A stretch of DNA of 64,000 nt from Candidatus Kapaibacterium sp. (GTDB lineage Bacteria; Bacteroidota; Ignavibacteria; Kapaibacteriales; HRBIN21): NCBI GenBank assembly GCA_938084565.1, contig CALKEU010000013.1, forward strand, positions 8,987-72,986, read 5' to 3'. Below, one piece after another: positions 1-64,000 of this stretch. Positions within the stretch are counted from its first letter, which is position 1. Each line of letters starts with the position of its first letter. The notes beneath the pieces are model-generated. The model was not told the origin of the DNA, made no database searches, and worked only from the letters and a program-made list of their open reading frames with translations. The position numbers and the translations under genes are program-made.

Positions 1-249
1 CAGATGCTCGGCCTCTCTGATCCCTTCGACCCGCAGCAGAATCTCATGGCTGGCAGCCGGTACTTACGGCAGTTGCTCGACCGCTTCGGCTCCCTCCACT
101 CTGCGCTGGCTGCCTACAATGCAGGGCCCGGGCGAGTCCAGCGCTACGGCGGCATACCCCCTTTTGCCGAAACTCAGCGCTATGTCCAGCGGGTGCTGGA
201 GCTGTATCGTGAGCTGGACGCGGCTAGAGAGGCTCCAGCTCAGCTGTAA
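1..249 (+). CDS. Lytic transglycosylase (SLT domain), C-terminal fragment, 5'-truncated by window edge
   Basis: [39 protein letters not shown] are SLT family motifs. Confidence 0.85.
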
Positions 250-1600
250 AGTGGCGTAAGAAGGGGGGCTCGTTCCGGAGGCGGAAACCGCGCAGGGAAT
301 GCCGTTGGCTGTAGAGTTCCGCCAGCGCTTCGGCCACGTACTCCATGTGGCTCTGGGTGTAGACGCGCCGGGGTATGGCCAGCCGTACAAGTTCTAGGGG
401 TGGGGCAATGTGGACACCACGGCTGTCACGCTTGCCGAGCATGAGGGACCCCACCTCGACGGCGCGTACCCCAGCCTGGAGGTAGAGAGCACAGACGATG
501 GCTTGCCCAGGAAACTGCTCCGGCGCAATATGCGGGGCAAAGCGGGCAGCATCGATGAAGACAGCATGTCCGCCCGGAGGTTCCACAATCGGGATACCGG
601 CCCGGCGGAGCGCCGTGGCAAAGTGAGCAACCGAGTGGATGCGGTAGTACAGGTATTCCTCCTGCAGTGCTTCCAACAACCCTTGGGCGATGGCCTCCAA
701 ATCGCGTCCGGCCAGCCCACCATAAGTGGGGAAGCCCTCCCAGAGGATGAGGAGTTGCCGAATGCGATCGGCAAGCGCGGCATCCCGTACGGCCAAAAAG
801 CCGCCGATGTTGGCCAGCCCATCCTTTTTGGCGCTCATGTAGCAGCCATCAGCCAGCGCGAAGATCTCCCGAGCAATCTCTAGCGGAGTTCGGTCGGCAT
901 AGCCGGGCTCCCGCAGCTTGATGAAGTAAGCATTCTCGGCATAGCGGCAGGCGTCCAAAAAGAGCGGGATACCGTAGCGCGAGAGCACGGCCTTAACGGC
1001 CCGGATATTCCCGAGCGAGACCGGCTGTCCTCCAAGGGTGTTGTTGGTCAATGTCAGGAGGCAGAGCGGGATGCGTTCGGGACCGACCTCGTGGATGAGG
1101 GCCTCCAGCCGTTCCACGTCCATGTTTCCCTTGAAGGGATGGTCGCTCGTGGGCGAGAGCGCTTCCGGGATGGGCAGATCGACAGCCTGAGCACCCGTGT
1201 AGTCGATATTGGCCCGCGTGGTATCGAAGTGGGAATTGCTCGGGATAACGGTGCCGGCTCTGCCGAACAAGGCGCAGAGGATGCGTTCGGCAGCCCTTCC
1301 CTGATGGACAGGGAAGATGTACGGCATGCCTGTCAAGGAGTGGACGACCTCTTCGAATCGGTAGTAGCTGCGTGCCCCCGCATACGCTTCGTCGCCCTGG
1401 AATAGGGCGGCCCATTGGCGGTCGCTCATGGCCGCTGTGCCAGAGTCGGTGAGAAGGTCGATGAGGACATCCTCCGAGCGCAGACGGAAGACGTTGTAGT
1501 GGGCGCGCTGCAGCAGTTCCTCACGTTCCGGGCGCGTTGTGAAGCGGATAGGTTCGACGACCTTGATGCGGAAGGGCTCGATAAGGGGAGGCATCGGCAT
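224..1600 (-). CDS. tnaA: Tryptophanase (start trimmed to ATG 1600, or 1594)
   Basis: [28 protein letters not shown]-lysine motif MSAKKD and C-terminal LRHFTA; tyrosine phenol-lyase would show MSGKKD/LRFFTA. Confidence 0.9.
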
Positions 1601-1626
1601 GAGAGGGCTGTGCAACAGGACGGATG

Positions 1627-1634
1627 CAAAAATA
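1627..1634 (-). promoter_or_regulatory. Bacteroidota-type -7 promoter element TATTTTTG upstream of tnaA
   Basis: Perfect TAnnTTTG in the dprA-tnaA intergenic gap, correct orientation. Confidence 0.6.
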
Positions 1635-1655
1635 GCCGACTCAGCAGAGCGGGCC

Positions 1656-2732
1656 CTATGCTGAGCGGACAAAGTACTTACCGGGCAGCTGGCGCACAAG
1701 CCCGCGGAATTCGAGCTCGAGTAAGTGTGCGAGGGCTTCGTGGACGGGTATGCGCGCCTGTTCGGCAAGCAGATCGATGTGCAGCGGTTCGGAGCCGAGA
1801 AGGTGGTAGAGCTGCTCTTCGGCCGCCGTCGAGAAGGTCGGTGTGGGAGGAGACAGCACGGGGCTTAACAGCCCCAGGTCGGCCAGAAACTCCTCTGGGG
1901 TGAGGGCCGGGGTGGCAATCTGCCGGCGAATGAGCATATTGGTACCGGCGCTCTTCTCAGAGGTAATAGGCCCAGGGATGGCGTAGACATCGCGCCCCTG
2001 GTCGAAGGCAAATTGGGCCGTGATGAGGGCTCCGCCGGGGATACCACTTTCGACGACGAGTACAGCACGGGCCAGTCCGCTGATGATGCGATTGCGCTGG
2101 GGAAAGTATGCCGGAAGAGCCCGCCGGCCGGGCTCGTACTCGCTCAGCACTGCTCCGCCACGTGCTACAATCTGTTCGGCCAAGCGAGCAGCAGACGAGG
2201 GCTGGATGCGGTCCAAGCCGCAGGCTACGACAGCGTACGTTACTCCTTCGGCTCGGAGTGCTGCCTGGTGAGCGATCGTATCGATGCCTCGGGCCAGCCC
2301 ACTGCAGACGATTGCTCCCGCACGCGCACAAGCCTCACTGAACCGTTCGGCACAGAGCCGGCCATAGACCGTGCATTGCCGAGTGCCGACGATGCTCACC
2401 ACCGGTACCGCCTCTGGCTGGAGATGGCCCCAGAGGTAGAGTACCAGCGGTGGGTAGGGAATATGCCGCAGCAGCTGAGGATAGTCCGGATCGGTCAGCG
2501 CAAGGAGCCGTATGCCGAGCTTCTCACACTGCCGCAGGAGAGCCTCGGCGCGACGCTCAGCCTCGGCCAGGGCAGAACCACGGAAGAGATGCAGCTGCCG
2601 CAGAGAGCCCGCACGAAGCGATTCCCGAAAATGAGCAAAGTCGGCGTACTGCTGGAGGATTTGCTGCACTGCCTTAGCCGAGAGGCCTTCCAGGCAGCAT
2701 AGAGTGAGCACCTCCCTGATGTGCCAGCCCAT
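1656..2732 (-). CDS. dprA: DNA-processing protein DprA
   Basis: YPQLL..IPYPPLVLY, IVGTR, SGLARGID, FPQRNRIISGL and C-terminal winged helix LLELEFRGLV. Confidence 0.95.
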   Translation of the reverse strand: MGWHIREVLTLCCLEGLSAKAVQQILQQYADFAHFRESLRAGSLRQLHLFRGSALAEAERRAEALLRQCEKLGIRLLALTDPDYPQLLRHIPYPPLVLYLWGHLQPEAVPVVSIVGTRQCTVYGRLCAERFSEACARAGAIVCSGLARGIDTIAHQAALRAEGVTYAVVACGLDRIQPSSAARLAEQIVARGGAVLSEYEPGRRALPAYFPQRNRIISGLARAVLVVESGIPGGALITAQFAFDQGRDVYAIPGPITSEKSAGTNMLIRRQIATPALTPEEFLADLGLLSPVLSPPTPTFSTAAEEQLYHLLGSEPLHIDLLAEQARIPVHEALAHLLELEFRGLVRQLPGKYFVRSA

Positions 2733-3655
2733 CAGTAGCCGAAGAAGTGCAGCATCGTCTTATTGTTGCGCCATCGTGGGCGCACTTTGACGAAGAGCTC
2801 CAAGTAAACGGGCACGCCCAAGTATGCCTCGATGGCCTGGCGAGCGCGCTGACCCAGCAGCTTCAGCCGTTTGCCCCCGGAGCCGATGAGAATGACCTTC
2901 TGCGACTCCCGCTCGACAATGATGTCGGCCGCAATGTACCACTTGCCGCGCTCACGCTCGACAAATTCCACAACCTGTACCTCGGTGGAGTATGGCACCT
3001 CATGCCGGTACAACAGGAAGACCTGCTCCCGAATGAGCTCGGCCACGAAGAAACGTTGCGGCTGTGTGCTCAATAGCTCCGGATCGTACAAGAACGGCGA
3101 TACAGGGAGGTAGCGCTCGAGGGTGGTCAGCAGTTCGTCGACATTGACATTCTTGAGGGCCGAAAGGGGAACGAACTCCTGGAAGAGGCCGGCTGCGGCA
3201 TATCGCTCAATGATGGGCAGCACCTCGGCGGTGGTGTGCAGGAGGTCAATTTTGTTCATAGCCACCACGATGGGCTTCCGGAGCCGCTGGAGAGCTTCAG
3301 CGACCTCCGTGGTCAGAACTGCCTCAGGGGTTGTCTGTTGAGTCACATCGATGACCAGCACGATGACGTCGGCATCTTTGAGCGCATCGTGCACGTATCC
3401 CATCATTGCCCGGTGCAGTTCGTAGCGTGGTTCGAGAATGCCGGGGGTATCCAGGAAGAGGATCTGCTTGCGTTCATCGGTGTAGATGCCCAGTACACGG
3501 CGCCGAGTTGTTTGGGGTTTCGGGGTAACGATGGAGAGCTTTGTCCCCAGCACGGTGTTCAGCAGCGTAGACTTCCCCACATTGGGCGGGCCAATAAGGG
3601 CGACGGCTCCCGCTCGGGTGGTCTCTGACCGAGCTACGGTGGCCGGATTCGTCAT
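2732..3655 (-). CDS. era: GTPase Era
   Basis: GPPNVGKST, KPQTTR, DTPG, NKID and KH domain with EVPYS; stop overlaps dprA start. Confidence 0.97.
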   Translation of the reverse strand: MTNPATVARSETTRAGAVALIGPPNVGKSTLLNTVLGTKLSIVTPKPQTTRRRVLGIYTDERKQILFLDTPGILEPRYELHRAMMGYVHDALKDADVIVLVIDVTQQTTPEAVLTTEVAEALQRLRKPIVVAMNKIDLLHTTAEVLPIIERYAAAGLFQEFVPLSALKNVNVDELLTTLERYLPVSPFLYDPELLSTQPQRFFVAELIREQVFLLYRHEVPYSTEVQVVEFVERERGKWYIAADIIVERESQKVILIGSGGKRLKLLGQRARQAIEAYLGVPVYLELFVKVRPRWRNNKTMLHFFGY

Positions 3656-4338
3656 GGCTGTGGTGGCGGTGTCGGTGCTTCCTCCAGTTGCCGATGGCGG
3701 ACGAGGCGGGCTTCAGTGAGGAAGATGACGTTTTCGGCAATATTGGTTGCGTGGTCGGCCATGCGCTCGAGAGCGCGGAGGACTACAATGAGTTTAACCC
3801 CTGGGAGGATCCAGCGGCTATCGCGCTGCATGAGCTCGATGAGCTGTGCGCCGATTTTCCGTTCCAGTTCGTCGACCGTGGCATCCAGTGGCAGCAGGTG
3901 TTTCGCTAGTTCGGCATCGGCATTCACGAGAGCGTCGATGCTGGTCTTGACCATGGTCAGTGTTGCCTGCGTCATACGCTCTAGTCCAACGGTGCGGGCC
4001 AATTCCTGAGTCTCAGGCACCTCGAGAGCGATGCGGGCAATATCGAGCGCTATGTCTCCAATGCGCTCGAGCTCGTTGTTGATTTTCAGGGCTACCAGTA
4101 GGAGGCGCAAGTCGCTTGCCACGGGTTGGTGCAAGGCGAAGATGCGCTGGCATTGGACGTCGATTTTAATGTCGAGTGCATCCACCTTCTCATCGCGCTC
4201 GATGACGAGCTGCCCTAAGAGGGTGTTGCCTTCCAGGAGCGAGCGGAGAGCAAATTCGACCTGCTCCTCCACGATACTGCTCATGCGGATGAGACGGGTG
4301 CGGAGTTTGTCGAGATCCTCGTCGAAGCTGCGGTGCAT
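3652..4338 (-). CDS. phoU: Phosphate signalling protein PhoU
   Basis: QPVASDLR, ELERIGD and LERMADHATNIAE motifs; downstream of pstB. Confidence 0.95.
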   Translation of the reverse strand: MHRSFDEDLDKLRTRLIRMSSIVEEQVEFALRSLLEGNTLLGQLVIERDEKVDALDIKIDVQCQRIFALHQPVASDLRLLLVALKINNELERIGDIALDIARIALEVPETQELARTVGLERMTQATLTMVKTSIDALVNADAELAKHLLPLDATVDELERKIGAQLIELMQRDSRWILPGVKLIVVLRALERMADHATNIAENVIFLTEARLVRHRQLEEAPTPPPQP

Positions 4339-4362
4339 TGGCGTCTACTGTGTCGTGAGACC

Positions 4363-5136
4363 TTAGCCGAAGCGGCCTGTGATGTAGTCCTCTGTCTCCC
4401 GCTTCTGGGGGTTTGTGAAGAGCTCGCGCGTGCGGTTGTATTCCACAAGGCGTCCGAGGTAGAAAAAGCCAGTGTAATCGCTGATGCGGGCAGCCTGCTG
4501 GATGTTGTGGGTGACCAGCACGATGGTGTAGTTCTGCTTGAGCTCTTCGATGAGCTCCTCAATCTTGGCGGTGCTGATGGGATCCAGGGCCGAGCAGGGC
4601 TCGTCCATGAGCAGGATTTCTGGATTGACTGCGATAGCACGGGCGATGCAGAGCCGCTGTTGCTGCCCACCGGAGAGCTCAAGGGCCGAGTGGTGCAGCC
4701 GGTCCTTCACCTCATCCCAGAGAGCGGCTTGACGTAGGCTCTTTTCGACCAGCTCGTCGAGCTCGGCCTTCGGGAGCTTCCCGTTGAGGCGGAGCCCGAA
4801 AGCGACATTTTCGTAAATGGACTTCGGGAACGGTACGGACTGCTGGAAGACCATCCCAACGCGGCGGCGCACCTGGACGACGTCAATGCCGGGGTCGTAG
4901 ATATTGATGCCGTCGATTTCCACGCGGCCGCTCGTACGGGCGTTGGGGATGAGCTCGTTCATGCGGTTGAGCGCTCGCAGGAAGGTGGATTTCCCACAGC
5001 CCGAAGGCCCAATGAAGGCGGTCACACGGTTGGGGTAGATGTCCACCGTCACATCCTGCAGGGCATGCTTGTACCCGTAGTAGACGTTGAGCTCAAAGGT
5101 GCGAATCTTCGGCTCCAGAGGGGATTGAAGCGCCAT
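4363..5136 (-). CDS. pstB: Phosphate ABC transporter ATPase
   Basis: [45 protein letters not shown]. Confidence 0.97.
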
Positions 5137-5139
5137 GGC

Positions 5140-6072
5140 TTAGCGAGTTATCAGCCGACGTCGACGCATTTTTAGACGTAACAGAATAGCGCTTAGGTTC
5201 AGGGCGAAGGTGGTCAGCAGTAGGACGACCGTGGTGGCGTACTGTAGGGGGCGTGTTGCCTCAACATCGGGCGATTGAGTCGAGAGCACAAAGAGGTGGT
5301 AGCCCAGCTCCATGAATTGGCTCGTTAATCCTTTGGGCAGTTCCGGCAGTGAGTAGGCAGCCCCGACGAACATAATCGGGGCAACTTCGCCGGCACCACG
5401 ACTGACTGCTAGGATGGAGCCGGTGAGGATCCCCGTGAAAGCATGTGGGAGAACGATACGGCGAATCGTTTGCCAGCGCGTGGCTCCCAGGGCAAGCGCT
5501 GCCTCCCGTAGTTCCCGAGGGATGCTCCGGAGCGTTTCCTCGACAGCCACGATGACTACCGGTAATGTCAGCACAGCCAGTGTGGCCGCAGCCCAGATGA
5601 GAGCAGGTTTGCCCCACGTAAGCTCCAGTCCAAAGAGACTGTCGATGCCTTTGCCGATAAACTGCACGAAGAAGCCTAGGCCGAAGAGGCCGAAGACGAT
5701 CGAGGGAACCCCAGCAAGGGTATTTACTCCGAAGCGCACCCAGCGCGTAAAGGAAGAGTCCTCGCGAGCATACTCGGCTAAATAAATAGCCGTGACAGCG
5801 CCAATGGGTACTCCCAGCAACGCCATGAGGATGACCAGGAGCACCGTTCCGTAGATTGCCGGGAAGATGCCGCCTTCAGTGTTGTTATTGCGTGGAGTCT
5901 CCGTCAGGAATTGCCACGTCACGTGCGGAAGTCCTTCGAGGGCGAAGTGGCCCAACATTCCAACGCTCAGCCCCACCACGCAGAGGGCCATCAGGAGTGT
6001 GATGCTGACGAAGGCCACACCGACGAGGATCTGCCAACTCCGCTCTTTCTGAAAGCCGTACTGGGTGGTCAT
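5140..6072 (-). CDS. pstA: Phosphate ABC transporter permease PstA (start trimmed to ATG 6072)
   Basis: GGIFPAIYGT, LAGVPSIVFGLFG, EAA loop EAALALGATRWQTI. Confidence 0.93.
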   Translation of the reverse strand: MTTQYGFQKERSWQILVGVAFVSITLLMALCVVGLSVGMLGHFALEGLPHVTWQFLTETPRNNNTEGGIFPAIYGTVLLVILMALLGVPIGAVTAIYLAEYAREDSSFTRWVRFGVNTLAGVPSIVFGLFGLGFFVQFIGKGIDSLFGLELTWGKPALIWAAATLAVLTLPVVIVAVEETLRSIPRELREAALALGATRWQTIRRIVLPHAFTGILTGSILAVSRGAGEVAPIMFVGAAYSLPELPKGLTSQFMELGYHLFVLSTQSPDVEATRPLQYATTVVLLLTTFALNLSAILLRLKMRRRRLITR

Positions 6073-6086
6073 GGCCGTGTCTGCGC

Positions 6087-7247
6087 CTACGTTGTCAAGC
6101 CGCGAAAGCGCCGCAATAGACGTTGCCGAATCCAAAACTCAGCAATGATGTTCAGCGTAAAGGTCACCACAAACAGGAGGAAGCCAATCAGGAAGAGGAT
6201 GCTGTAGTGGAGCGAGCCCCAGACGACCTCGCCCATCTCAGCTCCGATGGTCGCTGCCATCGTACGTACAGGCTCGACAGGGCTCCAGGAGAGGAGCGGA
6301 GCGTTGCCACTTGCCATCAGCACAATCATTGTCTCGCCAAAAACCCGTCCGAAGGCAAGGAGGGCAGCAGCGAACAGACCCGGGGTGGCTGCCGGTACGA
6401 GAATCTTGGCCACTACTTGCCACGGCTGTGCTCCCAGGGCTAGTCCTGCCTCCCAGAGCTGGCGCGGCAGATTGGTAAAGCTGTCCTCGGTGATGGTGAA
6501 CACAATCGGGAGGCTAGCAATAGCCAACCCAATGCCTGCTACGAGAGCGTTCAGACGGAATGTAGTCCCTAGCAGGTTTTGAGTGGCGCTTGCAACGACC
6601 ATGAGGCAGAAAAATCCAATGACCACCGAGGGAAACCCTGCCAGGAGCTCCACAATAGGCTTGATGGTTTCCCGCAGCCATGCTGGAGCAAAGAAAGCGG
6701 CATAGATAGCTGCCAAGATGCCAATCGGGACAGCGAAGAGGAGAGCTATGAGCGTTGCCTTCAGGCTCCCTACGATGAGCGGGAGCAGTCCATACTTTGG
6801 CTGTGAAGAGACAGGCTGCCACGTCGTCCCGAGCAGATTCTGCACAAGGGATGGATTCGCTGAAGGGGTAAGGTGTTCTGCAACGCTCTCCGATGGACGC
6901 TGCGGAAGCTCTACCTCAGGGTTGTAGACCTCTGCTGCGACATCGTCTTCGGCGCCGTACACTTCGAGCGCAGTAGTCCCAGTGGCTGCCCGTGAGATAT
7001 CATGGGCGCTCACAATGCCGAGCGTTTCTCGGGCAATGAAAAGGAGAATGAGCCCGATGGCTGCAAGAGCGCTAAAGGCAAACAGGCGGATAAGGGCTTC
7101 CACCACTTGCTCCCCCCATCGCCGGGAGCGAGGGGCTCGAAGCCCATCCCGGAGCGCAAGAGTGTCTGGAGACTTACGGGCGTTTCGTGTCTCGAAGGAG
7201 GCGGATGGGATAGTAACCGACTTCGGTGACGACGCGCTGTCCATCAT
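6087..7247 (-). CDS. pstC: Phosphate ABC transporter permease PstC (start uncertain)
   Basis: YGLLPLIVGS, KPIVELLAGFPSVV, GRVFGETMIVLM. Confidence 0.92.
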   Translation of the reverse strand: MMDSASSPKSVTIPSASFETRNARKSPDTLALRDGLRAPRSRRWGEQVVEALIRLFAFSALAAIGLILLFIARETLGIVSAHDISRAATGTTALEVYGAEDDVAAEVYNPEVELPQRPSESVAEHLTPSANPSLVQNLLGTTWQPVSSQPKYGLLPLIVGSLKATLIALLFAVPIGILAAIYAAFFAPAWLRETIKPIVELLAGFPSVVIGFFCLMVVASATQNLLGTTFRLNALVAGIGLAIASLPIVFTITEDSFTNLPRQLWEAGLALGAQPWQVVAKILVPAATPGLFAAALLAFGRVFGETMIVLMASGNAPLLSWSPVEPVRTMAATIGAEMGEVVWGSLHYSILFLIGFLLFVVTFTLNIIAEFWIRQRLLRRFRGLTT

Positions 7248-8031
7248 CGCTGAGCACCCAATCGATGAAGGCTTTTAACTCGCCACTGGGACGTTCCCGG
7301 AGGTAGAAGTAGAGAAAGCGGCTGATAGGGTAACGACCCGAGACGACATTCTCGAGGGTGGGCAGATAGTATGGCTTGCCTGGTGCCTCAGCGATGGCAA
7401 CTTCTTTAATATCCCTGGCATATGCTGCCCCACCGTAACCGATACCCCATCGGTCCTTAGCAACGGCATTGACTACGGCTGCTGTTCCAGGCATGTGCTG
7501 CGCCGTTGGCGCAAAGTCTTGACCCTGCAGGACGTGGTCTTTGAAGAACTCGTAGGTGCCGGAGTTGTTCTCACGGCTATAGAGGATGATGCGAGCATCG
7601 GGGCCGCCGACTTGCTTCCAGTTGGTAATCTTGCCTGTGAAGATGTCCCGCACTTGCTGCAGGGTGAGCTTCTCAACGGGGTTGTTCCGATGCACATAGA
7701 CTGCTAGGCCATCCCGGGCTACCCGGACTTCGACCCCCCGTGTTCCGTACTTTCGCTGAAGCTGTTCGCTCTCGGAGGGCCGCAGCGGGCGTGAGGATGC
7801 ACAAATGTCCGTTGTGCCATTGATCAAGGCTGCAATCCCTGTACCCGAGCCCCCTCCGGTGACTTGGAAGCGAACTCGATCCTTGTGCGGATACACCTCC
7901 GTCCACCGTTGGGTGAGAATCACCATCGTGTCGGAGCCTTTGATCGTGATGGTTTGACGCTGGAGGGCAGCAACTGTCAGCAGGGTAATAGCTCCGAGTC
8001 CGAGGAGATGAGCATATCGCCGTCGAGACAT
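7174..8031 (-). CDS. pstS: Phosphate-binding protein PstS (start trimmed to ATG 8031)
   Basis: GSDTM, GGGSGTGIAAL, SRENNSGTY and YPISRFLY; N-terminal signal peptide. Confidence 0.93.
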   Translation of the reverse strand: MSRRRYAHLLGLGAITLLTVAALQRQTITIKGSDTMVILTQRWTEVYPHKDRVRFQVTGGGSGTGIAALINGTTDICASSRPLRPSESEQLQRKYGTRGVEVRVARDGLAVYVHRNNPVEKLTLQQVRDIFTGKITNWKQVGGPDARIILYSRENNSGTYEFFKDHVLQGQDFAPTAQHMPGTAAVVNAVAKDRWGIGYGGAAYARDIKEVAIAEAPGKPYYLPTLENVVSGRYPISRFLYFYLRERPSGELKAFIDWVLSDDGQRVVTEVGYYPIRLLRDTKRP

Positions 8032-8063
8032 AGCAGGAGAACAAAGGCTGTACAACCTGTGGG

Positions 8064-8071
8064 CAAACTTA
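8064..8071 (-). promoter_or_regulatory. -7 promoter element TAAGTTTG upstream of pstS
   Basis: Perfect TAnnTTTG, intergenic, 32 nt before the ATG. Confidence 0.6.
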
Positions 8072-8110
8072 GGTACTCTCCGAGAGGTTGGGGATGAGAA
8101 CTGAGCTGTG

Positions 8111-8791
8111 TTATCGCTTGGTAACACGCTGCCGGGCTTCCTCCAGTAGGAGGGCCGTAGCGCTGGTTCCGAGACGTGAGGCGCCGGCTTCCAGGAGGGC
8201 TCGTGCTTGGTCATAGGTGCGTATCCCACCGGAGGCCTTGATGCGCACGCTAGCTGGTAGGACATCCCGAAGGCGGCGGACATCCTCTACCGTTGCCCCG
8301 CGAGATAGAAAGCCCGTGGAGGTTTTGACAAAATCAGCCCCTGCCTGCGCTGCGAGCTGGGCCGCACGATACTGCTGTGCTTCGGTCAGGAGTCCGCACT
8401 CCAGAATTACCTTGAGCAGCCCGCTCCGGCGGTGTACTACAGCAGCAATGGCGGCAATATCGCGTTCGACCTCGCCCTCCTCTCCATTGAGCAATGCTGC
8501 GAGGTTGAGCACCATGTCGATTTCGCGAGCCCCGCTCATAACCGCTTCTTCTGCCTCGATAAGCTTAGCCCGCCGAGAAGTGGCCCCGAACGGGAAACCC
8601 ACAACAGTGCAGACAGTGACAGAAGTCCCCCGCAGCAACCGGTAAGCTAGCGGCACATAGTATGGCAAAACGCAAACACTGGCGCACCCCCACTGCACCG
8701 CCTCAGCGCAGAGGCGTTCAATATCAGCCACGGTGGCCGTGGGTTGTAGGAGTGTGTGGTCGATGACGGCAGCGAGCTCTTCTGGGGTCAT
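8111..8791 (-). CDS. deoC: Deoxyribose-phosphate aldolase (start trimmed to ATG 8791)
   Basis: IDHTLL, VVGFPFG, EIDMV, KVILE, FVKTSTGF, IKASGGIR; ATGA overlap with the upstream gene. Confidence 0.96.
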   Translation of the reverse strand: MTPEELAAVIDHTLLQPTATVADIERLCAEAVQWGCASVCVLPYYVPLAYRLLRGTSVTVCTVVGFPFGATSRRAKLIEAEEAVMSGAREIDMVLNLAALLNGEEGEVERDIAAIAAVVHRRSGLLKVILECGLLTEAQQYRAAQLAAQAGADFVKTSTGFLSRGATVEDVRRLRDVLPASVRIKASGGIRTYDQARALLEAGASRLGTSATALLLEEARQRVTKR

Positions 8792-10020
8792 CCGCTGTGC
8801 ACTGTGTCTGGAGAACTTCGCAACGATGCTGGAGGCTGGTAGCGCCACTGATTGAACAGGAGCACACCGACAGCCGTCGTCGGAACAGCAATCAGCAGCC
8901 CTACAAAGCCGAGGAGAGAGCCGAAGAGAATCAAAGAGGCAATCAAAAGCACGGGGTGAACGCCCACGCGCTTACCCAGGACACGAGGCTCGACGATGTA
9001 GGCGTTGATGAAGTGCAGCGCGTTGATGATGAGCGCAAAGAGCACCAGGTCGCGTACAATATCGGCTGGCTGGGCTACCATAATGGCAACTGCCCCAACC
9101 CCGAGAGTGATCAGAATGCCAAAGTACGGAATGGGGTTGAGCAGCCCGCTCAGGAGCCCAAGGATGACTCCGTACGGGATGTCGAGGAGCACATAGAGGA
9201 CTCCCGACAGAAGCCCGATGAGGGCCGAAACCGTGATGATCCAGCCAACGTAGCCCCGCACAATGGGGCTGCTGTGGCGCAGAAGATGGAGTGCCCGTGG
9301 AGCTCGTTGTTGGAGAATGTCGACGAGCAGGGTGCGCAATTGGGGAAAGTCCTTCAGTAGGTAGAACATCACGATCGGCAGCAGCAGGAGGTTGACAATG
9401 TGTGTCAGAATGCGAGCAAGCCCGGACAGCAACGCCAAGAGGGAATTCATCAACGTCTGGAAGGCCTGCTCCAGACGGGGCACAATGTCCCGCTGGAGCA
9501 GCTGCTGCACGAGCTCAGGGGGAATTCCATAGCGGGCCAAGAGCTGGAAGAAGCGTCGGCTCTCCAGGTATGAGGTAGCAGCACTGTAGAGGGTCGACAG
9601 TTGCCGGACTAGTGCATCGAGCTGGCTAAAGATGATGGGGAAAATCAGAACCGAAAGCGCTGCCAGGCTGGCCAGGAAGGCGAGCACGAGCAGGGCTGCA
9701 CTGGCCCATCGCGGAATGCCGCGCCGCTCCAGCTGTGTCAGCAGGGGATCAAAGAGGTATCCGGCCAGGAGAGCAATAGCGAAGGGCAACAGCAGGAGCC
9801 CTGCGCCGTGCAGAATCCATATAACGAAAGCCAGCGTCAGGAGCCAGAGGAGGTGGCGCGCCAACGGCAGCTGACGGTACGGATAGAGGAGAGCAAAGCC
9901 GAACACAAGCAGGACCAGTGGAAGAGAGGCCAAGCGCGTCAGCACGAGGAAGGCAACCAGAGCTCCCCCCGCCAGTAGGAATGGAAGCCATCCGTACGGA
10001 AGGCGGGGCGGGTGCTCCAT
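8788..10020 (-). CDS. AI-2E family transporter
   Basis: Multiple hydrophobic helices; FYLLKD, NPIPYFG, IVEPRVLGKRVGVHP, GFVGLLIAVP. Confidence 0.88.
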   Translation of the reverse strand: MEHPPRLPYGWLPFLLAGGALVAFLVLTRLASLPLVLLVFGFALLYPYRQLPLARHLLWLLTLAFVIWILHGAGLLLLPFAIALLAGYLFDPLLTQLERRGIPRWASAALLVLAFLASLAALSVLIFPIIFSQLDALVRQLSTLYSAATSYLESRRFFQLLARYGIPPELVQQLLQRDIVPRLEQAFQTLMNSLLALLSGLARILTHIVNLLLLPIVMFYLLKDFPQLRTLLVDILQQRAPRALHLLRHSSPIVRGYVGWIITVSALIGLLSGVLYVLLDIPYGVILGLLSGLLNPIPYFGILITLGVGAVAIMVAQPADIVRDLVLFALIINALHFINAYIVEPRVLGKRVGVHPVLLIASLILFGSLLGFVGLLIAVPTTAVGVLLFNQWRYQPPASLRSSPDTVHSG

Positions 10021-10028
10021 GCATCGCC

Positions 10029-10445
10029 TCAGCTGACAGTGCAGAACTGCTCAAACCACTGCTGTAGGAGAGCTGCCACAGTTTCCGGAGACCGCGTCTG
10101 AATGTCCTCCCGATGGAGCATAGCCACCAGCTTCCCGTCCCGCAAAAGTGCAAAGGAAGGGGACGAAGGGGGCTGCCCAACCAGAAAGGTGCGCATCCGA
10201 GCTGTGGCCTCCCGATCCTGTCCGGCGAAGACCGTGACCAAATGGTCAGGACGCGGGCCCCGCTGGAGAGCCAGCGCAACGGCTGGCCGCGCAATACCCC
10301 CGGAACACCCACACAGCGAGTTGATGAACACAAGCATGGTCCCCCGACGTTGGAGGGCTGCATCGACCTCTTCTGGTGTGCGTAGTTCCTCAAAGCCGAG
10401 TTGCCGTACCTCCTGCCGAATCTGCTCAACGAAGAGGTCCCACAT
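10029..10445 (-). CDS. BrxA/BrxB-family bacilliredoxin
   Basis: INSLCGCSGGIARP (CGC motif), TVFAGQDREATA, PPSSPSFALL. Confidence 0.9.
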   Translation of the reverse strand: MWDLFVEQIRQEVRQLGFEELRTPEEVDAALQRRGTMLVFINSLCGCSGGIARPAVALALQRGPRPDHLVTVFAGQDREATARMRTFLVGQPPSSPSFALLRDGKLVAMLHREDIQTRSPETVAALLQQWFEQFCTVS

Positions 10446-10560
10446 AGGCGGACACGGCCATACGTGTGGAACAGATGGCTCACAAGACGATTGGGCCGGC
10501 TTCTTCGTGGAGCCCTATGACACACACCGCCAGAGGCTTCTACGTCTCTGGCCATGCCAC

Positions 10561-13500
10561 ATGGCTCAGAGGTGGTCTATGCTTGAGTACCGGCTCGGCG
10601 ACGAGCAGCTGCGGCGTCGGCTCTTGCAGACGCAGTATAGAGGGCTTACACTGGAGCTCATGGAGGCGCTGGCGTGGGCAGGGACGGTCGCTGCCGGGGT
10701 GCTCTTAGCCATTGTCGTGGGGGAAGCTCTCCTGTTTGCGAGCTCTCCGGTGCGGAAGTGGCTCTGGTATGGGTGGCTTGGACTGACAGCTATCGTCGTT
10801 GTGGCTGCGGTGGCTCCGAAGCTAGCACGTCTGCTTGGCGTACTCCCGCGCGAGCCGCTGGAGCACCTGGCCCTGCGCATTGGGCGGCTCTATCCACACA
10901 TCGGGGATATGCTCTGCAACGTGCTGCAGTTGATGGCGCAGCTCCGCCGACAGCCTCAGGGAACCTCGGCAGAGTTGGTACTTGCGGCCTTCGCACAGGT
11001 TGCCTCCCGAGCACAAGAGGTGAATTTCGATGCTATCCTCGATCGGCGGCGCACACAGCGTGTGTTGTTGCTGTTCTTCGGTGTGCTCGGGGCAGTGGCG
11101 CTCCTGATCGGCACCGTTCCTCCATTGCGCTCGGCCTTCCATCGGATTGTAGCCTGGGAGCGCTCGTTCGTTCCACCGGCTCCCTTTCGGCTTTCTCTGG
11201 AGCCTTCGGAGGCTGTCGTTATGCGGGGAACCCCGGTGAGGATTCTCGTACGAGCCAGCGGCGTGCCACCGGCCACGGTACGCCTCTTCCTCTGGCCGGA
11301 GACGGGTCAGCAGCAGGTTCGGGAGCTTGCAGCAGAAGCACCGGGGGTATTCAGTGCCGAGCTGGGGCCAGTTGTTGTGACCATGCGCTTTGCTGCAGTT
11401 GCCCAGTGGATGGGGCAGGAGGTCTGGAGTCCCGAGGGGCTCCTGCGCGTGGTCGACCGCCCATTGGTACGCGCCCTCTCCGGAGAGATTCGCCCACCGG
11501 CGTATACACGTCTTGACCCCATACGGCTCGATGAGCACAGCTCTGAGCTCGTCGTACCTCGGGGCTCGGTAGCCTCCCTCTCGGTTGAAGCAAGCAAAGC
11601 ACTCCGCACAGCAACGGTCATCTTTCTGCGTGAGGGAAAGCAGGATACCCTGCGTTACCCACTCCACGTGTCCGGGACCACCGCTCGGGGCAGCTTTCCC
11701 ATCTCCAGCTCGGGAAGGTGGGCTGTTGTTCTGCACGATAGCGACGGACAGACCAATGCCAGCCCTCTCTGGTATCGCGTGACAGCCCTCGAGGATGCTC
11801 CCCCGCAGATCTCCTTTGTCGAGCCTACAGCCGATGTGGAGCTTTCCGAGACGGCGATTCTCCCCATACGGGTGAGCATTCGCGACGATTACGGCTTCTC
11901 GCGACTGCTGCTGCATTATCGGCTGAGCTTCTCCCGCTACGTCCCGCCACAGACCACATTCCGTACGCTCACACTTCCTCTTGTGTCCACAAGCACGCTG
12001 CAGGAGGTCCCCTACGTGTGGGATCTGAAGCCACTGAAGCTCTCGCCCGATGACCGATACGAGTTCTTCGTGGAGGTCTGGGACAATGATGCGATTACGG
12101 GTCCTAAGGCAGCCCGGACGCCGGTGCTATCGATCAGCTTGCCCTCGCTGGAACAGGTGCTGCGGCGCTCGGAGGGGCTCCAGCAGAGTGTAGCCGAGAC
12201 GTTGCAGGAGAGCATCCGCCAATTCGAGCAGCTGCGTCGGCAGGGGGAGGAGCTCTATCGCCGTTTGAGTTCGCCGACTGCGCGGCAGCCGCAACAGCAG
12301 GCCGAACAGCAGCGTCAGTTCCAAGAACTTCTCCAGCAGCATCAGCAACTTCAGGAGCAGCTCGGGCAGGTACAACAGCAGTTGCAGCAAATCGCGCAGC
12401 GTCTGGAACAGGTACGGGCTCTCTCACCGGAGACGCTCGAAAAGTACCGAGAGCTGCAGCGGCTCCTTCAGGAGGTGCGTTCGCCCGAGCTCCAGCGCCT
12501 CCTGGAACGCCTCCAGCAGGCCTTACAGCAGATGACGCCGGAGCAGATGCAGCAGGCTCTGCGCCAGTTTCGCTTCAATGAAGAGGAGTTTCGGGCAGCA
12601 CTTGAGCGGACTCTCCGTCTGCTCAAGCGGCTCCAGGCAGAGCAGAAGCTGGATGCTCTCCGCCAGCAGCTCGACAGGCTTGCTGAGCGGCAGGAAGAGC
12701 TCCATCGGGAGACCGAACGTGCTGAGGCAGCCGAGCGGCTCTCTGAGCTGGCTCGCCAGCAGGAGGAGCTGCAGGCAGAGTGGCAGCGTCTGCAGCAGGA
12801 GTGGCAGCAGACGGAGAAACTCCTACGGGAGGTCATACCCGAGACCCCGTCGGAGGCGCTCGCCCAGGCTACTGAGCAGATGAGCAGTTCACAGACAGGG
12901 GAGGCTTTGCAGCAGGCCAGAAGCAGTCTGCAGCGGGGGCAGAGGGGGCAGGCGCAGCAGGCACAGCGCCGGGCGGCCTCGCAGATGCGTTCGGCCGCCG
13001 CAGCGGTGCAGCGCCTCTGGGATGAGCTGCAGCGGCAGCTCACCCGCGAAGTGCAGCGGCAGCTTCAGAAGGCCCTGCTCGATGCGGTGGAGCTCTCTCA
13101 GCAGCAGGAGCAGCTCTACGATCGCACGCGTCCGCTGCCGCCGGGCTCTCGCCGGCTTGCCGAGATTGCCCGTCAGCAGGCGGAACTTCGTAGCGCAACG
13201 GGGGCACTGACGGAGCGTCTCATGGCCGTCGCACAGAAATCCTTTGCCGTTACGCCGCAGATGGCGCGCGAGCTCGGGCTAGCCTTGCGCTCGATGCAGC
13301 AAGCGATGACACATCTGGGAGAGCGTTCGACCTCTCCGGCCGCGCAAGCTCAGCAGGAAGCCATGGAAGCGCTCAACCGTGCCACCCTCTTGCTCCAAGA
13401 TGCTCTCTCCGCACTCCAGGCAGCGGCGGCAGGGGCATGTCCGAACCCAGGCATGGGGCAGGGTGCTGGCGGGATGGGCTTTTTGGAGCGCCTCCAACAG

Positions 13501-14016
13501 CTTGCTCTCCAGCAGCAAGGCATTACACAGGCGCTGCAGCAGCTCTTCCAAGGCCGGCTCACGATGGAGCAGCAAGCGCAGCTTGCGCGTCTGGCAGCAC
13601 AGCAAGCTTACGTGCAACAGTCACTCGAGGAACTTGCCCGCCAGCAGAACCTCCCCGGCGGTGAGCGCCTCTTGGGAGATCTCAGCCGCTTGGCCGAGGA
13701 GATGCGCCAGGTGGTCGAACAACTTCGCAGCGGAACCTTAACAGAGGAGACGCTTCGCCGGCAGCATCGCATCCTGGTGCGTATGCTCGACGCCATGCGC
13801 TCCATCTACGAGCGGGACTACGAGCCACGGCGGGAATCCCGACCCGGCCAGAACATCGTCCGGCCAAGCCCGCCCGAGCTGCCAGCTGAGCGCCGCACTC
13901 TGCTCGTTCCGGAGGAACTCCTGCCAGCACTGCAGCGCACCTATAGCCGAGATTACCAGCGCTTGATTGAGCGGTACTTCGAGCAGTTGCGCCGTTACGG
14001 TTTCGTCAACCCGTGA
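10561..14016 (+). CDS. DUF4175-like membrane-anchored protein with Ig-like domains and a long Gln-rich coiled coil (start 10561 or 10579; the track's 10102 start overlaps brx)
   Basis: N-terminal TM helices, PPAYT motif, DDYGFSRL, VWDND..GPK, QQ-rich heptads, C-terminal YQRLIERYF. Confidence 0.75.
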   Translation: MAQRWSMLEYRLGDEQLRRRLLQTQYRGLTLELMEALAWAGTVAAGVLLAIVVGEALLFASSPVRKWLWYGWLGLTAIVVVAAVAPKLARLLGVLPREPLEHLALRIGRLYPHIGDMLCNVLQLMAQLRRQPQGTSAELVLAAFAQVASRAQEVNFDAILDRRRTQRVLLLFFGVLGAVALLIGTVPPLRSAFHRIVAWERSFVPPAPFRLSLEPSEAVVMRGTPVRILVRASGVPPATVRLFLWPETGQQQVRELAAEAPGVFSAELGPVVVTMRFAAVAQWMGQEVWSPEGLLRVVDRPLVRALSGEIRPPAYTRLDPIRLDEHSSELVVPRGSVASLSVEASKALRTATVIFLREGKQDTLRYPLHVSGTTARGSFPISSSGRWAVVLHDSDGQTNASPLWYRVTALEDAPPQISFVEPTADVELSETAILPIRVSIRDDYGFSRLLLHYRLSFSRYVPPQTTFRTLTLPLVSTSTLQEVPYVWDLKPLKLSPDDRYEFFVEVWDNDAITGPKAARTPVLSISLPSLEQVLRRSEGLQQSVAETLQESIRQFEQLRRQGEELYRRLSSPTARQPQQQAEQQRQFQELLQQHQQLQEQLGQVQQQLQQIAQRLEQVRALSPETLEKYRELQRLLQEVRSPELQRLLERLQQALQQMTPEQMQQALRQFRFNEEEFRAALERTLRLLKRLQAEQKLDALRQQLDRLAERQEELHRETERAEAAERLSELARQQEELQAEWQRLQQEWQQTEKLLREVIPETPSEALAQATEQMSSSQTGEALQQARSSLQRGQRGQAQQAQRRAASQMRSAAAAVQRLWDELQRQLTREVQRQLQKALLDAVELSQQQEQLYDRTRPLPPGSRRLAEIARQQAELRSATGALTERLMAVAQKSFAVTPQMARELGLALRSMQQAMTHLGERSTSPAAQAQQEAMEALNRATLLLQDALSALQAAAAGACPNPGMGQGAGGMGFLERLQQLALQQQGITQALQQLFQGRLTMEQQAQLARLAAQQAYVQQSLEELARQQNLPGGERLLGDLSRLAEEMRQVVEQLRSGTLTEETLRRQHRILVRMLDAMRSIYERDYEPRRESRPGQNIVRPSPPELPAERRTLLVPEELLPALQRTYSRDYQRLIERYFEQLRRYGFVNP

Positions 14017-14023
14017 AGAGCCC

Positions 14024-14437
14024 ATGCGTATTCTGATCCTGTGTACGCACAACGCCCGTCGTTCGCAACTAGCTGAAGCACTCCTGCGCTCCCTTGCAGG
14101 CTCTCGCTGTGAGGTCTACAGCGCTGGTACGGAGCCTAGCCAGGTCGATCCGAGAGTCCTCACAGTGCTCGGTGAGCTCGGTATTCCTGTCGAGGGGCTG
14201 CGCTCCAAATCGGTCGAGGAGTTTCGCGATCAGCACTTCGATGTGGTGCTAACCGTCTGTGACGACGCCCGGGAGCGCTGCCCAGTCTTCCCCGGTGCAC
14301 CGCGCCAGCTCCACTGGAGCCTGCCCGATCCGGGGCAAGTGCAGGGGAGGCCGGAAGAGGTGCTTGAGGCTTTTCGTCGTGTGCGAGACGAGCTCCTCGA
14401 ACGACTGCGCCAGGAGATTCTGCCATTGCTGCCGTAG
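14024..14437 (+). CDS. arsC: Arsenate reductase / LMW-PTP family protein
   Basis: CTHNARRSQ P-loop (CX5R), SAGTEP, TVCDDARERCPVFPG resolving Cys pair, HWSLPDP. Confidence 0.8.
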   Translation: MRILILCTHNARRSQLAEALLRSLAGSRCEVYSAGTEPSQVDPRVLTVLGELGIPVEGLRSKSVEEFRDQHFDVVLTVCDDARERCPVFPGAPRQLHWSLPDPGQVQGRPEEVLEAFRRVRDELLERLRQEILPLLP

Positions 14438-14447
14438 AGCCGGGACA

Positions 14448-15632
14448 ATGCACGTGGCGCTGCTGAGCTACCACTTCCTGCCGCGCATTGGGGGCGTAGA
14501 GATCGCCACGCATCAGCTCGCAACGGCTCTTCGGAAGCTTGGGCTTGAGGTCACTGTGGTCACGCCTAGCAGGCCACCTGAGGGGAGAGCGCTCTACCGC
14601 TGTATGCAGCTGCCTGGCTGGCGGGGGATCCCTCGGCCCTGGCGTACTTGGGCGGCGCTGGCTCGGCTCTACCGACGGCATCCCTACCAGGTCCTCGTAG
14701 CGCAAATGCTCTACCCGGCAGGCTATGATGCCTGCTGGTTCGGCCGATGGGCCCGTATCCCCGTGGTGGTGATGCCCCAGGGGTCAGATATTCACCTCTA
14801 CGAGCCGCTCGGCTACGGACTTCGGCTCATGCCTGGGGTCGACAGCCGTCTCCGGAGGGTCATCCGATGGGCATCGGCTTTGACGGTGTCGAGCGAGCTC
14901 ATGCGGCGGGAATTAGTGCTGTTGGCGGCAGAGGCCGAATCGAAGAGCGTCTTTGTCCCCAATGGAACTGTGGTCAGCCACTTCCGTGGCCTCGAGCGCT
15001 CTCCTCTACGAGCTCGCTTTGGGGTTGCCCTGGAGGAGGTGGTCTTCGTCACCATTAGCCGGCATAGCCCAATTAAGGGATTGCCCCTCCTCCTGGAGGC
15101 GGCACGTCAGCTTGCCCGGGAGCAGCCTCGAGGGTGGCGCCTCTGGATTGCTGGCATGGGGACGCCCCAGCTGCGAGAACAGATCGGCCATTTGCCCCAG
15201 ATTGAACTGCTCGGCCAGCTACCGCAGGTGGAATACGATGGGGAGGGCTTTCTGCAGCCACCCCCGATGCTGGTCGAACGGCTCTGTGCTGCCGATGTGT
15301 ATGTGGCCCCTGCCCTGAGTGGGGGATTTGAGCTGTCCTGTGCCGATGCCCTCGCTGCTGGCTTGCCCGTCCTTGTATGCCGCACGAATGGCACATCTGA
15401 CTTTGTCCGTTCCCATGGAGCCGGGCTCGTCCTTCCCCCGGCCGATCCCCGTGCGCTGCGCGAGGCTATGCAGTGGATGCTCTCCCGTCCTGAGGAGCGC
15501 CGTGCGATGAGCCAGCGGGCACGGCAAGCGGCCGAAGGATTAGATTGGATGGAGGTGGCCCGACGCTGCCACCACATCTGCCAGTGGGTGCTGAAGCAAA
15601 GGGAGAAACCATGGCCGAGCGTGTGCTCGTGA
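14448..15632 (+). CDS. Glycosyltransferase family 4
   Basis: GGVEIATHQLA N-terminus, VPNG, KGLPLLLEA, DALAAGLPVL. Confidence 0.85.
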   Translation: MHVALLSYHFLPRIGGVEIATHQLATALRKLGLEVTVVTPSRPPEGRALYRCMQLPGWRGIPRPWRTWAALARLYRRHPYQVLVAQMLYPAGYDACWFGRWARIPVVVMPQGSDIHLYEPLGYGLRLMPGVDSRLRRVIRWASALTVSSELMRRELVLLAAEAESKSVFVPNGTVVSHFRGLERSPLRARFGVALEEVVFVTISRHSPIKGLPLLLEAARQLAREQPRGWRLWIAGMGTPQLREQIGHLPQIELLGQLPQVEYDGEGFLQPPPMLVERLCAADVYVAPALSGGFELSCADALAAGLPVLVCRTNGTSDFVRSHGAGLVLPPADPRALREAMQWMLSRPEERRAMSQRARQAAEGLDWMEVARRCHHICQWVLKQREKPWPSVCS

Positions 15633-16603
15633 CTGGAGCAGGTGGATTCATCGGCAGCCATGTCGTGGAGGCCCTCGTGCGAGAGGGCTATCACGTGAGA
15701 GCCTTTGTGCGGTATGTCTCCAGCGGGAGCATTGGGAATTTGGCGCATCTGGAGCCAGGGGTGCTGGCAGAGGTAGAGCTCGTGCGCGGGGATATCCGCG
15801 ATGCGGATGCCGTTCGGCGTGCCTGCAGCCAGTGCCATAGCGTGCTCCACTTGGCTGCCTCTATTAGCATCCCGTACTCCTACGTCCACCCCCGGGAGAT
15901 TGTAGAGACCAACCTGCTCGGGACCCTCAACATGCTCTCGGCGCTTCTGGATAGCGGGAGTATCGAGCGTGTGGTGGTGACCTCTACGAGCGAGGTTTTC
16001 GGCACGGCGCAGTATGTGCCAATGGATGAAGGCCATCCCCTCCAGCCGCAGTCACCCTATGCGGCAAGCAAAGCAGCCGCCGATATGCTGGCGGAGAGCT
16101 TCTTCCGTACCTATGGGCTACCGGTGGTGGTGCTGAGGCCCTTCAACACATACGGGCCTCGGCAATCTCTGCGAGCAGTAGTTCCCACGATCATCGTGCA
16201 GGCGCTCCGTGGTCAGGCAATACGACTGGGGCGGCTCGAACCGAAGCGCGACTTGCTCTACGTGGCCGATACCGTTGCTGCATTCCTGGCCGTTCTCCGT
16301 GCCCCTAGCGATGCTGTAGTGGGGCAGAGTTTCAATGTTGGGACCGGACAGGAGATCAGCATTGGCGAGCTGTGTCAGCGCATCTGTGCTCTTGTCGGCA
16401 AGCCCGAGCTCCCGATTTACTGTGAAGAGCAGCGACTGCGCCCGGAGCAGAGTGAGGTCTATCGCCTCTGTGCCGACAGCCGCAAAGCACGGCAACATCT
16501 GGGATGGGCGCCGCGATACACTCTCGATTGCGGGCTCCAGGAGACAATTGCATGGTTTGCCGAGCACGTACCATACTGGCCAGCGGAGCACTATGCTGTG
16601 TAA
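15611..16603 (+). CDS. NAD-dependent nucleotide-sugar 4,6-dehydratase/epimerase (LegB-like)
   Basis: [53 protein letters not shown]. Confidence 0.9.
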
Positions 16604-16642
16604 CTGTCGCAGCCTGTCAGACCGAGCCTGTGCCATCGGGGA

Positions 16643-17683
16643 GTGATGATCGATCTGCGGAGCGATACCGTAACGCAGCCGACCGAAGAGATGCGCCGCA
16701 TCATGGCGCAAGCCCCCGTCGGAGATGATGTCTTCGGTGAGGACCCCTCCGTCAACGCCCTGCAGGAGTACGTGGCTGAATTGCTCGGGAAGGAGGCGGC
16801 ACTCTTCGTCCCGAGCGGCGTGATGGGCAATCAGATCGCTCTGGCACTCCACTGCCGTCCAGGGGATGAAGTGATTGTGGAGGCAGCATCGCACATTTTC
16901 ACCTACGAGACAGCGGCTCCGGCCGTCATTGCGCGCGTCCAGCTCTGCTGTCTCCCTTCGGCAATGGGGCAGATACCCCTAGAGGAACTCCAGCGAGCTC
17001 TCCGCCCGCGGGAGTACTATTTCCCGCGGACGGCACTGCTGTGCCTTGAAAATACGCACAATCGGCATGGAGGGACCGTTCTGCCATTGTCCTATATCGA
17101 GCAGGCTGCTGAGCTTGTGCGCCGCTACGGGATTGCGCTTCACTGTGATGGAGCGCGGTTGTGGAATGCCTGTGCAGCTACCGGGATTACCCCGCGGCAA
17201 TATGCCGAGCCTTTCGATACCGTGATGGTGTGCTTCTCGAAGGGTCTGGGGGCTCCCGTGGGGTCAGCGCTAGTGGGCAGTCGGGCTTTCATTGAGGAAG
17301 CCCGCCGATGGCGGAAGATACTCGGTGGGGGCATGCGTCAGGCCGGGATTCTGGCTGCGGCGGCTCTCTATGCCCTGCGCCACCATCGGGAGCGCCTACA
17401 GGAAGATCACGAGCACGCTCGCCTCTTTGCCACTCTTTTGGCCGATGCGGCGGTAGTCGAAGTGGACTTGGAGCGAGTGCAGACCAACATCGTTGTCTTC
17501 CGCTATCCGCAGAAGATCTCCTTTGCGGCGTTTGCCGAGGCATGCCGTCGAGAAGGGGTCCTGCTCAGTCAAGGGCTTCCCGGTTATGCCCGTGCGGTCT
17601 TCCATTTACACATTAGCCGTCAGCAGGCATGTGAGGCCGCGCAGCGTATCATCCGGGCAGTGCGTTCGCCTGGTGTAGTCTGA
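16643..17683 (+). CDS. ltaE: Low-specificity L-threonine aldolase
   Basis: [51 protein letters not shown]. Confidence 0.93.
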
Positions 17684-17699
17684 AGCAGGAGAATACGCA

Positions 17700-18170
17700 A
17701 TGGCCGAGCGCTGGACAGTCGGTGAGCTATCGCACTTTCGGCACCGCATGGTCGGTCGCGTGCGGTCGCATGAAGTTGATCGCCAGGGCATTGTGCACAA
17801 TGCTGTCTATCTCTACTGGCTCGAGGATGGCCGGGTGGAGTACTTTCGCAGTGTGGGGTTGCCGCTGGACCAGCAGACTTTCATTACGAAGCATCGCTTT
17901 GTAGTGGCGCGCATTGAGATCGACTACCGTCTGGCGGCGCAGTTCGACGAGGAGTACGAAGTGCTGACGCGCGTGGCCTATGTTGGGCGGACCTCGCTGG
18001 GCTTCGAGCAGCGAGTGCATCGCCTTCCTGAGCAGGCTCTCTTGGTGCGGGCTCGCACAGTTCTGGTGCACTTGAATCCGGCCACACACCGTCCTGAGCG
18101 GATCCAGGATGCGTATCGGGAGCTGATCCGGCACTATGAGGGGGAGTATGTGCGGTTGGAGGAGGGATGA
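17700..18170 (+). CDS. Acyl-CoA thioesterase (YbgC/FadM hot-dog fold)
   Basis: EVDRQGIVHNAVYLYWLEDGR motif. Confidence 0.88.
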   Translation: MAERWTVGELSHFRHRMVGRVRSHEVDRQGIVHNAVYLYWLEDGRVEYFRSVGLPLDQQTFITKHRFVVARIEIDYRLAAQFDEEYEVLTRVAYVGRTSLGFEQRVHRLPEQALLVRARTVLVHLNPATHRPERIQDAYRELIRHYEGEYVRLEEG

Positions 18171-19684
18171 GTAAGCTAGCTCGTTGGCTTGCTGTGCGCA
18201 GCATTGTTGCGCGCTTGGATGTGCCGGCATACTGGCAGCAGCCTGCTTATCGTGATCGTATGCAGCAGTGGATTCGCGAGGGGCTCGGGGGTGTGTGTCT
18301 TTTCGGAGGCACGGTTGAGCAAGCGGCTCGAGCGGCTCACGAGATACAGAGTCTGGCGGCCGTGCCGGTGATAGTGGCTGCCGATCTGGAGTTTGGGCTT
18401 CCGATGCGTTTCTCCGGTGGGACGGCTTTTCCTCGGGCATGGGCTCTGGCGCGGGCTGGTCGTCCGGAGTGGACGGCGGCGGTCTCCCGTGCCATTGCCC
18501 GTCAGGCACGCTGGTGTGGCATTGGGTGGAATTTTGCTCCTGTGTGTGATCTGGCTACTCATCCGGCTACTTCCATTGGTGTCCGTGCGTTTGGGGCGGA
18601 TGCTGTGGAGGCAGCTGCGCACGTTCGAGCGTGGGTGCTGGCCTCGCAAGCCGAAGGGGTATGGGCCTGCGCCAAGCACTTCCCCGGTCATGGTGATGTT
18701 GCGGTGGATTCTCATGAGGCACTCCCAGAGCTTACCATCTCCCGGGAGCAGTTGTGGGAGCGCGAACTGGAGCCATTTCGAGCGGCTCTGGCTGCCGGTG
18801 TTGCTGGCGTCATGCTGGGGCATCTGCGTGTTCCAGCCCTCGGGATTCGAGAGGAGCCGGCTTCGCTGTCTGCACACGCCATAGGCTTTCTCCGAGAGCA
18901 GCTCAACTACGAGGGCATCATCATAACGGATGCGCTTGACATGGGCGCTATTCTCCAGTACTGGAGTACTGCCGAGGCGGTGGAGCGAGCGCTACGGGCT
19001 GGCGTCGATCTCCTGCTCATGCCGGCCGACCTTGAGGAAGCCGTGGAAGCAGCCGTACACCTGCTGGAACGCACTCCTGAGCTTGTGTCGCAGCGGCGGC
19101 AAAGCCTCCTGCGGGTACAGCGTGTCCGCGCCCGGCTCGATACCAGTGAACTCAGCAGCGAGGGCGAAGATCCTGCAGCGTCCTCATCGTTAGCGCTGCA
19201 AGTGGCCTGGGCTGCCATCGAGCTGGCCGGCGATGCTGGGCTGGTCCCACTCCCGGCCGACGCACATGTTGCACTCTTTGCCTACGTTGTCGATAAGCGG
19301 TTAGAGCTGGCGACGCTCTTTTTCCGCCTCCTGAGCCAGCAGACGCGCTGCCACTGCGATATGGCGTACATTGATCCGGAGCTCACGCCGGAGGAAGAGT
19401 ATCGACTGCTTGAGGCTATTGCAGGTGCAACCCATGCTGTCGTTGTGTTCCTTCTCCCGCCGCGGGTGAGTGCCCAGGGGATTAGCCGAGCCTATGAGTT
19501 TGCCGCTGCCTGTGCTAGCCGTTTGCCAACGGTGGCTGTTGTGTGTGGAAATCCATCGGTGCCAATCCCCCCGGCGGTGAAGGCAGTAGTACGGACGTAC
19601 TCCGATACAGAACCCAGCGTTGCAGCAGCGGCGTTTGTGCTTGCCGGGATTCAACCACTGTGGGGTGAGCATGGATTGGTATGA
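18167..19684 (+). CDS. nagZ: GH3 beta-N-acetylhexosaminidase
   Basis: ADLEFG, FAPVCD, KHFPGHGD..DSH, ITDALDMGA. Confidence 0.85.
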   Translation: MSKLARWLAVRSIVARLDVPAYWQQPAYRDRMQQWIREGLGGVCLFGGTVEQAARAAHEIQSLAAVPVIVAADLEFGLPMRFSGGTAFPRAWALARAGRPEWTAAVSRAIARQARWCGIGWNFAPVCDLATHPATSIGVRAFGADAVEAAAHVRAWVLASQAEGVWACAKHFPGHGDVAVDSHEALPELTISREQLWERELEPFRAALAAGVAGVMLGHLRVPALGIREEPASLSAHAIGFLREQLNYEGIIITDALDMGAILQYWSTAEAVERALRAGVDLLLMPADLEEAVEAAVHLLERTPELVSQRRQSLLRVQRVRARLDTSELSSEGEDPAASSSLALQVAWAAIELAGDAGLVPLPADAHVALFAYVVDKRLELATLFFRLLSQQTRCHCDMAYIDPELTPEEEYRLLEAIAGATHAVVVFLLPPRVSAQGISRAYEFAAACASRLPTVAVVCGNPSVPIPPAVKAVVRTYSDTEPSVAAAAFVLAGIQPLWGEHGLV

Positions 19685-20663
19685 AGGCCCTCCAGAGACC
19701 GTCTACGAGCGCCTGCGCGAGGCGGTAGAGCAGAGTCTGCGCGGAGTTGTAGAGAAGTTGCATCCGAGGACTTGCCTCCGTCGCACCGTTGAGTACGTGC
19801 TCACGCTGTCGGGTAAGCGGATACGGCCACTCCTATGCCTGCTGGCCTCAGCGCTTGAGGGAGGCTCGCCCCGGAGAGCCGTACCGGCAGCAGCGGCAGT
19901 GGAGCTAGTGCACACCTTCACGCTGGTGCACGATGACATCATGGATAACTCCCCGATGCGGCGCGGACAGCCGACCGTGCATGTGCGCTGGGGGACTGCT
20001 GTGGCTATCCTGACGGGCGATGTCCTCGTGGGGCTTGCCTATGAGCTCATGGAGCAGTATGCCACGCATCCCTTCTACGCGCAGCTCCTGGCCACTCTGA
20101 CCCGTAGCTTGATAGAGGTCTCTGAAGGACAGGCGCTTGATCTGGAGCTGCCGGATCGGGGGGAGATGAGCCTTGAGGATTACTGGCACATGATCGATGG
20201 CAAGACTGTTGCGCTCCTACGGGGTGCCCTCCTCATTGGAGCTCTTGTCGGTGAGCTCAGCTGGCCGACACGGCACACACTCGAGCAGCTTGCTCTCCCT
20301 CTGGGACGGGCCTTTCAGCTGCAGGATGATCTCCTCGACCTGGTCGGGGACTCTGCCGCTATGGGGAAGCCGCCGGGGACGGATCTGCGGGAGGGAAAGA
20401 TGACCTATGCCGTGCTCCGGGCACTCCAGCTGCAGCCGGCTCATGAGCTCTTAGGGCGATATCGGCAACGTCGACCGATGGCGGAGACAGAGATTGCGCA
20501 GCTCATTGAGCTCTTCGAGGGACTTGGCCTGCTGCAGGAGATGCAGCAACAAATTGCTGCCTACTATGGGACGGTCTTCTCACTGCTGGATGAGCTCCCG
20601 TCAACGCCGGCCCGGGAGCTTCTCCGTACACTCTGTCGCCAGCTCCAGCGCCGCCGACATTAA
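19671..20663 (+). CDS. Polyprenyl diphosphate synthase
   Basis: GKRIRP, HDDIMD..RRG (FARM), FQLQDDLLD (SARM), DLREGKMT. Confidence 0.92.
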   Translation: MDWYEGPPETVYERLREAVEQSLRGVVEKLHPRTCLRRTVEYVLTLSGKRIRPLLCLLASALEGGSPRRAVPAAAAVELVHTFTLVHDDIMDNSPMRRGQPTVHVRWGTAVAILTGDVLVGLAYELMEQYATHPFYAQLLATLTRSLIEVSEGQALDLELPDRGEMSLEDYWHMIDGKTVALLRGALLIGALVGELSWPTRHTLEQLALPLGRAFQLQDDLLDLVGDSAAMGKPPGTDLREGKMTYAVLRALQLQPAHELLGRYRQRRPMAETEIAQLIELFEGLGLLQEMQQQIAAYYGTVFSLLDELPSTPARELLRTLCRQLQRRRH

Positions 20664-21223
20664 CGGCGCAGGTCGATGACCTCGGTGCCTGCTGGGGGCT
20701 GAAAGCGAAAATCTCGCGCCGTCACTGGCGGATTGGGCTGGAAGGAGCGGATGTGCCAGCGCTGGGTTCCTGCCTCTCCACGCAGTTCAATACCCAAAAG
20801 TTGCCAGTTGCGCGGGCGCACCATCAGCAGAGCTTCTGCAAAAGCGAACTCCGACAGGGGACAGCGTACATAGAGTGTATCGGCCGAACGCCGTACTACC
20901 GTCAACGGGGCCTGCTCGAGCATGGTAGTGATGACCTGTTCCAGTCCGCTACCGAGCGCTGCCGAGGCCGAAGAGATGAGCACTTGGCGGCGCGCAGGTA
21001 TATAGCTCCAGACCGTGTCTCCATCGCTTACCACCAGATGCCCATTCCAGACGGCTCGAAAACGGTTTCCCCGGGCTACCTTCAGCGAGACTTCAACCCC
21101 ATCGGGTGACACAGCCTCGAGAGCCAGACTCCGCAGGCGGCCGTAGAAGCGCCGCAGCCCTTCGAGCTCATCGGCATAGAGTACCGACGGCAGGAGGAGT
21201 ATTGAGAGAACCCACCACCTCAT
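20660..21223 (-). CDS. lolA: Outer-membrane lipoprotein carrier LolA-like protein
   Basis: Signal peptide, VVSDGDTVWSY..QV, C-terminal FRFQPPAGTEVIDLR. Confidence 0.75.
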   Translation of the reverse strand: MRWWVLSILLLPSVLYADELEGLRRFYGRLRSLALEAVSPDGVEVSLKVARGNRFRAVWNGHLVVSDGDTVWSYIPARRQVLISSASAALGSGLEQVITTMLEQAPLTVVRRSADTLYVRCPLSEFAFAEALLMVRPRNWQLLGIELRGEAGTQRWHIRSFQPNPPVTARDFRFQPPAGTEVIDLRR

Positions 21224-22017
21224 TGCAGCTTCGCTAGCAGGGGCCCGCGCAACCCTGAGTACCCGGTCAATTCAGCCTCGATGGTGCCAATGAGTACCTT
21301 GGTGGCAACTTTGACCGGGATTTTCCGATCGTCGTCGCTGAGCCAAATGAGGATACGTCCCTCGCTACGGAAGAGCCCACCCTCGACAACGAGGGGTTCG
21401 ATGAGCACACACCGAAATGTCCCCGCAGCAACCCGCACAATTTGTTTGCCATGGATGCGGACCCCAAGGTCATAGGTCTTGGTGCCGTAAAAGTTCTGCA
21501 GCCGGAGGATGGTGTCCTTCGGCATAGCCGAGAGGTTCAGGGTCCGTACGTAGTAGAAGGCCGAGACGATGTCGTGGACATGCCGTGGGATTGCAAACTC
21601 TCCCTCAGTAGTGACGGCTCGGCATTGGGCATGGTCGAGTCTGGCAGCGAAATCCCGGCGGTAGTTTCCTTCGCGCAAGCGCTGCTCGAATTCATAGGGG
21701 AAGATGCCAGCCACATCGATCACCGTGCGGTAGAAATCCCGCACTCGGTAAAGCCAGTCCAGTGCAGGGACAGAGCGGACCTCGAAGCGAATGTCGTAGC
21801 AGGGCCGTCCGAAGCGATAGACCGGCTGCGGGGCGATCTGGAAAGCGGCTGTGCCGGCTGTAATGAAGCGGTACTTGACATCGAATTCTAACCGTTCCCC
21901 GAAGCCGAAAGCTTCGTTCGGGAGAGCTCGCGTCCACTCCCCCGGTGGACAGGGCGGGGTGTCGGTATACAGGCTCGAGAGGGATGCTGCCAGTAGGAGG
22001 CCTCTTCGGAGAAGCAT
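21220..22017 (-). CDS. DUF3108 domain protein
   Basis: FGFGERLEF, HDIVSAFYYVR, VAAGTFRC, IWLSDDDRKIPVK. Confidence 0.8.
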   Translation of the reverse strand: MLLRRGLLLAASLSSLYTDTPPCPPGEWTRALPNEAFGFGERLEFDVKYRFITAGTAAFQIAPQPVYRFGRPCYDIRFEVRSVPALDWLYRVRDFYRTVIDVAGIFPYEFEQRLREGNYRRDFAARLDHAQCRAVTTEGEFAIPRHVHDIVSAFYYVRTLNLSAMPKDTILRLQNFYGTKTYDLGVRIHGKQIVRVAAGTFRCVLIEPLVVEGGLFRSEGRILIWLSDDDRKIPVKVATKVLIGTIEAELTGYSGLRGPLLAKLQ

Positions 22018-22103
22018 CGGCAATCTGCGCGCAGTGCTCTCCTCATTAGGACGCAGAGAGATCCGGCTTATCGCGCAGCATCAGTACACCGCTCCTGCGC
22101 GGC

Positions 22104-22111
22104 TATTTTTG
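22104..22111 (+). promoter_or_regulatory. -7 promoter element TATTTTTG
   Basis: Perfect TAnnTTTG in the divergent intergenic region before 22149. Confidence 0.6.
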
Positions 22112-22148
22112 CCCCTGTGCCGAGTGTGTCAGTAGCTGTGGAGAAGCC

Positions 22149-22823
22149 ATGCATCGGTTTCGTATAGCGCTTGTGGGAGCTACGGTGGCCGTTCTGCTGC
22201 ATGTGCAGGCCCGTGAGGTAGCGCCTTGGGAGTTGCGGGCTCGTGGGTTACGGTTCGGGATAGGAGGGCGCACATTGGTGGGTCCGGATGCTCAGCGAGC
22301 AGCCCCGCAGCTGGGTATCAACGCTGGGGGCTTTGCCCTCTTCGGCTTGGCCGGCTTTGCTGGTGGTGAGCTTGGGCTGCAGCTGGAACTACTCTATAGC
22401 CAACACACTGTCGAGCAGGAGATTCCGCTGGGGGCTGGGGAATATACGCTGCGGTATGATCTTGCGTACTTGGAACTCCCTGTCATGGTGCGTTTTGCGA
22501 GGCCGTTTGGAGAAATTGAGCTGGCGCCGCATGCAGGGGTAGTGCCGGCCGTGCGTATTGGTGGACGTCTGGAGCGGCGCGTGAGGACTAGCCCTCCGAG
22601 CAAGCTCGGAGCCGACTTCTCCCCTGCCGATGTCGGAATATTGATCGGAGTGGGCAGTGAGTTTGTGTTCCGCCGGTCAGCGCGCCTTTTTGTGGATCTC
22701 CGCTTCCAATGGGGGATGCTTTCCGTACTGCGTCAGGAGTTCAAACCGCTGTTACGGGAGGAGAAACCACTGCGTGCGCTCAGGCGGGCATCATACGGGG
22801 TCACAGTCGGGATTGGTTTCTGA
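22149..22823 (+). CDS. Outer-membrane beta-barrel protein (PorT/OmpA-like beta-barrel family)
   Basis: Signal peptide, LQLELLYSQ and YLELPV strands, C-terminal Phe (GVTVGIGF). Confidence 0.75.
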   Translation: MHRFRIALVGATVAVLLHVQAREVAPWELRARGLRFGIGGRTLVGPDAQRAAPQLGINAGGFALFGLAGFAGGELGLQLELLYSQHTVEQEIPLGAGEYTLRYDLAYLELPVMVRFARPFGEIELAPHAGVVPAVRIGGRLERRVRTSPPSKLGADFSPADVGILIGVGSEFVFRRSARLFVDLRFQWGMLSVLRQEFKPLLREEKPLRALRRASYGVTVGIGF

Positions 22824-22834
22824 GGGAGGTCCCC

Positions 22835-25800
22835 ATGTGGCGGTGGCTGTGGATAGCGGGTGCAACAGCATTGATATGGGCCCAAGAATGGCAGCAGGGG
22901 GTGCGCTATACCATTCAGGCAGTGTTGGTGCCGGCGGAGACCTTGCTCCAGGTACAGACACGCATGGTCTACCGCAACAATTCCCCCGACACGTTGCGGG
23001 AACTCTACGTGCATCTGTACTGGAACATCTTTGCCCCCGGAAGCTATGCTCGGCAGCTCAGTCGGGAGCGCCGCCTAGAGCAGCTTCCTGAACTGCCCCC
23101 CGTACGGGTGGATTCTTTCGTCGTGGAAATGTCCACAGGGGAGCAGGGCAGGGAATACCAGGTGGACAATACCATTGTTCGATTGCCCCTGCCGCGCCCG
23201 CTGCTGCCGGGAGATTCTGTCGAGGTTCGCAGTAGCATCGCCCAGCGTGTACCGCCGGAGGGGTTGCGTATGGGGCGATTCGAGAACGACTACTTTGTGG
23301 CCCATTGGTTCCCGTCGGTCTGTGTCTACGATCGCTACGGCTGGCACACGGAGCAGTACCTTGGCGTGGGCGAGTTCTACGAAGAAATTGCCGACTACGA
23401 GGTGGAGCTGACGCTTCCGGGCACATATCTGGTCGTGCATTCAGGCGAGCTACTCAATGGAGCAGAGGTCCTTCCGGCGAGCATCCTGGAGCAGCTAGAG
23501 CGAGCACGGGCCGATACAGCACCGGTACGTGTGGCCGATTTGTCGGCACAGCCGCTTACGGATTCAACTCTCCGTACATGGCGCTTCCGCGCCGAGCGGA
23601 TGCGTACGGTCGCCTGGGCTGCTGTCCAAAGCTACGTGTGGGACGTACAGCAATGGGATGGGATTCTCGTGCACGTCCTCTACCCGAAGCGGCTGGAGAG
23701 CTTTTACCGTGGCGAGGGCCTTCGTGCCGCTGTCCACGCCGTGCGGTACTTCTCCGAGTATCTCGGGCGCTACCCCTACCGGAATATGGTCGTCGTTGTT
23801 GGAGGCACAACCGGGGGCATGGAGTATCCGGGCCTTGTCTTCATCGGGCGCAACCTCGGTGGGGGGATCATGGCACCAGTAACGGTGGAGGTCATCCTCC
23901 ACGAAATCGGGCACAACTGGTTCCCGATGATGGTCAATTCCAACGAGACCGAGTTCGGCTTTCAGGATGAGGGATTCAACACCTTCGTGACGACACTGGC
24001 GCTTGAGGCCTTCTATGGGAGGCAGCAGGCCGGGCTTCGTGTCTGGAAGGGGCTCCAGCCCTTTATCCCTCGGCTTGATGAGCGGACGTCCAATGCCATA
24101 GCGACCATCCTCTGGCAACTGACGGGCTGGGATGAGCCGCTGCTGACACGTTCGGATTGGCATCGAACAGCCGGAAGCTACAGTGTCAATGCCTATCCCA
24201 AGACGGCCTCGTTGCTCTTCATGCTACGGGGGATACTCGGCCCCCAGCTCTTCGACGAGCTCATGCGGGAGTATGTGCGCCGCTTTCGTTTCCGGCATGT
24301 GTATCCGGAGGATTTCGTGCAGCTGGCCACAGAGATTGCCTCACGGCATCGGGGGCAACGTTGTGACCTGCGTTGGTTCTTCGACCAATGGTACGCTCAT
24401 ACGCCAGTTGTGGACTATGCGCTCGCGGGCTTTCGGAATCGCCCAGCAAATGATGGGACATGGGAGACGCAGCTTCTGGTGGAGCGGCGCGGCAGTGCGA
24501 TCCTGCCGGTAGAGGTGGAATTGCGCTTGGCTAATGGGGAGGCTCGTCGAGTACGGATTGGGGAAGAGAGCTTTCTCCGTGGGCCTGCACACATTGTGCA
24601 CCATCTGCGACTGCCGGCCCCAGTAGTGGCAGCCGTACTCGATCCCGATACGCTGTTGCTGCTGGATGTGAATCGCCTGAACAACCGAAGTGGACTTCTG
24701 CCTCCGCTGGCGGTTCGGGCGTTCGTCGAGGCCTTTGCCCCGGACCCACCAGAGCTCTATGCATATGGCATCTCGTGGCAGCCTGCTTTCGGATACAACA
24801 GCGTCGATGGCCTCAAGCTGGGGCTTGAAGTGCGTGGGGGGTATCTGGGGCTCTTCCATCGGATACAGCTGTCGGTAGCACAAGGGCTCCGTTTCCGGCC
24901 ACATTCATTCAACGGACTGGTTCGCTATCGGCATCTGCTGTGGCAGGTTCCGGGGCGTCCGCACCTGGAGGCGATGGTGGCATGGCAAGATGGATGGTGG
25001 CGTCTGCGGGGTGCAACAACGTTACAGCTGTCCCCGATACCACCATCGCCGTGGCAGTTGAGAGTTCGCTTAGCCGCTGGGTATTGGCGGCGACAGACGA
25101 CGCAGTATGCATTCCCGGCTTCACCGCTCGGGTTGGGTGTATGGCCATCGCAGCAGCTGGAGCTGCTGATGGGGAAAGCTGTGCTTGTTGCACAGCGAGA
25201 ATTCTCGGGGGGAAGCATCCGACTGCGTGGCAGCGTAGAGCCGCTGTGGTATCGCGAGGCTGTGCCCGCTGCTCTGCGTCCGGCTCCATTTGTCGATGGA
25301 CGGAGTCTGATCCGAACGACGCTGGAGCTCTTGCTGCAGCCATCGCTGCCGCTGCCTATTCTGCTCCGAGGAGTGGCCGGGTGGTTTCTCCCCGACGATG
25401 AGGCAGGGCTCGTCCCGCCGTTGGTGGGGTTTCGCTTAGTGTCGGTATCGCCCTTTGAGGAGCTCGAGCTCCCGCTATACCGTTCGCCGGGTATTATAGG
25501 GCCGAGGGCACGGCAGCATCGGACAGCTCCTACCGGCGGTGGGTTCCTGCGAGGGTACATTCCGCAGGACCAGCTTGGGCGTGCCTTGGTAGCGGTCAAC
25601 GCAGAGGTAGGGATTGCGCCGCTGTTGCGGGCTCTGCCGGGTCTTAGGATACTGGCCGCGCTGGTAGACGTTCAGCTCTTCGCCGATGGTGGGATGGTCG
25701 GGGAGCGCTTGAGCACGCCTGGGCGGTGGATGTTCGATGCGGGGGTGAGTTTGAGTCTGCCCTTGGTGTCGCCCATTCCGGGGTTTGCTTTCCCGCTGCT

Positions 25801-25936
25801 GGATCGGCTTGGAGTTCAGGCAGTGGCGCTCGATCTCCCCCTCTTCCTCACCCATCCACCGGCGGGCCAACGCCGATGGGCCTTCCGGTGGGGAATTCGG
25901 TTCCGCTCGCTGCAGCAGGCTGTCCTCGAGTGGTAA
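22835..25936 (+). CDS. M1-family zinc aminopeptidase with a long C-terminal extension
   Basis: Signal peptide, GGMEYP, HEIGHNWF-x-DEG zinc motif, AYPK catalytic Tyr; GGAGGT upstream of ATG 22835. Confidence 0.88.
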   Translation: MWRWLWIAGATALIWAQEWQQGVRYTIQAVLVPAETLLQVQTRMVYRNNSPDTLRELYVHLYWNIFAPGSYARQLSRERRLEQLPELPPVRVDSFVVEMSTGEQGREYQVDNTIVRLPLPRPLLPGDSVEVRSSIAQRVPPEGLRMGRFENDYFVAHWFPSVCVYDRYGWHTEQYLGVGEFYEEIADYEVELTLPGTYLVVHSGELLNGAEVLPASILEQLERARADTAPVRVADLSAQPLTDSTLRTWRFRAERMRTVAWAAVQSYVWDVQQWDGILVHVLYPKRLESFYRGEGLRAAVHAVRYFSEYLGRYPYRNMVVVVGGTTGGMEYPGLVFIGRNLGGGIMAPVTVEVILHEIGHNWFPMMVNSNETEFGFQDEGFNTFVTTLALEAFYGRQQAGLRVWKGLQPFIPRLDERTSNAIATILWQLTGWDEPLLTRSDWHRTAGSYSVNAYPKTASLLFMLRGILGPQLFDELMREYVRRFRFRHVYPEDFVQLATEIASRHRGQRCDLRWFFDQWYAHTPVVDYALAGFRNRPANDGTWETQLLVERRGSAILPVEVELRLANGEARRVRIGEESFLRGPAHIVHHLRLPAPVVAAVLDPDTLLLLDVNRLNNRSGLLPPLAVRAFVEAFAPDPPELYAYGISWQPAFGYNSVDGLKLGLEVRGGYLGLFHRIQLSVAQGLRFRPHSFNGLVRYRHLLWQVPGRPHLEAMVAWQDGWWRLRGATTLQLSPIPPSPWQLRVRLAAGYWRRQTTQYAFPASPLGLGVWPSQQLELLMGKAVLVAQREFSGGSIRLRGSVEPLWYREAVPAALRPAPFVDGRSLIRTTLELLLQPSLPLPILLRGVAGWFLPDDEAGLVPPLVGFRLVSVSPFEELELPLYRSPGIIGPRARQHRTAPTGGGFLRGYIPQDQLGRALVAVNAEVGIAPLLRALPGLRILAALVDVQLFADGGMVGERLSTPGRWMFDAGVSLSLPLVSPIPGFAFPLLDRLGVQAVALDLPLFLTHPPAGQRRWAFRWGIRFRSLQQAVLEW

Positions 25937-25941
25937 CGGGC

Positions 25942-27171
25942 TTATGGGGCGGGGGTGGTGAGCATACGTTCGAGCTCCTCTTCCTGCTGCAGGAACTGTC
26001 TCCGGAGAGCGGCAGCCTGCTGTGGCTTGCGGCGTTGTTCGTAGGCGCGGCTGGCCAGCTCGACGAATGCCTGGCGGTAGGTGGAGCGTTCGGCCGGATC
26101 GTCCAATTGCCACCATGGCCGCTGGTGGAGCAAAGGGAGGAGGCGGCGCAGCGCCTCCTCAAAGTGCCCGCGTTCGGCAGCCTGTTGGGCTTGGGCCAGA
26201 GCAGCCTCCAGGATCGAGCGGACACGATGGCTGAGGGTGTCCGGTACCGCTGTCGGATAGCGGCTGCGATAGTGCGCCCGGAGCTGTTCGACCAGGGCCG
26301 ATACGGTGGCAGGGTCGGAGAAGTCGTAGGCCGGAACCCGTAGGGCCGGGATTCCATAGACAGCGATGGAGACCGCGTGGCTGTCTGCTGGAAACCCTCG
26401 GGCGCGGAGCGAATCGGCCAGACGAGCCAGCACGCCGATGGTCAAATTCGTCCGCACAAGGCTCAAGGCCCCCCGCAGGAGAGCTACGCCCCACGGGGTG
26501 TCGTAGAGCGGAAACCAGCGGAGGAGCTGCTGCCGGATGAACTGGGCTTGTACGGAGACCCGGTGGAAGTCATCGCCCCAGATACCTGTGCGCGAGCGTA
26601 GAATGCGTAGTAGAGCGCTCGGCTGTTCGAAGCCGAAGAGCCGCAGGAGTGCAAAGGCCTGGGAGAAGCCTAGCTCAACGTAGTAGTGGATCTCGGGGAG
26701 CTCAAGGAGCTCCGCCATCGCTGCCAAATGCGCCCGTAGGCCTCGGTGCGCTCGGACATTGGCCAGCTTGTTATACTGGCTCGTGTCCGGAAAGCCTGCG
26801 TCGGCAGGGGTATCCCGTGGGATACCCACGATGGTGATTCGCCCCGTTTGAAGATCCACCAGGAGTACATGGTTAGCATCGGCGTGCGGGGTCGGATCCT
26901 GGAGGCGGGCATCGATGCCAATGAGGGCAATGGCAATGCAGTGTTGGCACGGCGGCAGCTGTCCTGTGGTGGATACTATTGGGGGAGCTGTACGGACGGA
27001 GGGGGTCGGAGGCCCAGCAATTGTATCGTCTGCCTTTAGGGAAGACTGTGCAAGCAGCGAATCGAGATGGTGCTCTGCTGGGCCACTCCAGAGCCTATGG
27101 CTGTAAAGCCACAGGAGGATCCCGCTGAAGAGGAGGGCAGCACCGAATATCCAGAGCCAGTACTTGCGCAT
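25942..27171 (-). CDS. LCP (LytR-CpsA-Psr) family protein with a helical/TPR-like C-terminus
   Basis: N-terminal TM, IGIDAR, IPRDT, RSR..DDFHR..Q. Confidence 0.72.
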   Translation of the reverse strand: MRKYWLWIFGAALLFSGILLWLYSHRLWSGPAEHHLDSLLAQSSLKADDTIAGPPTPSVRTAPPIVSTTGQLPPCQHCIAIALIGIDARLQDPTPHADANHVLLVDLQTGRITIVGIPRDTPADAGFPDTSQYNKLANVRAHRGLRAHLAAMAELLELPEIHYYVELGFSQAFALLRLFGFEQPSALLRILRSRTGIWGDDFHRVSVQAQFIRQQLLRWFPLYDTPWGVALLRGALSLVRTNLTIGVLARLADSLRARGFPADSHAVSIAVYGIPALRVPAYDFSDPATVSALVEQLRAHYRSRYPTAVPDTLSHRVRSILEAALAQAQQAAERGHFEEALRRLLPLLHQRPWWQLDDPAERSTYRQAFVELASRAYEQRRKPQQAAALRRQFLQQEEELERMLTTPAP

Positions 27172-27290
27172 GCTAGGGGGGAAGATGGGGGTTGGGAGAC
27201 TTTCGCCGCCACAGCGCCACAGCAGCAGACTCAGCCCTTCCCACAGAGGCCTGTACTGCGGGGGGATTGAAATGGTAACGGCGATGCCGG

Positions 27291-28121
27291 CTATTCATGC
27301 TCCGCCGTTTGTGCTCCTGGTTCGGAGGGAGCCTCTTCCTGGGCTTTGGCTTCTTCCCAGAGAGAGTCCATCTCTGCCAGAGAGAGCTCTGCAAGCGGGG
27401 CTGAGGCACGCTGTTCGATGTATTGGAAGCGCCGCACGAACTTATCGTTGGCCGTTTGGAGGCACTCTTCGGCGTTGAGGTGCTCGAAGCGGGCAGCGTT
27501 GACCAGAGCAAAGAGGAGATCGCCCAGCTCGGCTGCAATGTGGGTCGGGGAGCCTGTGTCAAGGGCGGTGCGGAGTTCGCGGAATTCCTCCTCAACCTTG
27601 CGCCAAACTTCCTCACGGCGGGACCAATCGAAACCGACGCTAGCGGCGCGTTCCTGCAGGCGCTGTGCTCGGAGAAGGGCGGGTAGGCTGCGGGGGATCC
27701 CCTCCAGGAGCGAGCTGCGGCCTTCGTTCAGCTTGAGTTGTTCCCACCGTTGCTTGACTGCCTGTGCTGTATCAGCAGCGGCAGAGCCGAAGACGTGCGG
27801 GTGGCGGTGGATGAGCTTGAGGCGTTCCTGGGCAATCACAGTCTGCAGGTGGAATTCCCCTGCTTCCTCAGCAATAGCACTGTGCATGAGGACATGGAGG
27901 AGCAGGTCTCCCAGCTCTCGGGCAAGCTCAGCCGTATCACCATGGCGAATGGCTTCCACCGTCTCGTAGGCTTCCTCGATGAGCAGCGGGGCCAGGGAGG
28001 CATGCGTCTGTTCGCGGTCCCACGGGCATGCACGTCGCAGCAGGCGAACGGTCTCCCAGAGAGCCTGGAACTGAGCAACGGGGTCGTCATCCCGATGGGG
28101 TTCAGGGTGAGGATATGGCAT
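27291..28121 (-). CDS. mazG: Nucleoside triphosphate pyrophosphohydrolase MazG
   Basis: CPWDREQT, EEAYE, ELGDLL twice, KLIHRHPHVF, GFDW. Confidence 0.95.
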   Translation of the reverse strand: MPYPHPEPHRDDDPVAQFQALWETVRLLRRACPWDREQTHASLAPLLIEEAYETVEAIRHGDTAELARELGDLLLHVLMHSAIAEEAGEFHLQTVIAQERLKLIHRHPHVFGSAAADTAQAVKQRWEQLKLNEGRSSLLEGIPRSLPALLRAQRLQERAASVGFDWSRREEVWRKVEEEFRELRTALDTGSPTHIAAELGDLLFALVNAARFEHLNAEECLQTANDKFVRRFQYIEQRASAPLAELSLAEMDSLWEEAKAQEEAPSEPGAQTAEHE

Positions 28122-28153
28122 AGCCACCGATGGTGGACAGGGACATCCAAGCG

Positions 28154-28203
28154 CAAAAATACGAGCGCTCTCGTGCCGGCGGGCATGGAAAGAGCTAATT
28201 TTG
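28154..28203. promoter_or_regulatory. Back-to-back -7 elements: TATTTTTG (minus, 28154-28161, mazG) and TAATTTTG (plus, 28196-28203, bamD)
   Basis: Two perfect TAnnTTTG facing outwards in a 90-nt divergent gap. Confidence 0.65.
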
Positions 28204-28211
28204 CATGAGCA

Positions 28212-28964
28212 ATGCTGCCGTGCTGCACAGTCATACTGTTGCTGCTTGCCGCCTGCGCCAGCCTTCCGGAGCCCAATCCTCGGGATGTAGAAGCTCTCTA
28301 CCGAGCAGCCCGTCAGGCATATGAGCGTAAGGATGACCAGCTGGCGCAGAAGTGGCTAGAGGTGCTCCGCACGCAGCACCCCGCCAGCCAGTATGCCGAC
28401 GAAGCTCTCTTCCTGTTGGCCGAGATACGTTTCCGCCGCAGCGAGTATGTCATGGCTGCCTTCCTCTACCAGCAGCTCCGCCAGTCTTACCCGAGCAGCC
28501 CTCATGCTCGGACGGCTCTCTACAAGATGGCTCTAGCGTATGAGGCGCTCTCACCTCCGTACGATCGGGATCAGGACTATACCTACAAAGCTCTGCAAGT
28601 GCTCATGGAATTCCGCCAGCTCTACCCAGGCGATTCCCTCTTGCCGGATGTTGAACGGCGCATTCGGCAGCTGCGGAATAAGCTGGCGCAGCGAGACTAC
28701 AGCATTGCGCAGCTCTACCGTAAGCTCGGAAGCCCGGAATCCGCGCTCATCTACTACGATGCCGTGCTCCAGCAGTATGGGGATACCGATGTTGCCGAGT
28801 TCGGCTATGTCGGCAAGATCGAGACCTTGCTTGAGCTGCAGCGTTGGCAAGACGCGCAGCAGCTCGTCGAACTGTACCGGCGCCTCTTTCCCAATGGAAC
28901 CCAGCGGAGAGTTGTTGAAGCGTTAGCGACGAACCTTAGCCATGGACAGCGAAGTGCTCCCTAA
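28212..28964 (+). CDS. bamD: Outer-membrane assembly lipoprotein BamD
   Basis: Lipobox LAAC, TPR repeats, SPPYDRDQDYT, YPGDS..LRNKLA. Confidence 0.88.
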   Translation: MLPCCTVILLLLAACASLPEPNPRDVEALYRAARQAYERKDDQLAQKWLEVLRTQHPASQYADEALFLLAEIRFRRSEYVMAAFLYQQLRQSYPSSPHARTALYKMALAYEALSPPYDRDQDYTYKALQVLMEFRQLYPGDSLLPDVERRIRQLRNKLAQRDYSIAQLYRKLGSPESALIYYDAVLQQYGDTDVAEFGYVGKIETLLELQRWQDAQQLVELYRRLFPNGTQRRVVEALATNLSHGQRSAP

Positions 28965-29475
28965 AGGAAAGCCTCCGTCTGCTTCGGCAGTGGAGATGAT
29001 GCATTTGGTGCTGCCCAACCATGCCAACCAGCTGGGGAATCTGCTGGGTGGACAGCTCATGCAGTGGATGGATATTGCTGCGGCGTTGGTTGCCATGCGC
29101 CATGCGGGCAAGGTGTGCGTGACGGCGGCCGTCGATAGTATTAGCTTCCTGGAACCGATTCGGGTCGGACACATCGTGCACATTCTGGCCTCTGTCAATC
29201 GGGCCTTCCGTACCTCGCTCGAAGTCGGGGTCAAGGTCTTCCGGGATGATCCCATCAATGGGACGCGGACCCATGCAGCTTCGGCCTACCTGACATTCGT
29301 CGCAATAGATCAGTACGGCAAGCCACTGCCCGTTCCCCCGGTGGAGCCCCAGACAGCTGATGAATGGCGCCGCTGGCGGGAAGCAGAATTACGGCGGCAA
29401 CAACGGCTGCAGCAGCGTGAGCTGCTGCGGCAACTGAGGCATCACCACGATGTTCCACAAGCATCGGAGCACTGA
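28942..29475 (+). CDS. Acyl-CoA thioesterase (YciA-like)
   Basis: PNHAN..GNLLGGQLMQWMD, VTAAVD, TSLEVGV, AYLTFVAID. Confidence 0.9.
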   Translation: MDSEVLPKGKPPSASAVEMMHLVLPNHANQLGNLLGGQLMQWMDIAAALVAMRHAGKVCVTAAVDSISFLEPIRVGHIVHILASVNRAFRTSLEVGVKVFRDDPINGTRTHAASAYLTFVAIDQYGKPLPVPPVEPQTADEWRRWREAELRRQQRLQQRELLRQLRHHHDVPQASEH

Positions 29476-29476
29476 G

Positions 29477-30172
29477 ATGGTGCGTATTGCTCTCGTTGCT
29501 CTTCTGAGCTCGTTTATCGTCACGGGAGCCTCGGCGCAATTTGTCTACCGCGCGGCGATAGGTGCGGGAGTCCACCCCAAGTTTGGCATCAATGCAGGCG
29601 AAATTCCGTCAGGGACAAAAACAGGGGTTGCCTTTACAGGAGTACCTGACCTGTGGGCCCAAGGGGTACTGCCCCTGGACAAGTATGGCGAGATTGCCGT
29701 CGGGCTCGACATTGGCTACATGAGCCATGCGTTCATGACCAAGCCTGGGGATGCCGATACAACGCACGAGGGGAACACCTTCACCCAACACTACCGCTAT
29801 CTCGGGATTGCACCGACGTTCTACCTGAATGTCCTGGGGTTAGGGCTCAACGTGGGGGTGCCGCTCGGCGGTACGCTGTCGAACCAGAGAGGGACTGTAG
29901 AGAAGGAGGTTCCGACTTCCGATATGGGGGTGTTCGTCGAGATACGGCTGGGTATTTCTGCCCCCTTGGTCAAGGATCCCAAGAGCGGGCGATTGAATTT
30001 ACAGCTGTTTGCCTCCTATGGGCTGACGAAGCTGCCGGCCAAGTCCTACGAGCTCATTCGTTTAGGGCCGCAGCCACCGGTGCCGGATCGCTATGCTCCA
30101 CGGATTGCTGCTTTAGCGGTGGGCTTGAGCTACCACTTCTTCTTGGGAGTTGAACGGGCTACGGTCGAATAG
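29477..30172 (+). CDS. Outer-membrane beta-barrel protein
   Basis: Signal peptide ending ASA-Q, alternating beta-strand pattern, terminal strand VGLSYHF. Confidence 0.6.
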   Translation: MVRIALVALLSSFIVTGASAQFVYRAAIGAGVHPKFGINAGEIPSGTKTGVAFTGVPDLWAQGVLPLDKYGEIAVGLDIGYMSHAFMTKPGDADTTHEGNTFTQHYRYLGIAPTFYLNVLGLGLNVGVPLGGTLSNQRGTVEKEVPTSDMGVFVEIRLGISAPLVKDPKSGRLNLQLFASYGLTKLPAKSYELIRLGPQPPVPDRYAPRIAALAVGLSYHFFLGVERATVE

Positions 30173-30179
30173 CGCAGCA

Positions 30180-31523
30180 GTGGCAGCCGCTGGCATTCGG
30201 GTTCACAAGCTGGGCGGGAGTGTCCTTGCGGACGCAGCCAGCATTGAGCAGGCGGTGCAGGCGGTTGTTGCAACGCAGGCAGAAGCAGCCGTGGTGGTTG
30301 TCTCTGCCTGTGCGGGGGTGACAGACACGCTGCACGAGATTGCCCGATATGCCGCAGTTGGCGATGTGCGTGCTGCTCACCGTATGCTGGAGCAGCTGTA
30401 TGATCGCCACCGTGAGTACGCCGACCATTTGCTGCCAGCCGCCCAGCGGGAGCAGACAGCGGCAGCGCTCGGCCAGCTGATTGAGCATGCCATGCACTTG
30501 TGCCGGGGTGTGGCATATCTGCGGGAGCTCACCCCGCGGATGCACGATGCTCTATTAGCCTTCGGGGAGCTACTGGCCAGCCGACTCCTTGCCGACGTTT
30601 TCAGCTCTCTGCTCGGATCGGGCGTCCTCTTTGTAGATGCCCGAGACTGCGTTGTAACGGATGCAACATTCGGGCGGGCTCGCCCTCAGCTGCCCCTCAT
30701 GCAACAGCGGCTGCGGGAGCTCGGCCTTTTAGAGCAACTCCAGCGCGGTGGGCTCCTGGTTACGCAAGGGTTCGTGGGAGCTACGCCCGAGGGGATGACC
30801 ACGACGCTCGGGCGCGGTGGGTCCGATCTGTCTGCTGCCCTCTTTGCCGTGGCTGTTGGAGCTGAAGAGGTGGTCATCTGGAAAGATGTCCCCGGTGTCT
30901 TTACTGCTGATCCGGACTATATGCCAGAGGCGGAGCCGATACCGATGCTCTCTGCGGCCCACATGCGTGCTCTAGCTCTTGCAGGAGCACGAGTACTCCA
31001 CCCAGACACATTAGGGCCGGCAATGGAGCACGGCATTGGTATCCGGATCCGGGGGGTGAGGCAGCCGACAGCTCCGGGGACGCTCGTGGTAGCACACTGG
31101 GAGGCACCTCCAGAGCCGCTCGCGCTGGCATGGCGAACCTCCTGTGAGGTCTATACAGCTCCAACCCCGGAGGCTGCGCGCACGTGGACTTCTCCAGTCG
31201 AGCTCGGCATCATCTCTCGAATGGGGACACTCCTTGTGACTGAATCACCGCTGGCTGAACCGCCTGCGGGATGGGAGAGCTGGCGGAGGCCACAGGCATT
31301 GCTCTCCCTCGTCGGCCACGCTCCCGAAAGATGGGCCCTCTCTATGGTGGAGCACTTTCTGCGTGCTCGTCTGGCATGCTCGGGCATATGGCTGGGGGAT
31401 TCTCCCGCAGTCCTGCGTTTCCTCGTACCCCAGGAGACCTGGCCAGAGGCTGCGCAGTGCCTTCACCTGGAGCTTCTCCACTATCGTCATGCGAAGCTTT
31501 CGGTAGCACCGGCCGAAGGGTAA
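30180..31523 (+). CDS. lysC: Aspartate kinase (GTG start 30180 inferred)
   Basis: KLGGS, VVVSA..GVTD, GELLAS, TTTLGRGGSD, IWKDVPGVFTADP, GARVLHP. Confidence 0.88.
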   Translation: MAAAGIRVHKLGGSVLADAASIEQAVQAVVATQAEAAVVVVSACAGVTDTLHEIARYAAVGDVRAAHRMLEQLYDRHREYADHLLPAAQREQTAAALGQLIEHAMHLCRGVAYLRELTPRMHDALLAFGELLASRLLADVFSSLLGSGVLFVDARDCVVTDATFGRARPQLPLMQQRLRELGLLEQLQRGGLLVTQGFVGATPEGMTTTLGRGGSDLSAALFAVAVGAEEVVIWKDVPGVFTADPDYMPEAEPIPMLSAAHMRALALAGARVLHPDTLGPAMEHGIGIRIRGVRQPTAPGTLVVAHWEAPPEPLALAWRTSCEVYTAPTPEAARTWTSPVELGIISRMGTLLVTESPLAEPPAGWESWRRPQALLSLVGHAPERWALSMVEHFLRARLACSGIWLGDSPAVLRFLVPQETWPEAAQCLHLELLHYRHAKLSVAPAEG

Positions 31524-31538
31524 GCGGCCGCGCGCAGT

Positions 31539-33362
31539 ATGGTTCGCAACGGACCCCACACGGACGGAAGCATAGAGAGCGAATACAGGCTCGATTGGAA
31601 GCTCCTGCGGCAATTGCTTCCCTTCGCTCGCCCATATAGGGGGTGGTTCGTGCTTGCACTCGCCCTGGCAGTGGTTGGAGCAGTACTGACGCCGGTGCGC
31701 CCATATATCAGTAAGCTCGCCGTCGATCATGCTGTCACGGCCCAGGCGTGGGAGGTCTTCCTCGGCTTTATTGGTCTCATTCTCCTGCTTGTGTTCACGG
31801 TCGCTGCCCTCCAGTATGGCTTGTCCTACCTCTTGCAGTGGATCGGGCAGCGGATACTATTTGCTGTGCGAACGCAGGTGTACGAGCACATCCTCCGGCT
31901 GGCCTTGCGCTTCTACGATACAACGCCGGTTGGACGCCTGGTGACGCGGACGACCAACGACGTCGAGGGGCTCAGCGAGCTCTTCTCCTCTGGGTTGGTC
32001 ATGCTCATGGCCGATCTACTGCTGCTGCTCTGTATTGTTGGATTCATGCTCTGGACGGACTGGCGTTTGGCGCTGCTGACGCTGACTGTACTGCCACTGC
32101 TGGTGGTCGCAAGTGTCCTCTTCCGGGCCAAAGTGCGCACTGTCTATCGCCGTATTCGGCAACAGCTGGCGCGGCTCAACGCTTTCCTGAGCGAGCATCT
32201 CAGCGGTATTGCGACTGTCCTCCTCTTTCGGCAGCAGGCAGCCCAGTTCCAGCGGTTCGAACGCCTCAATCGCGACTACCTCCAGCTCCAGCGGCGTTCG
32301 GTCTTCTACTACGCCGTCTTCTTCCCGACAGTCGATCTGCTCTGGGCTCTGGCTCTTGTGGCTCTTCTCTGGTACGCGGCTGGAACCTTGGGGACGGGAA
32401 GCTTGAGCGTGGGGACGCTGATTGCCTTCCTGCAGTACGTGGAGATGTTCTTCCGCCCGATTCGGGATCTGACGGAGCGCTACAATGTGTTGCAGACGGC
32501 GTTGGCCTCGGCTGAGCGCATCTTGGAAATTTTGAATCTACGGCAGACAATCCCGGATCACCCGGAGGCTATACCCATGCCTCCGCTGCGCAGGGAGATC
32601 GAGTTCCGTCGCGTTACCTTCAGCTACGATGGACACACGCCCGTCCTCCAGGAGGTGTCCTTGACGGTGCGCAAAGGGGAGCTGGTGGCGTTTGTGGGAG
32701 CAACAGGCTCCGGGAAGACAACGGCGGTAAGTCTCCTATGTCGCTTCTACGAGCTCCAAGAGGGGGATATCCTCATCGATGGGCGCAGTATTCGGATGCT
32801 ACAGCAGGCGAGTTTGCGCCGGAGAATAGCTCTGGTACTGCAGGATGATGTCCTCTTTTCCCGGACTGTGCTGGAGAACATCATCTTCGGCCGACCTATC
32901 TCGGAGGCAGAGGTCCGCCGTGCGCTCCGCCAGCTGGGTCTGGAAGCTCTCGTGCGCCGCCTCCCGAATGGGTTGGAAACCGTAGTGGGCGAACGTGGTG
33001 TGAATCTCTCTGCCGGAGAGCGTCAGCTCATTGCGCTCTGCCGGGCTTTTGTCGGCAACGCCGATGTGATGATCTTCGATGAACCTACGGCCCACATGGA
33101 TTCAGAGACCGAAGCTCTGCTGGAGCAGGCCCTCGAAAGTGTGCGCCGTCAGGGGCGTACGTGTATAGTCATTGCGCACCGTCTGGCAACCGTCCGCCGG
33201 GCCGATCGCATAGTGGTCTTTCACCGCGGCAGGGTGGTCGAGGGAGGAACTCACGAGGAACTGCTGGCCCGAGGAGGTGTCTACGCCCGTCTTTACCGAC
33301 TGCAGCTTATGGGGCTTACTGCTGAGCCGACGGAGGCGCCACGCGCGACTGCGCGGCAATGA
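31539..33362 (+). CDS. ABC exporter, fused TMD-NBD (type IV; probably half of a heterodimer)
   Basis: Six-TM domain, GATGSGKT, LSAGERQL, IFDEPT, IAHRL. Confidence 0.9.
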   Translation: MVRNGPHTDGSIESEYRLDWKLLRQLLPFARPYRGWFVLALALAVVGAVLTPVRPYISKLAVDHAVTAQAWEVFLGFIGLILLLVFTVAALQYGLSYLLQWIGQRILFAVRTQVYEHILRLALRFYDTTPVGRLVTRTTNDVEGLSELFSSGLVMLMADLLLLLCIVGFMLWTDWRLALLTLTVLPLLVVASVLFRAKVRTVYRRIRQQLARLNAFLSEHLSGIATVLLFRQQAAQFQRFERLNRDYLQLQRRSVFYYAVFFPTVDLLWALALVALLWYAAGTLGTGSLSVGTLIAFLQYVEMFFRPIRDLTERYNVLQTALASAERILEILNLRQTIPDHPEAIPMPPLRREIEFRRVTFSYDGHTPVLQEVSLTVRKGELVAFVGATGSGKTTAVSLLCRFYELQEGDILIDGRSIRMLQQASLRRRIALVLQDDVLFSRTVLENIIFGRPISEAEVRRALRQLGLEALVRRLPNGLETVVGERGVNLSAGERQLIALCRAFVGNADVMIFDEPTAHMDSETEALLEQALESVRRQGRTCIVIAHRLATVRRADRIVVFHRGRVVEGGTHEELLARGGVYARLYRLQLMGLTAEPTEAPRATARQ

Positions 33363-34335
33363 GGCGGCGATGCTCCTGGTAGGTGCGGGAGAAGGCATGG
33401 CGGCGGGAGCCATCCCGCAGGAGGACGAAGTAGAGGAAGTCGTGCTCTTCGGGCTGCAGGGCGGCAGCGATTGCATCCGCACCCGGATTGTTGATGGGGC
33501 CTGGGGGTAGTCCGAGGGTGGTGTAAGTGTTGTAGGGGTGCGCAAAGCGGAGCTCGGAGCGGCTCACCGGTTGGCCAGGTTTGCTGAGTGCATAGGCTAC
33601 GGTGGGATCGGCTTGAAGGGGCATGTTGCGGCGGAGGCGATTCCAGAAGACCCCGCTAATGCGGGCCCGTTCGTCCGCATGGGGGGTTTCGGCTTCGATG
33701 ATCGAAGCGAGCGTAAGAACTTCGTGACGCGACAGCCCGCTTTGCTGGGCCTGTGCGGCGAAGCGGCGCTGCCAGAGGCGATCCTGCATCTGGAGAAGAT
33801 GCTCAAGAACGGCTTCGGCTGGATGGCGCCAGAAGAACTCGTAAGTGTCCGGCATGAGATAGCCCTCGAGCGAGGCAATCGGAATGCCTCGAGCGGTCGC
33901 CAAGCTATCGGAGAAGGCCAGAGCTACCAAGCGGGCTGAATCAACCCCGACCTCCCGTTGGAGGAGAGAGGCAATCTGGACAACGGTGAGCCCTTCGGGG
34001 ATTGTCACTCGCACTCGCCATACCTGGCGTCCGGAGAAGAGAGCGCGGAGCAAATGCCAGTACCGCTGTGAAGGGCCGAAACGGTACGTCCCGGCGTAGG
34101 CTCTCGCTCCTGTGATCCGGGCGTAGAGCGTTCCTGCCGTGGTGAAAAGCAGCGGCATCCGCAAGCGACAGGCGGAAGCAGCTCGCGTGAGAGCTTCCCG
34201 TACGGTGCTTCCTGGTGGTATCCAGCACTCGACTGGGTCCTCGAGTGGAAGGCGTTGCCCGAAATAGGCAGCCAGAGTCACGGCGAGGGTAAGGAGCGCT
34301 CCAGCAGCGGCGAGGCCGAATCGAGAAAGCCGCAT
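33316..34335 (-). CDS. mltG: Endolytic transglycosylase MltG
   Basis: TIPEG, LEGYLMPDTY, LASIIEAE, NRL..MPLQADPT, YNTY..GLPPGPINNPG. Confidence 0.95.
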   Translation of the reverse strand: MRLSRFGLAAAGALLTLAVTLAAYFGQRLPLEDPVECWIPPGSTVREALTRAASACRLRMPLLFTTAGTLYARITGARAYAGTYRFGPSQRYWHLLRALFSGRQVWRVRVTIPEGLTVVQIASLLQREVGVDSARLVALAFSDSLATARGIPIASLEGYLMPDTYEFFWRHPAEAVLEHLLQMQDRLWQRRFAAQAQQSGLSRHEVLTLASIIEAETPHADERARISGVFWNRLRRNMPLQADPTVAYALSKPGQPVSRSELRFAHPYNTYTTLGLPPGPINNPGADAIAAALQPEEHDFLYFVLLRDGSRRHAFSRTYQEHRRLIAAQSRVAPPSAQQ

Positions 34336-34398
34336 GGTTCCAGCTTGCTGCTTTTCCCATACTGTGCCACGGCAGCCTACGGAGCAAGGTCTGTTGTG

Positions 34399-34406
34399 TA
34401 ATTTTG
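34399..34406 (+). promoter_or_regulatory. -7 promoter element TAATTTTG for the tRNA-Ser/tRNA-Lys pair
   Basis: Perfect TAnnTTTG ending 10 nt before tRNA-Ser. Confidence 0.7.
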
Positions 34407-34416
34407 CCCTGCTGAC

Positions 34417-34506
34417 GGAAAGGTGCCGGAGTGGTCGAACGGGCTCGCCTGGAGAGCGAGTGTACCCCTAAACGGGGTACCGTGGGTTCGAATCCCACCC
34501 TTTCCG
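34417..34506 (+). tRNA. tRNA-Ser(GGA)
   Basis: Acceptor GGAAAGG/CCTTTCC, anticodon arm CTCGC-CTGGAGA-GCGAG, long variable arm, GGTTCGAATCC T-arm, G discriminator; CCA not encoded. Confidence 0.95.
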
Positions 34507-34514
34507 CAACAGAT

Positions 34515-34586
34515 GACCCCGTAGCTCAGTGGTAGAGCAACGGCCTTTTAAGCCGTGGGTCGCTGGTTCGATCCCAGCCGGGGTCA
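34515..34586 (+). tRNA. tRNA-Lys(TTT)
   Basis: Acceptor GACCCCG/CGGGGTC, anticodon arm ACGGC-CTTTTAA-GCCGT, GGTTCGATCCC T-arm. Confidence 0.95.
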
Positions 34587-34619
34587 CCGACAGGCAATCC
34601 CCCACGGCACAAGGTCAGC

Positions 34620-37600
34620 TCAGCGCAGCACAATCATCTGCTCCACCGCCCTGAAGGGTCCCGACAGGAGGCGAACCCAGTAGATGCCGGCAGGGAGAGC
34701 GCTCAGATCGACCTCCTGCTGATAGTTCCCGGCGGGGAGCACGCCATCGAGGAGCTTTACAACCGTCTGACCCATAGCGTTGACGATATCGAGCCGTGTG
34801 GGCGCCTCCAGCCCTATGCTGTAGGTAAGCTGAACGGAGCGCTCTCGGACCGGGTTGGGGTGCACCGGATACAGCAGATACCCTTCAGGGGAGAGCCGAA
34901 TGAGGCGCCCATTGACGAAGCAGCCGCCCAATTCGACGAGGCTGGGTGTGGTGGCCACCTCGACACAGGTCTCGCGCTCGGGCAAGCGCAGCTCCAACAT
35001 CAGTTCAGCCCGCAGCACCTCACCCAGGTAAGTGTGGAAGCCCAGCCGGAGCAGCTCGCCGTTGCGGGCAAGGGGAGTCTGTCCATAAGCAGTAATGCGG
35101 AGGCGCACCATGCGGTCGGCCTCCGGCAGTTCCTGGATGTCGAATTGCCATGTGTTGTCCAGCGCCGGGCCTGCCTGGAGACTGCCAGGGATGTACCAGA
35201 GGAGCGTGCTGTTGTAGCGGATATCAGCTTGGAAGGCTCGTATGGCAGCCTCTGCCCATGCCGGACTGCGTCCTGTTAGAGTGAGCTGAATGGTGGAGCC
35301 CGGTGTCGTAAAGATTCGGCCAGGCTCTAACGCATAGGCGGTTGCTACCCGATAGCCTTCACCCCGGAGTGTAACCTGCAAGTTGGGGTCGATGGCATTC
35401 CGGATAGCTACCCGAGCCCAGTACGCCCGTGGCTCGGTCGGCAGGAAGCGGACCCGTACCCACACGGTGTCTGCAGCTGGAATGGAGATGGGGAAGGCCA
35501 CAGGGTCGAGGAGCTCGAAGGCGGTCACGTCTCCTTCGACCAAGTCCAGCCCTGTGATGAGGATATCGCCCGCCGCGTTCGGGTTAATGATGGGGAAGGA
35601 GCCCTCAGGCTGGTCGCAGGTGAGCACACGCCCAAAGTCGAGCCCTTCGGCAGCAATAGTATTGATGCAGCCGCTGCCACGAAGCTCCACGGTGGTGGTC
35701 ACAATGGGGTCCGTTCCTGGGGCTGCGTCGGAGACAATCTCTACGGTCGCCTGGCGCTCTCCAACAGTGCGAGGGGCGAAGCGAACTCCGAGGCGGAGTT
35801 CGCCACCATTGCGGGGAAGGCGATAGGGGAGCTCAGGCAGAGGTTGCAGCCAGGTAAAATCAGGATCGCTACCCGCTGCCCAGCGAATCTGGCTAATGGT
35901 CAGATCTGCCGTCGTGCTGGGATTGCGCAACACGACGGCAGCTGCTTCTTCAGCGCTCTGGCCTAGCAGAATGCAGTCGAAAGTGTATCCCTGGGTTTCC
36001 AGCTTCGGGAGGATCCCGATGCCCCGCACGAAGCCGGTGACGGGGTCGGCGTTAGTAAAGATAGCGTCAACACTATCGATGTGGGGGCCTTCAGCCGGTG
36101 GGCTATAGCGGACTCGGATGCGCACCTCAGACTGTTCGTTCGGTTGGACCTCTACCGGATTGCCAGCCGAAGGCTGCGGTTCGATCGAGAGGATCTGAAA
36201 TGTTCCAGCCGGAACGAGCCCTCGGAGGCGCACCTCTGTCAAATACGCCGGTGAGCTTCCGCTGTTGCGCACGTAGAGAAGCGCTTCGTGCGTCGTGCCT
36301 ACCCGGCGCTCACCCCAGTCGTACGAGGTGATGTACGGTCCTGCTTGGACGGCACGCCCTTGCCAGAGCGAGATATTCTTGTCGCCTGGTGGGGCATCGC
36401 AGACAAAGGTGACTGCAAGCCTATGGATTCCAACCTCCGTTGGCCGGTAGCAGGGCAACCTCAACTGCACCTGCTGCCCAGGAGGGATAACAATAGGCAG
36501 CGGAGGATCGAGTGTGAGCAGAGCAAAGGGAGCCTGGACCCCCTGGATGTCCGTAATGTGGAGTGTGTCGGTCCCGGGATTGCGGATAAGGAGTCCAGCA
36601 GTGTGGCAGACAGTTGTATTGACCGGAATAGTGCCTGCATCCCAGTCCTCGACCCAGATGTGGGGGAGGATACCGCGGCCGCGCAGCGCCCACCGGAATT
36701 CCGCACAGGTGGTGCGGACCACCAAAGTGTCCCAGTCATACTCTCCCTCGGGACGTTCCTGCCGTGGAGTATAGCGGAGCTGAAAAGCGTGGGTAGCGCC
36801 GCCGCCGAGCACCCGCTCAGGCGGAAGAACACCCCCGACGAGCTGGAAGACCTCACCAACGAGGAGGCGTGCTTCTTTCAGCGTCGTGGCACTGTCACGG
36901 GCGTTGTGCAGGATGAGGCTGAAATCCCGGGATTGCCCAACGCGGACAGCCCCAGCCTCAATGGGCTCGCTCGGCTCTGCAACGAGGCTGTCGGCTATGT
37001 ACCAGACAGAGTCGATGGCCAGATTGCCCGCCCGGTCGAGCACTCCGATGCGGGCAAATGCGGAGTACCGTTTGTCGATGACCTCAACGCGGAAGACAAA
37101 ACGTTCGACCTTAGGATAGGGCTTGAGCTCTTCTGCGGTGACGAAGCGCAGGCGGTAGTTGTAGCTCCCCTCGAGCAACTCGATTTGGGCGATACCCTGA
37201 TCGATCTGGCGTGGATTGTCACCCTCTTTTCCATTGCGAATCTCTGTGGACAGGATTTCCCAGTCGCCGCACTCCACCCGCTTGTGGAGTTCAGGCGGGA
37301 GAGTGTCGAGCTCGTCGATCTTATTGATAGCCATAGCAGCGGGCCAGCCGTAGCTGTCATATTGGCTGAAGCCGTAAATGTAGCCTCCGAAAGGCGTCTC
37401 CCCGACAATCTTATGTGGCCCTGGCTGCATGCGGAGGACTACCCAGTACAAGTTGGTGCCTGGGATACGTTGCCCGAGAAACTCCGGATAGCGGCGCCAG
37501 ACATGCTGGCCATCGACTTTGATGCTCTTGAGTTTGGTGTGCTGAGGATCGGTAGTGTCCCCAATGGCAATGAGGTTGAAGTAGTTTGTGGCGAATTGTT

Positions 37601-38798
37601 TGCTGGCTGGGGTTTGGAAGACGGTCGACCGCAGGTACTGCTCTACCGGTGTGACCACGATCATGAAGGGGTCGAAGTTCGGGTCGTTATCCCAGAAAGC
37701 AGAGTAGGAGTACTGCATTAACAGGACGGGTTTGTCCGCTTCCCAGATTGACTGTCCGTAGATGGAGGAGTCGAAGGGAGAGGTGCTCTTGTTGTATTCC
37801 CAGAAATCGCCCGCATACTGCAGCAGTCCGGACATGCTTCCCTGGAGCTGTCCACCGCGATACCAGCGGACTGTAAAGCGTGTGTTTGGCTGGGAGGCGA
37901 GGATGCGGAAGAAATCCCCCTTCCGCGCTTTGCGCTGGTACTCGATCGTTACGTATCGCTTCCCCCATGCCGAGATCGGGGGGAGCATCTCGACGAGGAA
38001 ATCCCGGCTGATGGGGCCTGTCTCGGGCATCATCGGGATCATGGTACGCATGTGGAAGGAGATGAAGCCAATGGGCTTGTTACTGGCAACGCGTGTGCCG
38101 CTGAAGTCATTCTGTCCAGCTGGCGGATCGCCGCTGCCCCGCAGCATGTAGGTCTGTCCGCGATTGAGCATGACTGTGATGCGGTCACCAATCCGCCGTC
38201 CCCCGACCGTGCGTCCATAGCCCCGGCCATAGAGCTGAATGGTGACCAACGTCTGGTCCTCGGAGGCAACGATGACGAATCCGTTCCCCCGCTTCCATCC
38301 GAAGTCCTCGTAGTCGTAGTACGAGAGATGCATATACTCGGTCCCCCAGACATTGACCGGCAGAGCAAGGTAGCCATCCGATGTGTATGCCTTGCCGTTC
38401 AGCACGTACACCGAGATGGGGTGGGGGGCCGAGAGCCGAATGCCCTTTTGAGTGACTGTTTCACTCTCTCGGACCTCGTCGGTCCAGAAGAGATCGCCCT
38501 CGAGCAGGGAGAATGTTGTAATCTCCATGGCACGGACGGGCTTTACGCGTCGGATCCCATCGGCAGCGCTGTAGAGAGTTACCTCCGTGTTGTAGCTGGA
38601 GGTAACGTAGATTTCCAGCAGCTGTCCAGAGTAGCCGTCGACTTCGTTAGGGGGAATGGCAATCCAGAATTCGCGGCCTTGAGCAGAGTTGTTAAGGATC
38701 CACTCTGCCGGTGGTACCTTCGGGATGCGGGCCGTTAGAGAAGGTGGAGAGAGGGCGAGAACATAGAGCCCCAACACTAGTAGTAGTCGTCGCAGCAT
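34620..38798 (-). CDS. Large secreted protein: IgGFc-binding-like N-terminus, several Ig-like (choice-of-anchor D-like) repeats, T9SS type-A sorting domain
   Basis: Signal peptide, QGREFWIAIPPN, ASNKPI and YGWPA motifs, repeated DWG/DFG..RNPG units, C-terminal PNPV..IVNAMGQ..LPAGIYWVRL. Confidence 0.8.
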   Translation of the reverse strand: MLRRLLLVLGLYVLALSPPSLTARIPKVPPAEWILNNSAQGREFWIAIPPNEVDGYSGQLLEIYVTSSYNTEVTLYSAADGIRRVKPVRAMEITTFSLLEGDLFWTDEVRESETVTQKGIRLSAPHPISVYVLNGKAYTSDGYLALPVNVWGTEYMHLSYYDYEDFGWKRGNGFVIVASEDQTLVTIQLYGRGYGRTVGGRRIGDRITVMLNRGQTYMLRGSGDPPAGQNDFSGTRVASNKPIGFISFHMRTMIPMMPETGPISRDFLVEMLPPISAWGKRYVTIEYQRKARKGDFFRILASQPNTRFTVRWYRGGQLQGSMSGLLQYAGDFWEYNKSTSPFDSSIYGQSIWEADKPVLLMQYSYSAFWDNDPNFDPFMIVVTPVEQYLRSTVFQTPASKQFATNYFNLIAIGDTTDPQHTKLKSIKVDGQHVWRRYPEFLGQRIPGTNLYWVVLRMQPGPHKIVGETPFGGYIYGFSQYDSYGWPAAMAINKIDELDTLPPELHKRVECGDWEILSTEIRNGKEGDNPRQIDQGIAQIELLEGSYNYRLRFVTAEELKPYPKVERFVFRVEVIDKRYSAFARIGVLDRAGNLAIDSVWYIADSLVAEPSEPIEAGAVRVGQSRDFSLILHNARDSATTLKEARLLVGEVFQLVGGVLPPERVLGGGATHAFQLRYTPRQERPEGEYDWDTLVVRTTCAEFRWALRGRGILPHIWVEDWDAGTIPVNTTVCHTAGLLIRNPGTDTLHITDIQGVQAPFALLTLDPPLPIVIPPGQQVQLRLPCYRPTEVGIHRLAVTFVCDAPPGDKNISLWQGRAVQAGPYITSYDWGERRVGTTHEALLYVRNSGSSPAYLTEVRLRGLVPAGTFQILSIEPQPSAGNPVEVQPNEQSEVRIRVRYSPPAEGPHIDSVDAIFTNADPVTGFVRGIGILPKLETQGYTFDCILLGQSAEEAAAVVLRNPSTTADLTISQIRWAAGSDPDFTWLQPLPELPYRLPRNGGELRLGVRFAPRTVGERQATVEIVSDAAPGTDPIVTTTVELRGSGCINTIAAEGLDFGRVLTCDQPEGSFPIINPNAAGDILITGLDLVEGDVTAFELLDPVAFPISIPAADTVWVRVRFLPTEPRAYWARVAIRNAIDPNLQVTLRGEGYRVATAYALEPGRIFTTPGSTIQLTLTGRSPAWAEAAIRAFQADIRYNSTLLWYIPGSLQAGPALDNTWQFDIQELPEADRMVRLRITAYGQTPLARNGELLRLGFHTYLGEVLRAELMLELRLPERETCVEVATTPSLVELGGCFVNGRLIRLSPEGYLLYPVHPNPVRERSVQLTYSIGLEAPTRLDIVNAMGQTVVKLLDGVLPAGNYQQEVDLSALPAGIYWVRLLSGPFRAVEQMIVLR

Positions 38799-38832
38799 CG
38801 CTGTTACCTCTCAGGCGGTTTGTACGGTTTTC

Positions 38833-38914
38833 CAAATATACGCATTCCTCGGAATCCAGCCTGTTGGGGCGGGCTTCAGCGTGGGGTATGGTGAAACGGG
38901 AGAGCGTATCTTTG
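38833..38914. promoter_or_regulatory. Divergent -7 elements: TATATTTG (minus, 38833-38840) and TATCTTTG (plus, 38907-38914, murC)
   Basis: Two perfect TAnnTTTG in the divergent gap; the plus-strand copy supports a murC start at 38941. Confidence 0.6.
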
Positions 38915-38940
38915 CGCCCTCTTCAGTCGGGCAGAGCGCT

Positions 38941-40320
38941 ATGCTGTTTTCAGCGGTGCGGCACATACACTTCGTCGGGATTGGGGGCATTGGTATGAGC
39001 GGCTTAGCGGAGATTCTCCTTCAGCAAGGCTTTCGTGTCAGCGGCTCAGATCTAGTGGTGTCGGAGAACACAGAGTATCTCGAACGTCAGGGGGCACGTA
39101 TCTTTTACGGGCACGATGCTGCCCACATTGAGGGAGCGGAGGTGGTTGTCTACTCCAGCGCGGTCAACCCGCGGGAGAATCCGGAGACGGTAGCAGCTGC
39201 TGAGCGCGGTATCCCGGTGTTGCGCCGTGCGGAGATGCTGGCCGAGGTGGCACGCCTGAAGTACTGCTTAGCTGTTGCTGGAACACATGGGAAAACAACG
39301 ACAACCTCCCTTGCAGGGTTGCTTCTCATTCGTGCAGGGTTCGATCCGACCGTTATCGTCGGAGGACGCCTCCGGGGGCTTGGGGGAAGCAATGCGCGCC
39401 TGGGCCGCGGGGAGTGGATTGTCGTGGAGGCCGATGAATACGACCGTTCCTTCCTCTGCCTGCTACCCACCATTGCCGTAGTGACCAGCATTGAGGAAGA
39501 GCACTTGGACATCTATGCTGATCGGCACGACATCCTCGATGCGTTTGCGCGTTTTGCGAACAATGTGCCCTTCTATGGACTGGTTGTGCTCTGTGTCGAT
39601 GACGGCGGGGTGAAGGATCTGCTCCCACGCTTGAGTCGGAAGGTGCGGACATACGGCCTATCCCCACAAAGTGATGTGCGCGGACGTCGGGTGCGTGTGC
39701 GTGAACGCACCACCCAATTCGAGGTCTTCGTGGAGGGGGAGTGGCTCGGCGAAGTCACGTTGCGGGTGCCCGGTATCCATAATGTCCGCAACGCATTGGG
39801 GGCTTTGGCAGTCGGATGGGAGCTCGGTATCCCGTTCGAGACAATGCGCCACGCATTGGAGGAGTTCACGGGTGTCTACCGTCGCTTTGAAATTGTGGGG
39901 GAACGCGAGGGGATTCTCTTTGTTGACGACTATGCGCACCATCCCACAGAGGTACGGGCAGCGCTCCACGCAGCTCGTCAGGGTTGGGACCGCCGACTGG
40001 TGTGTGTGTTTCAACCACATACGTATACGCGCACGCGTGACTTTGCAGCCGAATTCGGTAAAGCTTTCGATGAGGCCGATATCCTCATTGTGACGGATGT
40101 CTATCCGGCTCGTGAACAGCCCCTCCCAGGTGTAACGGGAGAGCTCGTTGCACAGGCAGCCCGCCGTAGCGGTCATCGAGCTGTGTACTATGCTCCGACG
40201 CTGGAGGAGGCAGCTCAGGTTGTGTCCTCACTCCTGCGCCCTGGCGATATGCTCTTGACGCTGGGGGCGGGCAATATTGCCAAACTTCACACCCTGTTGG
40301 GGGTCGTCAGCGAGGCCTAA
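38941..40320 (+). CDS. murC: UDP-N-acetylmuramate--L-alanine ligase
   Basis: [45 protein letters not shown]. Confidence 0.97.
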
Positions 40321-40401
40321 CAGCCGGTACGGTGGTGTCGGACGCAGAGAAGGGGCGTGCATCGGCTGCCTACGGTCGGCGATAGAAGTCCCCCTGCTGT
40401 G

Positions 40402-40409
40402 TAAATTTG
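40402..40409 (+). promoter_or_regulatory. -7 promoter element TAAATTTG upstream of fbaB
   Basis: Perfect TAnnTTTG; AAGGAG follows 5 nt before ATG 40439. Confidence 0.62.
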
Positions 40410-40438
40410 CGCCGAATTGGAGCCAAAAAGGAGCACCA

Positions 40439-41539
40439 ATGGCGGAGACCCAGCTGGAACAACGAGTGCGCTCCTACGATGGGGTTGTTGATCGCATCGT
40501 AGAACTCTTGGGAGAGGCCGAAGCACGGTATCTGCTGGAGCATCGTTGTACGACAATCCCCCGGGACCTTTTGCACCTGCCAGGTCCAGACTTCGTCGAT
40601 CGGATCTTTGCTGCCTCTGATCGCAACAATCAGGTACTCCGAAATCTGCAGTGGATCTTCAACACGGGGCGTCTGGCGGGGACGGGCTATCTGTCCATCT
40701 TGCCTGTCGATCAAGGGGTAGAACATTCGGCCGGCGCTAGCTTTGCGCCGAACCCGATTTACTTCGACCCTGAGAACATTATCCGCCTGGCGCTTGAGGG
40801 TGGCTGTAATGCGGTCGCCTCTACCTTCGGTGTGCTCGGGAGCGTCGCACGCCGCTATGCGCACAAGATCCCCTTCATTGTCAAACTCAACCACAACGAG
40901 CTCCTCACCTATCCGAATAAGTACGACCAGGTACTCTTCGGCACTGTCCAGCGGGCATACGATATGGGGGCTGCGGCTGTGGGAGCTACAATCTACTTCG
41001 GCTCTGCAGAGAGCGCTCGGCAGATTCGGGAGATTGCAGATGCCTTTGCCCTTGCACATGAGCTCGGTATGGCAACGGTTTTGTGGTGCTATCTCCGCAA
41101 TAGTGCCTTCAAGGCTGACAAGGACTACCATGTCGCGGCTGATTTGACCGGACAAGCTAACTACTTGGGGGTAACGCTTCAGGCTGATCTTGTCAAGCAG
41201 AAGCTACCCGAGAATAACGGCGGCTTTGTAGCGCTTTCCTTTGGGCGGACAAGCCCCCTGGTGTACGAACGGTTGACTTCCGATCACCCGATTGACTTAT
41301 GCCGGTACCAAGTGGCAAATTGCTACATGGGCCGCATTGGATTGATTAACAGCGGTGGGGAATCCAAGGGGGCAAGCGATATGGCGGAGGCAGTGCGGAC
41401 GGCCATCATCAACAAGCGAGCTGGTGGGATGGGGTTGATTGCAGGCCGGAAGGCCTTCCAACGTCCGCTGAAAGAGGGCATAGCCCTGCTCCAGGCGGTG
41501 CAGGATGTGTATCTTTCAGCGGCGATAGAGGTTGCCTGA
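40439..41539 (+). CDS. fbaB: Class I fructose-bisphosphate aldolase
   Basis: [52 protein letters not shown]. Confidence 0.95.
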
Positions 41540-41578
41540 GGTTGTCTTGGTTAGTCCCACACTACAGGAGCTGGACCG

Positions 41579-42337
41579 ATGCAGCGGTGGTTGACGGGCT
41601 CTCTTGCGGCGTTGGTATTATTTGGCCTAGGGTGCTCGAAGGAGAGCACTGAGCCGGGCCCGCCCCCGAATTACTTTCCGCTCAAGGTGGGCAACTGGTG
41701 GGTGTACACGGGGATCGAGCTCGACACTGCAGGGGCAGAAGTGCCTGGGACGGAGTGGCGGGATTCGACTGTTGTGGTTGGGGAGGTCACTGTGCAGGGG
41801 CGGAAGGGCTACGTAATGGTGACATACCGCAGTGGGTCACGAGAGGGTGTTGATACAACGATCGTGGCTACAGATGGAGGGCGGCTATACATCTACTTAG
41901 AGGGCCACAGCGAAGAAATTCCTGGCCCCACAGGGTGGGTAAAGTTTGCCGATGTGGCTGCAGGGTCATGGCGTCTATTGGATACGACGGTGACAGATGC
42001 TCCCGTGGAGGAGAATTTGACGGTGACGGGGACCTTGAGCTGGGGGGGTGAGCGCGGAGGGGCGCAAGTGGTGACAGTCAAAGGGCGGCAGGTGACGGCA
42101 CAGGAATTTCGCGTGCGAATACAGTTTGAGGGTAGACTTCGCTCCAGAGGGGTGGAGATAGGGACAATGTCCTTTACGATGGTGCAGCATCTCTGGGCTG
42201 CCGAGGGAATCGGGATTGTGCGGTGGCAGACAGATCCGTCTGAGATGGTGATACGCTCATCTCTACTCCCAGGTGGCCAGATGACACAAAAAGAAGAAGG
42301 AGAACGCACGATGCTGGTGGACTATTTCGTCCAGTAG
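41579..42337 (+). CDS. Hypothetical surface lipoprotein
   Basis: Lipobox GLGC-SKEST, YFPLKVGNWWVY and WAAEGIGIVR motifs typical of all-beta Bacteroidota lipoproteins. Confidence 0.75.
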   Translation: MQRWLTGSLAALVLFGLGCSKESTEPGPPPNYFPLKVGNWWVYTGIELDTAGAEVPGTEWRDSTVVVGEVTVQGRKGYVMVTYRSGSREGVDTTIVATDGGRLYIYLEGHSEEIPGPTGWVKFADVAAGSWRLLDTTVTDAPVEENLTVTGTLSWGGERGGAQVVTVKGRQVTAQEFRVRIQFEGRLRSRGVEIGTMSFTMVQHLWAAEGIGIVRWQTDPSEMVIRSSLLPGGQMTQKEEGERTMLVDYFVQ

Positions 42338-42354
42338 CCTGGTGGGTGCTCCGT

Positions 42355-42438
42355 GGAGGGTTCGCCTAATTGGTAGGGCAGCGGTCTTGAAAACCGCCGG
42401 GCGCTGAGCCCATGAGGGTTCGAGTCCCTCACCCTCCG
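42355..42438 (+). tRNA. tRNA-Ser(TGA)
   Basis: Acceptor GGAGGGT/ACCCTCC, anticodon arm GCGGT-CTTGAAA-ACCGC, variable arm GGGC/GCCC, GGTTCGAGTCC T-arm. Confidence 0.93.
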
Positions 42439-42452
42439 CTACTGCAGGGGGA

Positions 42453-42833
42453 TCAAGGGAGGATTTCGCACTCTACTTCGACAACGCCTTCGCGAAGCAT
42501 GTCGAGCGCTCGGGCAGCTGCTTCGGAGAGATCGAGGATGCGCTCAGGGTGATGGGGGCCTCGGTCGTTGATGCGGACCACAACAGAGCGTCCATTCCGG
42601 AGATTCGTGACGCGCACGCGCGTTCCAAAGGCGAGGCTCCGGTGCGCAGCAGTCAGTGCGGCTGGATCGTAGAGCTCTCCGCTGGCGGTAGGACGGCCCG
42701 CGAATTCAGCTCCGTAGAAAGAGGCCAAACCACGGAAGCGTTGTCCCGAGGAGGTAAAGCGCGTCGTTGAGGCACATCCGCTAATGCTCCAGAGAAAGGA
42801 GCACAGAACCACAGCGAACACGACAATGTACAT
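42453..42833 (-). CDS. rlpA: RlpA-family lytic transglycosylase lipoprotein (DPBB only)
   Basis: Lipobox ISGC, GLASFYG..F.GRPTASGE, TAAHRSL.FGT, VRINDRGP, LDLSEAAA. Confidence 0.92.
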   Translation of the reverse strand: MYIVVFAVVLCSFLWSISGCASTTRFTSSGQRFRGLASFYGAEFAGRPTASGELYDPAALTAAHRSLAFGTRVRVTNLRNGRSVVVRINDRGPHHPERILDLSEAAARALDMLREGVVEVECEILP

Positions 42834-42841
42834 GCTGCGAG

Positions 42842-45800
42842 CTACAGACGCACACTGATGCGCACTTCCCACAAGCGCTGTGCCGATGGCAATACGACCG
42901 TTGTGGAGCCAGTTGTAGTGCTCAGCTGCAAGAGAACGCGCTGGAGAAAGCCTGCTTCCCCGCGTAGGAGCTCGCTCAAAGGGATCTCGACGGTGAATTC
43001 TGCTTGCTGGAGTGGGTTCACCAGTAACCCTCCCCAGCGAAGGGTAATGCCACCGAGTTGGCCAGTAATGCGAGCGCGCATCTGCTCTAGGTCAAATGTC
43101 CCCGTGGTTGGGTCAATTTGGACATCCTGGATGAGTGCAAGCCCGCGGAAGAGCTCTGTAGCCGCTTTCGATGCCAATGTGGAGAGATTCGCCAGCGGGA
43201 TCTCCCGTCCGAGGCCTCCGTTTGCACTCCAGGAGCCCTCTAACTCTTCCTGCGTGCGCCCTACGAGGAGCAGCCAGAGAACATCGCTAAAGAGCTTGCT
43301 TTCATCACCCGTGCCAGCTGTGCCGGCAATGCTGTAGCTCCAATTGCCGATGGAGAGATTCCGTCGAGTGCCGCGAAGAGTGAAGCGAATCTCGTAACTC
43401 TGCCGCTGGTTGTTGAAGAGCCGAACACCTTGGTAGCGGACTTCTATGTCCAGCTCAGGATTGTCGATTTCGCCCGTGGTAAAGCTGATCGTGCCGGTGG
43501 CAGCAAAGTTGCGGTAGAACTTGTAGACCGATCCGGGCCGTAGGCGGAGGCGTCCAAGGAGCTGTGGAATTCCTTCGGGCCCTGTGACATAGGCTAGCGG
43601 GATCGCTGGGTTTTCTGCTTCCAGATCGGCGTAGAGCTGTTGCGTTGGAGCTAAATCCATTGTGATCGAGACCGTCCCCAAAAGATAGATACGCACGTCG
43701 TAGAAGAGCCGGTCCATGAAGCTGGGTTCAGCGCGCACAACGGTTGGAGCCGTAGACGCGGTGTGCTCTTCTGTTTCCAGACTCGTTCCTTGGCCTGTAA
43801 GCCAGTGATAGTCAGCCAGCAGTGAGGTTGACGGAGGCACTATCCAACTTTCAGCCGGCATGAAGAGACGGGCAGTCCGAATGAGAAGGGAACCGCGTAA
43901 CTGCGGCCGTTCCCAAGTGCCAACAAGCTGGAGGGGCGGTTCTCCGGTTGCAAGGACCAAGGGTCCGTAGAGGGGCGTCCGCGCACGGGCCGAGCTATAG
44001 CTGAGCACCAGGATTTGGGGTGAGCGAAACTGAAGCTCTAAGTTCCAGGGACGCAGCTGGCGGAATCCGATGGTCCCTGTCACCGTTGCTCTCCCCTCAG
44101 GGAATTCCTCCGGTACATTGCGCAACACCAGGTGCTCGATGGTAAGCTGCTGCCCCTGTAGACGGAACCTAAAGGTGGCCGTATAACTTATGCCGGTTGT
44201 ACTCACCGCAAAGGCCAGCGAATCCCCCCGAGCTGACCCGGTAACAGTAAGGTCCGAGGGTAGATGCCCATTCAGCGCAATATCCATGTGGAGGGAGCCG
44301 TGGAGCTGGCGCAGTTCTGGAACGAAGGGGCTCAGGAGAGCAGCATTGAGCTGACTGGCCTCAATCCGAACAGAGACAGGGATGCGGCTGAAGAGCTTGT
44401 CCTGCAGGGGAAACGAGGCGATCTGTAACTGCAGGCGGTGGAGGCCTGCCTGAAGAGTTGCTACTCCACGCAGGCGCTCGGCAGTGGCAGCGGCCGTGAC
44501 GGAGAGGTTGCCAAGATAGGTGGTGTCGTAGCTGAGCTGCCTCAGCGACAGCCCCAGCTGTCCCTCGGGGGTGTCCAATCGGCCAGAGAGCACAAGGGTT
44601 AGCGTATCGAGATGGCCCGCAAGGGGGATAAGCTCCGGACGCCGGTACTCCGGCGGAAGGAGGGGCCAGAGATCGGACAGAAGCATGTGGTACAGATCAG
44701 CTCGCAGGTGCAGGGAATCTCCGAAGACGCGTCCGCGGAGGCGCAAGCGCTCGTGCCCTCGACGCTCCAGGAGCATGGTATCAACTGTTAGGCCAGCTGC
44801 AGCTAGCCGGAGAGTGGCCGGGGCAGCAGTTCTCCATGCAAAACCTGACGGGAGGTGCTGTAGACCCAGAGAATCAAGTCTGACAACGTACTGTCCCGTG
44901 CTCTGCTCCAATACAGCCGAAGCAGCAGCAGTTACAAGGTCCTGGAGGGCAACTCGAAGGCTGAGCTGCCCTGTTCTACTGCTGAGCTCCCACCGGAGTT
45001 CGAGGGTATCTACCGTCTGTGCCCCAAGCTGCAGCGACAGACTATGCAGCATGCCACTTGTGCTGGCCAACATTGGGTATGTTCCAGAGAGGTGAAAGCC
45101 GATGCCAACACTATCCAGACGGAGCCAATCGCTACGGATGGAGAGGCTGTCGGTGGCAATTGTCAGGAAGCGTCCGCTGCAACGCTGGAGCCAGAGGAAG
45201 GCAGTATCGGTTTTGGCGCTCAACGTTCCGGCCATCGAGAGAGAACCCTGGAGCTGCAGCGGGGAAGACCATTGCTCGAGCCAGCCGAGATCATGCAGCT
45301 CAACCGTGAAGTGCAGCTCGGCACTGTCAGGGAGAGCCATGGGGGGAGGGAGTGTAACGGAGGAAGAGAGCGTACGCTGATGCTCAGCCAACCACCGTGC
45401 GGTGGCATATCCGAGGCTCTGCAGCAAGAGTGGGACAGTAGATAGGCGCCAGTTCCCCGACAACTGGATGGTGAAGGGATCCCCGCGGAGCTGCAGAAAG
45501 CGTCCCGAGAGAGAGGGACGGCTGACCTGAAGCATCACCTCGAAAGGCAGGAGAGTCCACCAGTGGTACTGGAGGTGCTCGACCTGAGCCTGGAAAAAAC
45601 CCTCGAGGCTATCGGGGTGGAGTCCCTGTCCAGACAGTTGAGCTCGGAGGGTGAGTAGCTCCGGGAGTGCTGTATCGGCAGCGAGTGCTGCTAGGGGAAG
45701 GTTGACCAAAGTTGCCTCCAGACGGTAGCTCGGCCGCGTCACTGGCATGAGCTGTAGCCAGCCAACGAGCTTAACTGTAGCGGTGTCGGACACTACGAGC

Positions 45801-47287
45801 AAGCGGCCGTATGCGGTATCCACCTGCAGGAAACCCTCGCTCAGGCGGGCCGAGAGGTGAGCCTCCTGGATAGGGATTCCCCGAATGGAGCCACCGCTGA
45901 GGTGCGCACGTACGTAGAGCTCAGTGTGCTCGAGCTCCTGCCCGCTGCCGTCTAACTGGAGTGTGCCGCGGAGAGTGCTCGGGAGAGAAAGCTCGGGCAG
46001 AAGTTGGCCGACGTCGAACTTCGGTGTGGAAAGGGAGAGGCTGTAGAGGGGGCGTGGAGTATTCCAATGGCGCAGGCGTACCCGGAGGGAAAAACGGCCT
46101 GGCTGCGTCTCTACGTCCCCGGAGGCCTCTAACTCTGCTGGACTGAGAGCGAAGCGGAGGTGGCGCAGCCGTATCAGAGCGAGTCGTTGAGTCTGCGGGG
46201 GTAGCTCGGGTGCAAGGTAGGGAAGGAGTTCAGGTGGAATGGTGGCCGATTCGACAACACCTCGGACTTGAGGATGCTCCGCTATCGGGGTAACGTGTAG
46301 TGCTCGCAATTGTGCGTAGGCGCTCCCGAGTCGGAGGGTCAGATCCGGAATAGACAACTGCTGCAAAGTCCCCTCGAGATGAGCCGTCGCCGAGAGCTTT
46401 CCCGGAAGCTTTGGAAGGGAGGGAAACCAATCGGCCAGGCGGGGGAAATCGAGTGAATCAAGCTGGAGTAAGCCGTGGAGCTGACCAAAACGGAGCACAG
46501 AGTCAGGCGATGTCTTCGGCTGGGGCTGCGGCATATGGGCATGGAGCTCCAGACGCAGTCCCAGCCCGGGGGAGCGGAGCCGTACCCCCTCGAGGCGAAA
46601 GGATGTAGGAGCTAGGGCTATAGAGCCCTGGAACTGCTCAACCGTGGTGCTGGACAGAAGCTCGCGAAAGCGGAGTCTGCGCACGGCAACGTACATCCGG
46701 TGCTGATGGGGGAAGAGCGTAGCGCTTATCAGGAAGTCTACGCCCTGCAGCTGCCACTGCCCTTGGCCCAGCACTCCTTCGGTGGCAGGGGCGAGGGAAT
46801 CAACCAGGAGTATCCTGCCCCGATGGCCCTGGATACTGCGCAGCCAGACAGAGATGTTGGGCGGCTGACCGCCCTGCGTGTCCGCACCCAAGATGCGCTC
46901 CAGATTCCACAGGCCGTCGTGGCCACGGCGGAGGCCAATGAAGGGGCGTTCAAGCACAAGGGACGGAATGACAACACGCCGGTGCGTAAGGGCAAAGGCT
47001 TCGTAACTGAGGAGGGCTGAAGGCACGAAGATGACCGTATCGCCGTGGGCATCCTGCAGGAGGAGCTCGCGAAGCTCGAGGCCCGAAAGCCCGCGGAGGC
47101 GCACTGCCCCAATGGAGAGCTGCCCTTCACGGAGCTCCTGGTTGAGGCGCTCGATGAGCTGCTGCAGGAGCCACCTCTGAACAACGGGCAGTTGTAAGAG
47201 TGCCACGCACCCTATACCGACAATGAGGAGAGCGCCCACCAGTGCTCCGAGACGATAGAGCCATGGGCGGGACCGGTTGTGAGGCAT
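42842..47287 (-). CDS. tamB: TamB/AsmA-like translocation and assembly protein
   Basis: N-terminal TM (LQLPVVQRWL), about 1450 aa of beta-taco-like repeats, C-terminal GTISFT.G..NPELDI. Confidence 0.7.
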   Translation of the reverse strand: MPHNRSRPWLYRLGALVGALLIVGIGCVALLQLPVVQRWLLQQLIERLNQELREGQLSIGAVRLRGLSGLELRELLLQDAHGDTVIFVPSALLSYEAFALTHRRVVIPSLVLERPFIGLRRGHDGLWNLERILGADTQGGQPPNISVWLRSIQGHRGRILLVDSLAPATEGVLGQGQWQLQGVDFLISATLFPHQHRMYVAVRRLRFRELLSSTTVEQFQGSIALAPTSFRLEGVRLRSPGLGLRLELHAHMPQPQPKTSPDSVLRFGQLHGLLQLDSLDFPRLADWFPSLPKLPGKLSATAHLEGTLQQLSIPDLTLRLGSAYAQLRALHVTPIAEHPQVRGVVESATIPPELLPYLAPELPPQTQRLALIRLRHLRFALSPAELEASGDVETQPGRFSLRVRLRHWNTPRPLYSLSLSTPKFDVGQLLPELSLPSTLRGTLQLDGSGQELEHTELYVRAHLSGGSIRGIPIQEAHLSARLSEGFLQVDTAYGRLLVVSDTATVKLVGWLQLMPVTRPSYRLEATLVNLPLAALAADTALPELLTLRAQLSGQGLHPDSLEGFFQAQVEHLQYHWWTLLPFEVMLQVSRPSLSGRFLQLRGDPFTIQLSGNWRLSTVPLLLQSLGYATARWLAEHQRTLSSSVTLPPPMALPDSAELHFTVELHDLGWLEQWSSPLQLQGSLSMAGTLSAKTDTAFLWLQRCSGRFLTIATDSLSIRSDWLRLDSVGIGFHLSGTYPMLASTSGMLHSLSLQLGAQTVDTLELRWELSSRTGQLSLRVALQDLVTAAASAVLEQSTGQYVVRLDSLGLQHLPSGFAWRTAAPATLRLAAAGLTVDTMLLERRGHERLRLRGRVFGDSLHLRADLYHMLLSDLWPLLPPEYRRPELIPLAGHLDTLTLVLSGRLDTPEGQLGLSLRQLSYDTTYLGNLSVTAAATAERLRGVATLQAGLHRLQLQIASFPLQDKLFSRIPVSVRIEASQLNAALLSPFVPELRQLHGSLHMDIALNGHLPSDLTVTGSARGDSLAFAVSTTGISYTATFRFRLQGQQLTIEHLVLRNVPEEFPEGRATVTGTIGFRQLRPWNLELQFRSPQILVLSYSSARARTPLYGPLVLATGEPPLQLVGTWERPQLRGSLLIRTARLFMPAESWIVPPSTSLLADYHWLTGQGTSLETEEHTASTAPTVVRAEPSFMDRLFYDVRIYLLGTVSITMDLAPTQQLYADLEAENPAIPLAYVTGPEGIPQLLGRLRLRPGSVYKFYRNFAATGTISFTTGEIDNPELDIEVRYQGVRLFNNQRQSYEIRFTLRGTRRNLSIGNWSYSIAGTAGTGDESKLFSDVLWLLLVGRTQEELEGSWSANGGLGREIPLANLSTLASKAATELFRGLALIQDVQIDPTTGTFDLEQMRARITGQLGGITLRWGGLLVNPLQQAEFTVEIPLSELLRGEAGFLQRVLLQLSTTTGSTTVVLPSAQRLWEVRISVRL

Positions 47288-47296
47288 AGGAGCGTA

Positions 47297-48331
47297 CTAT
47301 CCTTGGAATTCTCCCGAGCGCTCGAGGAAGCGGCAGAGCAGCTGGATTGCCGCCTCAACGTCTGCTTTGTGAACACACTCGACGACCGAGTGTGTGTAAC
47401 GATTCGGGATGGAAATGGTGCAGACAGGGATGCCGGCGCGGCTGAGCTGCATGGCCGCAGCGTCGGTCCCGCCACGGGGCAGTATCTCGAGCTGGTGTGG
47501 AATTGCTTCCTGCTCGGCAATCTGGCGCAGGAAGCGTACCAGAGCGGGATGGGAGATCGAGTAAGAGTCCACAAGCTTGATGGCAACCCCGTGACCCAGC
47601 CGAGTGCAGTACTGATGTTCTTCCATCCCCGGGGTGTCGGCGGCAATGGTAACATCGATCGCAATGCCAAGATGAGGGTCAAGGCCAAAGGCAGCAGTCC
47701 GAGCTCCCCGGAGGCCAACCTCTTCCTGGACAGTAGCTACAGCGTAGACAGTATCGGGACTCTGGCGGTACCGCTTGAAGGCTTCCACCATGACGTAGAG
47801 TCCCACGCGGTTGTCCAATGCCTTGCCGGTGTAGAAGTTGCCCATCTCGATGAGCTCGCGCTCGAGCGTAATGGGATCCCCGATGCTGACGAGCTCCTTG
47901 ACCTCGTCGGCGGGCAGTCCGACATCAATGAAGAGCTCCTCCAGTGGAATGACCTTGGAGCGCTCTTCCGGGGTGGTCAGATGGGTTGCTTTGATCCCGA
48001 TGACTCCATCGAGCACCCGTCGGCCATAGATCTTGACCCGCTGCGCCACGAGCGTGCGAGGGTCAAAGCCGCCGAGGGGATGGAAATAGAGGAAGCCCTC
48101 CTTGTGAATGGCGCGGACGAGGAAGGCAATCTCGTCCATGTGAGCAGCCAGCATCAGGGTGCGAGGCTGCGCTCCAGTGCCGTGCCGACGGGCGATGACA
48201 TTACCCATGGCATCGATACGGATGTCATCGGCATAGTCCTGGAGCTCTGCCACGACGAGCTCTCGGAGGGCCTCTTCACGGCCCGGGACACCAGGAGTGG
48301 CACACAAACGCCGGAGGAGTTCTACGGACAT
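47297..48331 (-). CDS. M42-family aminopeptidase
   Basis: GVPGRE, DAMGNV, AAHMDE, KALDNR, QEEVGLRGA, GGTDA, RYTHS. Confidence 0.93.
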   Translation of the reverse strand: MSVELLRRLCATPGVPGREEALRELVVAELQDYADDIRIDAMGNVIARRHGTGAQPRTLMLAAHMDEIAFLVRAIHKEGFLYFHPLGGFDPRTLVAQRVKIYGRRVLDGVIGIKATHLTTPEERSKVIPLEELFIDVGLPADEVKELVSIGDPITLERELIEMGNFYTGKALDNRVGLYVMVEAFKRYRQSPDTVYAVATVQEEVGLRGARTAAFGLDPHLGIAIDVTIAADTPGMEEHQYCTRLGHGVAIKLVDSYSISHPALVRFLRQIAEQEAIPHQLEILPRGGTDAAAMQLSRAGIPVCTISIPNRYTHSVVECVHKADVEAAIQLLCRFLERSGEFQG

Positions 48332-48358
48332 GACCGCGGTACAGCCACGTAGTCACAC

Positions 48359-49774
48359 CTACTCTTCGCCCTGGGCTCTGCTGTAGAGGGCAGTGCCATT
48401 GACGTGGTGGAGCTTTTCAACGTGCATCCATACTACCCCATCGGCTGTCAGGGTTGACAGCGCCTCGAGGAGTTCGGTTTCGCTGAGGGGTTCTTCGGCC
48501 AGATACCGGCATCGGTACCAGTCTACCAGGACGATCGGCGGAGTTGGCCCTGGATAGACCTTCGTGCCGCGGTTGGAGATCATCTGGAGGCGCAGTTTGC
48601 CAATGCGTTCAGGGAGTTTAGGCACTCCTGCGGGGGAGCGGACGAAGAGATCCATCCCATAGAGCTGCCATGCTACCTCGGGCAGAGAGCTCATCGGCTG
48701 GGGGGTGGGCTCGGAAGCCGAGAGGGGGTGCGGGTACTCCGTAAAGTCGAGTGGGCGGAGATTGCTGATAATGGCGCGGGCGAACTCTCTCGTGCTGGCA
48801 TTACCGCCGAGATCCCGGGTGCGCAGACCGCTGGCCAGAGTCAGGCGCAGGGCTTCCTCGATTCGCTCTGCGTGGCGATGGAGCCCCAGGAAGCGCAGCA
48901 TCTGAGTAGCCGAAAGCAGCAGTGCGGTGGGATTGGCAATGCCACGGCCGGCAATGTCGGGGGCTGAACCGTGGACGGCTTCGAAGACGGCGCGTCCGTG
49001 CCCTACATTACCCCCGGGAGCAACACCGAGCCCGCCAACGAGGCCAGCGCAGAGATCGCTCACAAGGTCGCCGAAGAGGTTGGGCAAGACCAGTACGTCG
49101 AAACTCTCCGGCCGTACGACCAGCTGCATGCAGAGATTGTCCACCAGGATGTCGTCGGCCTGAAGTTCTGGGTAGTCAGCGGCAATGGCGTAGAAGCGCT
49201 CACGGAAGAGCCCATCGCTCATCTTGTGGATGTTGGCTTTGTGGACGCAGGTGAGGCGACGGCGGCCCTGACTGCGGGCCAGTTCGAAGGCAAAGCGCAG
49301 GAAGATGTCCGAACCCGGGCGGGTGATGATGCGCAGTTGTTGCACCACGTCGGGAGTTTGCCAGTATTCGATGCCGCCGTAAGTATCCTCGATGTTTTCC
49401 CGCAGCACGATGAGGTCCACGTTGTCAAAGCGTGTACGCACACCGGGCAGCGATCGGGCTGGGCGTACGTTTGCGAAAAGATCCAGGATCTTACGGATGG
49501 TGACGTTGATGCTCTTGTGGCCTGTCCCGATCGGGGTCGTCGTCGGGCCCTTCAGAGCTACGCGGTTGCGGAGGATGGACTGCAGGGTCTGTGGGGGCAG
49601 TGGGGTACCGTAGAGGCGTGCGCATTCGAGCCCGGCTGGCTGTTCATCCCACTCAATCGGGACGCTTGCGGCATCCAAGATTTCTTGAACTGCCGCGGTG
49701 ATTTCCGGCCCAATACCATCGCCGCGAATGAGTGTGATGCGCCGATGGAGTTCCACCGAGGAAACCGTTTCCAT
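48359..49774 (-). CDS. icd: Isocitrate dehydrogenase, long type with C-terminal extension (start 49774 or GTG 49798)
   Basis: GDGIGPEI, KGPTTTP.G.GHKSINVTIRK, NLFGD, EAVHGSAPDIAG; extension LQMISNRGTKVYP..YSRAQGE as in Thermus-type ICDH. Confidence 0.88.
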   Translation of the reverse strand: METVSSVELHRRITLIRGDGIGPEITAAVQEILDAASVPIEWDEQPAGLECARLYGTPLPPQTLQSILRNRVALKGPTTTPIGTGHKSINVTIRKILDLFANVRPARSLPGVRTRFDNVDLIVLRENIEDTYGGIEYWQTPDVVQQLRIITRPGSDIFLRFAFELARSQGRRRLTCVHKANIHKMSDGLFRERFYAIAADYPELQADDILVDNLCMQLVVRPESFDVLVLPNLFGDLVSDLCAGLVGGLGVAPGGNVGHGRAVFEAVHGSAPDIAGRGIANPTALLLSATQMLRFLGLHRHAERIEEALRLTLASGLRTRDLGGNASTREFARAIISNLRPLDFTEYPHPLSASEPTPQPMSSLPEVAWQLYGMDLFVRSPAGVPKLPERIGKLRLQMISNRGTKVYPGPTPPIVLVDWYRCRYLAEEPLSETELLEALSTLTADGVVWMHVEKLHHVNGTALYSRAQGEE

Positions 49775-49800
49775 AGCCTTCAAGGAGTGTTCTGACACGC

Positions 49801-50673
49801 TCAGCGGAGACGAAGTGGGGCTGCGGCAGCTTGTACGATCTCGTACGTTGTGCCGTACCGATGGACCAACGCCACGAAGGAACAGTGGGCGGGCTTCCAG
49901 TCTACGCCAGCAGGGAAGCGATACGTGTAACGGCGCTGCAACACAGTGCCGGCAGGGGCCCCTGTCGGATGGAGCTGCTCCCCCCAGGCTCCTCCGATGC
50001 CATCTCGGAGGACGAAGCGGTGGAGGTAGTTTGGAATATCGGGCGGATTCCGGCGGTAGTCCAGCTGGTATTGGACCACGCTGTCCTCCACCAGGTAGAG
50101 GGCCAGATAGTGGTCGGGTGTGCCCGGCTGGCGATAGCGGACGGTAACCTCGAGGCTGACGGTGCTCGTGAGGGTGTCCATTGTCGCATCGAGCTCGAGC
50201 TCGAGCGGGGCACTGCGCTGGAGCTCTTCAGCCACGGCAGCTGCCCAGGCATCTTTGCCGAGGATGTGTCCTGTTGGGTAGCCGCGCCGATTGACCATCC
50301 CATTCGGATTACCCGCACGGCTGATGCCGAAGAAACGGTCGAGCTCTTCAGAGACTGGATTGCGGAAGTCATACGTGTATGGCGGGGCCGTCGGACGGGC
50401 AAAGAAGCCAGCATGGACACTGATGAGGATGAGACGCTCGCCATAGCGCTGCCGCAGTTCCTCGGCCCGTTCGTGTGCCTCCGGACAATTCCCGCAGCGA
50501 AAGCCAGTGTAGTCCTCCAGGACAACGCGACGGCTCTGCCCTATCGAATCCCCCTCCGAAAGGGAGCCTTCCCGGTAGGGAGGCTCAATAACGTCGCAGC
50601 CCAGTGCCCACCCCAGCCCCCCTACAAGCCCCACGGTCGAGATTACCCAGCCGAACAAGATACGGCGCAGCAT
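49801..50673 (-). CDS. Omp28-related outer-membrane lipoprotein (thioredoxin-like CxxC)
   Basis: Lipobox ALGC, VVLEDYTGFRCGNCP, GMVNR, YLHRFVLRD..WGE. Confidence 0.82.
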   Translation of the reverse strand: MLRRILFGWVISTVGLVGGLGWALGCDVIEPPYREGSLSEGDSIGQSRRVVLEDYTGFRCGNCPEAHERAEELRQRYGERLILISVHAGFFARPTAPPYTYDFRNPVSEELDRFFGISRAGNPNGMVNRRGYPTGHILGKDAWAAAVAEELQRSAPLELELDATMDTLTSTVSLEVTVRYRQPGTPDHYLALYLVEDSVVQYQLDYRRNPPDIPNYLHRFVLRDGIGGAWGEQLHPTGAPAGTVLQRRYTYRFPAGVDWKPAHCSFVALVHRYGTTYEIVQAAAAPLRLR

Positions 50674-50713
50674 GACAGCTCTCTCTCGAGCACCAACACG
50701 GCGTGGACCGCCG

Positions 50714-51193
50714 TTAACGGAGGCTCTCGACGGCTCGGAAGACCTCGTCATAGGGCGGCTCAAGCCGGGGATCTTCACTGACCCACTTGTAGCGCACAGT
50801 CCCCGTCCCATCGATGAGAAAGACACTGCGCTTAGCGGCTATATAGCCCGGCAGACCAGCGAAGTCCTCGTGGTAGACTTCGTAGAGGCGCACGACCTCA
50901 CGGTTGTAATCGGAGAGCAGGGGGAAGGGGAAATTGTGTTCTTGTGCGAAGGCCTTGTTGGCGAAAGGTCCATCGACGCTGATGGCAACAAGGTGCGCAT
51001 TGAGCTCTGCCAGTCGGCCGAAGGAATCTCGAAAGGTGCATAGCTCTTTCGTGCAGACCCCTGTAAAGGCCCCGGGGAAGAAGGCTAAGAGAATCGGCTT
51101 GCCCTGTGCTAAGAATTCCGCCAGTGAACGCCACGTAAGTTCCGTATCAACCAGCCGGAAGTCTGGAGCTTTCTGCCCAACGTCGACACCCAT
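50714..51193 (-). CDS. Peroxiredoxin (AhpC/TSA family)
   Basis: APDFRL, FFPGAFTGVCTKELC, FPLLSDYN, AKRSVF. Confidence 0.9.
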   Translation of the reverse strand: MGVDVGQKAPDFRLVDTELTWRSLAEFLAQGKPILLAFFPGAFTGVCTKELCTFRDSFGRLAELNAHLVAISVDGPFANKAFAQEHNFPFPLLSDYNREVVRLYEVYHEDFAGLPGYIAAKRSVFLIDGTGTVRYKWVSEDPRLEPPYDEVFRAVESLR

Positions 51194-51227
51194 TGGAACT
51201 CCCAGTTGAGTGGAACATGCGATAGTG

Positions 51228-51235
51228 CAAAGTTA
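51228..51235 (-). promoter_or_regulatory. -7 promoter element TAACTTTG upstream of peroxiredoxin
   Basis: Perfect TAnnTTTG; a one-base-short variant TAATTTG faces the other way at 51270-51276. Confidence 0.6.
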
Positions 51236-51314
51236 CGGACTCACGCCTGGTGCGCTGGTATGCATTTCCTAATTTGCGGATGGGCATCCGTATGTGTCAC
51301 ACTGTGCCAGAGTG

Positions 51315-52778
51315 ATGCGTGCGACGAAATCTGTCGACGAACTCATTCGGGAAGCTCAACAGACGCAAGAGCTACGACGGGTTCTGGGGCCGGCCAATTT
51401 GGTGGCTTTGGGGATCGGAGCCATCATAGGGGCGGGGATCTTTGTATTGACAGGGCAAGCAGCAGCACAATATGCGGGACCGGCCATTGCGCTTTCGTTT
51501 GTGATTTCTGGCATTGGCTGTGTGTTTGCTGCGCTCTGCTACGCAGAGTTTGCCTCCCTCATTCCGATTGCTGGGAGTGCGTATACATATGCGTACGCCA
51601 CACTCGGGCGCTTTTTCGCTTGGGTGATCGGCTGGGATCTGCTCCTGGAGTACTTGTTCGGTGCCTCCACTGTAGCGGTAGGATGGTCAGGCTATGTAGT
51701 CAGCTGGTTGGCCGATATCGGGGTGCACATTCCTCGGGAGTGGGCCGCAGCCCCGTTGGCGTATGATCCGAAGGTGCACCAGTGGACATCGACGGGGGCA
51801 ATCTTCAATCTCCCGGCAGCCCTGATCATTGTGCTCCTGACGGTCTTGCTCGTGTTGGGCATTCGAGAGTCAGCCACTTTCAACAATATCATCGTGCTGG
51901 TGAAGGTGGGGGTCATCGTGCTGTTTATTGTCTTCGGTGCGGCCTATGTCAATGTGGCCAATTGGCTGCCCTTTATTCCCGAGAATACAGGGCAGTTTGG
52001 GCATTACGGGTGGAGTGGGGTCTTGCGTGGGGCTGGGGTGATTTTCTTCGCCTACATTGGATTCGATGCCGTATCGACGGCGGCTCAAGAGGCTCGGAAT
52101 CCACAGCGAGATATGCCAATTGGGATCATCGGTTCTCTGGGGATTTCGACCCTGCTCTATATCCTCGTGGCGCTCGTCATGACGGGGGTGGTCGACTATC
52201 GCCAGCTGGGGGTACCCGATCCGATGGCCGTGGCAGTCAACGCCATGCAAAGTGCAAGTGGGGAGCCGCTCTACTGGCTGCGTCACGCCATTAAGCTCGG
52301 TGCCATTGCAGGCCTCAGCTCGGTGATTCTTGTCCTGCTTCTGGGGCAGCCTCGGATTTTCTATGCGATGGCCAAGGATGGACTTCTGCCGCCGTTCTTC
52401 TCCCACGTTCACAAACGCTTCCGTACACCGGCCCGGGCAACACTATTGACGGGGGCAGTGGCGGCGTTGATTGCTGGGCTTTTCCCCATTGGCATCCTAG
52501 GCGAGCTTGTGTCTATCGGGACGCTGCTGGCTTTCACGATTGTTTCCATAGCTGTCATTGTGCTGCGGTATCAGCGGCCGGATCTTCCGCGCCCGTTCCG
52601 CGTCCCTCTGATGCCGGTTGTGCCTATCCTCGGGGCGCTGGTTTCCCTAGTGCAGATGTTCTCCCTGCCGCTCGATACGTGGATTCGGCTGCTGGGGTGG
52701 ATGGCCTTAGGACTGCTCCTATATGCTGTCTACGGCCGGCGGCATGGTGCAGTCTTACAGCGGCAGCGCGTCAGCTAA
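51315..52778 (+). CDS. APC-family amino acid permease
   Basis: GIGAIIGAGIFVLTG, CYAEFAS.IP.AGSAY, FFAYIGFDAVST. Confidence 0.93.
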   Translation: MRATKSVDELIREAQQTQELRRVLGPANLVALGIGAIIGAGIFVLTGQAAAQYAGPAIALSFVISGIGCVFAALCYAEFASLIPIAGSAYTYAYATLGRFFAWVIGWDLLLEYLFGASTVAVGWSGYVVSWLADIGVHIPREWAAAPLAYDPKVHQWTSTGAIFNLPAALIIVLLTVLLVLGIRESATFNNIIVLVKVGVIVLFIVFGAAYVNVANWLPFIPENTGQFGHYGWSGVLRGAGVIFFAYIGFDAVSTAAQEARNPQRDMPIGIIGSLGISTLLYILVALVMTGVVDYRQLGVPDPMAVAVNAMQSASGEPLYWLRHAIKLGAIAGLSSVILVLLLGQPRIFYAMAKDGLLPPFFSHVHKRFRTPARATLLTGAVAALIAGLFPIGILGELVSIGTLLAFTIVSIAVIVLRYQRPDLPRPFRVPLMPVVPILGALVSLVQMFSLPLDTWIRLLGWMALGLLLYAVYGRRHGAVLQRQRVS

Positions 52779-53512
52779 TGCCGAAGCCGGCCCTGCTGCT
52801 GGTGGGCTATGGGCGCATGGGCCAAGAAGTCGAGCGCGTGGCCTCCCAGATGGGCTTTCCCGTGGTAGGTATTGCATCGGGCTCTCGCCCTCTTCAGCCG
52901 GAAATGCTCCAGAGGGCTGAGGTCGTGGTGGATTTCTCTGTTCCGGAGGCAGTGCTCCCGACGGCCCGACGTGTCTTGGAGGCTGGAAAGCGGCTGGTCA
53001 TTGGCACAACGGGATGGGCGGCTCAGCGGGAGGAGCTTCGCACGCTGACGGAGGAGATGGAAGGGGGGGTCGTCTACGGGAGCAATTTTGCGCTTGGGCT
53101 GCAGCTCTTTCTTCGTCTGGTAGAGCAGGCAGCGCGCCTTGTGGCCCCCTTCGAGGAGTACGACCTCTTTGTGCATGAGATCCACCATCGCGCCAAGCGC
53201 GATGCCCCGAGCGGGACGGCCCTTCTTTTAGCGGAGCGGATTCTCCAGGCTCTGCCGCGAAAGCGGCGTCTCCTCACCGAGGCCCGTGGACCTCTGCCGG
53301 CAGAGGTGCTCCATGTGAGCTCTTCCCGCGGCGGGAGTGTTGTGGGAGTCCATACTGTCTTCATCGATGCCGAAGGCGAAAGCCTCGAGCTGGTGCATCG
53401 GGCCAAGAGCCGACGCCCGTTTGCGGTGGGAGCGCTTATTGCTGCCGAATGGATCGCACAGCGTCGGGGATTCTATGAGTTCGGGCAGGTGGTGGAGGAG
53501 CTTCTATCCTAA
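52778..53512 (+). CDS. dapB: 4-hydroxy-tetrahydrodipicolinate reductase
   Basis: GYGRMG, VDFS.P, IGTTGW, EIHHRAKRDAPSGTA, HRAKSR..FAVGA. Confidence 0.93.
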   Translation: MPKPALLLVGYGRMGQEVERVASQMGFPVVGIASGSRPLQPEMLQRAEVVVDFSVPEAVLPTARRVLEAGKRLVIGTTGWAAQREELRTLTEEMEGGVVYGSNFALGLQLFLRLVEQAARLVAPFEEYDLFVHEIHHRAKRDAPSGTALLLAERILQALPRKRRLLTEARGPLPAEVLHVSSSRGGSVVGVHTVFIDAEGESLELVHRAKSRRPFAVGALIAAEWIAQRRGFYEFGQVVEELLS

Positions 53513-53879
53513 GGGGTGGCTGTGGATCTGTGCGGCGGTGAGTGTGGCCGCTTCGGAGCCGCCCGCAGAGGTGGAGTTCTTGCAGCCGCTGCCAATCATT
53601 GAGCTACCCAGCTCGGCTCGGTTTGCAACGGCTACGGTCCTACTGCGCAACCGTGGGGGGCGCCTGTTGCGCATTGGAGGCGTACGGAGTAGCTGCTGGT
53701 GTGCTACCGCAGTCGTCCAACGCGGGGAGGTCCCGCCTGATTCACTGTCGGTCCTCCGGATTCAGGTGACTGCGGCAGGCTTGGATCCGGATAGCCTTAC
53801 GTGGTTACAGTTTACGCTCGAGAGCAATGCCTGCAACAGTCCCACTCCCTTACGACTCGCCGTTCGCCGGCGTCAGTGA
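53475..53879 (+). CDS. DUF1573-like small secreted Ig-fold protein
   Basis: LRNRGGRLLRIGGVRSSCWCATA resembles the DUF1573 N.G..PL.I..V..SCGCT motif; start at ATG 53475 inferred. Confidence 0.6.
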   Translation: MSSGRWWRSFYPKGWLWICAAVSVAASEPPAEVEFLQPLPIIELPSSARFATATVLLRNRGGRLLRIGGVRSSCWCATAVVQRGEVPPDSLSVLRIQVTAAGLDPDSLTWLQFTLESNACNSPTPLRLAVRRRQ

Positions 53880-55700
53880 GGGTTGGGAGAGCTGGAGGGC
53901 CCAGAGCCGAGCATAGAGGCCACCGCGGGCGAGCAATTCTGCATGGGTACCGCGTTCGACAATACGCCCGCGGTCGAGTACAAGGATCTCATCGGCGTGG
54001 AGGATCGTCGAGAGACGATGCGCCACAATGATCGCAGAACGCCCGTGGAGAGCTTGATCGATGGCGTGCTGAACAGTGCGCTCGGCCTCTGCATCCAGGG
54101 CAGAGGTGGCCTCGTCGAAGAGCAAAATGGCTGGATTGCGCACCAAGGCACGAGCAATCGCAATGCGCTGACGCTGCCCGCCAGAGAGAAGAACGCCTCG
54201 GTCCCCTACGATGGTATCGTAGCCGTGGGGAAGTTCGACGATGAAATCGTGAGCATTCGCTAGCCGAGCAGCACGGACGATCTCCTCGATCGTTGCCTCT
54301 GGTGCCCCGAAGCGGATGTTATTGGCAACCGTGTCGTTGAAGAGCGGGGCCTCCTGCGGGACAATACCGAAGAGGGCGCGGTAGTCCTCGAGCCGAAATT
54401 CCCGGATGTCGATCCCATCGAGCAGAATGCGCCCTTGCTGGGGATCGTAGAAGCGGATGAGCAGGTCGAGCAGTGTCGATTTCCCACAGCCACTGGCTCC
54501 AACGATAGCAATCTTTCGGCCTCGTTCGAGTACGAAGCTGATGTTCTGCAATACCGGGGATCCGGGCCGGTACCAGAAGCTCACTGCCTCGACTCGTAGC
54601 TCCTGCCAGCTTGTGGGGACTGGTAGACGCCCGGAGCGGACCGTAGGTTCTTGGCCGAGGATCCGGAAGATCCGTTCGGCAGCTACAAGGCCGCGCTGCA
54701 GCTGGGAGATGGAGTGTAGCACCGCTGCAATGGGCGCCATGACAGCAAAAAGGCAGAACAGGAAGGTCAAGAGCTCATACGGCTGCATCTGCCCGGCCAG
54801 TACATGCTGCCCGCCCACGATGAGCACGACGGTGAGTGCCCCAATGGCTAAGAGCTCGTTGATACCGGGAAGGAGCGCCATGACGCGCTGGTGCTTTAGT
54901 GCCGAACGGACGTAGGCTGAGGTCTCTCGGGCAAAGGCTTCGGCCATGCGCTCTTCGGCAGAGAAGGCTTTCACAATGCGGATTGAGCTCAGAAGCTCCT
55001 GCAGGATGGCCATCGAGTTAGCTAGCGTTACCTGCATGCGGCTACCGTAGCGGCGCAAGTACTTAGTCGCCGTCCGAATGAGCACAAGGCTGATGAGGCT
55101 ACTGCTCAGAGCAATCAGCGTCAGTTCCCACGATAGTGCTACCAAGAGCACCATGAACAACAGCGCCTGCAGACTCTCCCGCACAAGCGTCAGCGATGCC
55201 CCAACCATGCTGGCGTTGAGTGTGAGGACATCGTTGGTGACAACAGACATCAGCTCTCCGGTTCGCTGTCCGGAGAAGTAGCCCACGGGGAGGCGCACCA
55301 GACGGCTGACGAGCGCATCACGGATGCGTTTAATGATGCCCTCCTCGACCTGCACGCTGAGCAGAGCGCTGGCGTACTTGAGCACGTTCTTGCACAGGAA
55401 GAGGGCAAAAACGACGGCTCCCAGACGCACGAGCGTCGTCTGCGCCGTCGGTCCCATCAGCCATGACGCTATAGTGCCGAAGATGGCATGTTTGAGCTGC
55501 CCCATGGGGTCAGATGGGACCGGAGGCGGTGGCGCTTGGCCGTAGCCAAAGAGGACACGGAAGATGGGTTCGACAATGGCAATGGAGGCCGTGCTCACCA
55601 GCGATAGAAGCGAGTTTAGCACAACGGCTGCCAGCAGAAGTTTCCCGGAGGGCAGGATGAAACGGCGGAGCACCTGCCGGATGAGCCAGCTCGACCTCAT
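53850..55700 (-). CDS. msbA: MsbA-like lipid A/LPS ABC flippase
   Basis: TMD plus NBD, GASGCGKST, LSGGQRQRIAIARA, DEATSALD; coupled to a GT9 gene. Confidence 0.75.
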   Translation of the reverse strand: MRSSWLIRQVLRRFILPSGKLLLAAVVLNSLLSLVSTASIAIVEPIFRVLFGYGQAPPPPVPSDPMGQLKHAIFGTIASWLMGPTAQTTLVRLGAVVFALFLCKNVLKYASALLSVQVEEGIIKRIRDALVSRLVRLPVGYFSGQRTGELMSVVTNDVLTLNASMVGASLTLVRESLQALLFMVLLVALSWELTLIALSSSLISLVLIRTATKYLRRYGSRMQVTLANSMAILQELLSSIRIVKAFSAEERMAEAFARETSAYVRSALKHQRVMALLPGINELLAIGALTVVLIVGGQHVLAGQMQPYELLTFLFCLFAVMAPIAAVLHSISQLQRGLVAAERIFRILGQEPTVRSGRLPVPTSWQELRVEAVSFWYRPGSPVLQNISFVLERGRKIAIVGASGCGKSTLLDLLIRFYDPQQGRILLDGIDIREFRLEDYRALFGIVPQEAPLFNDTVANNIRFGAPEATIEEIVRAARLANAHDFIVELPHGYDTIVGDRGVLLSGGQRQRIAIARALVRNPAILLFDEATSALDAEAERTVQHAIDQALHGRSAIIVAHRLSTILHADEILVLDRGRIVERGTHAELLARGGLYARLWALQLSQPSLTPANGES

Positions 55701-56806
55701 GCGTGGGAGATAGATATGGCACCGACGTGCTGCAACAGACGCTCGAATGCTGCCAGAACTGCCTCGACGGGGATGCTCTGCACGCTGCCCTCACGGGTGT
55801 AGACTGCCTCGTATGGCGAGCGGTACGGAAGCCATGGCATCAGATCCGGGCGATCCCAGACGTAGAGTACAACGCATGGGCGCTGCCAAGCTGCTGCTAG
55901 GTGGACAGCAGCTGTGTCCGGAGTGACGATGATGTGACATTGCTCGAGCAGCGCTGCAAATGCGTGGAAAGAGGGCACAAGAGGTGCAGGGCGGGCACCC
56001 GTGCTCTGGGCAAGAGCTCGTTGCTCAGATCCATAGGCCGGCGAGGCGAACAAGAGCAGTTCAGCTTCCGGGTGGCGCTGGCGTAAGGCCCGGAGGAACT
56101 CTCCCCAGCGTTCTCGGCCCCAGTACTTGCTCGGATGCGAGGCCGCAATGTTGACCCCTACTCGGTACTCACCACTGCAGGGACCCAGCAGAGCACGGGC
56201 CCACTGCCGATCTTCGGGGGTGAGAGGATAGTCCAGGCGCAGATCCACTACTGCAGGATCGATGCCGAACGGAAGGAGAAGGCGGGCGAGCCGCTCGACG
56301 ATGTGGACCTGATCTCGGGGAGCCGAGGGGACAACGTGTGTGTACGCTGCATCATTGCCCTTGGCAATGCCGAGCCGGACGGGTGCTCCCGCAAGCTCTA
56401 ACAGGACAGAGGAAGTAACCGAGGGATTGTCCGTGAGGTCTATCACGATGTCGTAGCGCTGTCGCCGGAGTTGTGTGAGGAGCCGAACCAGAGCGAGGGG
56501 GCGCTTGTCATAGCGCCAGCAACGCTGTACGTAAGGCCGTACAGCGCGCACGGCGCCCCAGTTGTTATGGCTCAGTAGGAGCTCCTTCTGTGCTGCAGGG
56601 AAGTGGGTGTGGAAAAGCCGAAGGAGGGGAATGCTGACGAGTACGTCCCCGATGCGATCCTGCCGGAGGAAGAGGATGCGGCTGTGCTCGTCAGGCCGCA
56701 GCAACGGTGTCGGTTCCTCAACAAGCGTTGGTGCTGGACCGTTCCAGCGGCGTAGTAGTTGGCGACGCACCCAGAGCTCGACCCGTTTAGCGAAAGGCTC
56801 TGCCAT
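55697..56806 (-). CDS. Glycosyltransferase family 9 (LPS heptosyltransferase-like)
   Basis: LRQDRIGDVL, YDIVIDL, TPDTAAVHLAAA. Confidence 0.9.
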   Translation of the reverse strand: MAEPFAKRVELWVRRQLLRRWNGPAPTLVEEPTPLLRPDEHSRILFLRQDRIGDVLVSIPLLRLFHTHFPAAQKELLLSHNNWGAVRAVRPYVQRCWRYDKRPLALVRLLTQLRRQRYDIVIDLTDNPSVTSSVLLELAGAPVRLGIAKGNDAAYTHVVPSAPRDQVHIVERLARLLLPFGIDPAVVDLRLDYPLTPEDRQWARALLGPCSGEYRVGVNIAASHPSKYWGRERWGEFLRALRQRHPEAELLLFASPAYGSEQRALAQSTGARPAPLVPSFHAFAALLEQCHIIVTPDTAAVHLAAAWQRPCVVLYVWDRPDLMPWLPYRSPYEAVYTREGSVQSIPVEAVLAAFERLLQHVGAISISHA

Positions 56807-56813
56807 GGTGAGG

Positions 56814-56821
56814 CAAAACTA
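56814..56821 (-). promoter_or_regulatory. -7 promoter element TAGTTTTG 7 nt upstream of the GT9 ATG
   Basis: Perfect TAnnTTTG. Confidence 0.62.
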
Positions 56822-56857
56822 CGGCTTTCGGCAAGCCTTGGGTTCTGGCTTTCAACA

Positions 56858-56893
56858 CCACAGCCCGCCTCCCATCACGGTGGCGGGCTGTGG
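56858..56893. repeat. Perfect 12-bp inverted repeat CCACAGCCCGCC-N12-GGCGGGCTGTGG
   Basis: Arms 56858-56869 and 56882-56893 read directly from the sequence; intergenic. Confidence 0.85.
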
Positions 56894-57015
56894 CTGAGGT
56901 GCCCCTTGCGGGGAACAGGGAAGGGTGAAGGGCCGCTGCTCTGCCGACGGCTTATACCAGGGGAGCTCAGATGAGGTTCCCCACCTGTATTTTGCACTTC
57001 CTTGGAGCGTTCTCA

Positions 57016-57843
57016 ATGAGCCCGTGGCTTCAGCACCAGTATGAGCGTTGGGCCCCCGTTGCGGCGGTCCTACGTCAGCAGCTCCCCTGGCAGCCAGCAT
57101 GTGCTCTCATTACGGGCTCAGGCATTAGCACCGCGCTACCAGGGGAAGTGCTCTGGGAAATTCCCTCTGCAGCCTTGCCAGGTTTTCCCCGCCCCTCTGT
57201 CGAGGGGCACCCGGGTGTTGTGCAAGTGCGCAGGATTGCTGCACGACCGGTTCTGGTCTTCGGTGGGAGGGTACATCTGTACGAAGGGTATGACGTGTCT
57301 GAGGCTGTCGCCCCTGTCGTCTGTGCGTTCCTGCTCGGGATCCGCTGGCTTGTACTCACAAATGCTGCCGGAGCGCTCTCGCTCCTGCTTGAGCCGGGCA
57401 AGCTTCTTGTGGTGCGTGATGTGCTCAATTTCAGCTTTCGGAGTGTGCCCGTGGGTCTAGAGGGGCGGGGGTTCCGCTCTCTACAGCTCTGCGCCGAGTG
57501 GCGCCATCGGGTACGGGAACAGTTGGTACGCCGAGGGTTTTGCTGGCCTGAGGGTACTTATGTAGCTGTGCTTGGCCCCGCGTATGAGACTCCAGCGGAG
57601 GTCCGTATGCTCCAACTCCTGGGGGCCGATGCGGTTGGAATGTCCACAGTTCATGAGCTGCAGTGTGCGACAGCGCTTGGGATGCGCACCTTTGCGGTAT
57701 CAGTCATCACAAACTGGGCAGCTGGGCTCCAGCAGCACCCCCTCAACCATGCGGAGGTGCTTGCTCGTCTGGAGCAGGTAGCCGATTCTCTCCGCCATTT
57801 ACTGCACACAGTTGTTGCAGAGGTGCCATGCGCAGAGGGCTAG
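57016..57843 (+). CDS. punA: Purine nucleoside phosphorylase (trimeric type)
   Basis: TGSG, VEGHPG, GRVHLYEG, TNAAG, GPAYETPAE, DAVGMSTV.E, NHAEVL. Confidence 0.9.
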   Translation: MSPWLQHQYERWAPVAAVLRQQLPWQPACALITGSGISTALPGEVLWEIPSAALPGFPRPSVEGHPGVVQVRRIAARPVLVFGGRVHLYEGYDVSEAVAPVVCAFLLGIRWLVLTNAAGALSLLLEPGKLLVVRDVLNFSFRSVPVGLEGRGFRSLQLCAEWRHRVREQLVRRGFCWPEGTYVAVLGPAYETPAEVRMLQLLGADAVGMSTVHELQCATALGMRTFAVSVITNWAAGLQQHPLNHAEVLARLEQVADSLRHLLHTVVAEVPCAEG

Positions 57844-57852
57844 TGTTTCTGG

Positions 57853-57860
57853 TATTTTTG
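57853..57860 (+). promoter_or_regulatory. -7 promoter element TATTTTTG 8 nt upstream of the flippase ATG
   Basis: Perfect TAnnTTTG in a 25-nt gap. Confidence 0.62.
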
Positions 57861-57868
57861 CCCTCTCC

Positions 57869-59185
57869 ATGGTACGCCTCCGGGAACACATCGGAACGCT
57901 GTCGTGGGCAGTAGCAAGCCGTCTGCTCTTTGTCGGCTACGGTTTTGTGGTGCTGATCCAAATTGCCGTTGTCCCACCGCACGAATACGGCCTGTTTGCC
58001 TTGTTGGTCAATGTGCAGACGTGGATCTTCATTTTGAGCGACTCTTCGGCCTTGTTAGGGCTCATCCAATTTGGGGCGAAGCCGGAGGAGCGCCCCCGAG
58101 TAAATCTCCTCGTAAGCCTCCTTCATGGTGGGATTTCGATGGGGTTGGCGGGACTCTTTTGGGCTTTGCGACATCCCTTGGCACAGCTTTTTCGGGAGCC
58201 CCAGCTGCTTCAAGTTGCCCATCTGTTGGTTCCCTTTTGCGCAGTCAGCGTTCCCAGAACGTTGTGTGTCAAGCTGCTCTTCCGCGACTTAGCGATGCGC
58301 CAGGTTTTTTGGCTGGATTTCAGCTGGGTGGGGACGATGAGCGGGCTGACGCTCTGGCTCTTCTGGCGCCGGGAATTGAATAGTTTCACCGACTTGGCAA
58401 TCATTGCCCTTGTTGGGATGGCGGTTAGCTCAGTTGTAGGCCTTCTGCTCTGCTGGCGCTTGTTGCGTTTCGGGTGGAGGGGGGAAACTCGGGTGGGGGA
58501 CATTCTGCGCTTTACCTTACCTCAGACAGTTGCCTCGGCACTCCATACAGGGCTACGGCAATTGGATGTCTACGCTGTGCAGTACTTCTTCGGTGTAGCC
58601 GTCGTCGGGATATACCAGGCAGCCAAGACGTTCTACCGGCTCTTTGAGACCATCTTTGATCTCATCTCTGGCCTCCTGTATCCGGCTGCTGTGCGGCTGC
58701 TTTCAGCTGGGGCAACTGAGCAGCTACGTGTACTCGTGGCTAAGACGATGTCGGTGATGTTGGTGGGGATGGGTATCCTGGTGCTCATTCTGGAGCTCGG
58801 TGGGGCAGAGTGGGTGCTGAGGCCATTGTTGGTGAGTGAGTACGAAGGGGCAATTTCGTACTTCCGGCTTCTTGCCCTCGGTGGATTGGGGATCCCCTTT
58901 GCTGTGCTCGGTTCCGCCATTTTAGCGCTGGGGCATTCGCGGCGGATTTTGGCTCACATTGCTATTGCGACAGCGCTCGGGGTGGGCACACTCGTGGTCG
59001 TAGGGCTTATGGGAGCAGTGTCCATGGCTCCGATGGGTATGGTGGTCTACACGCTCATGCTGGGGCTCCTCAATGGGAGCTTCATTCGGGCTTACTTCCG
59101 CCTGCCATGGCGTGAGCTCTTCCGTGCTGTGGCGGACGTGCGGGGCTTCCTGCAGGGCCTGTTCTCGCAGCAGGCGAGAGGATAA
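57869..59185 (+). CDS. Oligosaccharide flippase (Wzx/MOP family)
   Basis: About 12 TM helices, PHEYGLFAL, LDVYAVQYFFG..VGIYQAA, LLYPA. Confidence 0.8.
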   Translation: MVRLREHIGTLSWAVASRLLFVGYGFVVLIQIAVVPPHEYGLFALLVNVQTWIFILSDSSALLGLIQFGAKPEERPRVNLLVSLLHGGISMGLAGLFWALRHPLAQLFREPQLLQVAHLLVPFCAVSVPRTLCVKLLFRDLAMRQVFWLDFSWVGTMSGLTLWLFWRRELNSFTDLAIIALVGMAVSSVVGLLLCWRLLRFGWRGETRVGDILRFTLPQTVASALHTGLRQLDVYAVQYFFGVAVVGIYQAAKTFYRLFETIFDLISGLLYPAAVRLLSAGATEQLRVLVAKTMSVMLVGMGILVLILELGGAEWVLRPLLVSEYEGAISYFRLLALGGLGIPFAVLGSAILALGHSRRILAHIAIATALGVGTLVVVGLMGAVSMAPMGMVVYTLMLGLLNGSFIRAYFRLPWRELFRAVADVRGFLQGLFSQQARG

Positions 59186-60024
59186 TGCGGCCTTATCTGC
59201 ATCTCTATCGGCGCTGTGGAAGAGGGTTGTTTCTCTGGAGCATGACCGTTGCGGCAGGCACTGCCATGCTGTTGTTGTGGGGAAGCCTGGGATGGGCAGC
59301 ATGGCAAGTATGGGCTCAGGAATGGCAGCACCTCCGAGTCCAGGTCTTCTGTGACTCAGAAGCTCTCTCTGAGGTAGGGGCACTCCTGCACCAGGCTGAG
59401 TTCCTCGCGAACATTCAGCTCATTTCGCCAGAGCAGGGGTGGCGCGAGCTCCAATCCCTGCTCGATATCCCGAATTTGGAAGGGGTAGATTCACTGTTGC
59501 CGGCGGTGTACACGGGGCAGTTGAAGCCTGACGGGGATCTGAGCCGTATAGAGCATCTCGAGCGGCATGTTCAGCAGCTTCGCGGTGTCCATGCTGTCGT
59601 TGTCCCTCGGGAGCGGGCGGAGTATCTCCATAGGCTGCGGCAGTTGGGCATGGTCGGGTGGTATGGACTCGGGGGTGTAATGGGCCTGCTCTGGGGAGTC
59701 ATAGCCTTCTGCGCGCTGGGGGCGTTCCGTCGGAGAGTAGCCGAGTATGGTGTACTGGTGCTGTTCGGTGTCATGCCTTGGCGGTTACGGGCCTCCCTTC
59801 TCGTGGCGACTTGGATTGCTGCAGTAGTTGGGATCGGGGTTGGGGTGGGGGCCTACGTTGGGGCCTGGTATGGCATGGAGTATGCCATCGGAAGCCTGCC
59901 GAAGGCAGCTAATCTCCTCCCTCGGCTTGGGGCTGAATGGATAAGCCTCTGGGGGATCCTGTGGTGCTTAGGAAATTTCGCACTCTCGGCATTGGTTATC
60001 CCCTCCGCAGTTCGGAGAATGTAA
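59185..60024 (+). CDS. Divergent FtsX-like membrane protein
   Basis: TM1, periplasmic domain with LISPEQGWREL..SLLPAVY (cf. FtsX SxEEA..NPLP), then three TMs with RR..EY.VL.LFG. Confidence 0.55.
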   Translation: MRPYLHLYRRCGRGLFLWSMTVAAGTAMLLLWGSLGWAAWQVWAQEWQHLRVQVFCDSEALSEVGALLHQAEFLANIQLISPEQGWRELQSLLDIPNLEGVDSLLPAVYTGQLKPDGDLSRIEHLERHVQQLRGVHAVVVPRERAEYLHRLRQLGMVGWYGLGGVMGLLWGVIAFCALGAFRRRVAEYGVLVLFGVMPWRLRASLLVATWIAAVVGIGVGVGAYVGAWYGMEYAIGSLPKAANLLPRLGAEWISLWGILWCLGNFALSALVIPSAVRRM

Positions 60025-60133
60025 CACGGTGTGGCTCATATCGGTTTTGTAAATTGCATCTGCTTTGGGAACCTTCCCTGTTCATGGAGGGTTATTCTAG
60101 CGCTCCAAAGTGTCACACTAGGGGTCAAGCGCC

Positions 60134-63100
60134 ATGCGTTCAAACTTTGTCTCTCTCATTGGGCTTTTCGTGGCAGCAGTCGTTGCTGCAGCACAGACAG
60201 TGGTCATCATTGGTACGGGAACGAGCACCAATACTGCGTATTCTTACCCTGCTCCTTATGGAAACTGGTATGGTGGTGCACGGCATCAGATACTAGTGAG
60301 GGCGTCTGAAATCCAGGCAGCGGGGGGATCGGCGGGATATATTACAAGTCTGGGCTTCAACGTGAGCGCAACCAATGGAATTGCTGCCCTGCAGAATTTC
60401 ACCATTAAACTGAAGCATACTACGGCTACGGACGTCACGGGATGGGATCTCAGCGGATGGACTACAGTGTACACAGTGAGCTCCTATACGGTGACTACAG
60501 GGTGGAATGTACACACATTTGCCACCCCCTTTGCGTGGGATGGGACTTCGAACCTCCTCATCGAAGTCTGTTTCAACAACCTGAGCTACACGTACAACGC
60601 TAGTACGTACTACACAACGACTTCGTATACGAGTGTGATCTACTACCGCAGTGACTACGACAACACGGTCTGCGGCGATATGTCCGGGTGTGACTGGTGC
60701 ACGTATACCTCCTCCAACCGTCCTAACATCCGCCTTACTATCCAGGCTGGGGCTCCGAATGATGCGGGCATCACAGCGATCACAGCTCCGGCTGTCCCAT
60801 TTGCTGCCGGGACGCAGAGCATTGCTGTACAGCTTAAAAACTACGGGACGAATACACTCACGAGCGTGACCATTAACTGGTCAGTGAACGGGACACTACA
60901 GACGGCATACAATTGGACAGGTTCGCTGGCAAGCGGGGCGACAACTACGGTGACTATAGGTAACTACACCTTTGCCCCTCGAACGCTCTATACCTTCCGG
61001 GTCTGGACAGCCAATCCAAATGGCGCTTCTGACGGGAATACGGCAAACGACACTCTCACTACCCAGCTCGGGGCAGCGTTGGCAGGAGCCTACACAATCG
61101 GAGGTTCGACACCGGATTTTACTACAGTTGTCCAGGCAGTTGATTATCTCCACAGGGCTGGGGTGCTGGATACAGTTCTTTTCCGCATTCGCAACGGAAC
61201 CTACAGCGGGCAGTTGGCGTTCGGAGCTATTCCGGGAGCAGGATCGGCTAACCGTCGTATCACCTTTGAGGCCGAGTCAGGCGATGCCACTACTGTAGTC
61301 ATCCAGGGCTCGAATACAAGTGCGGCGAACTACGTGGTGGCTCTCAATGGCACAGATTGGCTCACCTTCAGGAACTTGACCTTTACGAGCAATGGAACAA
61401 GCCCATACTATCGGGTAGTCTACCTGACGGGCGGTACAGAGAATATTACCTTTGACGGATGTGTGTTGAACGGTGGTCCTGCGATTTACTGGTACGGGCA
61501 GGAGGATGTGGTATTCTACTCCTCTGGCAATGCCTGTCACAATCTCACAGTGCGCGGCACTACGTTTAACGGGGGAAGTGTGGCTCTGTGGTTGGAATAC
61601 TATGCTGGTCCGCTCCAGGGGATTCAGATCTCAGGCAATACCTTCCAGGACTTCTACTGGGCTGGGGCGCTGATCACGTCTGCGCAGGCAGCACGCATTG
61701 ATAACAATGTCCTGCGAGCGCTCAGTGGGAGTGGATGGAACTATGGGTTGTACCTCTACAATCTGCCTGGGAGCTTCCGAGTTGAGCGGAACGTGATTTC
61801 ACTCGATGGAGGCTATGGGCTTTATCTTGACTGGCGTTCCAGCGCTGAGCCGACTGCGCTAGTTGTTAACAACGCAGTGCAGGTTGGGAGTGGCACGGCG
61901 AACTTCGCAGCGGGTATCTACATCTACTCGGCGAATGTGAATATCTACCACAACACTGTCTACATTGGCTCTAGCGATGCGTCGAGTGTTGCATTCTATG
62001 CTGACGGGTACCAGGGGGTGAGGGTGGTGAACAACATCTTTGTCAACGCAGGCGGTGGATATGCTTACCAGGGTTCTTCGTGGAGCGGCATTATAACCTC
62101 GGATTACAACAATCTCTACACCAGTGGCAGCTACATTGGTCAATGGGGCTGGACCGACTACACAGATTTGGCTGCGTGGCGAGCGGCAACAGGGTTGGAG
62201 GGGAACTCTGTAAGTGTCCTGCCTCCCTTTGCAGCTGATCGGTACCATCTGACGCAGGTGGAGGAGAACCTGTATGGGACCACAGCACTCTTGGCGGTAG
62301 TGTCGGAGGATATCGACGGCGAGCAGCGTCGGAATCCGTACATGGGGAGCGATGAGGTCATACCGGTCATTACTATTGTGCAGCAGCCGCAGGACACGGT
62401 CTACGGGTGCCAAGGATCGGACGTGACGTTTAGCGTGCAGGCTACCATTACCTTCAACGGCACTCTCTCGTACCAGTGGCTTCGCAATGGAGCTCCCATC
62501 CCCGAGGGCTATGACGGGCGGTTCTTTGGGACTACGACGCCTGTGTTGAGGATTTCGAATACCCAAGGTCAGGATGCAGGCAGTTATGCGTGCCTCATCA
62601 CGGGTAATAGCGGGGCAGATCCGGTGCTCTCTGACCTGTCGGAGCTCATCATTGCAGTGCCTCTGACGATTGTAGAGCATCCCACATCGGTGTTGACCTG
62701 TGTGGAGGGAGAAGCCGTTCTCCAGGTCATCGCCGATGGAACAGTTCTGGGCTACCAGTGGCAGAAGATGACGCCGCAGGGGTGGCAGGATATCACGGGT
62801 GCAACCTCTGCGATTTATCGCGTGACGAATGCCGACTATAGCCAGTCAGGGGCTTATCGCTGTCTGGTGTTTGGGACGTGTGGTACCGATACGGTTCCCA
62901 CAGAGGTAGCTATCATCTATGTTGCCGGCCCGACTCAGATTGTTTCTTCTCCTGACACAGTGGTTGTAGCGCTTGGGGGTCGGGCGGAGATGGAGGTAGA
63001 GGCGAACGTTGTGGGGGCGCCGCCGACGTATCAGGCGGAGTATCAGTGGTATCGTGGGGGGGTAGCGTTGGTGGATGGGGGTCGGATCAGTGGGGCGCGG

Positions 63101-64000
63101 TCCTCGCGGTTAGTCATTGAGCCGGTGGAGGCCGGGGACGTTGGGGGGGACTACTGGGTAGAGGTACGTGGGGTATGTGGGGTGGCTGAGCAGCGTGGGT
63201 ATGCGATTGTAGCGCCGGAAGTGCGGATAGTACGGCAGCCGGGAGGGGGGCGGTTTTGTGTTGGGTCGGCTGTGGAGTTATCGGTGGAGGTGGAGCTTGG
63301 GGGTGGGGCGCAGGGGGTTGAGTACCGGTGGCGGCGCAATGGGCAGCCGTTGGTCGATGGGGGCAATGTAAGTGGGGCTAGCAGTGCGCGGTTGCGAATA
63401 GAGCCGATTGGAGTCGGGGATGGTGGGCGGTATGATGTTGTGCTGCGGGTGTATCCGGGAGGGGGGGAGGTAGTGTCGCAGGGGGCTGAGGTCGTGGTAG
63501 TGGAGCCGGTACAGGTAGTACGGCAGCCTGTTGGGGGGCGGTGGTGTGAGGGGCAGACGATGGTTTTGGAGGTAGAGGCACAGGGTGGGGAGCAGTATCA
63601 GTGGTATCGGGATGGGCAGCCGATAGCGGGGGCGGTAGGTCGGCGGTATGAGAAGGTAGCCGAGGCAGGGGACGGGGGTCGGTACTGGTGTGTGGTGAGC
63701 AACGTGTGTGGGGAGGAGCAGACGGCCGAGGTGGTGGTGGAGGTTGTGCGGTTGCCGCGTCTGGTGCGTGATGTTCCGGCGGTGGTGCAAGTTGGGGTAG
63801 GGCAGACGTTGGTGTTGGAGGTTGAGGCCAGTGGGGATGGGATAGGGTATCAGTGGTATCGGGACGGGCAACCGATAGCGGGGGCGGTAGGTCGGCGGTA
63901 TGAGAAGGTGGCCGAGGCAGGGGATGCGGGGGTGTACTGGTGTGTGATTGGCAACGAGTGTGACACGATAGAGAGCGGGCGGGTACGGGTTGATGTTGTC
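60134..64000 (+). CDS. Giant secreted/surface protein, 3'-truncated (at least 1289 aa): N-terminal beta-sandwich, CARDB-like domain, right-handed beta-helix, at least six I-set Ig domains
   Basis: Hand translation from ATG 60134 gives MRSNFVSLIGLFVAAVVAAAQTVVIIGTG.., PFAWDGTSNLLIEVC, NDAGITAI..LKNYG, GAYTIGG, NIYHNTV..VVNNIF..SDYNNLY, and repeated YQW.R.G..D.G.Y.C, with no stop seen to the window end; absent from the supplied track. Confidence 0.9.
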   Translation, partial: MRSNFVSLIGLFVAAVVAAAQTVVIIGTGTSTNTAYSYPAPYGNWYGGARHQILVRASEIQAAGGSAGYITSLGFNVSATNGIAALQNFTIKLKHTTATDVTGWDLSGWTTVYTVSSYTVTTGWNVHTFATPFAWDGTSNLLIEVCFNNLSYTYNASTYYTTTSYTSVIYYRSDYDNTVCGDMSGCDWCTYTSSNRPNIRLTIQAGAPNDAGITAITAPAVPFAAGTQSIAVQLKNYGTNTLTSVTINWSVNGTLQTAYNWTGSLASGATTTVTIGNYTFAPRTLYTFRVWTANPNGASDGNTANDTLTTQLGAALAGAYTIGGSTPDFTTVVQAVDYLHRAGVLDTVLFRIRNGTYSGQLAFGAIPGAGSANRRITFEAESGDATTVVIQGSNTSAANYVVALNGTDWLTFRNLTFTSNGTSPYYRVVYLTGGTENITFDGCVLNGGPAIYWYGQEDVVFYSSGNACHNLTVRGTTFNGGSVALWLEYYAGPLQGIQISGNTFQDFYWAGALITSAQAARIDNNVLRALSGSGWNYGLYLYNLPGSFRVERNVISLDGGYGLYLDWRSSAEPTALVVNNAVQVGSGTANFAAGIYIYSANVNIYHNTVYIGSSDASSVAFYADGYQGVRVVNNIFVNAGGGYAYQGSSWSGIITSDYNNLYTSGSYIGQWGWTDYTDLAAWRAATGLEGNSVSVLPPFAADRYHLTQVEENLYGTTALLAVVSEDIDGEQRRNPYMGSDEVIPVITIVQQPQDTVYGCQGSDVTFSVQATITFNGTLSYQWLRNGAPIPEGYDGRFFGTTTPVLRISNTQGQDAGSYACLITGNSGADPVLSDLSELIIAVPLTIVEHPTSVLTCVEGEAVLQVIADGTVLGYQWQKMTPQGWQDITGATSAIYRVTNADYSQSGAYRCLVFGTCGTDTVPTEVAIIYVAGPTQIVSSPDTVVVALGGRAEMEVEANVVGAPPTYQAEYQWYRGGVALVDGGRISGARSSRLVIEPVEAGDVGGDYWVEVRGVCGVAEQRGYAIVAPEVRIVRQPGGGRFCVGSAVELSVEVELGGGAQGVEYRWRRNGQPLVDGGNVSGASSARLRIEPIGVGDGGRYDVVLRVYPGGGEVVSQGAEVVVVEPVQVVRQPVGGRWCEGQTMVLEVEAQGGEQYQWYRDGQPIAGAVGRRYEKVAEAGDGGRYWCVVSNVCGEEQTAEVVVEVVRLPRLVRDVPAVVQVGVGQTLVLEVEASGDGIGYQWYRDGQPIAGAVGRRYEKVAEAGDAGVYWCVIGNECDTIESGRVRVDVV
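63595..63962 (+). repeat. Direct repeat, period 252 bp (63595-63710 and 63847-63962), encoding the cores of Ig domains 5 and 6
   Basis: First 78 nt are 75/78 identical by hand alignment. Confidence 0.9.

What the first reader, a model, noticed from the sequence alone, without database searches (positions are those of the whole stretch)
62965..64000. Abrupt switch to an extremely G-rich, C-poor coding strand inside an Ig-domain array: candidate constant-cassette or switch-region system
Seen: by hand count the 60-nt line at 62881 has 15 G/17 C, whereas lines at 63001, 63061, 63241 and 63541 have 28/12, 28/10, 33/5 and 29/6. The change occurs within a few codons, just inside Ig domain 3 (PTQIVSSPDTVVV|ALGGRAEMEVE), in one uninterrupted frame. 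Ig domains 1-2 (about 62365-62930) encode the same fold with ordinary composition, so the fold does not explain it. After the boundary, third positions are largely G/T (GGG, GTG, CGG, GAG, TAT, TGT) and the protein shifts from Thr/Ser/Ile/Asn to Gly/Val/Glu/Arg. Established: G-rich non-template strands form R-loops and G-quadruplexes that promote recombination, as in vertebrate Ig class-switch regions and the Neisseria pilE G4. Inference: this 3' part may be a multi-copy 'constant' stalk/anchor segment with its own mutational or gene-conversion history, onto which different N-terminal modules are recombined to diversify surface proteins.
Basis: partly seen in the sequence, partly recalled or inferred. 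Interest (0 to 1): 0.8.

Follow-up and report, generated by a model that had tools for sequence, protein, structure and literature searches.

The report
Shared G-rich tail of surface-protein genes
The abrupt switch to G-rich, C-poor DNA marks the start of a 1.4-kb gene tail that two different surface-protein genes share and keep nearly identical by copying from each other, and this copying zone carries a strand bias as extreme as that of the Lyme-disease vls locus, for reasons still unknown.

Summary
GC skew jumps from about 0.07 to 0.57 at window 62960 (support interval 62952-62982). Only one other stretch of this 1.87-Mb genome is comparable.

The skewed part is a module of Ig-like domains 3-7, a T9SS-type sorting domain and a terminator. 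It appears to exist twice. A second paralogue with a different N-terminal head is about 50-80% identical upstream and 135 of 136 identical from window 62945 on. The contig end forks into two downstream flanks.

A second 3-kb G-rich module, on contigs C12 and C14, has the same layout. Five of six congeners show the same broken-contig pattern. A single-contig relative (G009) shows two-copy modules of both families without assembly ambiguity.

Paralogues are 95-100% identical inside the module. Orthologues are only 71-78% identical there. This is concerted evolution confined to the skewed tract.

The skew is a nucleotide-level effect. Four-fold sites are G 0.63-0.69 and C 0.08, opposite to the codon preference of ribosomal genes. 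The skew follows the coding strand, not the replication strand.

G4 motifs are not enriched. No reverse transcriptase and no silent cassettes were found.

The closest analogue is the Borrelia vls cassettes (skew about 0.52). The cause is inferred, not shown. This scan has noted composition-shifted conversion tracts on other DNA before.

The parts
60134..64000 (+). Window part (1289 of 1376 codons) of the 'A-type' T9SS-type surface-protein gene. It runs on to G000:C13:73250, 250 nt beyond the window.
   Evidence: The ORF is open to the window end. The stop lies at codon 1377 in contig C13. Pfam finds Beta_helix, CARDB (weak), Ig_3, I-set and Ig_2. TIGR04183 scores 16.6 bits on the C-terminus, below the cut-off of 23.
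60134..62944 (+). Unique 5' part of the A-type gene, with ordinary composition (skew 0.065). It holds the signal-peptide-like N-terminus, a head domain, a beta-helix and Ig-like domains 1-2.
   Evidence: It is about 0.5-0.8 identical at nucleotide level to the B-type paralogue on C15.
61337..61873 (+). Right-handed beta-helix region (residues 402-580).
   Evidence: Pfam PF13229, E 1e-13.
62363..62599 (+). Best-scoring Ig_3 domain (residues 744-822), lying in the ordinary-composition part.
   Evidence: Pfam PF13927, E 7e-35 for the protein.
62952..62982 (.). Support interval of the compositional change point. The best point is 62960.
   Evidence: Likelihood change-point analysis.
62945..64000 (+). 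Window part of the shared G-rich module. The whole module is G000:C13:71931-73311 (1381 nt) and holds Ig-like domains 3-7, the sorting domain, the stop codon and the terminator.
   Evidence: C15:1-136 (reverse complement) equals C13:71931-72066 at 135 of 136. The last 141 nt of C13 equal C9:1-141 and the reverse complement of the C4 end. Skew is 0.57 and four-fold G is .63. A terminator lies at L001:2811-2847.
63542..63739 (+). Ig_2 domain (residues 1137-1202) inside the G-rich module.
   Evidence: Pfam PF13895, E 3e-22 for the protein.
63551..63710 (+). First copy of an internal 160-nt repeat. The Ig-like domains 6 and 7 are 85.7% identical over 168 aligned columns.
   Evidence: blastn self-hit C13:72537-72696 versus 72786-72948.
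63800..63962 (+). Second copy of the internal repeat.

Best explanation
The window ends inside the gene for a roughly 1376-residue surface protein of the type exported by the type IX secretion system. From window 62945 onward the gene is written in a 1.38-kb module. The module holds Ig-like domains 3-7, the C-terminal sorting domain, the stop codon and the terminator.

This module is present twice in the genome. The second copy finishes a paralogue with a different N-terminal head and has a different downstream neighbour.

Shown. The two copies are kept 95-100% identical within each genome, while the module diverges 22-29% between congeneric species. So the copies evolve in concert by recurrent gene conversion. 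The conversion tract stops where homology stops. That point coincides, within about 15-30 nt, with the point where composition flips.

Shown. Within the tract there is a nucleotide-level pressure tied to the coding strand: G is favoured and C avoided, and T is preferred to C where G is not synonymous. About half of the skew sits at synonymous sites. It runs against the C-ending codon preference of highly expressed genes. It has been maintained although synonymous sites are near saturation between species.

Inferred. The pressure is a by-product of the conversion process. GC-favouring heteroduplex repair acts together with strand-specific loss of cytosine from the strand that is repeatedly single-stranded (the non-template or transferred strand). 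G is then the only base favoured by both. Amino-acid composition is dragged along, towards Val, Gly, Arg and Glu.
For: Two copies. The C15 start (reverse complement) carries a paralogue that is 72% identical over 782 nt upstream and 135 of 136 identical from C13:71931. The C13 end forks by exact 141-nt overlaps into C9 and the reverse complement of C4. Independent k=31 contigs of two runs break at the same two places, and in X2 two downstream contigs of depth 18.7 and 14.3 leave the module, against 15.5 for unique sequence.

Same layout for the second module (C12, C14, C8, C5).

Congeners. 9 of 10 fetched loci end in a skewed stretch at a contig end. Both 5' partner types are present in 5 of 5 congeners searched.

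Single-contig genome G009. Two dispersed paralogues are 55-65% identical in the 5' part. They differ at 4 of 3150 positions in the 3' part, which has skew +0.2 to +0.35. A tandem pair shares 3.33 kb at 94% identity, with mosaic blocks of 100% and about 90%, and skew +0.25 to +0.46.

Concerted evolution. In the first 400 nt of the module, within-genome paralogues are 0.95-0.97 identical and between-genome pairs 0.71-0.78. In the 600 nt upstream, orthologues (0.66-0.75) tend to be more alike than paralogues (0.61-0.70), though the ranges overlap. The identity jump coincides with the skew onset in 3 of 3 genomes for this family and 6 of 6 for the C12/C14 family.

Nucleotide-level and maintained. 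Four-fold sites are G .63-.69 and C .08, against the genome's G .32 and C .36. Among Y-ending codons, C:T goes from 58:42 to about 26:74. The amino-acid sequence written with genome codon usage would give a skew of only 0.24-0.31, against 0.52-0.57 observed. EF-Tu, EF-G and ribosomal genes have four-fold C .38-.52. For G000 versus G006, pS is 0.72 in the 5' part and 0.45 in the module, and both lineages are still G-rich. G009 has the full synonymous shift (four-fold G .67, C .14) with a smaller amino-acid shift.

Conversion-linked GC enrichment also occurs in G017: four-fold GC is .75 in the homogenised part and .49 in the unique part.

Coding strand, not replication strand. The B copy lies head-on, because its contig's + strand skew is +0.10 and the gene is on the - strand. 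Its unique part has four-fold C .34 and G .26, yet it shares the G-rich module.
Against: G017's four tandem paralogues are 99-100% identical over about 4.4 kb and show no skew, from -0.16 to +0.08 inside that tract. So homogenisation alone does not give skew.

A roughly 120-nt island upstream in the C12/C14 pair is 97-100% identical in 3 of 6 genomes without sustained skew.

The last 74 nt of the C12-type repeat, beyond the terminator, have skew -0.21.

The excess of T over C at two-fold sites is opposite to simple GC-biased conversion. The model needs a steady flux of C-to-G or T-to-G transversions.

No polarity of strand transfer, no R-loop and no conversion event was observed.

Contig depths do not show the doubling expected for a collapsed repeat: the shared tail has 17.8 against 15.5 for unique sequence in X2. 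I attribute this to under-coverage of G-rich DNA, without proof.

In G000 itself only 136 nt of the second copy are assembled.
Confidence: 0.5

Rival explanations
1. The skew is an adaptation. A G-rich non-template strand is selected because it promotes recombination between the copies, through R-loops, G-quartet-type structures or favoured strand pairing. This is what is proposed for the Borrelia vls cassettes and is essentially the first reader's idea.
For: The skew has the same magnitude and the same restriction to the conversion-active region as vls. Average skew there is 0.52 on the coding strand, and the authors regard it as selected and key to conversion (passages read in PMC11499132). 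The skew is conserved across species despite 22-29% module divergence.
Against: Canonical G4 motifs number 2 and 5 in the two modules, against 5.5+-1.9 and 7.5+-2.6 in composition-matched shuffles. G runs are at or near expectation. G017 homogenises 4.4 kb with no skew. No benefit of keeping two tails identical is evident. The copies do not diversify.
Confidence: 0.2
2. The skew comes from transcription-associated mutational asymmetry alone: deamination of C and A on the exposed non-template strand, amplified by R-loops. Gene conversion merely spreads the result to both copies.
For: The skew follows the coding strand even in the head-on copy. It ends at the stop codon or terminator. At two-fold sites the changes are C to T and A to G.
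Against: The 5' 2.8 kb of the same transcription unit is unaffected, and the switch takes place within about 30 nt. Four-fold sites go to G (.63-.69) and not to T (.09-.16). No promoter-like site lies at the boundary. Among C12-type orthologues outside the genus, the 16 genes (13 genomes) and the two G039 genes have 3' skew between -0.07 and +0.12.
Confidence: 0.12
3. The composition is imposed by selection on the protein (a Val/Gly/Arg/Glu-rich stalk) or on translation (special codon usage).
For: Amino-acid composition changes strongly and accounts for about half of the skew.
Against: Synonymous four-fold sites carry the strongest bias. G009 shows the synonymous shift with a much smaller amino-acid shift. 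Highly expressed genes prefer C-ending codons. The module evolves faster at the protein level than the 5' part: dN is 0.176 versus 0.097.
Confidence: 0.05
4. The module is foreign DNA (horizontal transfer) with the donor's composition, or an assembly chimera at about 62965.
For: The compositional break is sharp. The contig passes through a repeat node there.
Against: Orthologous modules with the same partners and ordinary divergence occur in 5 of 6 congeners for this family. Module identity is 0.60-0.70, against 0.68-0.75 in the 5' part. Synonymous sites are near saturation yet still G-rich, so the composition is maintained and not inherited. Each partner in G003 extends 470 nt into its own copy, and the two differ at 19 of 470 positions. 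G009 shows the layout in one contig.
Confidence: 0.04

Closest known systems
vls antigenic-variation cassettes of Lyme-disease Borrelia (vlsE plus silent cassettes)
   Same: Both show a pronounced GC skew of about 0.5 on the coding strand, restricted to the region that undergoes gene conversion. In both it is conserved across species despite sequence divergence, runs against the codon usage of the rest of the genome, lacks conserved canonical G4 arrangements, and has no known cause (passages read in PMC11499132; here).
   Different: There is no array of silent cassettes here. Both copies are full-length genes. Conversion homogenises rather than diversifies. The proteins are unrelated (Ig-like, beta-helix, T9SS tail). 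G+C is only mildly raised. The organism is probably free-living and not a host-restricted pathogen.
Partial concerted evolution of paralogous genes with GC-biased gene conversion
   Same: Paralogues are more alike than orthologues within a bounded tract. The tracts are mosaic. GC is raised at synonymous sites inside the tract.
   Different: Ordinary GC-biased conversion raises G and C alike, as in relative G017. Here C falls to .08 and G rises to .63-.69 on one strand.
Vertebrate Ig class-switch regions and the Neisseria pilE G4
   Same: Both have a G-rich non-template strand associated with recombination.
   Different: Those are non-coding repeats, or a single 16-nt motif upstream of the gene. 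Here 1.4-3 kb of functional coding sequence is affected, and G4 motifs are not enriched.
Diversity-generating retroelements
   Same: Both act on the C-terminal part of a surface protein through a two-copy DNA relationship.
   Different: No reverse transcriptase was found in a MAG rated 100% complete. Differences between copies are not adenine-specific. The tract is 10-30 times longer.

Membership tests
T9SS type A cargo protein | C-terminal sorting domain (TIGR04183 / PF18962) at the extreme C-terminus | tested here: inconclusive
   The tail of the window gene scores TIGR04183 E 0.0058 and 16.6 bits, below the cut-off of 23. Pfam lists no hit at E <= 0.01. The C12-type tail scores 28.2 bits, above the cut-off. 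The tail aligns with the sorting domains of neighbouring paralogues.
T9SS type A cargo protein | N-terminal Sec signal peptide, and T9SS machinery in the genome | not tested
   A hydrophobic N-terminus is visible in the translation. No signal-peptide tool or machinery search was run. Earlier scan notes call other genes of this genome T9SS cargo.
vls-type segmental gene-conversion system | Strong coding-strand GC skew confined to the converting region | tested here: met
   Skew is 0.52-0.57 in the two modules and about 0 to 0.07 in the 5' parts. Onset coincides with the identity jump.
vls-type segmental gene-conversion system | Contiguous array of promoterless silent cassettes about 90% identical to the expressed cassette | tested here: not met
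   blastn of the module against the MAG finds only itself, its internal repeat and the contig-end overlaps. No contig of the two runs was 90-95% alike, and one contig (in X1) was 95-99% alike. Repeats can be lost from MAGs, so absence is not proven.
vls-type segmental gene-conversion system | Unidirectional conversion that diversifies variable regions | tested here: not met
   Copies are 95-100% identical within genomes and both are full-length genes.
Diversity-generating retroelement | Reverse transcriptase gene, and a template/variable repeat pair differing at adenines | tested here: not met
   PF00078 gives 0 matches in G000. Differences between copies are AG 8, GT 4, CG 3, CT 3, AC 1 in G003.
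G4-dependent recombination locus (pilE type) | Canonical G4-forming motif required for recombination | tested here: inconclusive
   There are 2 and 5 canonical motifs, not above composition-matched shuffles. Function is not testable here.
Concerted evolution by (GC-biased) gene conversion | Paralogues more alike than orthologues within a bounded tract | tested here: met
   0.95-0.97 versus 0.71-0.78 in the module, with the reverse tendency upstream.
Concerted evolution by (GC-biased) gene conversion | Mosaic tracts, and raised GC at synonymous sites in the tract | tested here: met
   Blocks of 100% and about 90% identity in the G009 tandem pair. An island of identity in C12/C14. Four-fold GC is .71-.77 versus .58-.62 here.81 versus .67 in G009 and .75 versus .49 in G017.

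The most novel reading that the evidence does not exclude
Recurrent gene conversion between gene copies may itself generate extreme strand-specific composition, that is, a strand-asymmetric form of biased gene conversion. If so, the long-unexplained GC skew of the Borrelia vls cassettes is a footprint of conversion and not an adaptation for it. A sharp, coding-strand-linked skew boundary inside a gene would then be a general sequence-only marker of conversion-active surface-protein genes across bacteria and archaea.
Probability: 0.3. Interest if true: 0.8.

Novelty: new variant of a known kind. Interest (0 to 1): 0.6.

Why it matters
Partial concerted evolution of paralogous surface-protein genes is well known, and so is GC enrichment of converted tracts.

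What is unusual here is a one-strand bias of vls magnitude, with G/(G+C) about 0.78. It is confined to within tens of bases to the converted tract. It occurs in two unrelated modules of a small, probably free-living bacterium. It is conserved across a genus. It is also seen in a single-contig relative, where the synonymous shift has run ahead of the amino-acid shift.

This gives a second, independent natural system, with graded states among relatives: no skew in G017, synonymous-only skew in G009, full skew in this genus. With it one can ask whether such skew is a cause or a consequence of gene conversion. That question is still open for vls.

The finding also matters practically. These modules break assemblies and are partly lost from MAGs, and their biased composition lowers domain-model scores.

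Tried and rejected
DGR or retro-element origin: no RVT_1 in G000.

Y-family polymerase loss as the cause: absent in 7 of 7 genomes of the genus, but present in G009, which also shows the skew.

Reverse gyrase as a marker of thermophily: no match over the cut-off in 0 of 5 genomes. The growth temperature stays unknown. Earlier scan notes call the organism a hot-spring type, while the runs that hold the sequence are labelled marine metagenome.

APOBEC-like context signature: the remaining C shows no dinucleotide context. It is followed by G in .52-.53 of cases, against a G frequency of .47-.50.

Copy number from depth: only contigs, not reads, were available. Depths are inconsistent (module 13-22 against 15.5 unique in X2; 18-48 against 38 in X1), so I draw nothing from them.

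Rfam (0 hits), Tandem Repeats Finder (0 rows) and a promoter scan (none at the boundary) on L001.

The search for related loci in genome contigs returned only one distant actinomycete locus, which was of no use.

Small skewed patches elsewhere (the 5' ends of a pheT-like and a TonB-receptor-like ORF) are milder, with four-fold G .39-.50. They are single-copy in the assembly. I did not treat them as the same phenomenon.

Structure prediction of the module was not available, so folding of the G-rich-encoded domains rests on Pfam hits and the alignment.

Literature: a search for Kapabacteria plus 'gene conversion' returned 0 papers. A search on concerted evolution, GC skew, paralogs and biased gene conversion listed 15 of 23 papers, and none by title or abstract describes this. 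Supplementary files were not consulted. The supplementary figure on vls skew in PMC11499132 may bear on the comparison.


Full report
OBSERVATION.
The window is G000:C13:8987-72986. An ORF starting at window 60134 runs off the window end and stops in the contig at C13:73248-73250. It encodes 1376 residues and ends 61 nt before the contig end.

GC skew in 200-nt windows rises from 0.03-0.20 (62000-62999) to 0.50-0.59 (63000 to the end). A likelihood change point lies at 62960 (62952-62982).

The 3' 1299 nt are 50.6% G and 14.0% C. Third codon positions are 60% G and 9% C, against 30% and 30% upstream.

Among 37,410 genome windows of 300 nt the SD of skew is 0.12. Only two stretches longer than 1 kb reach |0.40|: this one and C12:51-3050.

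WHAT THE GENE IS.
Pfam finds a right-handed beta-helix, a weak CARDB match and several Ig_3, I-set and Ig_2 domains, some of them inside the G-rich part.

The C-terminus matches the T9SS type A sorting domain only weakly: TIGR04183 scores 16.6 bits against a cut-off of 23. The tail of the second G-rich gene on C12 passes at 28.2 bits. The tail aligns with the sorting domains of neighbouring paralogues.

Earlier notes of this scan describe the organism as a Kapabacteria/Ignavibacteria-type bacterium with many T9SS cargo genes. I did not test that label.

THE MODULE IS SHARED BY TWO GENES.
The start of contig C15, read in reverse complement, carries a paralogue with a different N-terminal head. 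It is 72% identical to the window gene over 782 nt and then 135 of 136 identical from C13:71931 (window 62945). There C15 ends.

The last 141 nt of C13 are identical to C9:1-141 and to the reverse complement of the C4 end. The two diverge directly after the terminator, into two different genes of about 470 residues with Ig arrays.

So the 1381-nt stretch C13:71931-73311 has two entries and two exits in the assembly graph. This is the signature of a collapsed two-copy repeat.

Independent k=31 contigs of two public runs break at the same two places. In run X2 two contigs of about 2.96 kb leave the module, with depths 18.7 and 14.3 against 15.5 for the unique 5' part. The depth of the module itself is not doubled (13-22 in X2), so I draw nothing from depth. 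Only contigs, not reads, were on offer.

Replication-associated skew of the flanking contigs is about +-0.09. It pairs C13 with the reverse complement of C4, and the reverse complement of C15 with C9. It also shows that the A copy is co-directional with replication and the B copy head-on.

A SECOND MODULE WITH THE SAME LAYOUT.
C12 carries, on its minus strand, a 1690-residue gene whose last ~2.9 kb have skew 0.52. Its change point at C12:3034 lies within about 30 nt of the point (about C12:3064) where a paralogue on C14 becomes nearly identical.

The C12 start forks by 141-nt overlaps into C8 and C5. This module encodes different domains, a beta-helix and others. So the phenomenon is not a property of Ig domains.

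RELATIVES.
Close matches to the window's module (60-73% amino-acid identity) occur in 5 of 6 congeners. G001's best match is only 35% identical. Nine of the ten fetched loci end, at a contig end, in a stretch with |skew| 0.4-0.7. The tenth, from G001, is another paralogue. In G002 and G003 both partner types run into the module.

The C12-type module was matched in 4 of 6 congeners. Both of its 5' partner types are present in 5 of 5 congeners searched.

Outside the genus, homologous Ig arrays show no sustained skew (8 loci). C12-type orthologues have 3' skew from -0.07 to +0.12. This covers 16 genes in 13 genomes; one long antisense ORF in the G024 locus was ignored. The two genes of G039 are also ordinary.

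Two single-contig genomes are informative. G009 has two dispersed C12-type paralogues that are 55-65% identical in the first ~2.4 kb. They differ at 4 of 3150 positions in the rest, where skew is +0.2 to +0.35 and four-fold sites are G .67, C .14. G009 also has a tandem pair of the Ig-array family sharing 3.33 kb at 94%, with blocks of 100% and about 90% identity and skew +0.25 to +0.46. This confirms the two-copy architecture without assembly ambiguity.

G017 has four tandem paralogues that are 99-100% identical over about 4.4 kb with no skew. Their four-fold GC is .75, against .49 in the unique parts.

CONCERTED EVOLUTION CONFINED TO THE SKEWED TRACT.
In the first 400 nt of the module, within-genome paralogues are 0.95-0.97 identical (135 of 136 in G000) and between-genome pairs 0.71-0.78. 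In the 600 nt upstream, orthologues (0.66-0.75) tend to be more alike than paralogues (0.61-0.70), though the ranges overlap.

The jump in paralogue identity coincides with the skew onset in 3 of 3 genomes for this family. It also does so in 6 of 6 genomes for the C12/C14 family, where G005 reaches only 0.87-1.00.

Between species the module diverges about as much as, or somewhat more than, the 5' part: 0.60-0.70 against 0.68-0.75 amino-acid identity. For G000 versus G006, dN is 0.176 against 0.097. The module is still under purifying selection (pN 0.157 against pS 0.454).

NATURE OF THE BIAS.
At four-fold sites the genome has A .15, C .36, G .32, T .17. The modules have A .12-.14, C .08, G .63-.69, T .09-.16. 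Among Y-ending two-fold codons, C:T changes from 58:42 to about 26:74. Among R-ending codons, G rises from 70% to 94-95%.

The amino-acid sequence written with genome codon usage would give a skew of 0.24-0.31, against 0.52-0.57 observed. So about half of the skew is synonymous.

EF-Tu, EF-G and ribosomal protein genes prefer C-ending codons, with four-fold C .38-.52. Translational selection is therefore not the cause.

Synonymous sites are near saturation between G000 and G006: four-fold identity is .39 in the 5' part, and .64 in the module against about .51 expected from composition. The G-rich state must therefore be maintained, not merely inherited.

G009 shows the full synonymous shift with a smaller amino-acid shift. 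This is the order expected for a nucleotide-level pressure.

The skew follows the coding strand. The head-on B copy has a lagging-strand-like unique part (four-fold C .34, G .26) but shares the same G-rich module.

The bias stops at the end of the gene. The 74 nt of the C12-type repeat beyond the terminator have skew -0.21.

TESTS OF SPECIFIC IDEAS.
Canonical G4 motifs (2 and 5) are not above composition-matched shuffles (5.5+-1.9 and 7.5+-2.6). The remaining cytosines show no dinucleotide context.

There is no reverse transcriptase. Two MutS homologues are present.

Y-family polymerases are missing from 7 of 7 genomes of the genus but present in G009. Their loss therefore does not track the skew.

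No further copies or silent cassettes were found in the MAG. No contig 90-95% alike was found in either run, and one contig in X1 was 95-99% alike.

There were no Rfam hits, no tandem array by TRF and no promoter-like site at the boundary.

INTERPRETATION.
Shown: a two-copy 3' module, concerted evolution bounded by the limit of homology, and a maintained, coding-strand-linked, nucleotide-level G-over-C pressure confined to that tract.

Inferred: the pressure arises from the conversion process. My preferred model combines two forces. One is GC-favouring repair of heteroduplex, whose signature alone is seen in G017. The other is strand-specific loss of cytosine from the strand that is repeatedly single-stranded. 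G is then the only base favoured by both. This fits G >> A ~ T > C at four-fold sites and T > C at two-fold sites.

An alternative source of asymmetry, recalled and not tested, is that C:C mismatches escape MutS while G:G mismatches do not. With a fixed polarity of strand transfer this would favour one of G or C on a given strand.

Against this model stand G017, the unskewed island and post-terminator tail, the need for transversion flux, and the lack of any direct observation of polarity.

The main rival is that the skew is selected because it promotes recombination. It rests on the analogy with vls, whose cassettes have an average coding-strand skew of 0.52 that the authors consider selected and unexplained (passages read in PMC11499132).

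COMPARISON AND NOVELTY.
This is not a vls-type system: there are no silent cassettes and no diversification. It is not a DGR. It is a case of partial concerted evolution of paralogues, a known kind, with a one-strand compositional signature of vls magnitude in a very different organism and protein family.

My searches found no description of it.

Earlier notes of this scan, which are unchecked leads, report composition-shifted conversion tracts on other DNA. Several are strand-specific: G-ending codons in an Omnitrophota fibre module, C-ending codons in a Saccharibacteria-like Kelch array, and a T-rich, A-poor coding strand in a DPANN gene triplet. This suggests the association may be general.

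VERDICT.
Interest is moderate to high, because the graded series among relatives makes the cause-or-consequence question of conversion-linked skew testable.

Noticed in passing
G000:C12:137-5209 (minus strand; L024) with G000:C14:1-2528 (L025): There is a second, unrelated 3-kb G-rich module (skew 0.52) shared by two paralogues with different heads. A roughly 120-nt island of 100% identity with ordinary composition lies upstream of the module.
   Followed up: yes
G000:C5:1-141 = reverse complement of G000:C12:1-141 = G000:C8 end: The C12-type repeat extends 133 nt past the stop codon. It includes the first ~70 nt of the co-directional downstream ORF on C5. In the C8-linked copy this ORF fragment is followed by unrelated sequence. 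The C5-linked locus therefore looks like the source of the duplication.
   Followed up: partly
L050+L051 (G017:C1:1118000-1148000): Four tandem paralogues (1234-1968 residues) are 99-100% identical over about 4.4 kb. Four-fold GC is .75 in that part and .49 in the unique 5' parts, with no strand skew. This is a clean GC-biased-conversion signature in a relative.
   Followed up: partly
G000:C14:12701-13150 and G000:C16:2201-2700: The 5' ends of a pheT-like ORF and of a TonB-dependent-receptor-like ORF have coding-strand skew of 0.4-0.5 (four-fold G .39-.50, C .09-.12). They are single-copy in the assembly. The names are from reading the translations, not from a family search.
   Followed up: partly
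G000 contigs C4, C5, C8, C9, C12-C15: Replication-associated GC skew is unusually even and strong (about +-0.08 to 0.11 per contig). This allows contig ends to be paired: C13 with the reverse complement of C4, and the reverse complement of C15 with C9.
   Followed up: partly
window 63278-64000, minus strand: Long antisense ORFs (197-240 residues, rich in Pro, His and Thr) lie opposite the module. They are expected by-products of a C-poor sense strand, which yields few antisense stop codons. I do not take them as evidence of genes.
   Followed up: no
L027:1576-2445 (G000:C9): A 290-residue ORF directly downstream of the C9 Ig-array gene looks like a recombination mediator (RecO-like) by eye. 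This was not tested with any family search.
   Followed up: no
L001 (G000:C13:70449-73311) in runs X1 and X2: In both runs the module's k-mer depth falls short of the roughly doubled depth a two-copy repeat should give, and for most of its length it is near or below single-copy flank depth. This may reflect under-representation of G-rich DNA in short-read data, and may explain why these modules are partly missing from the congeneric MAGs.
   Followed up: no
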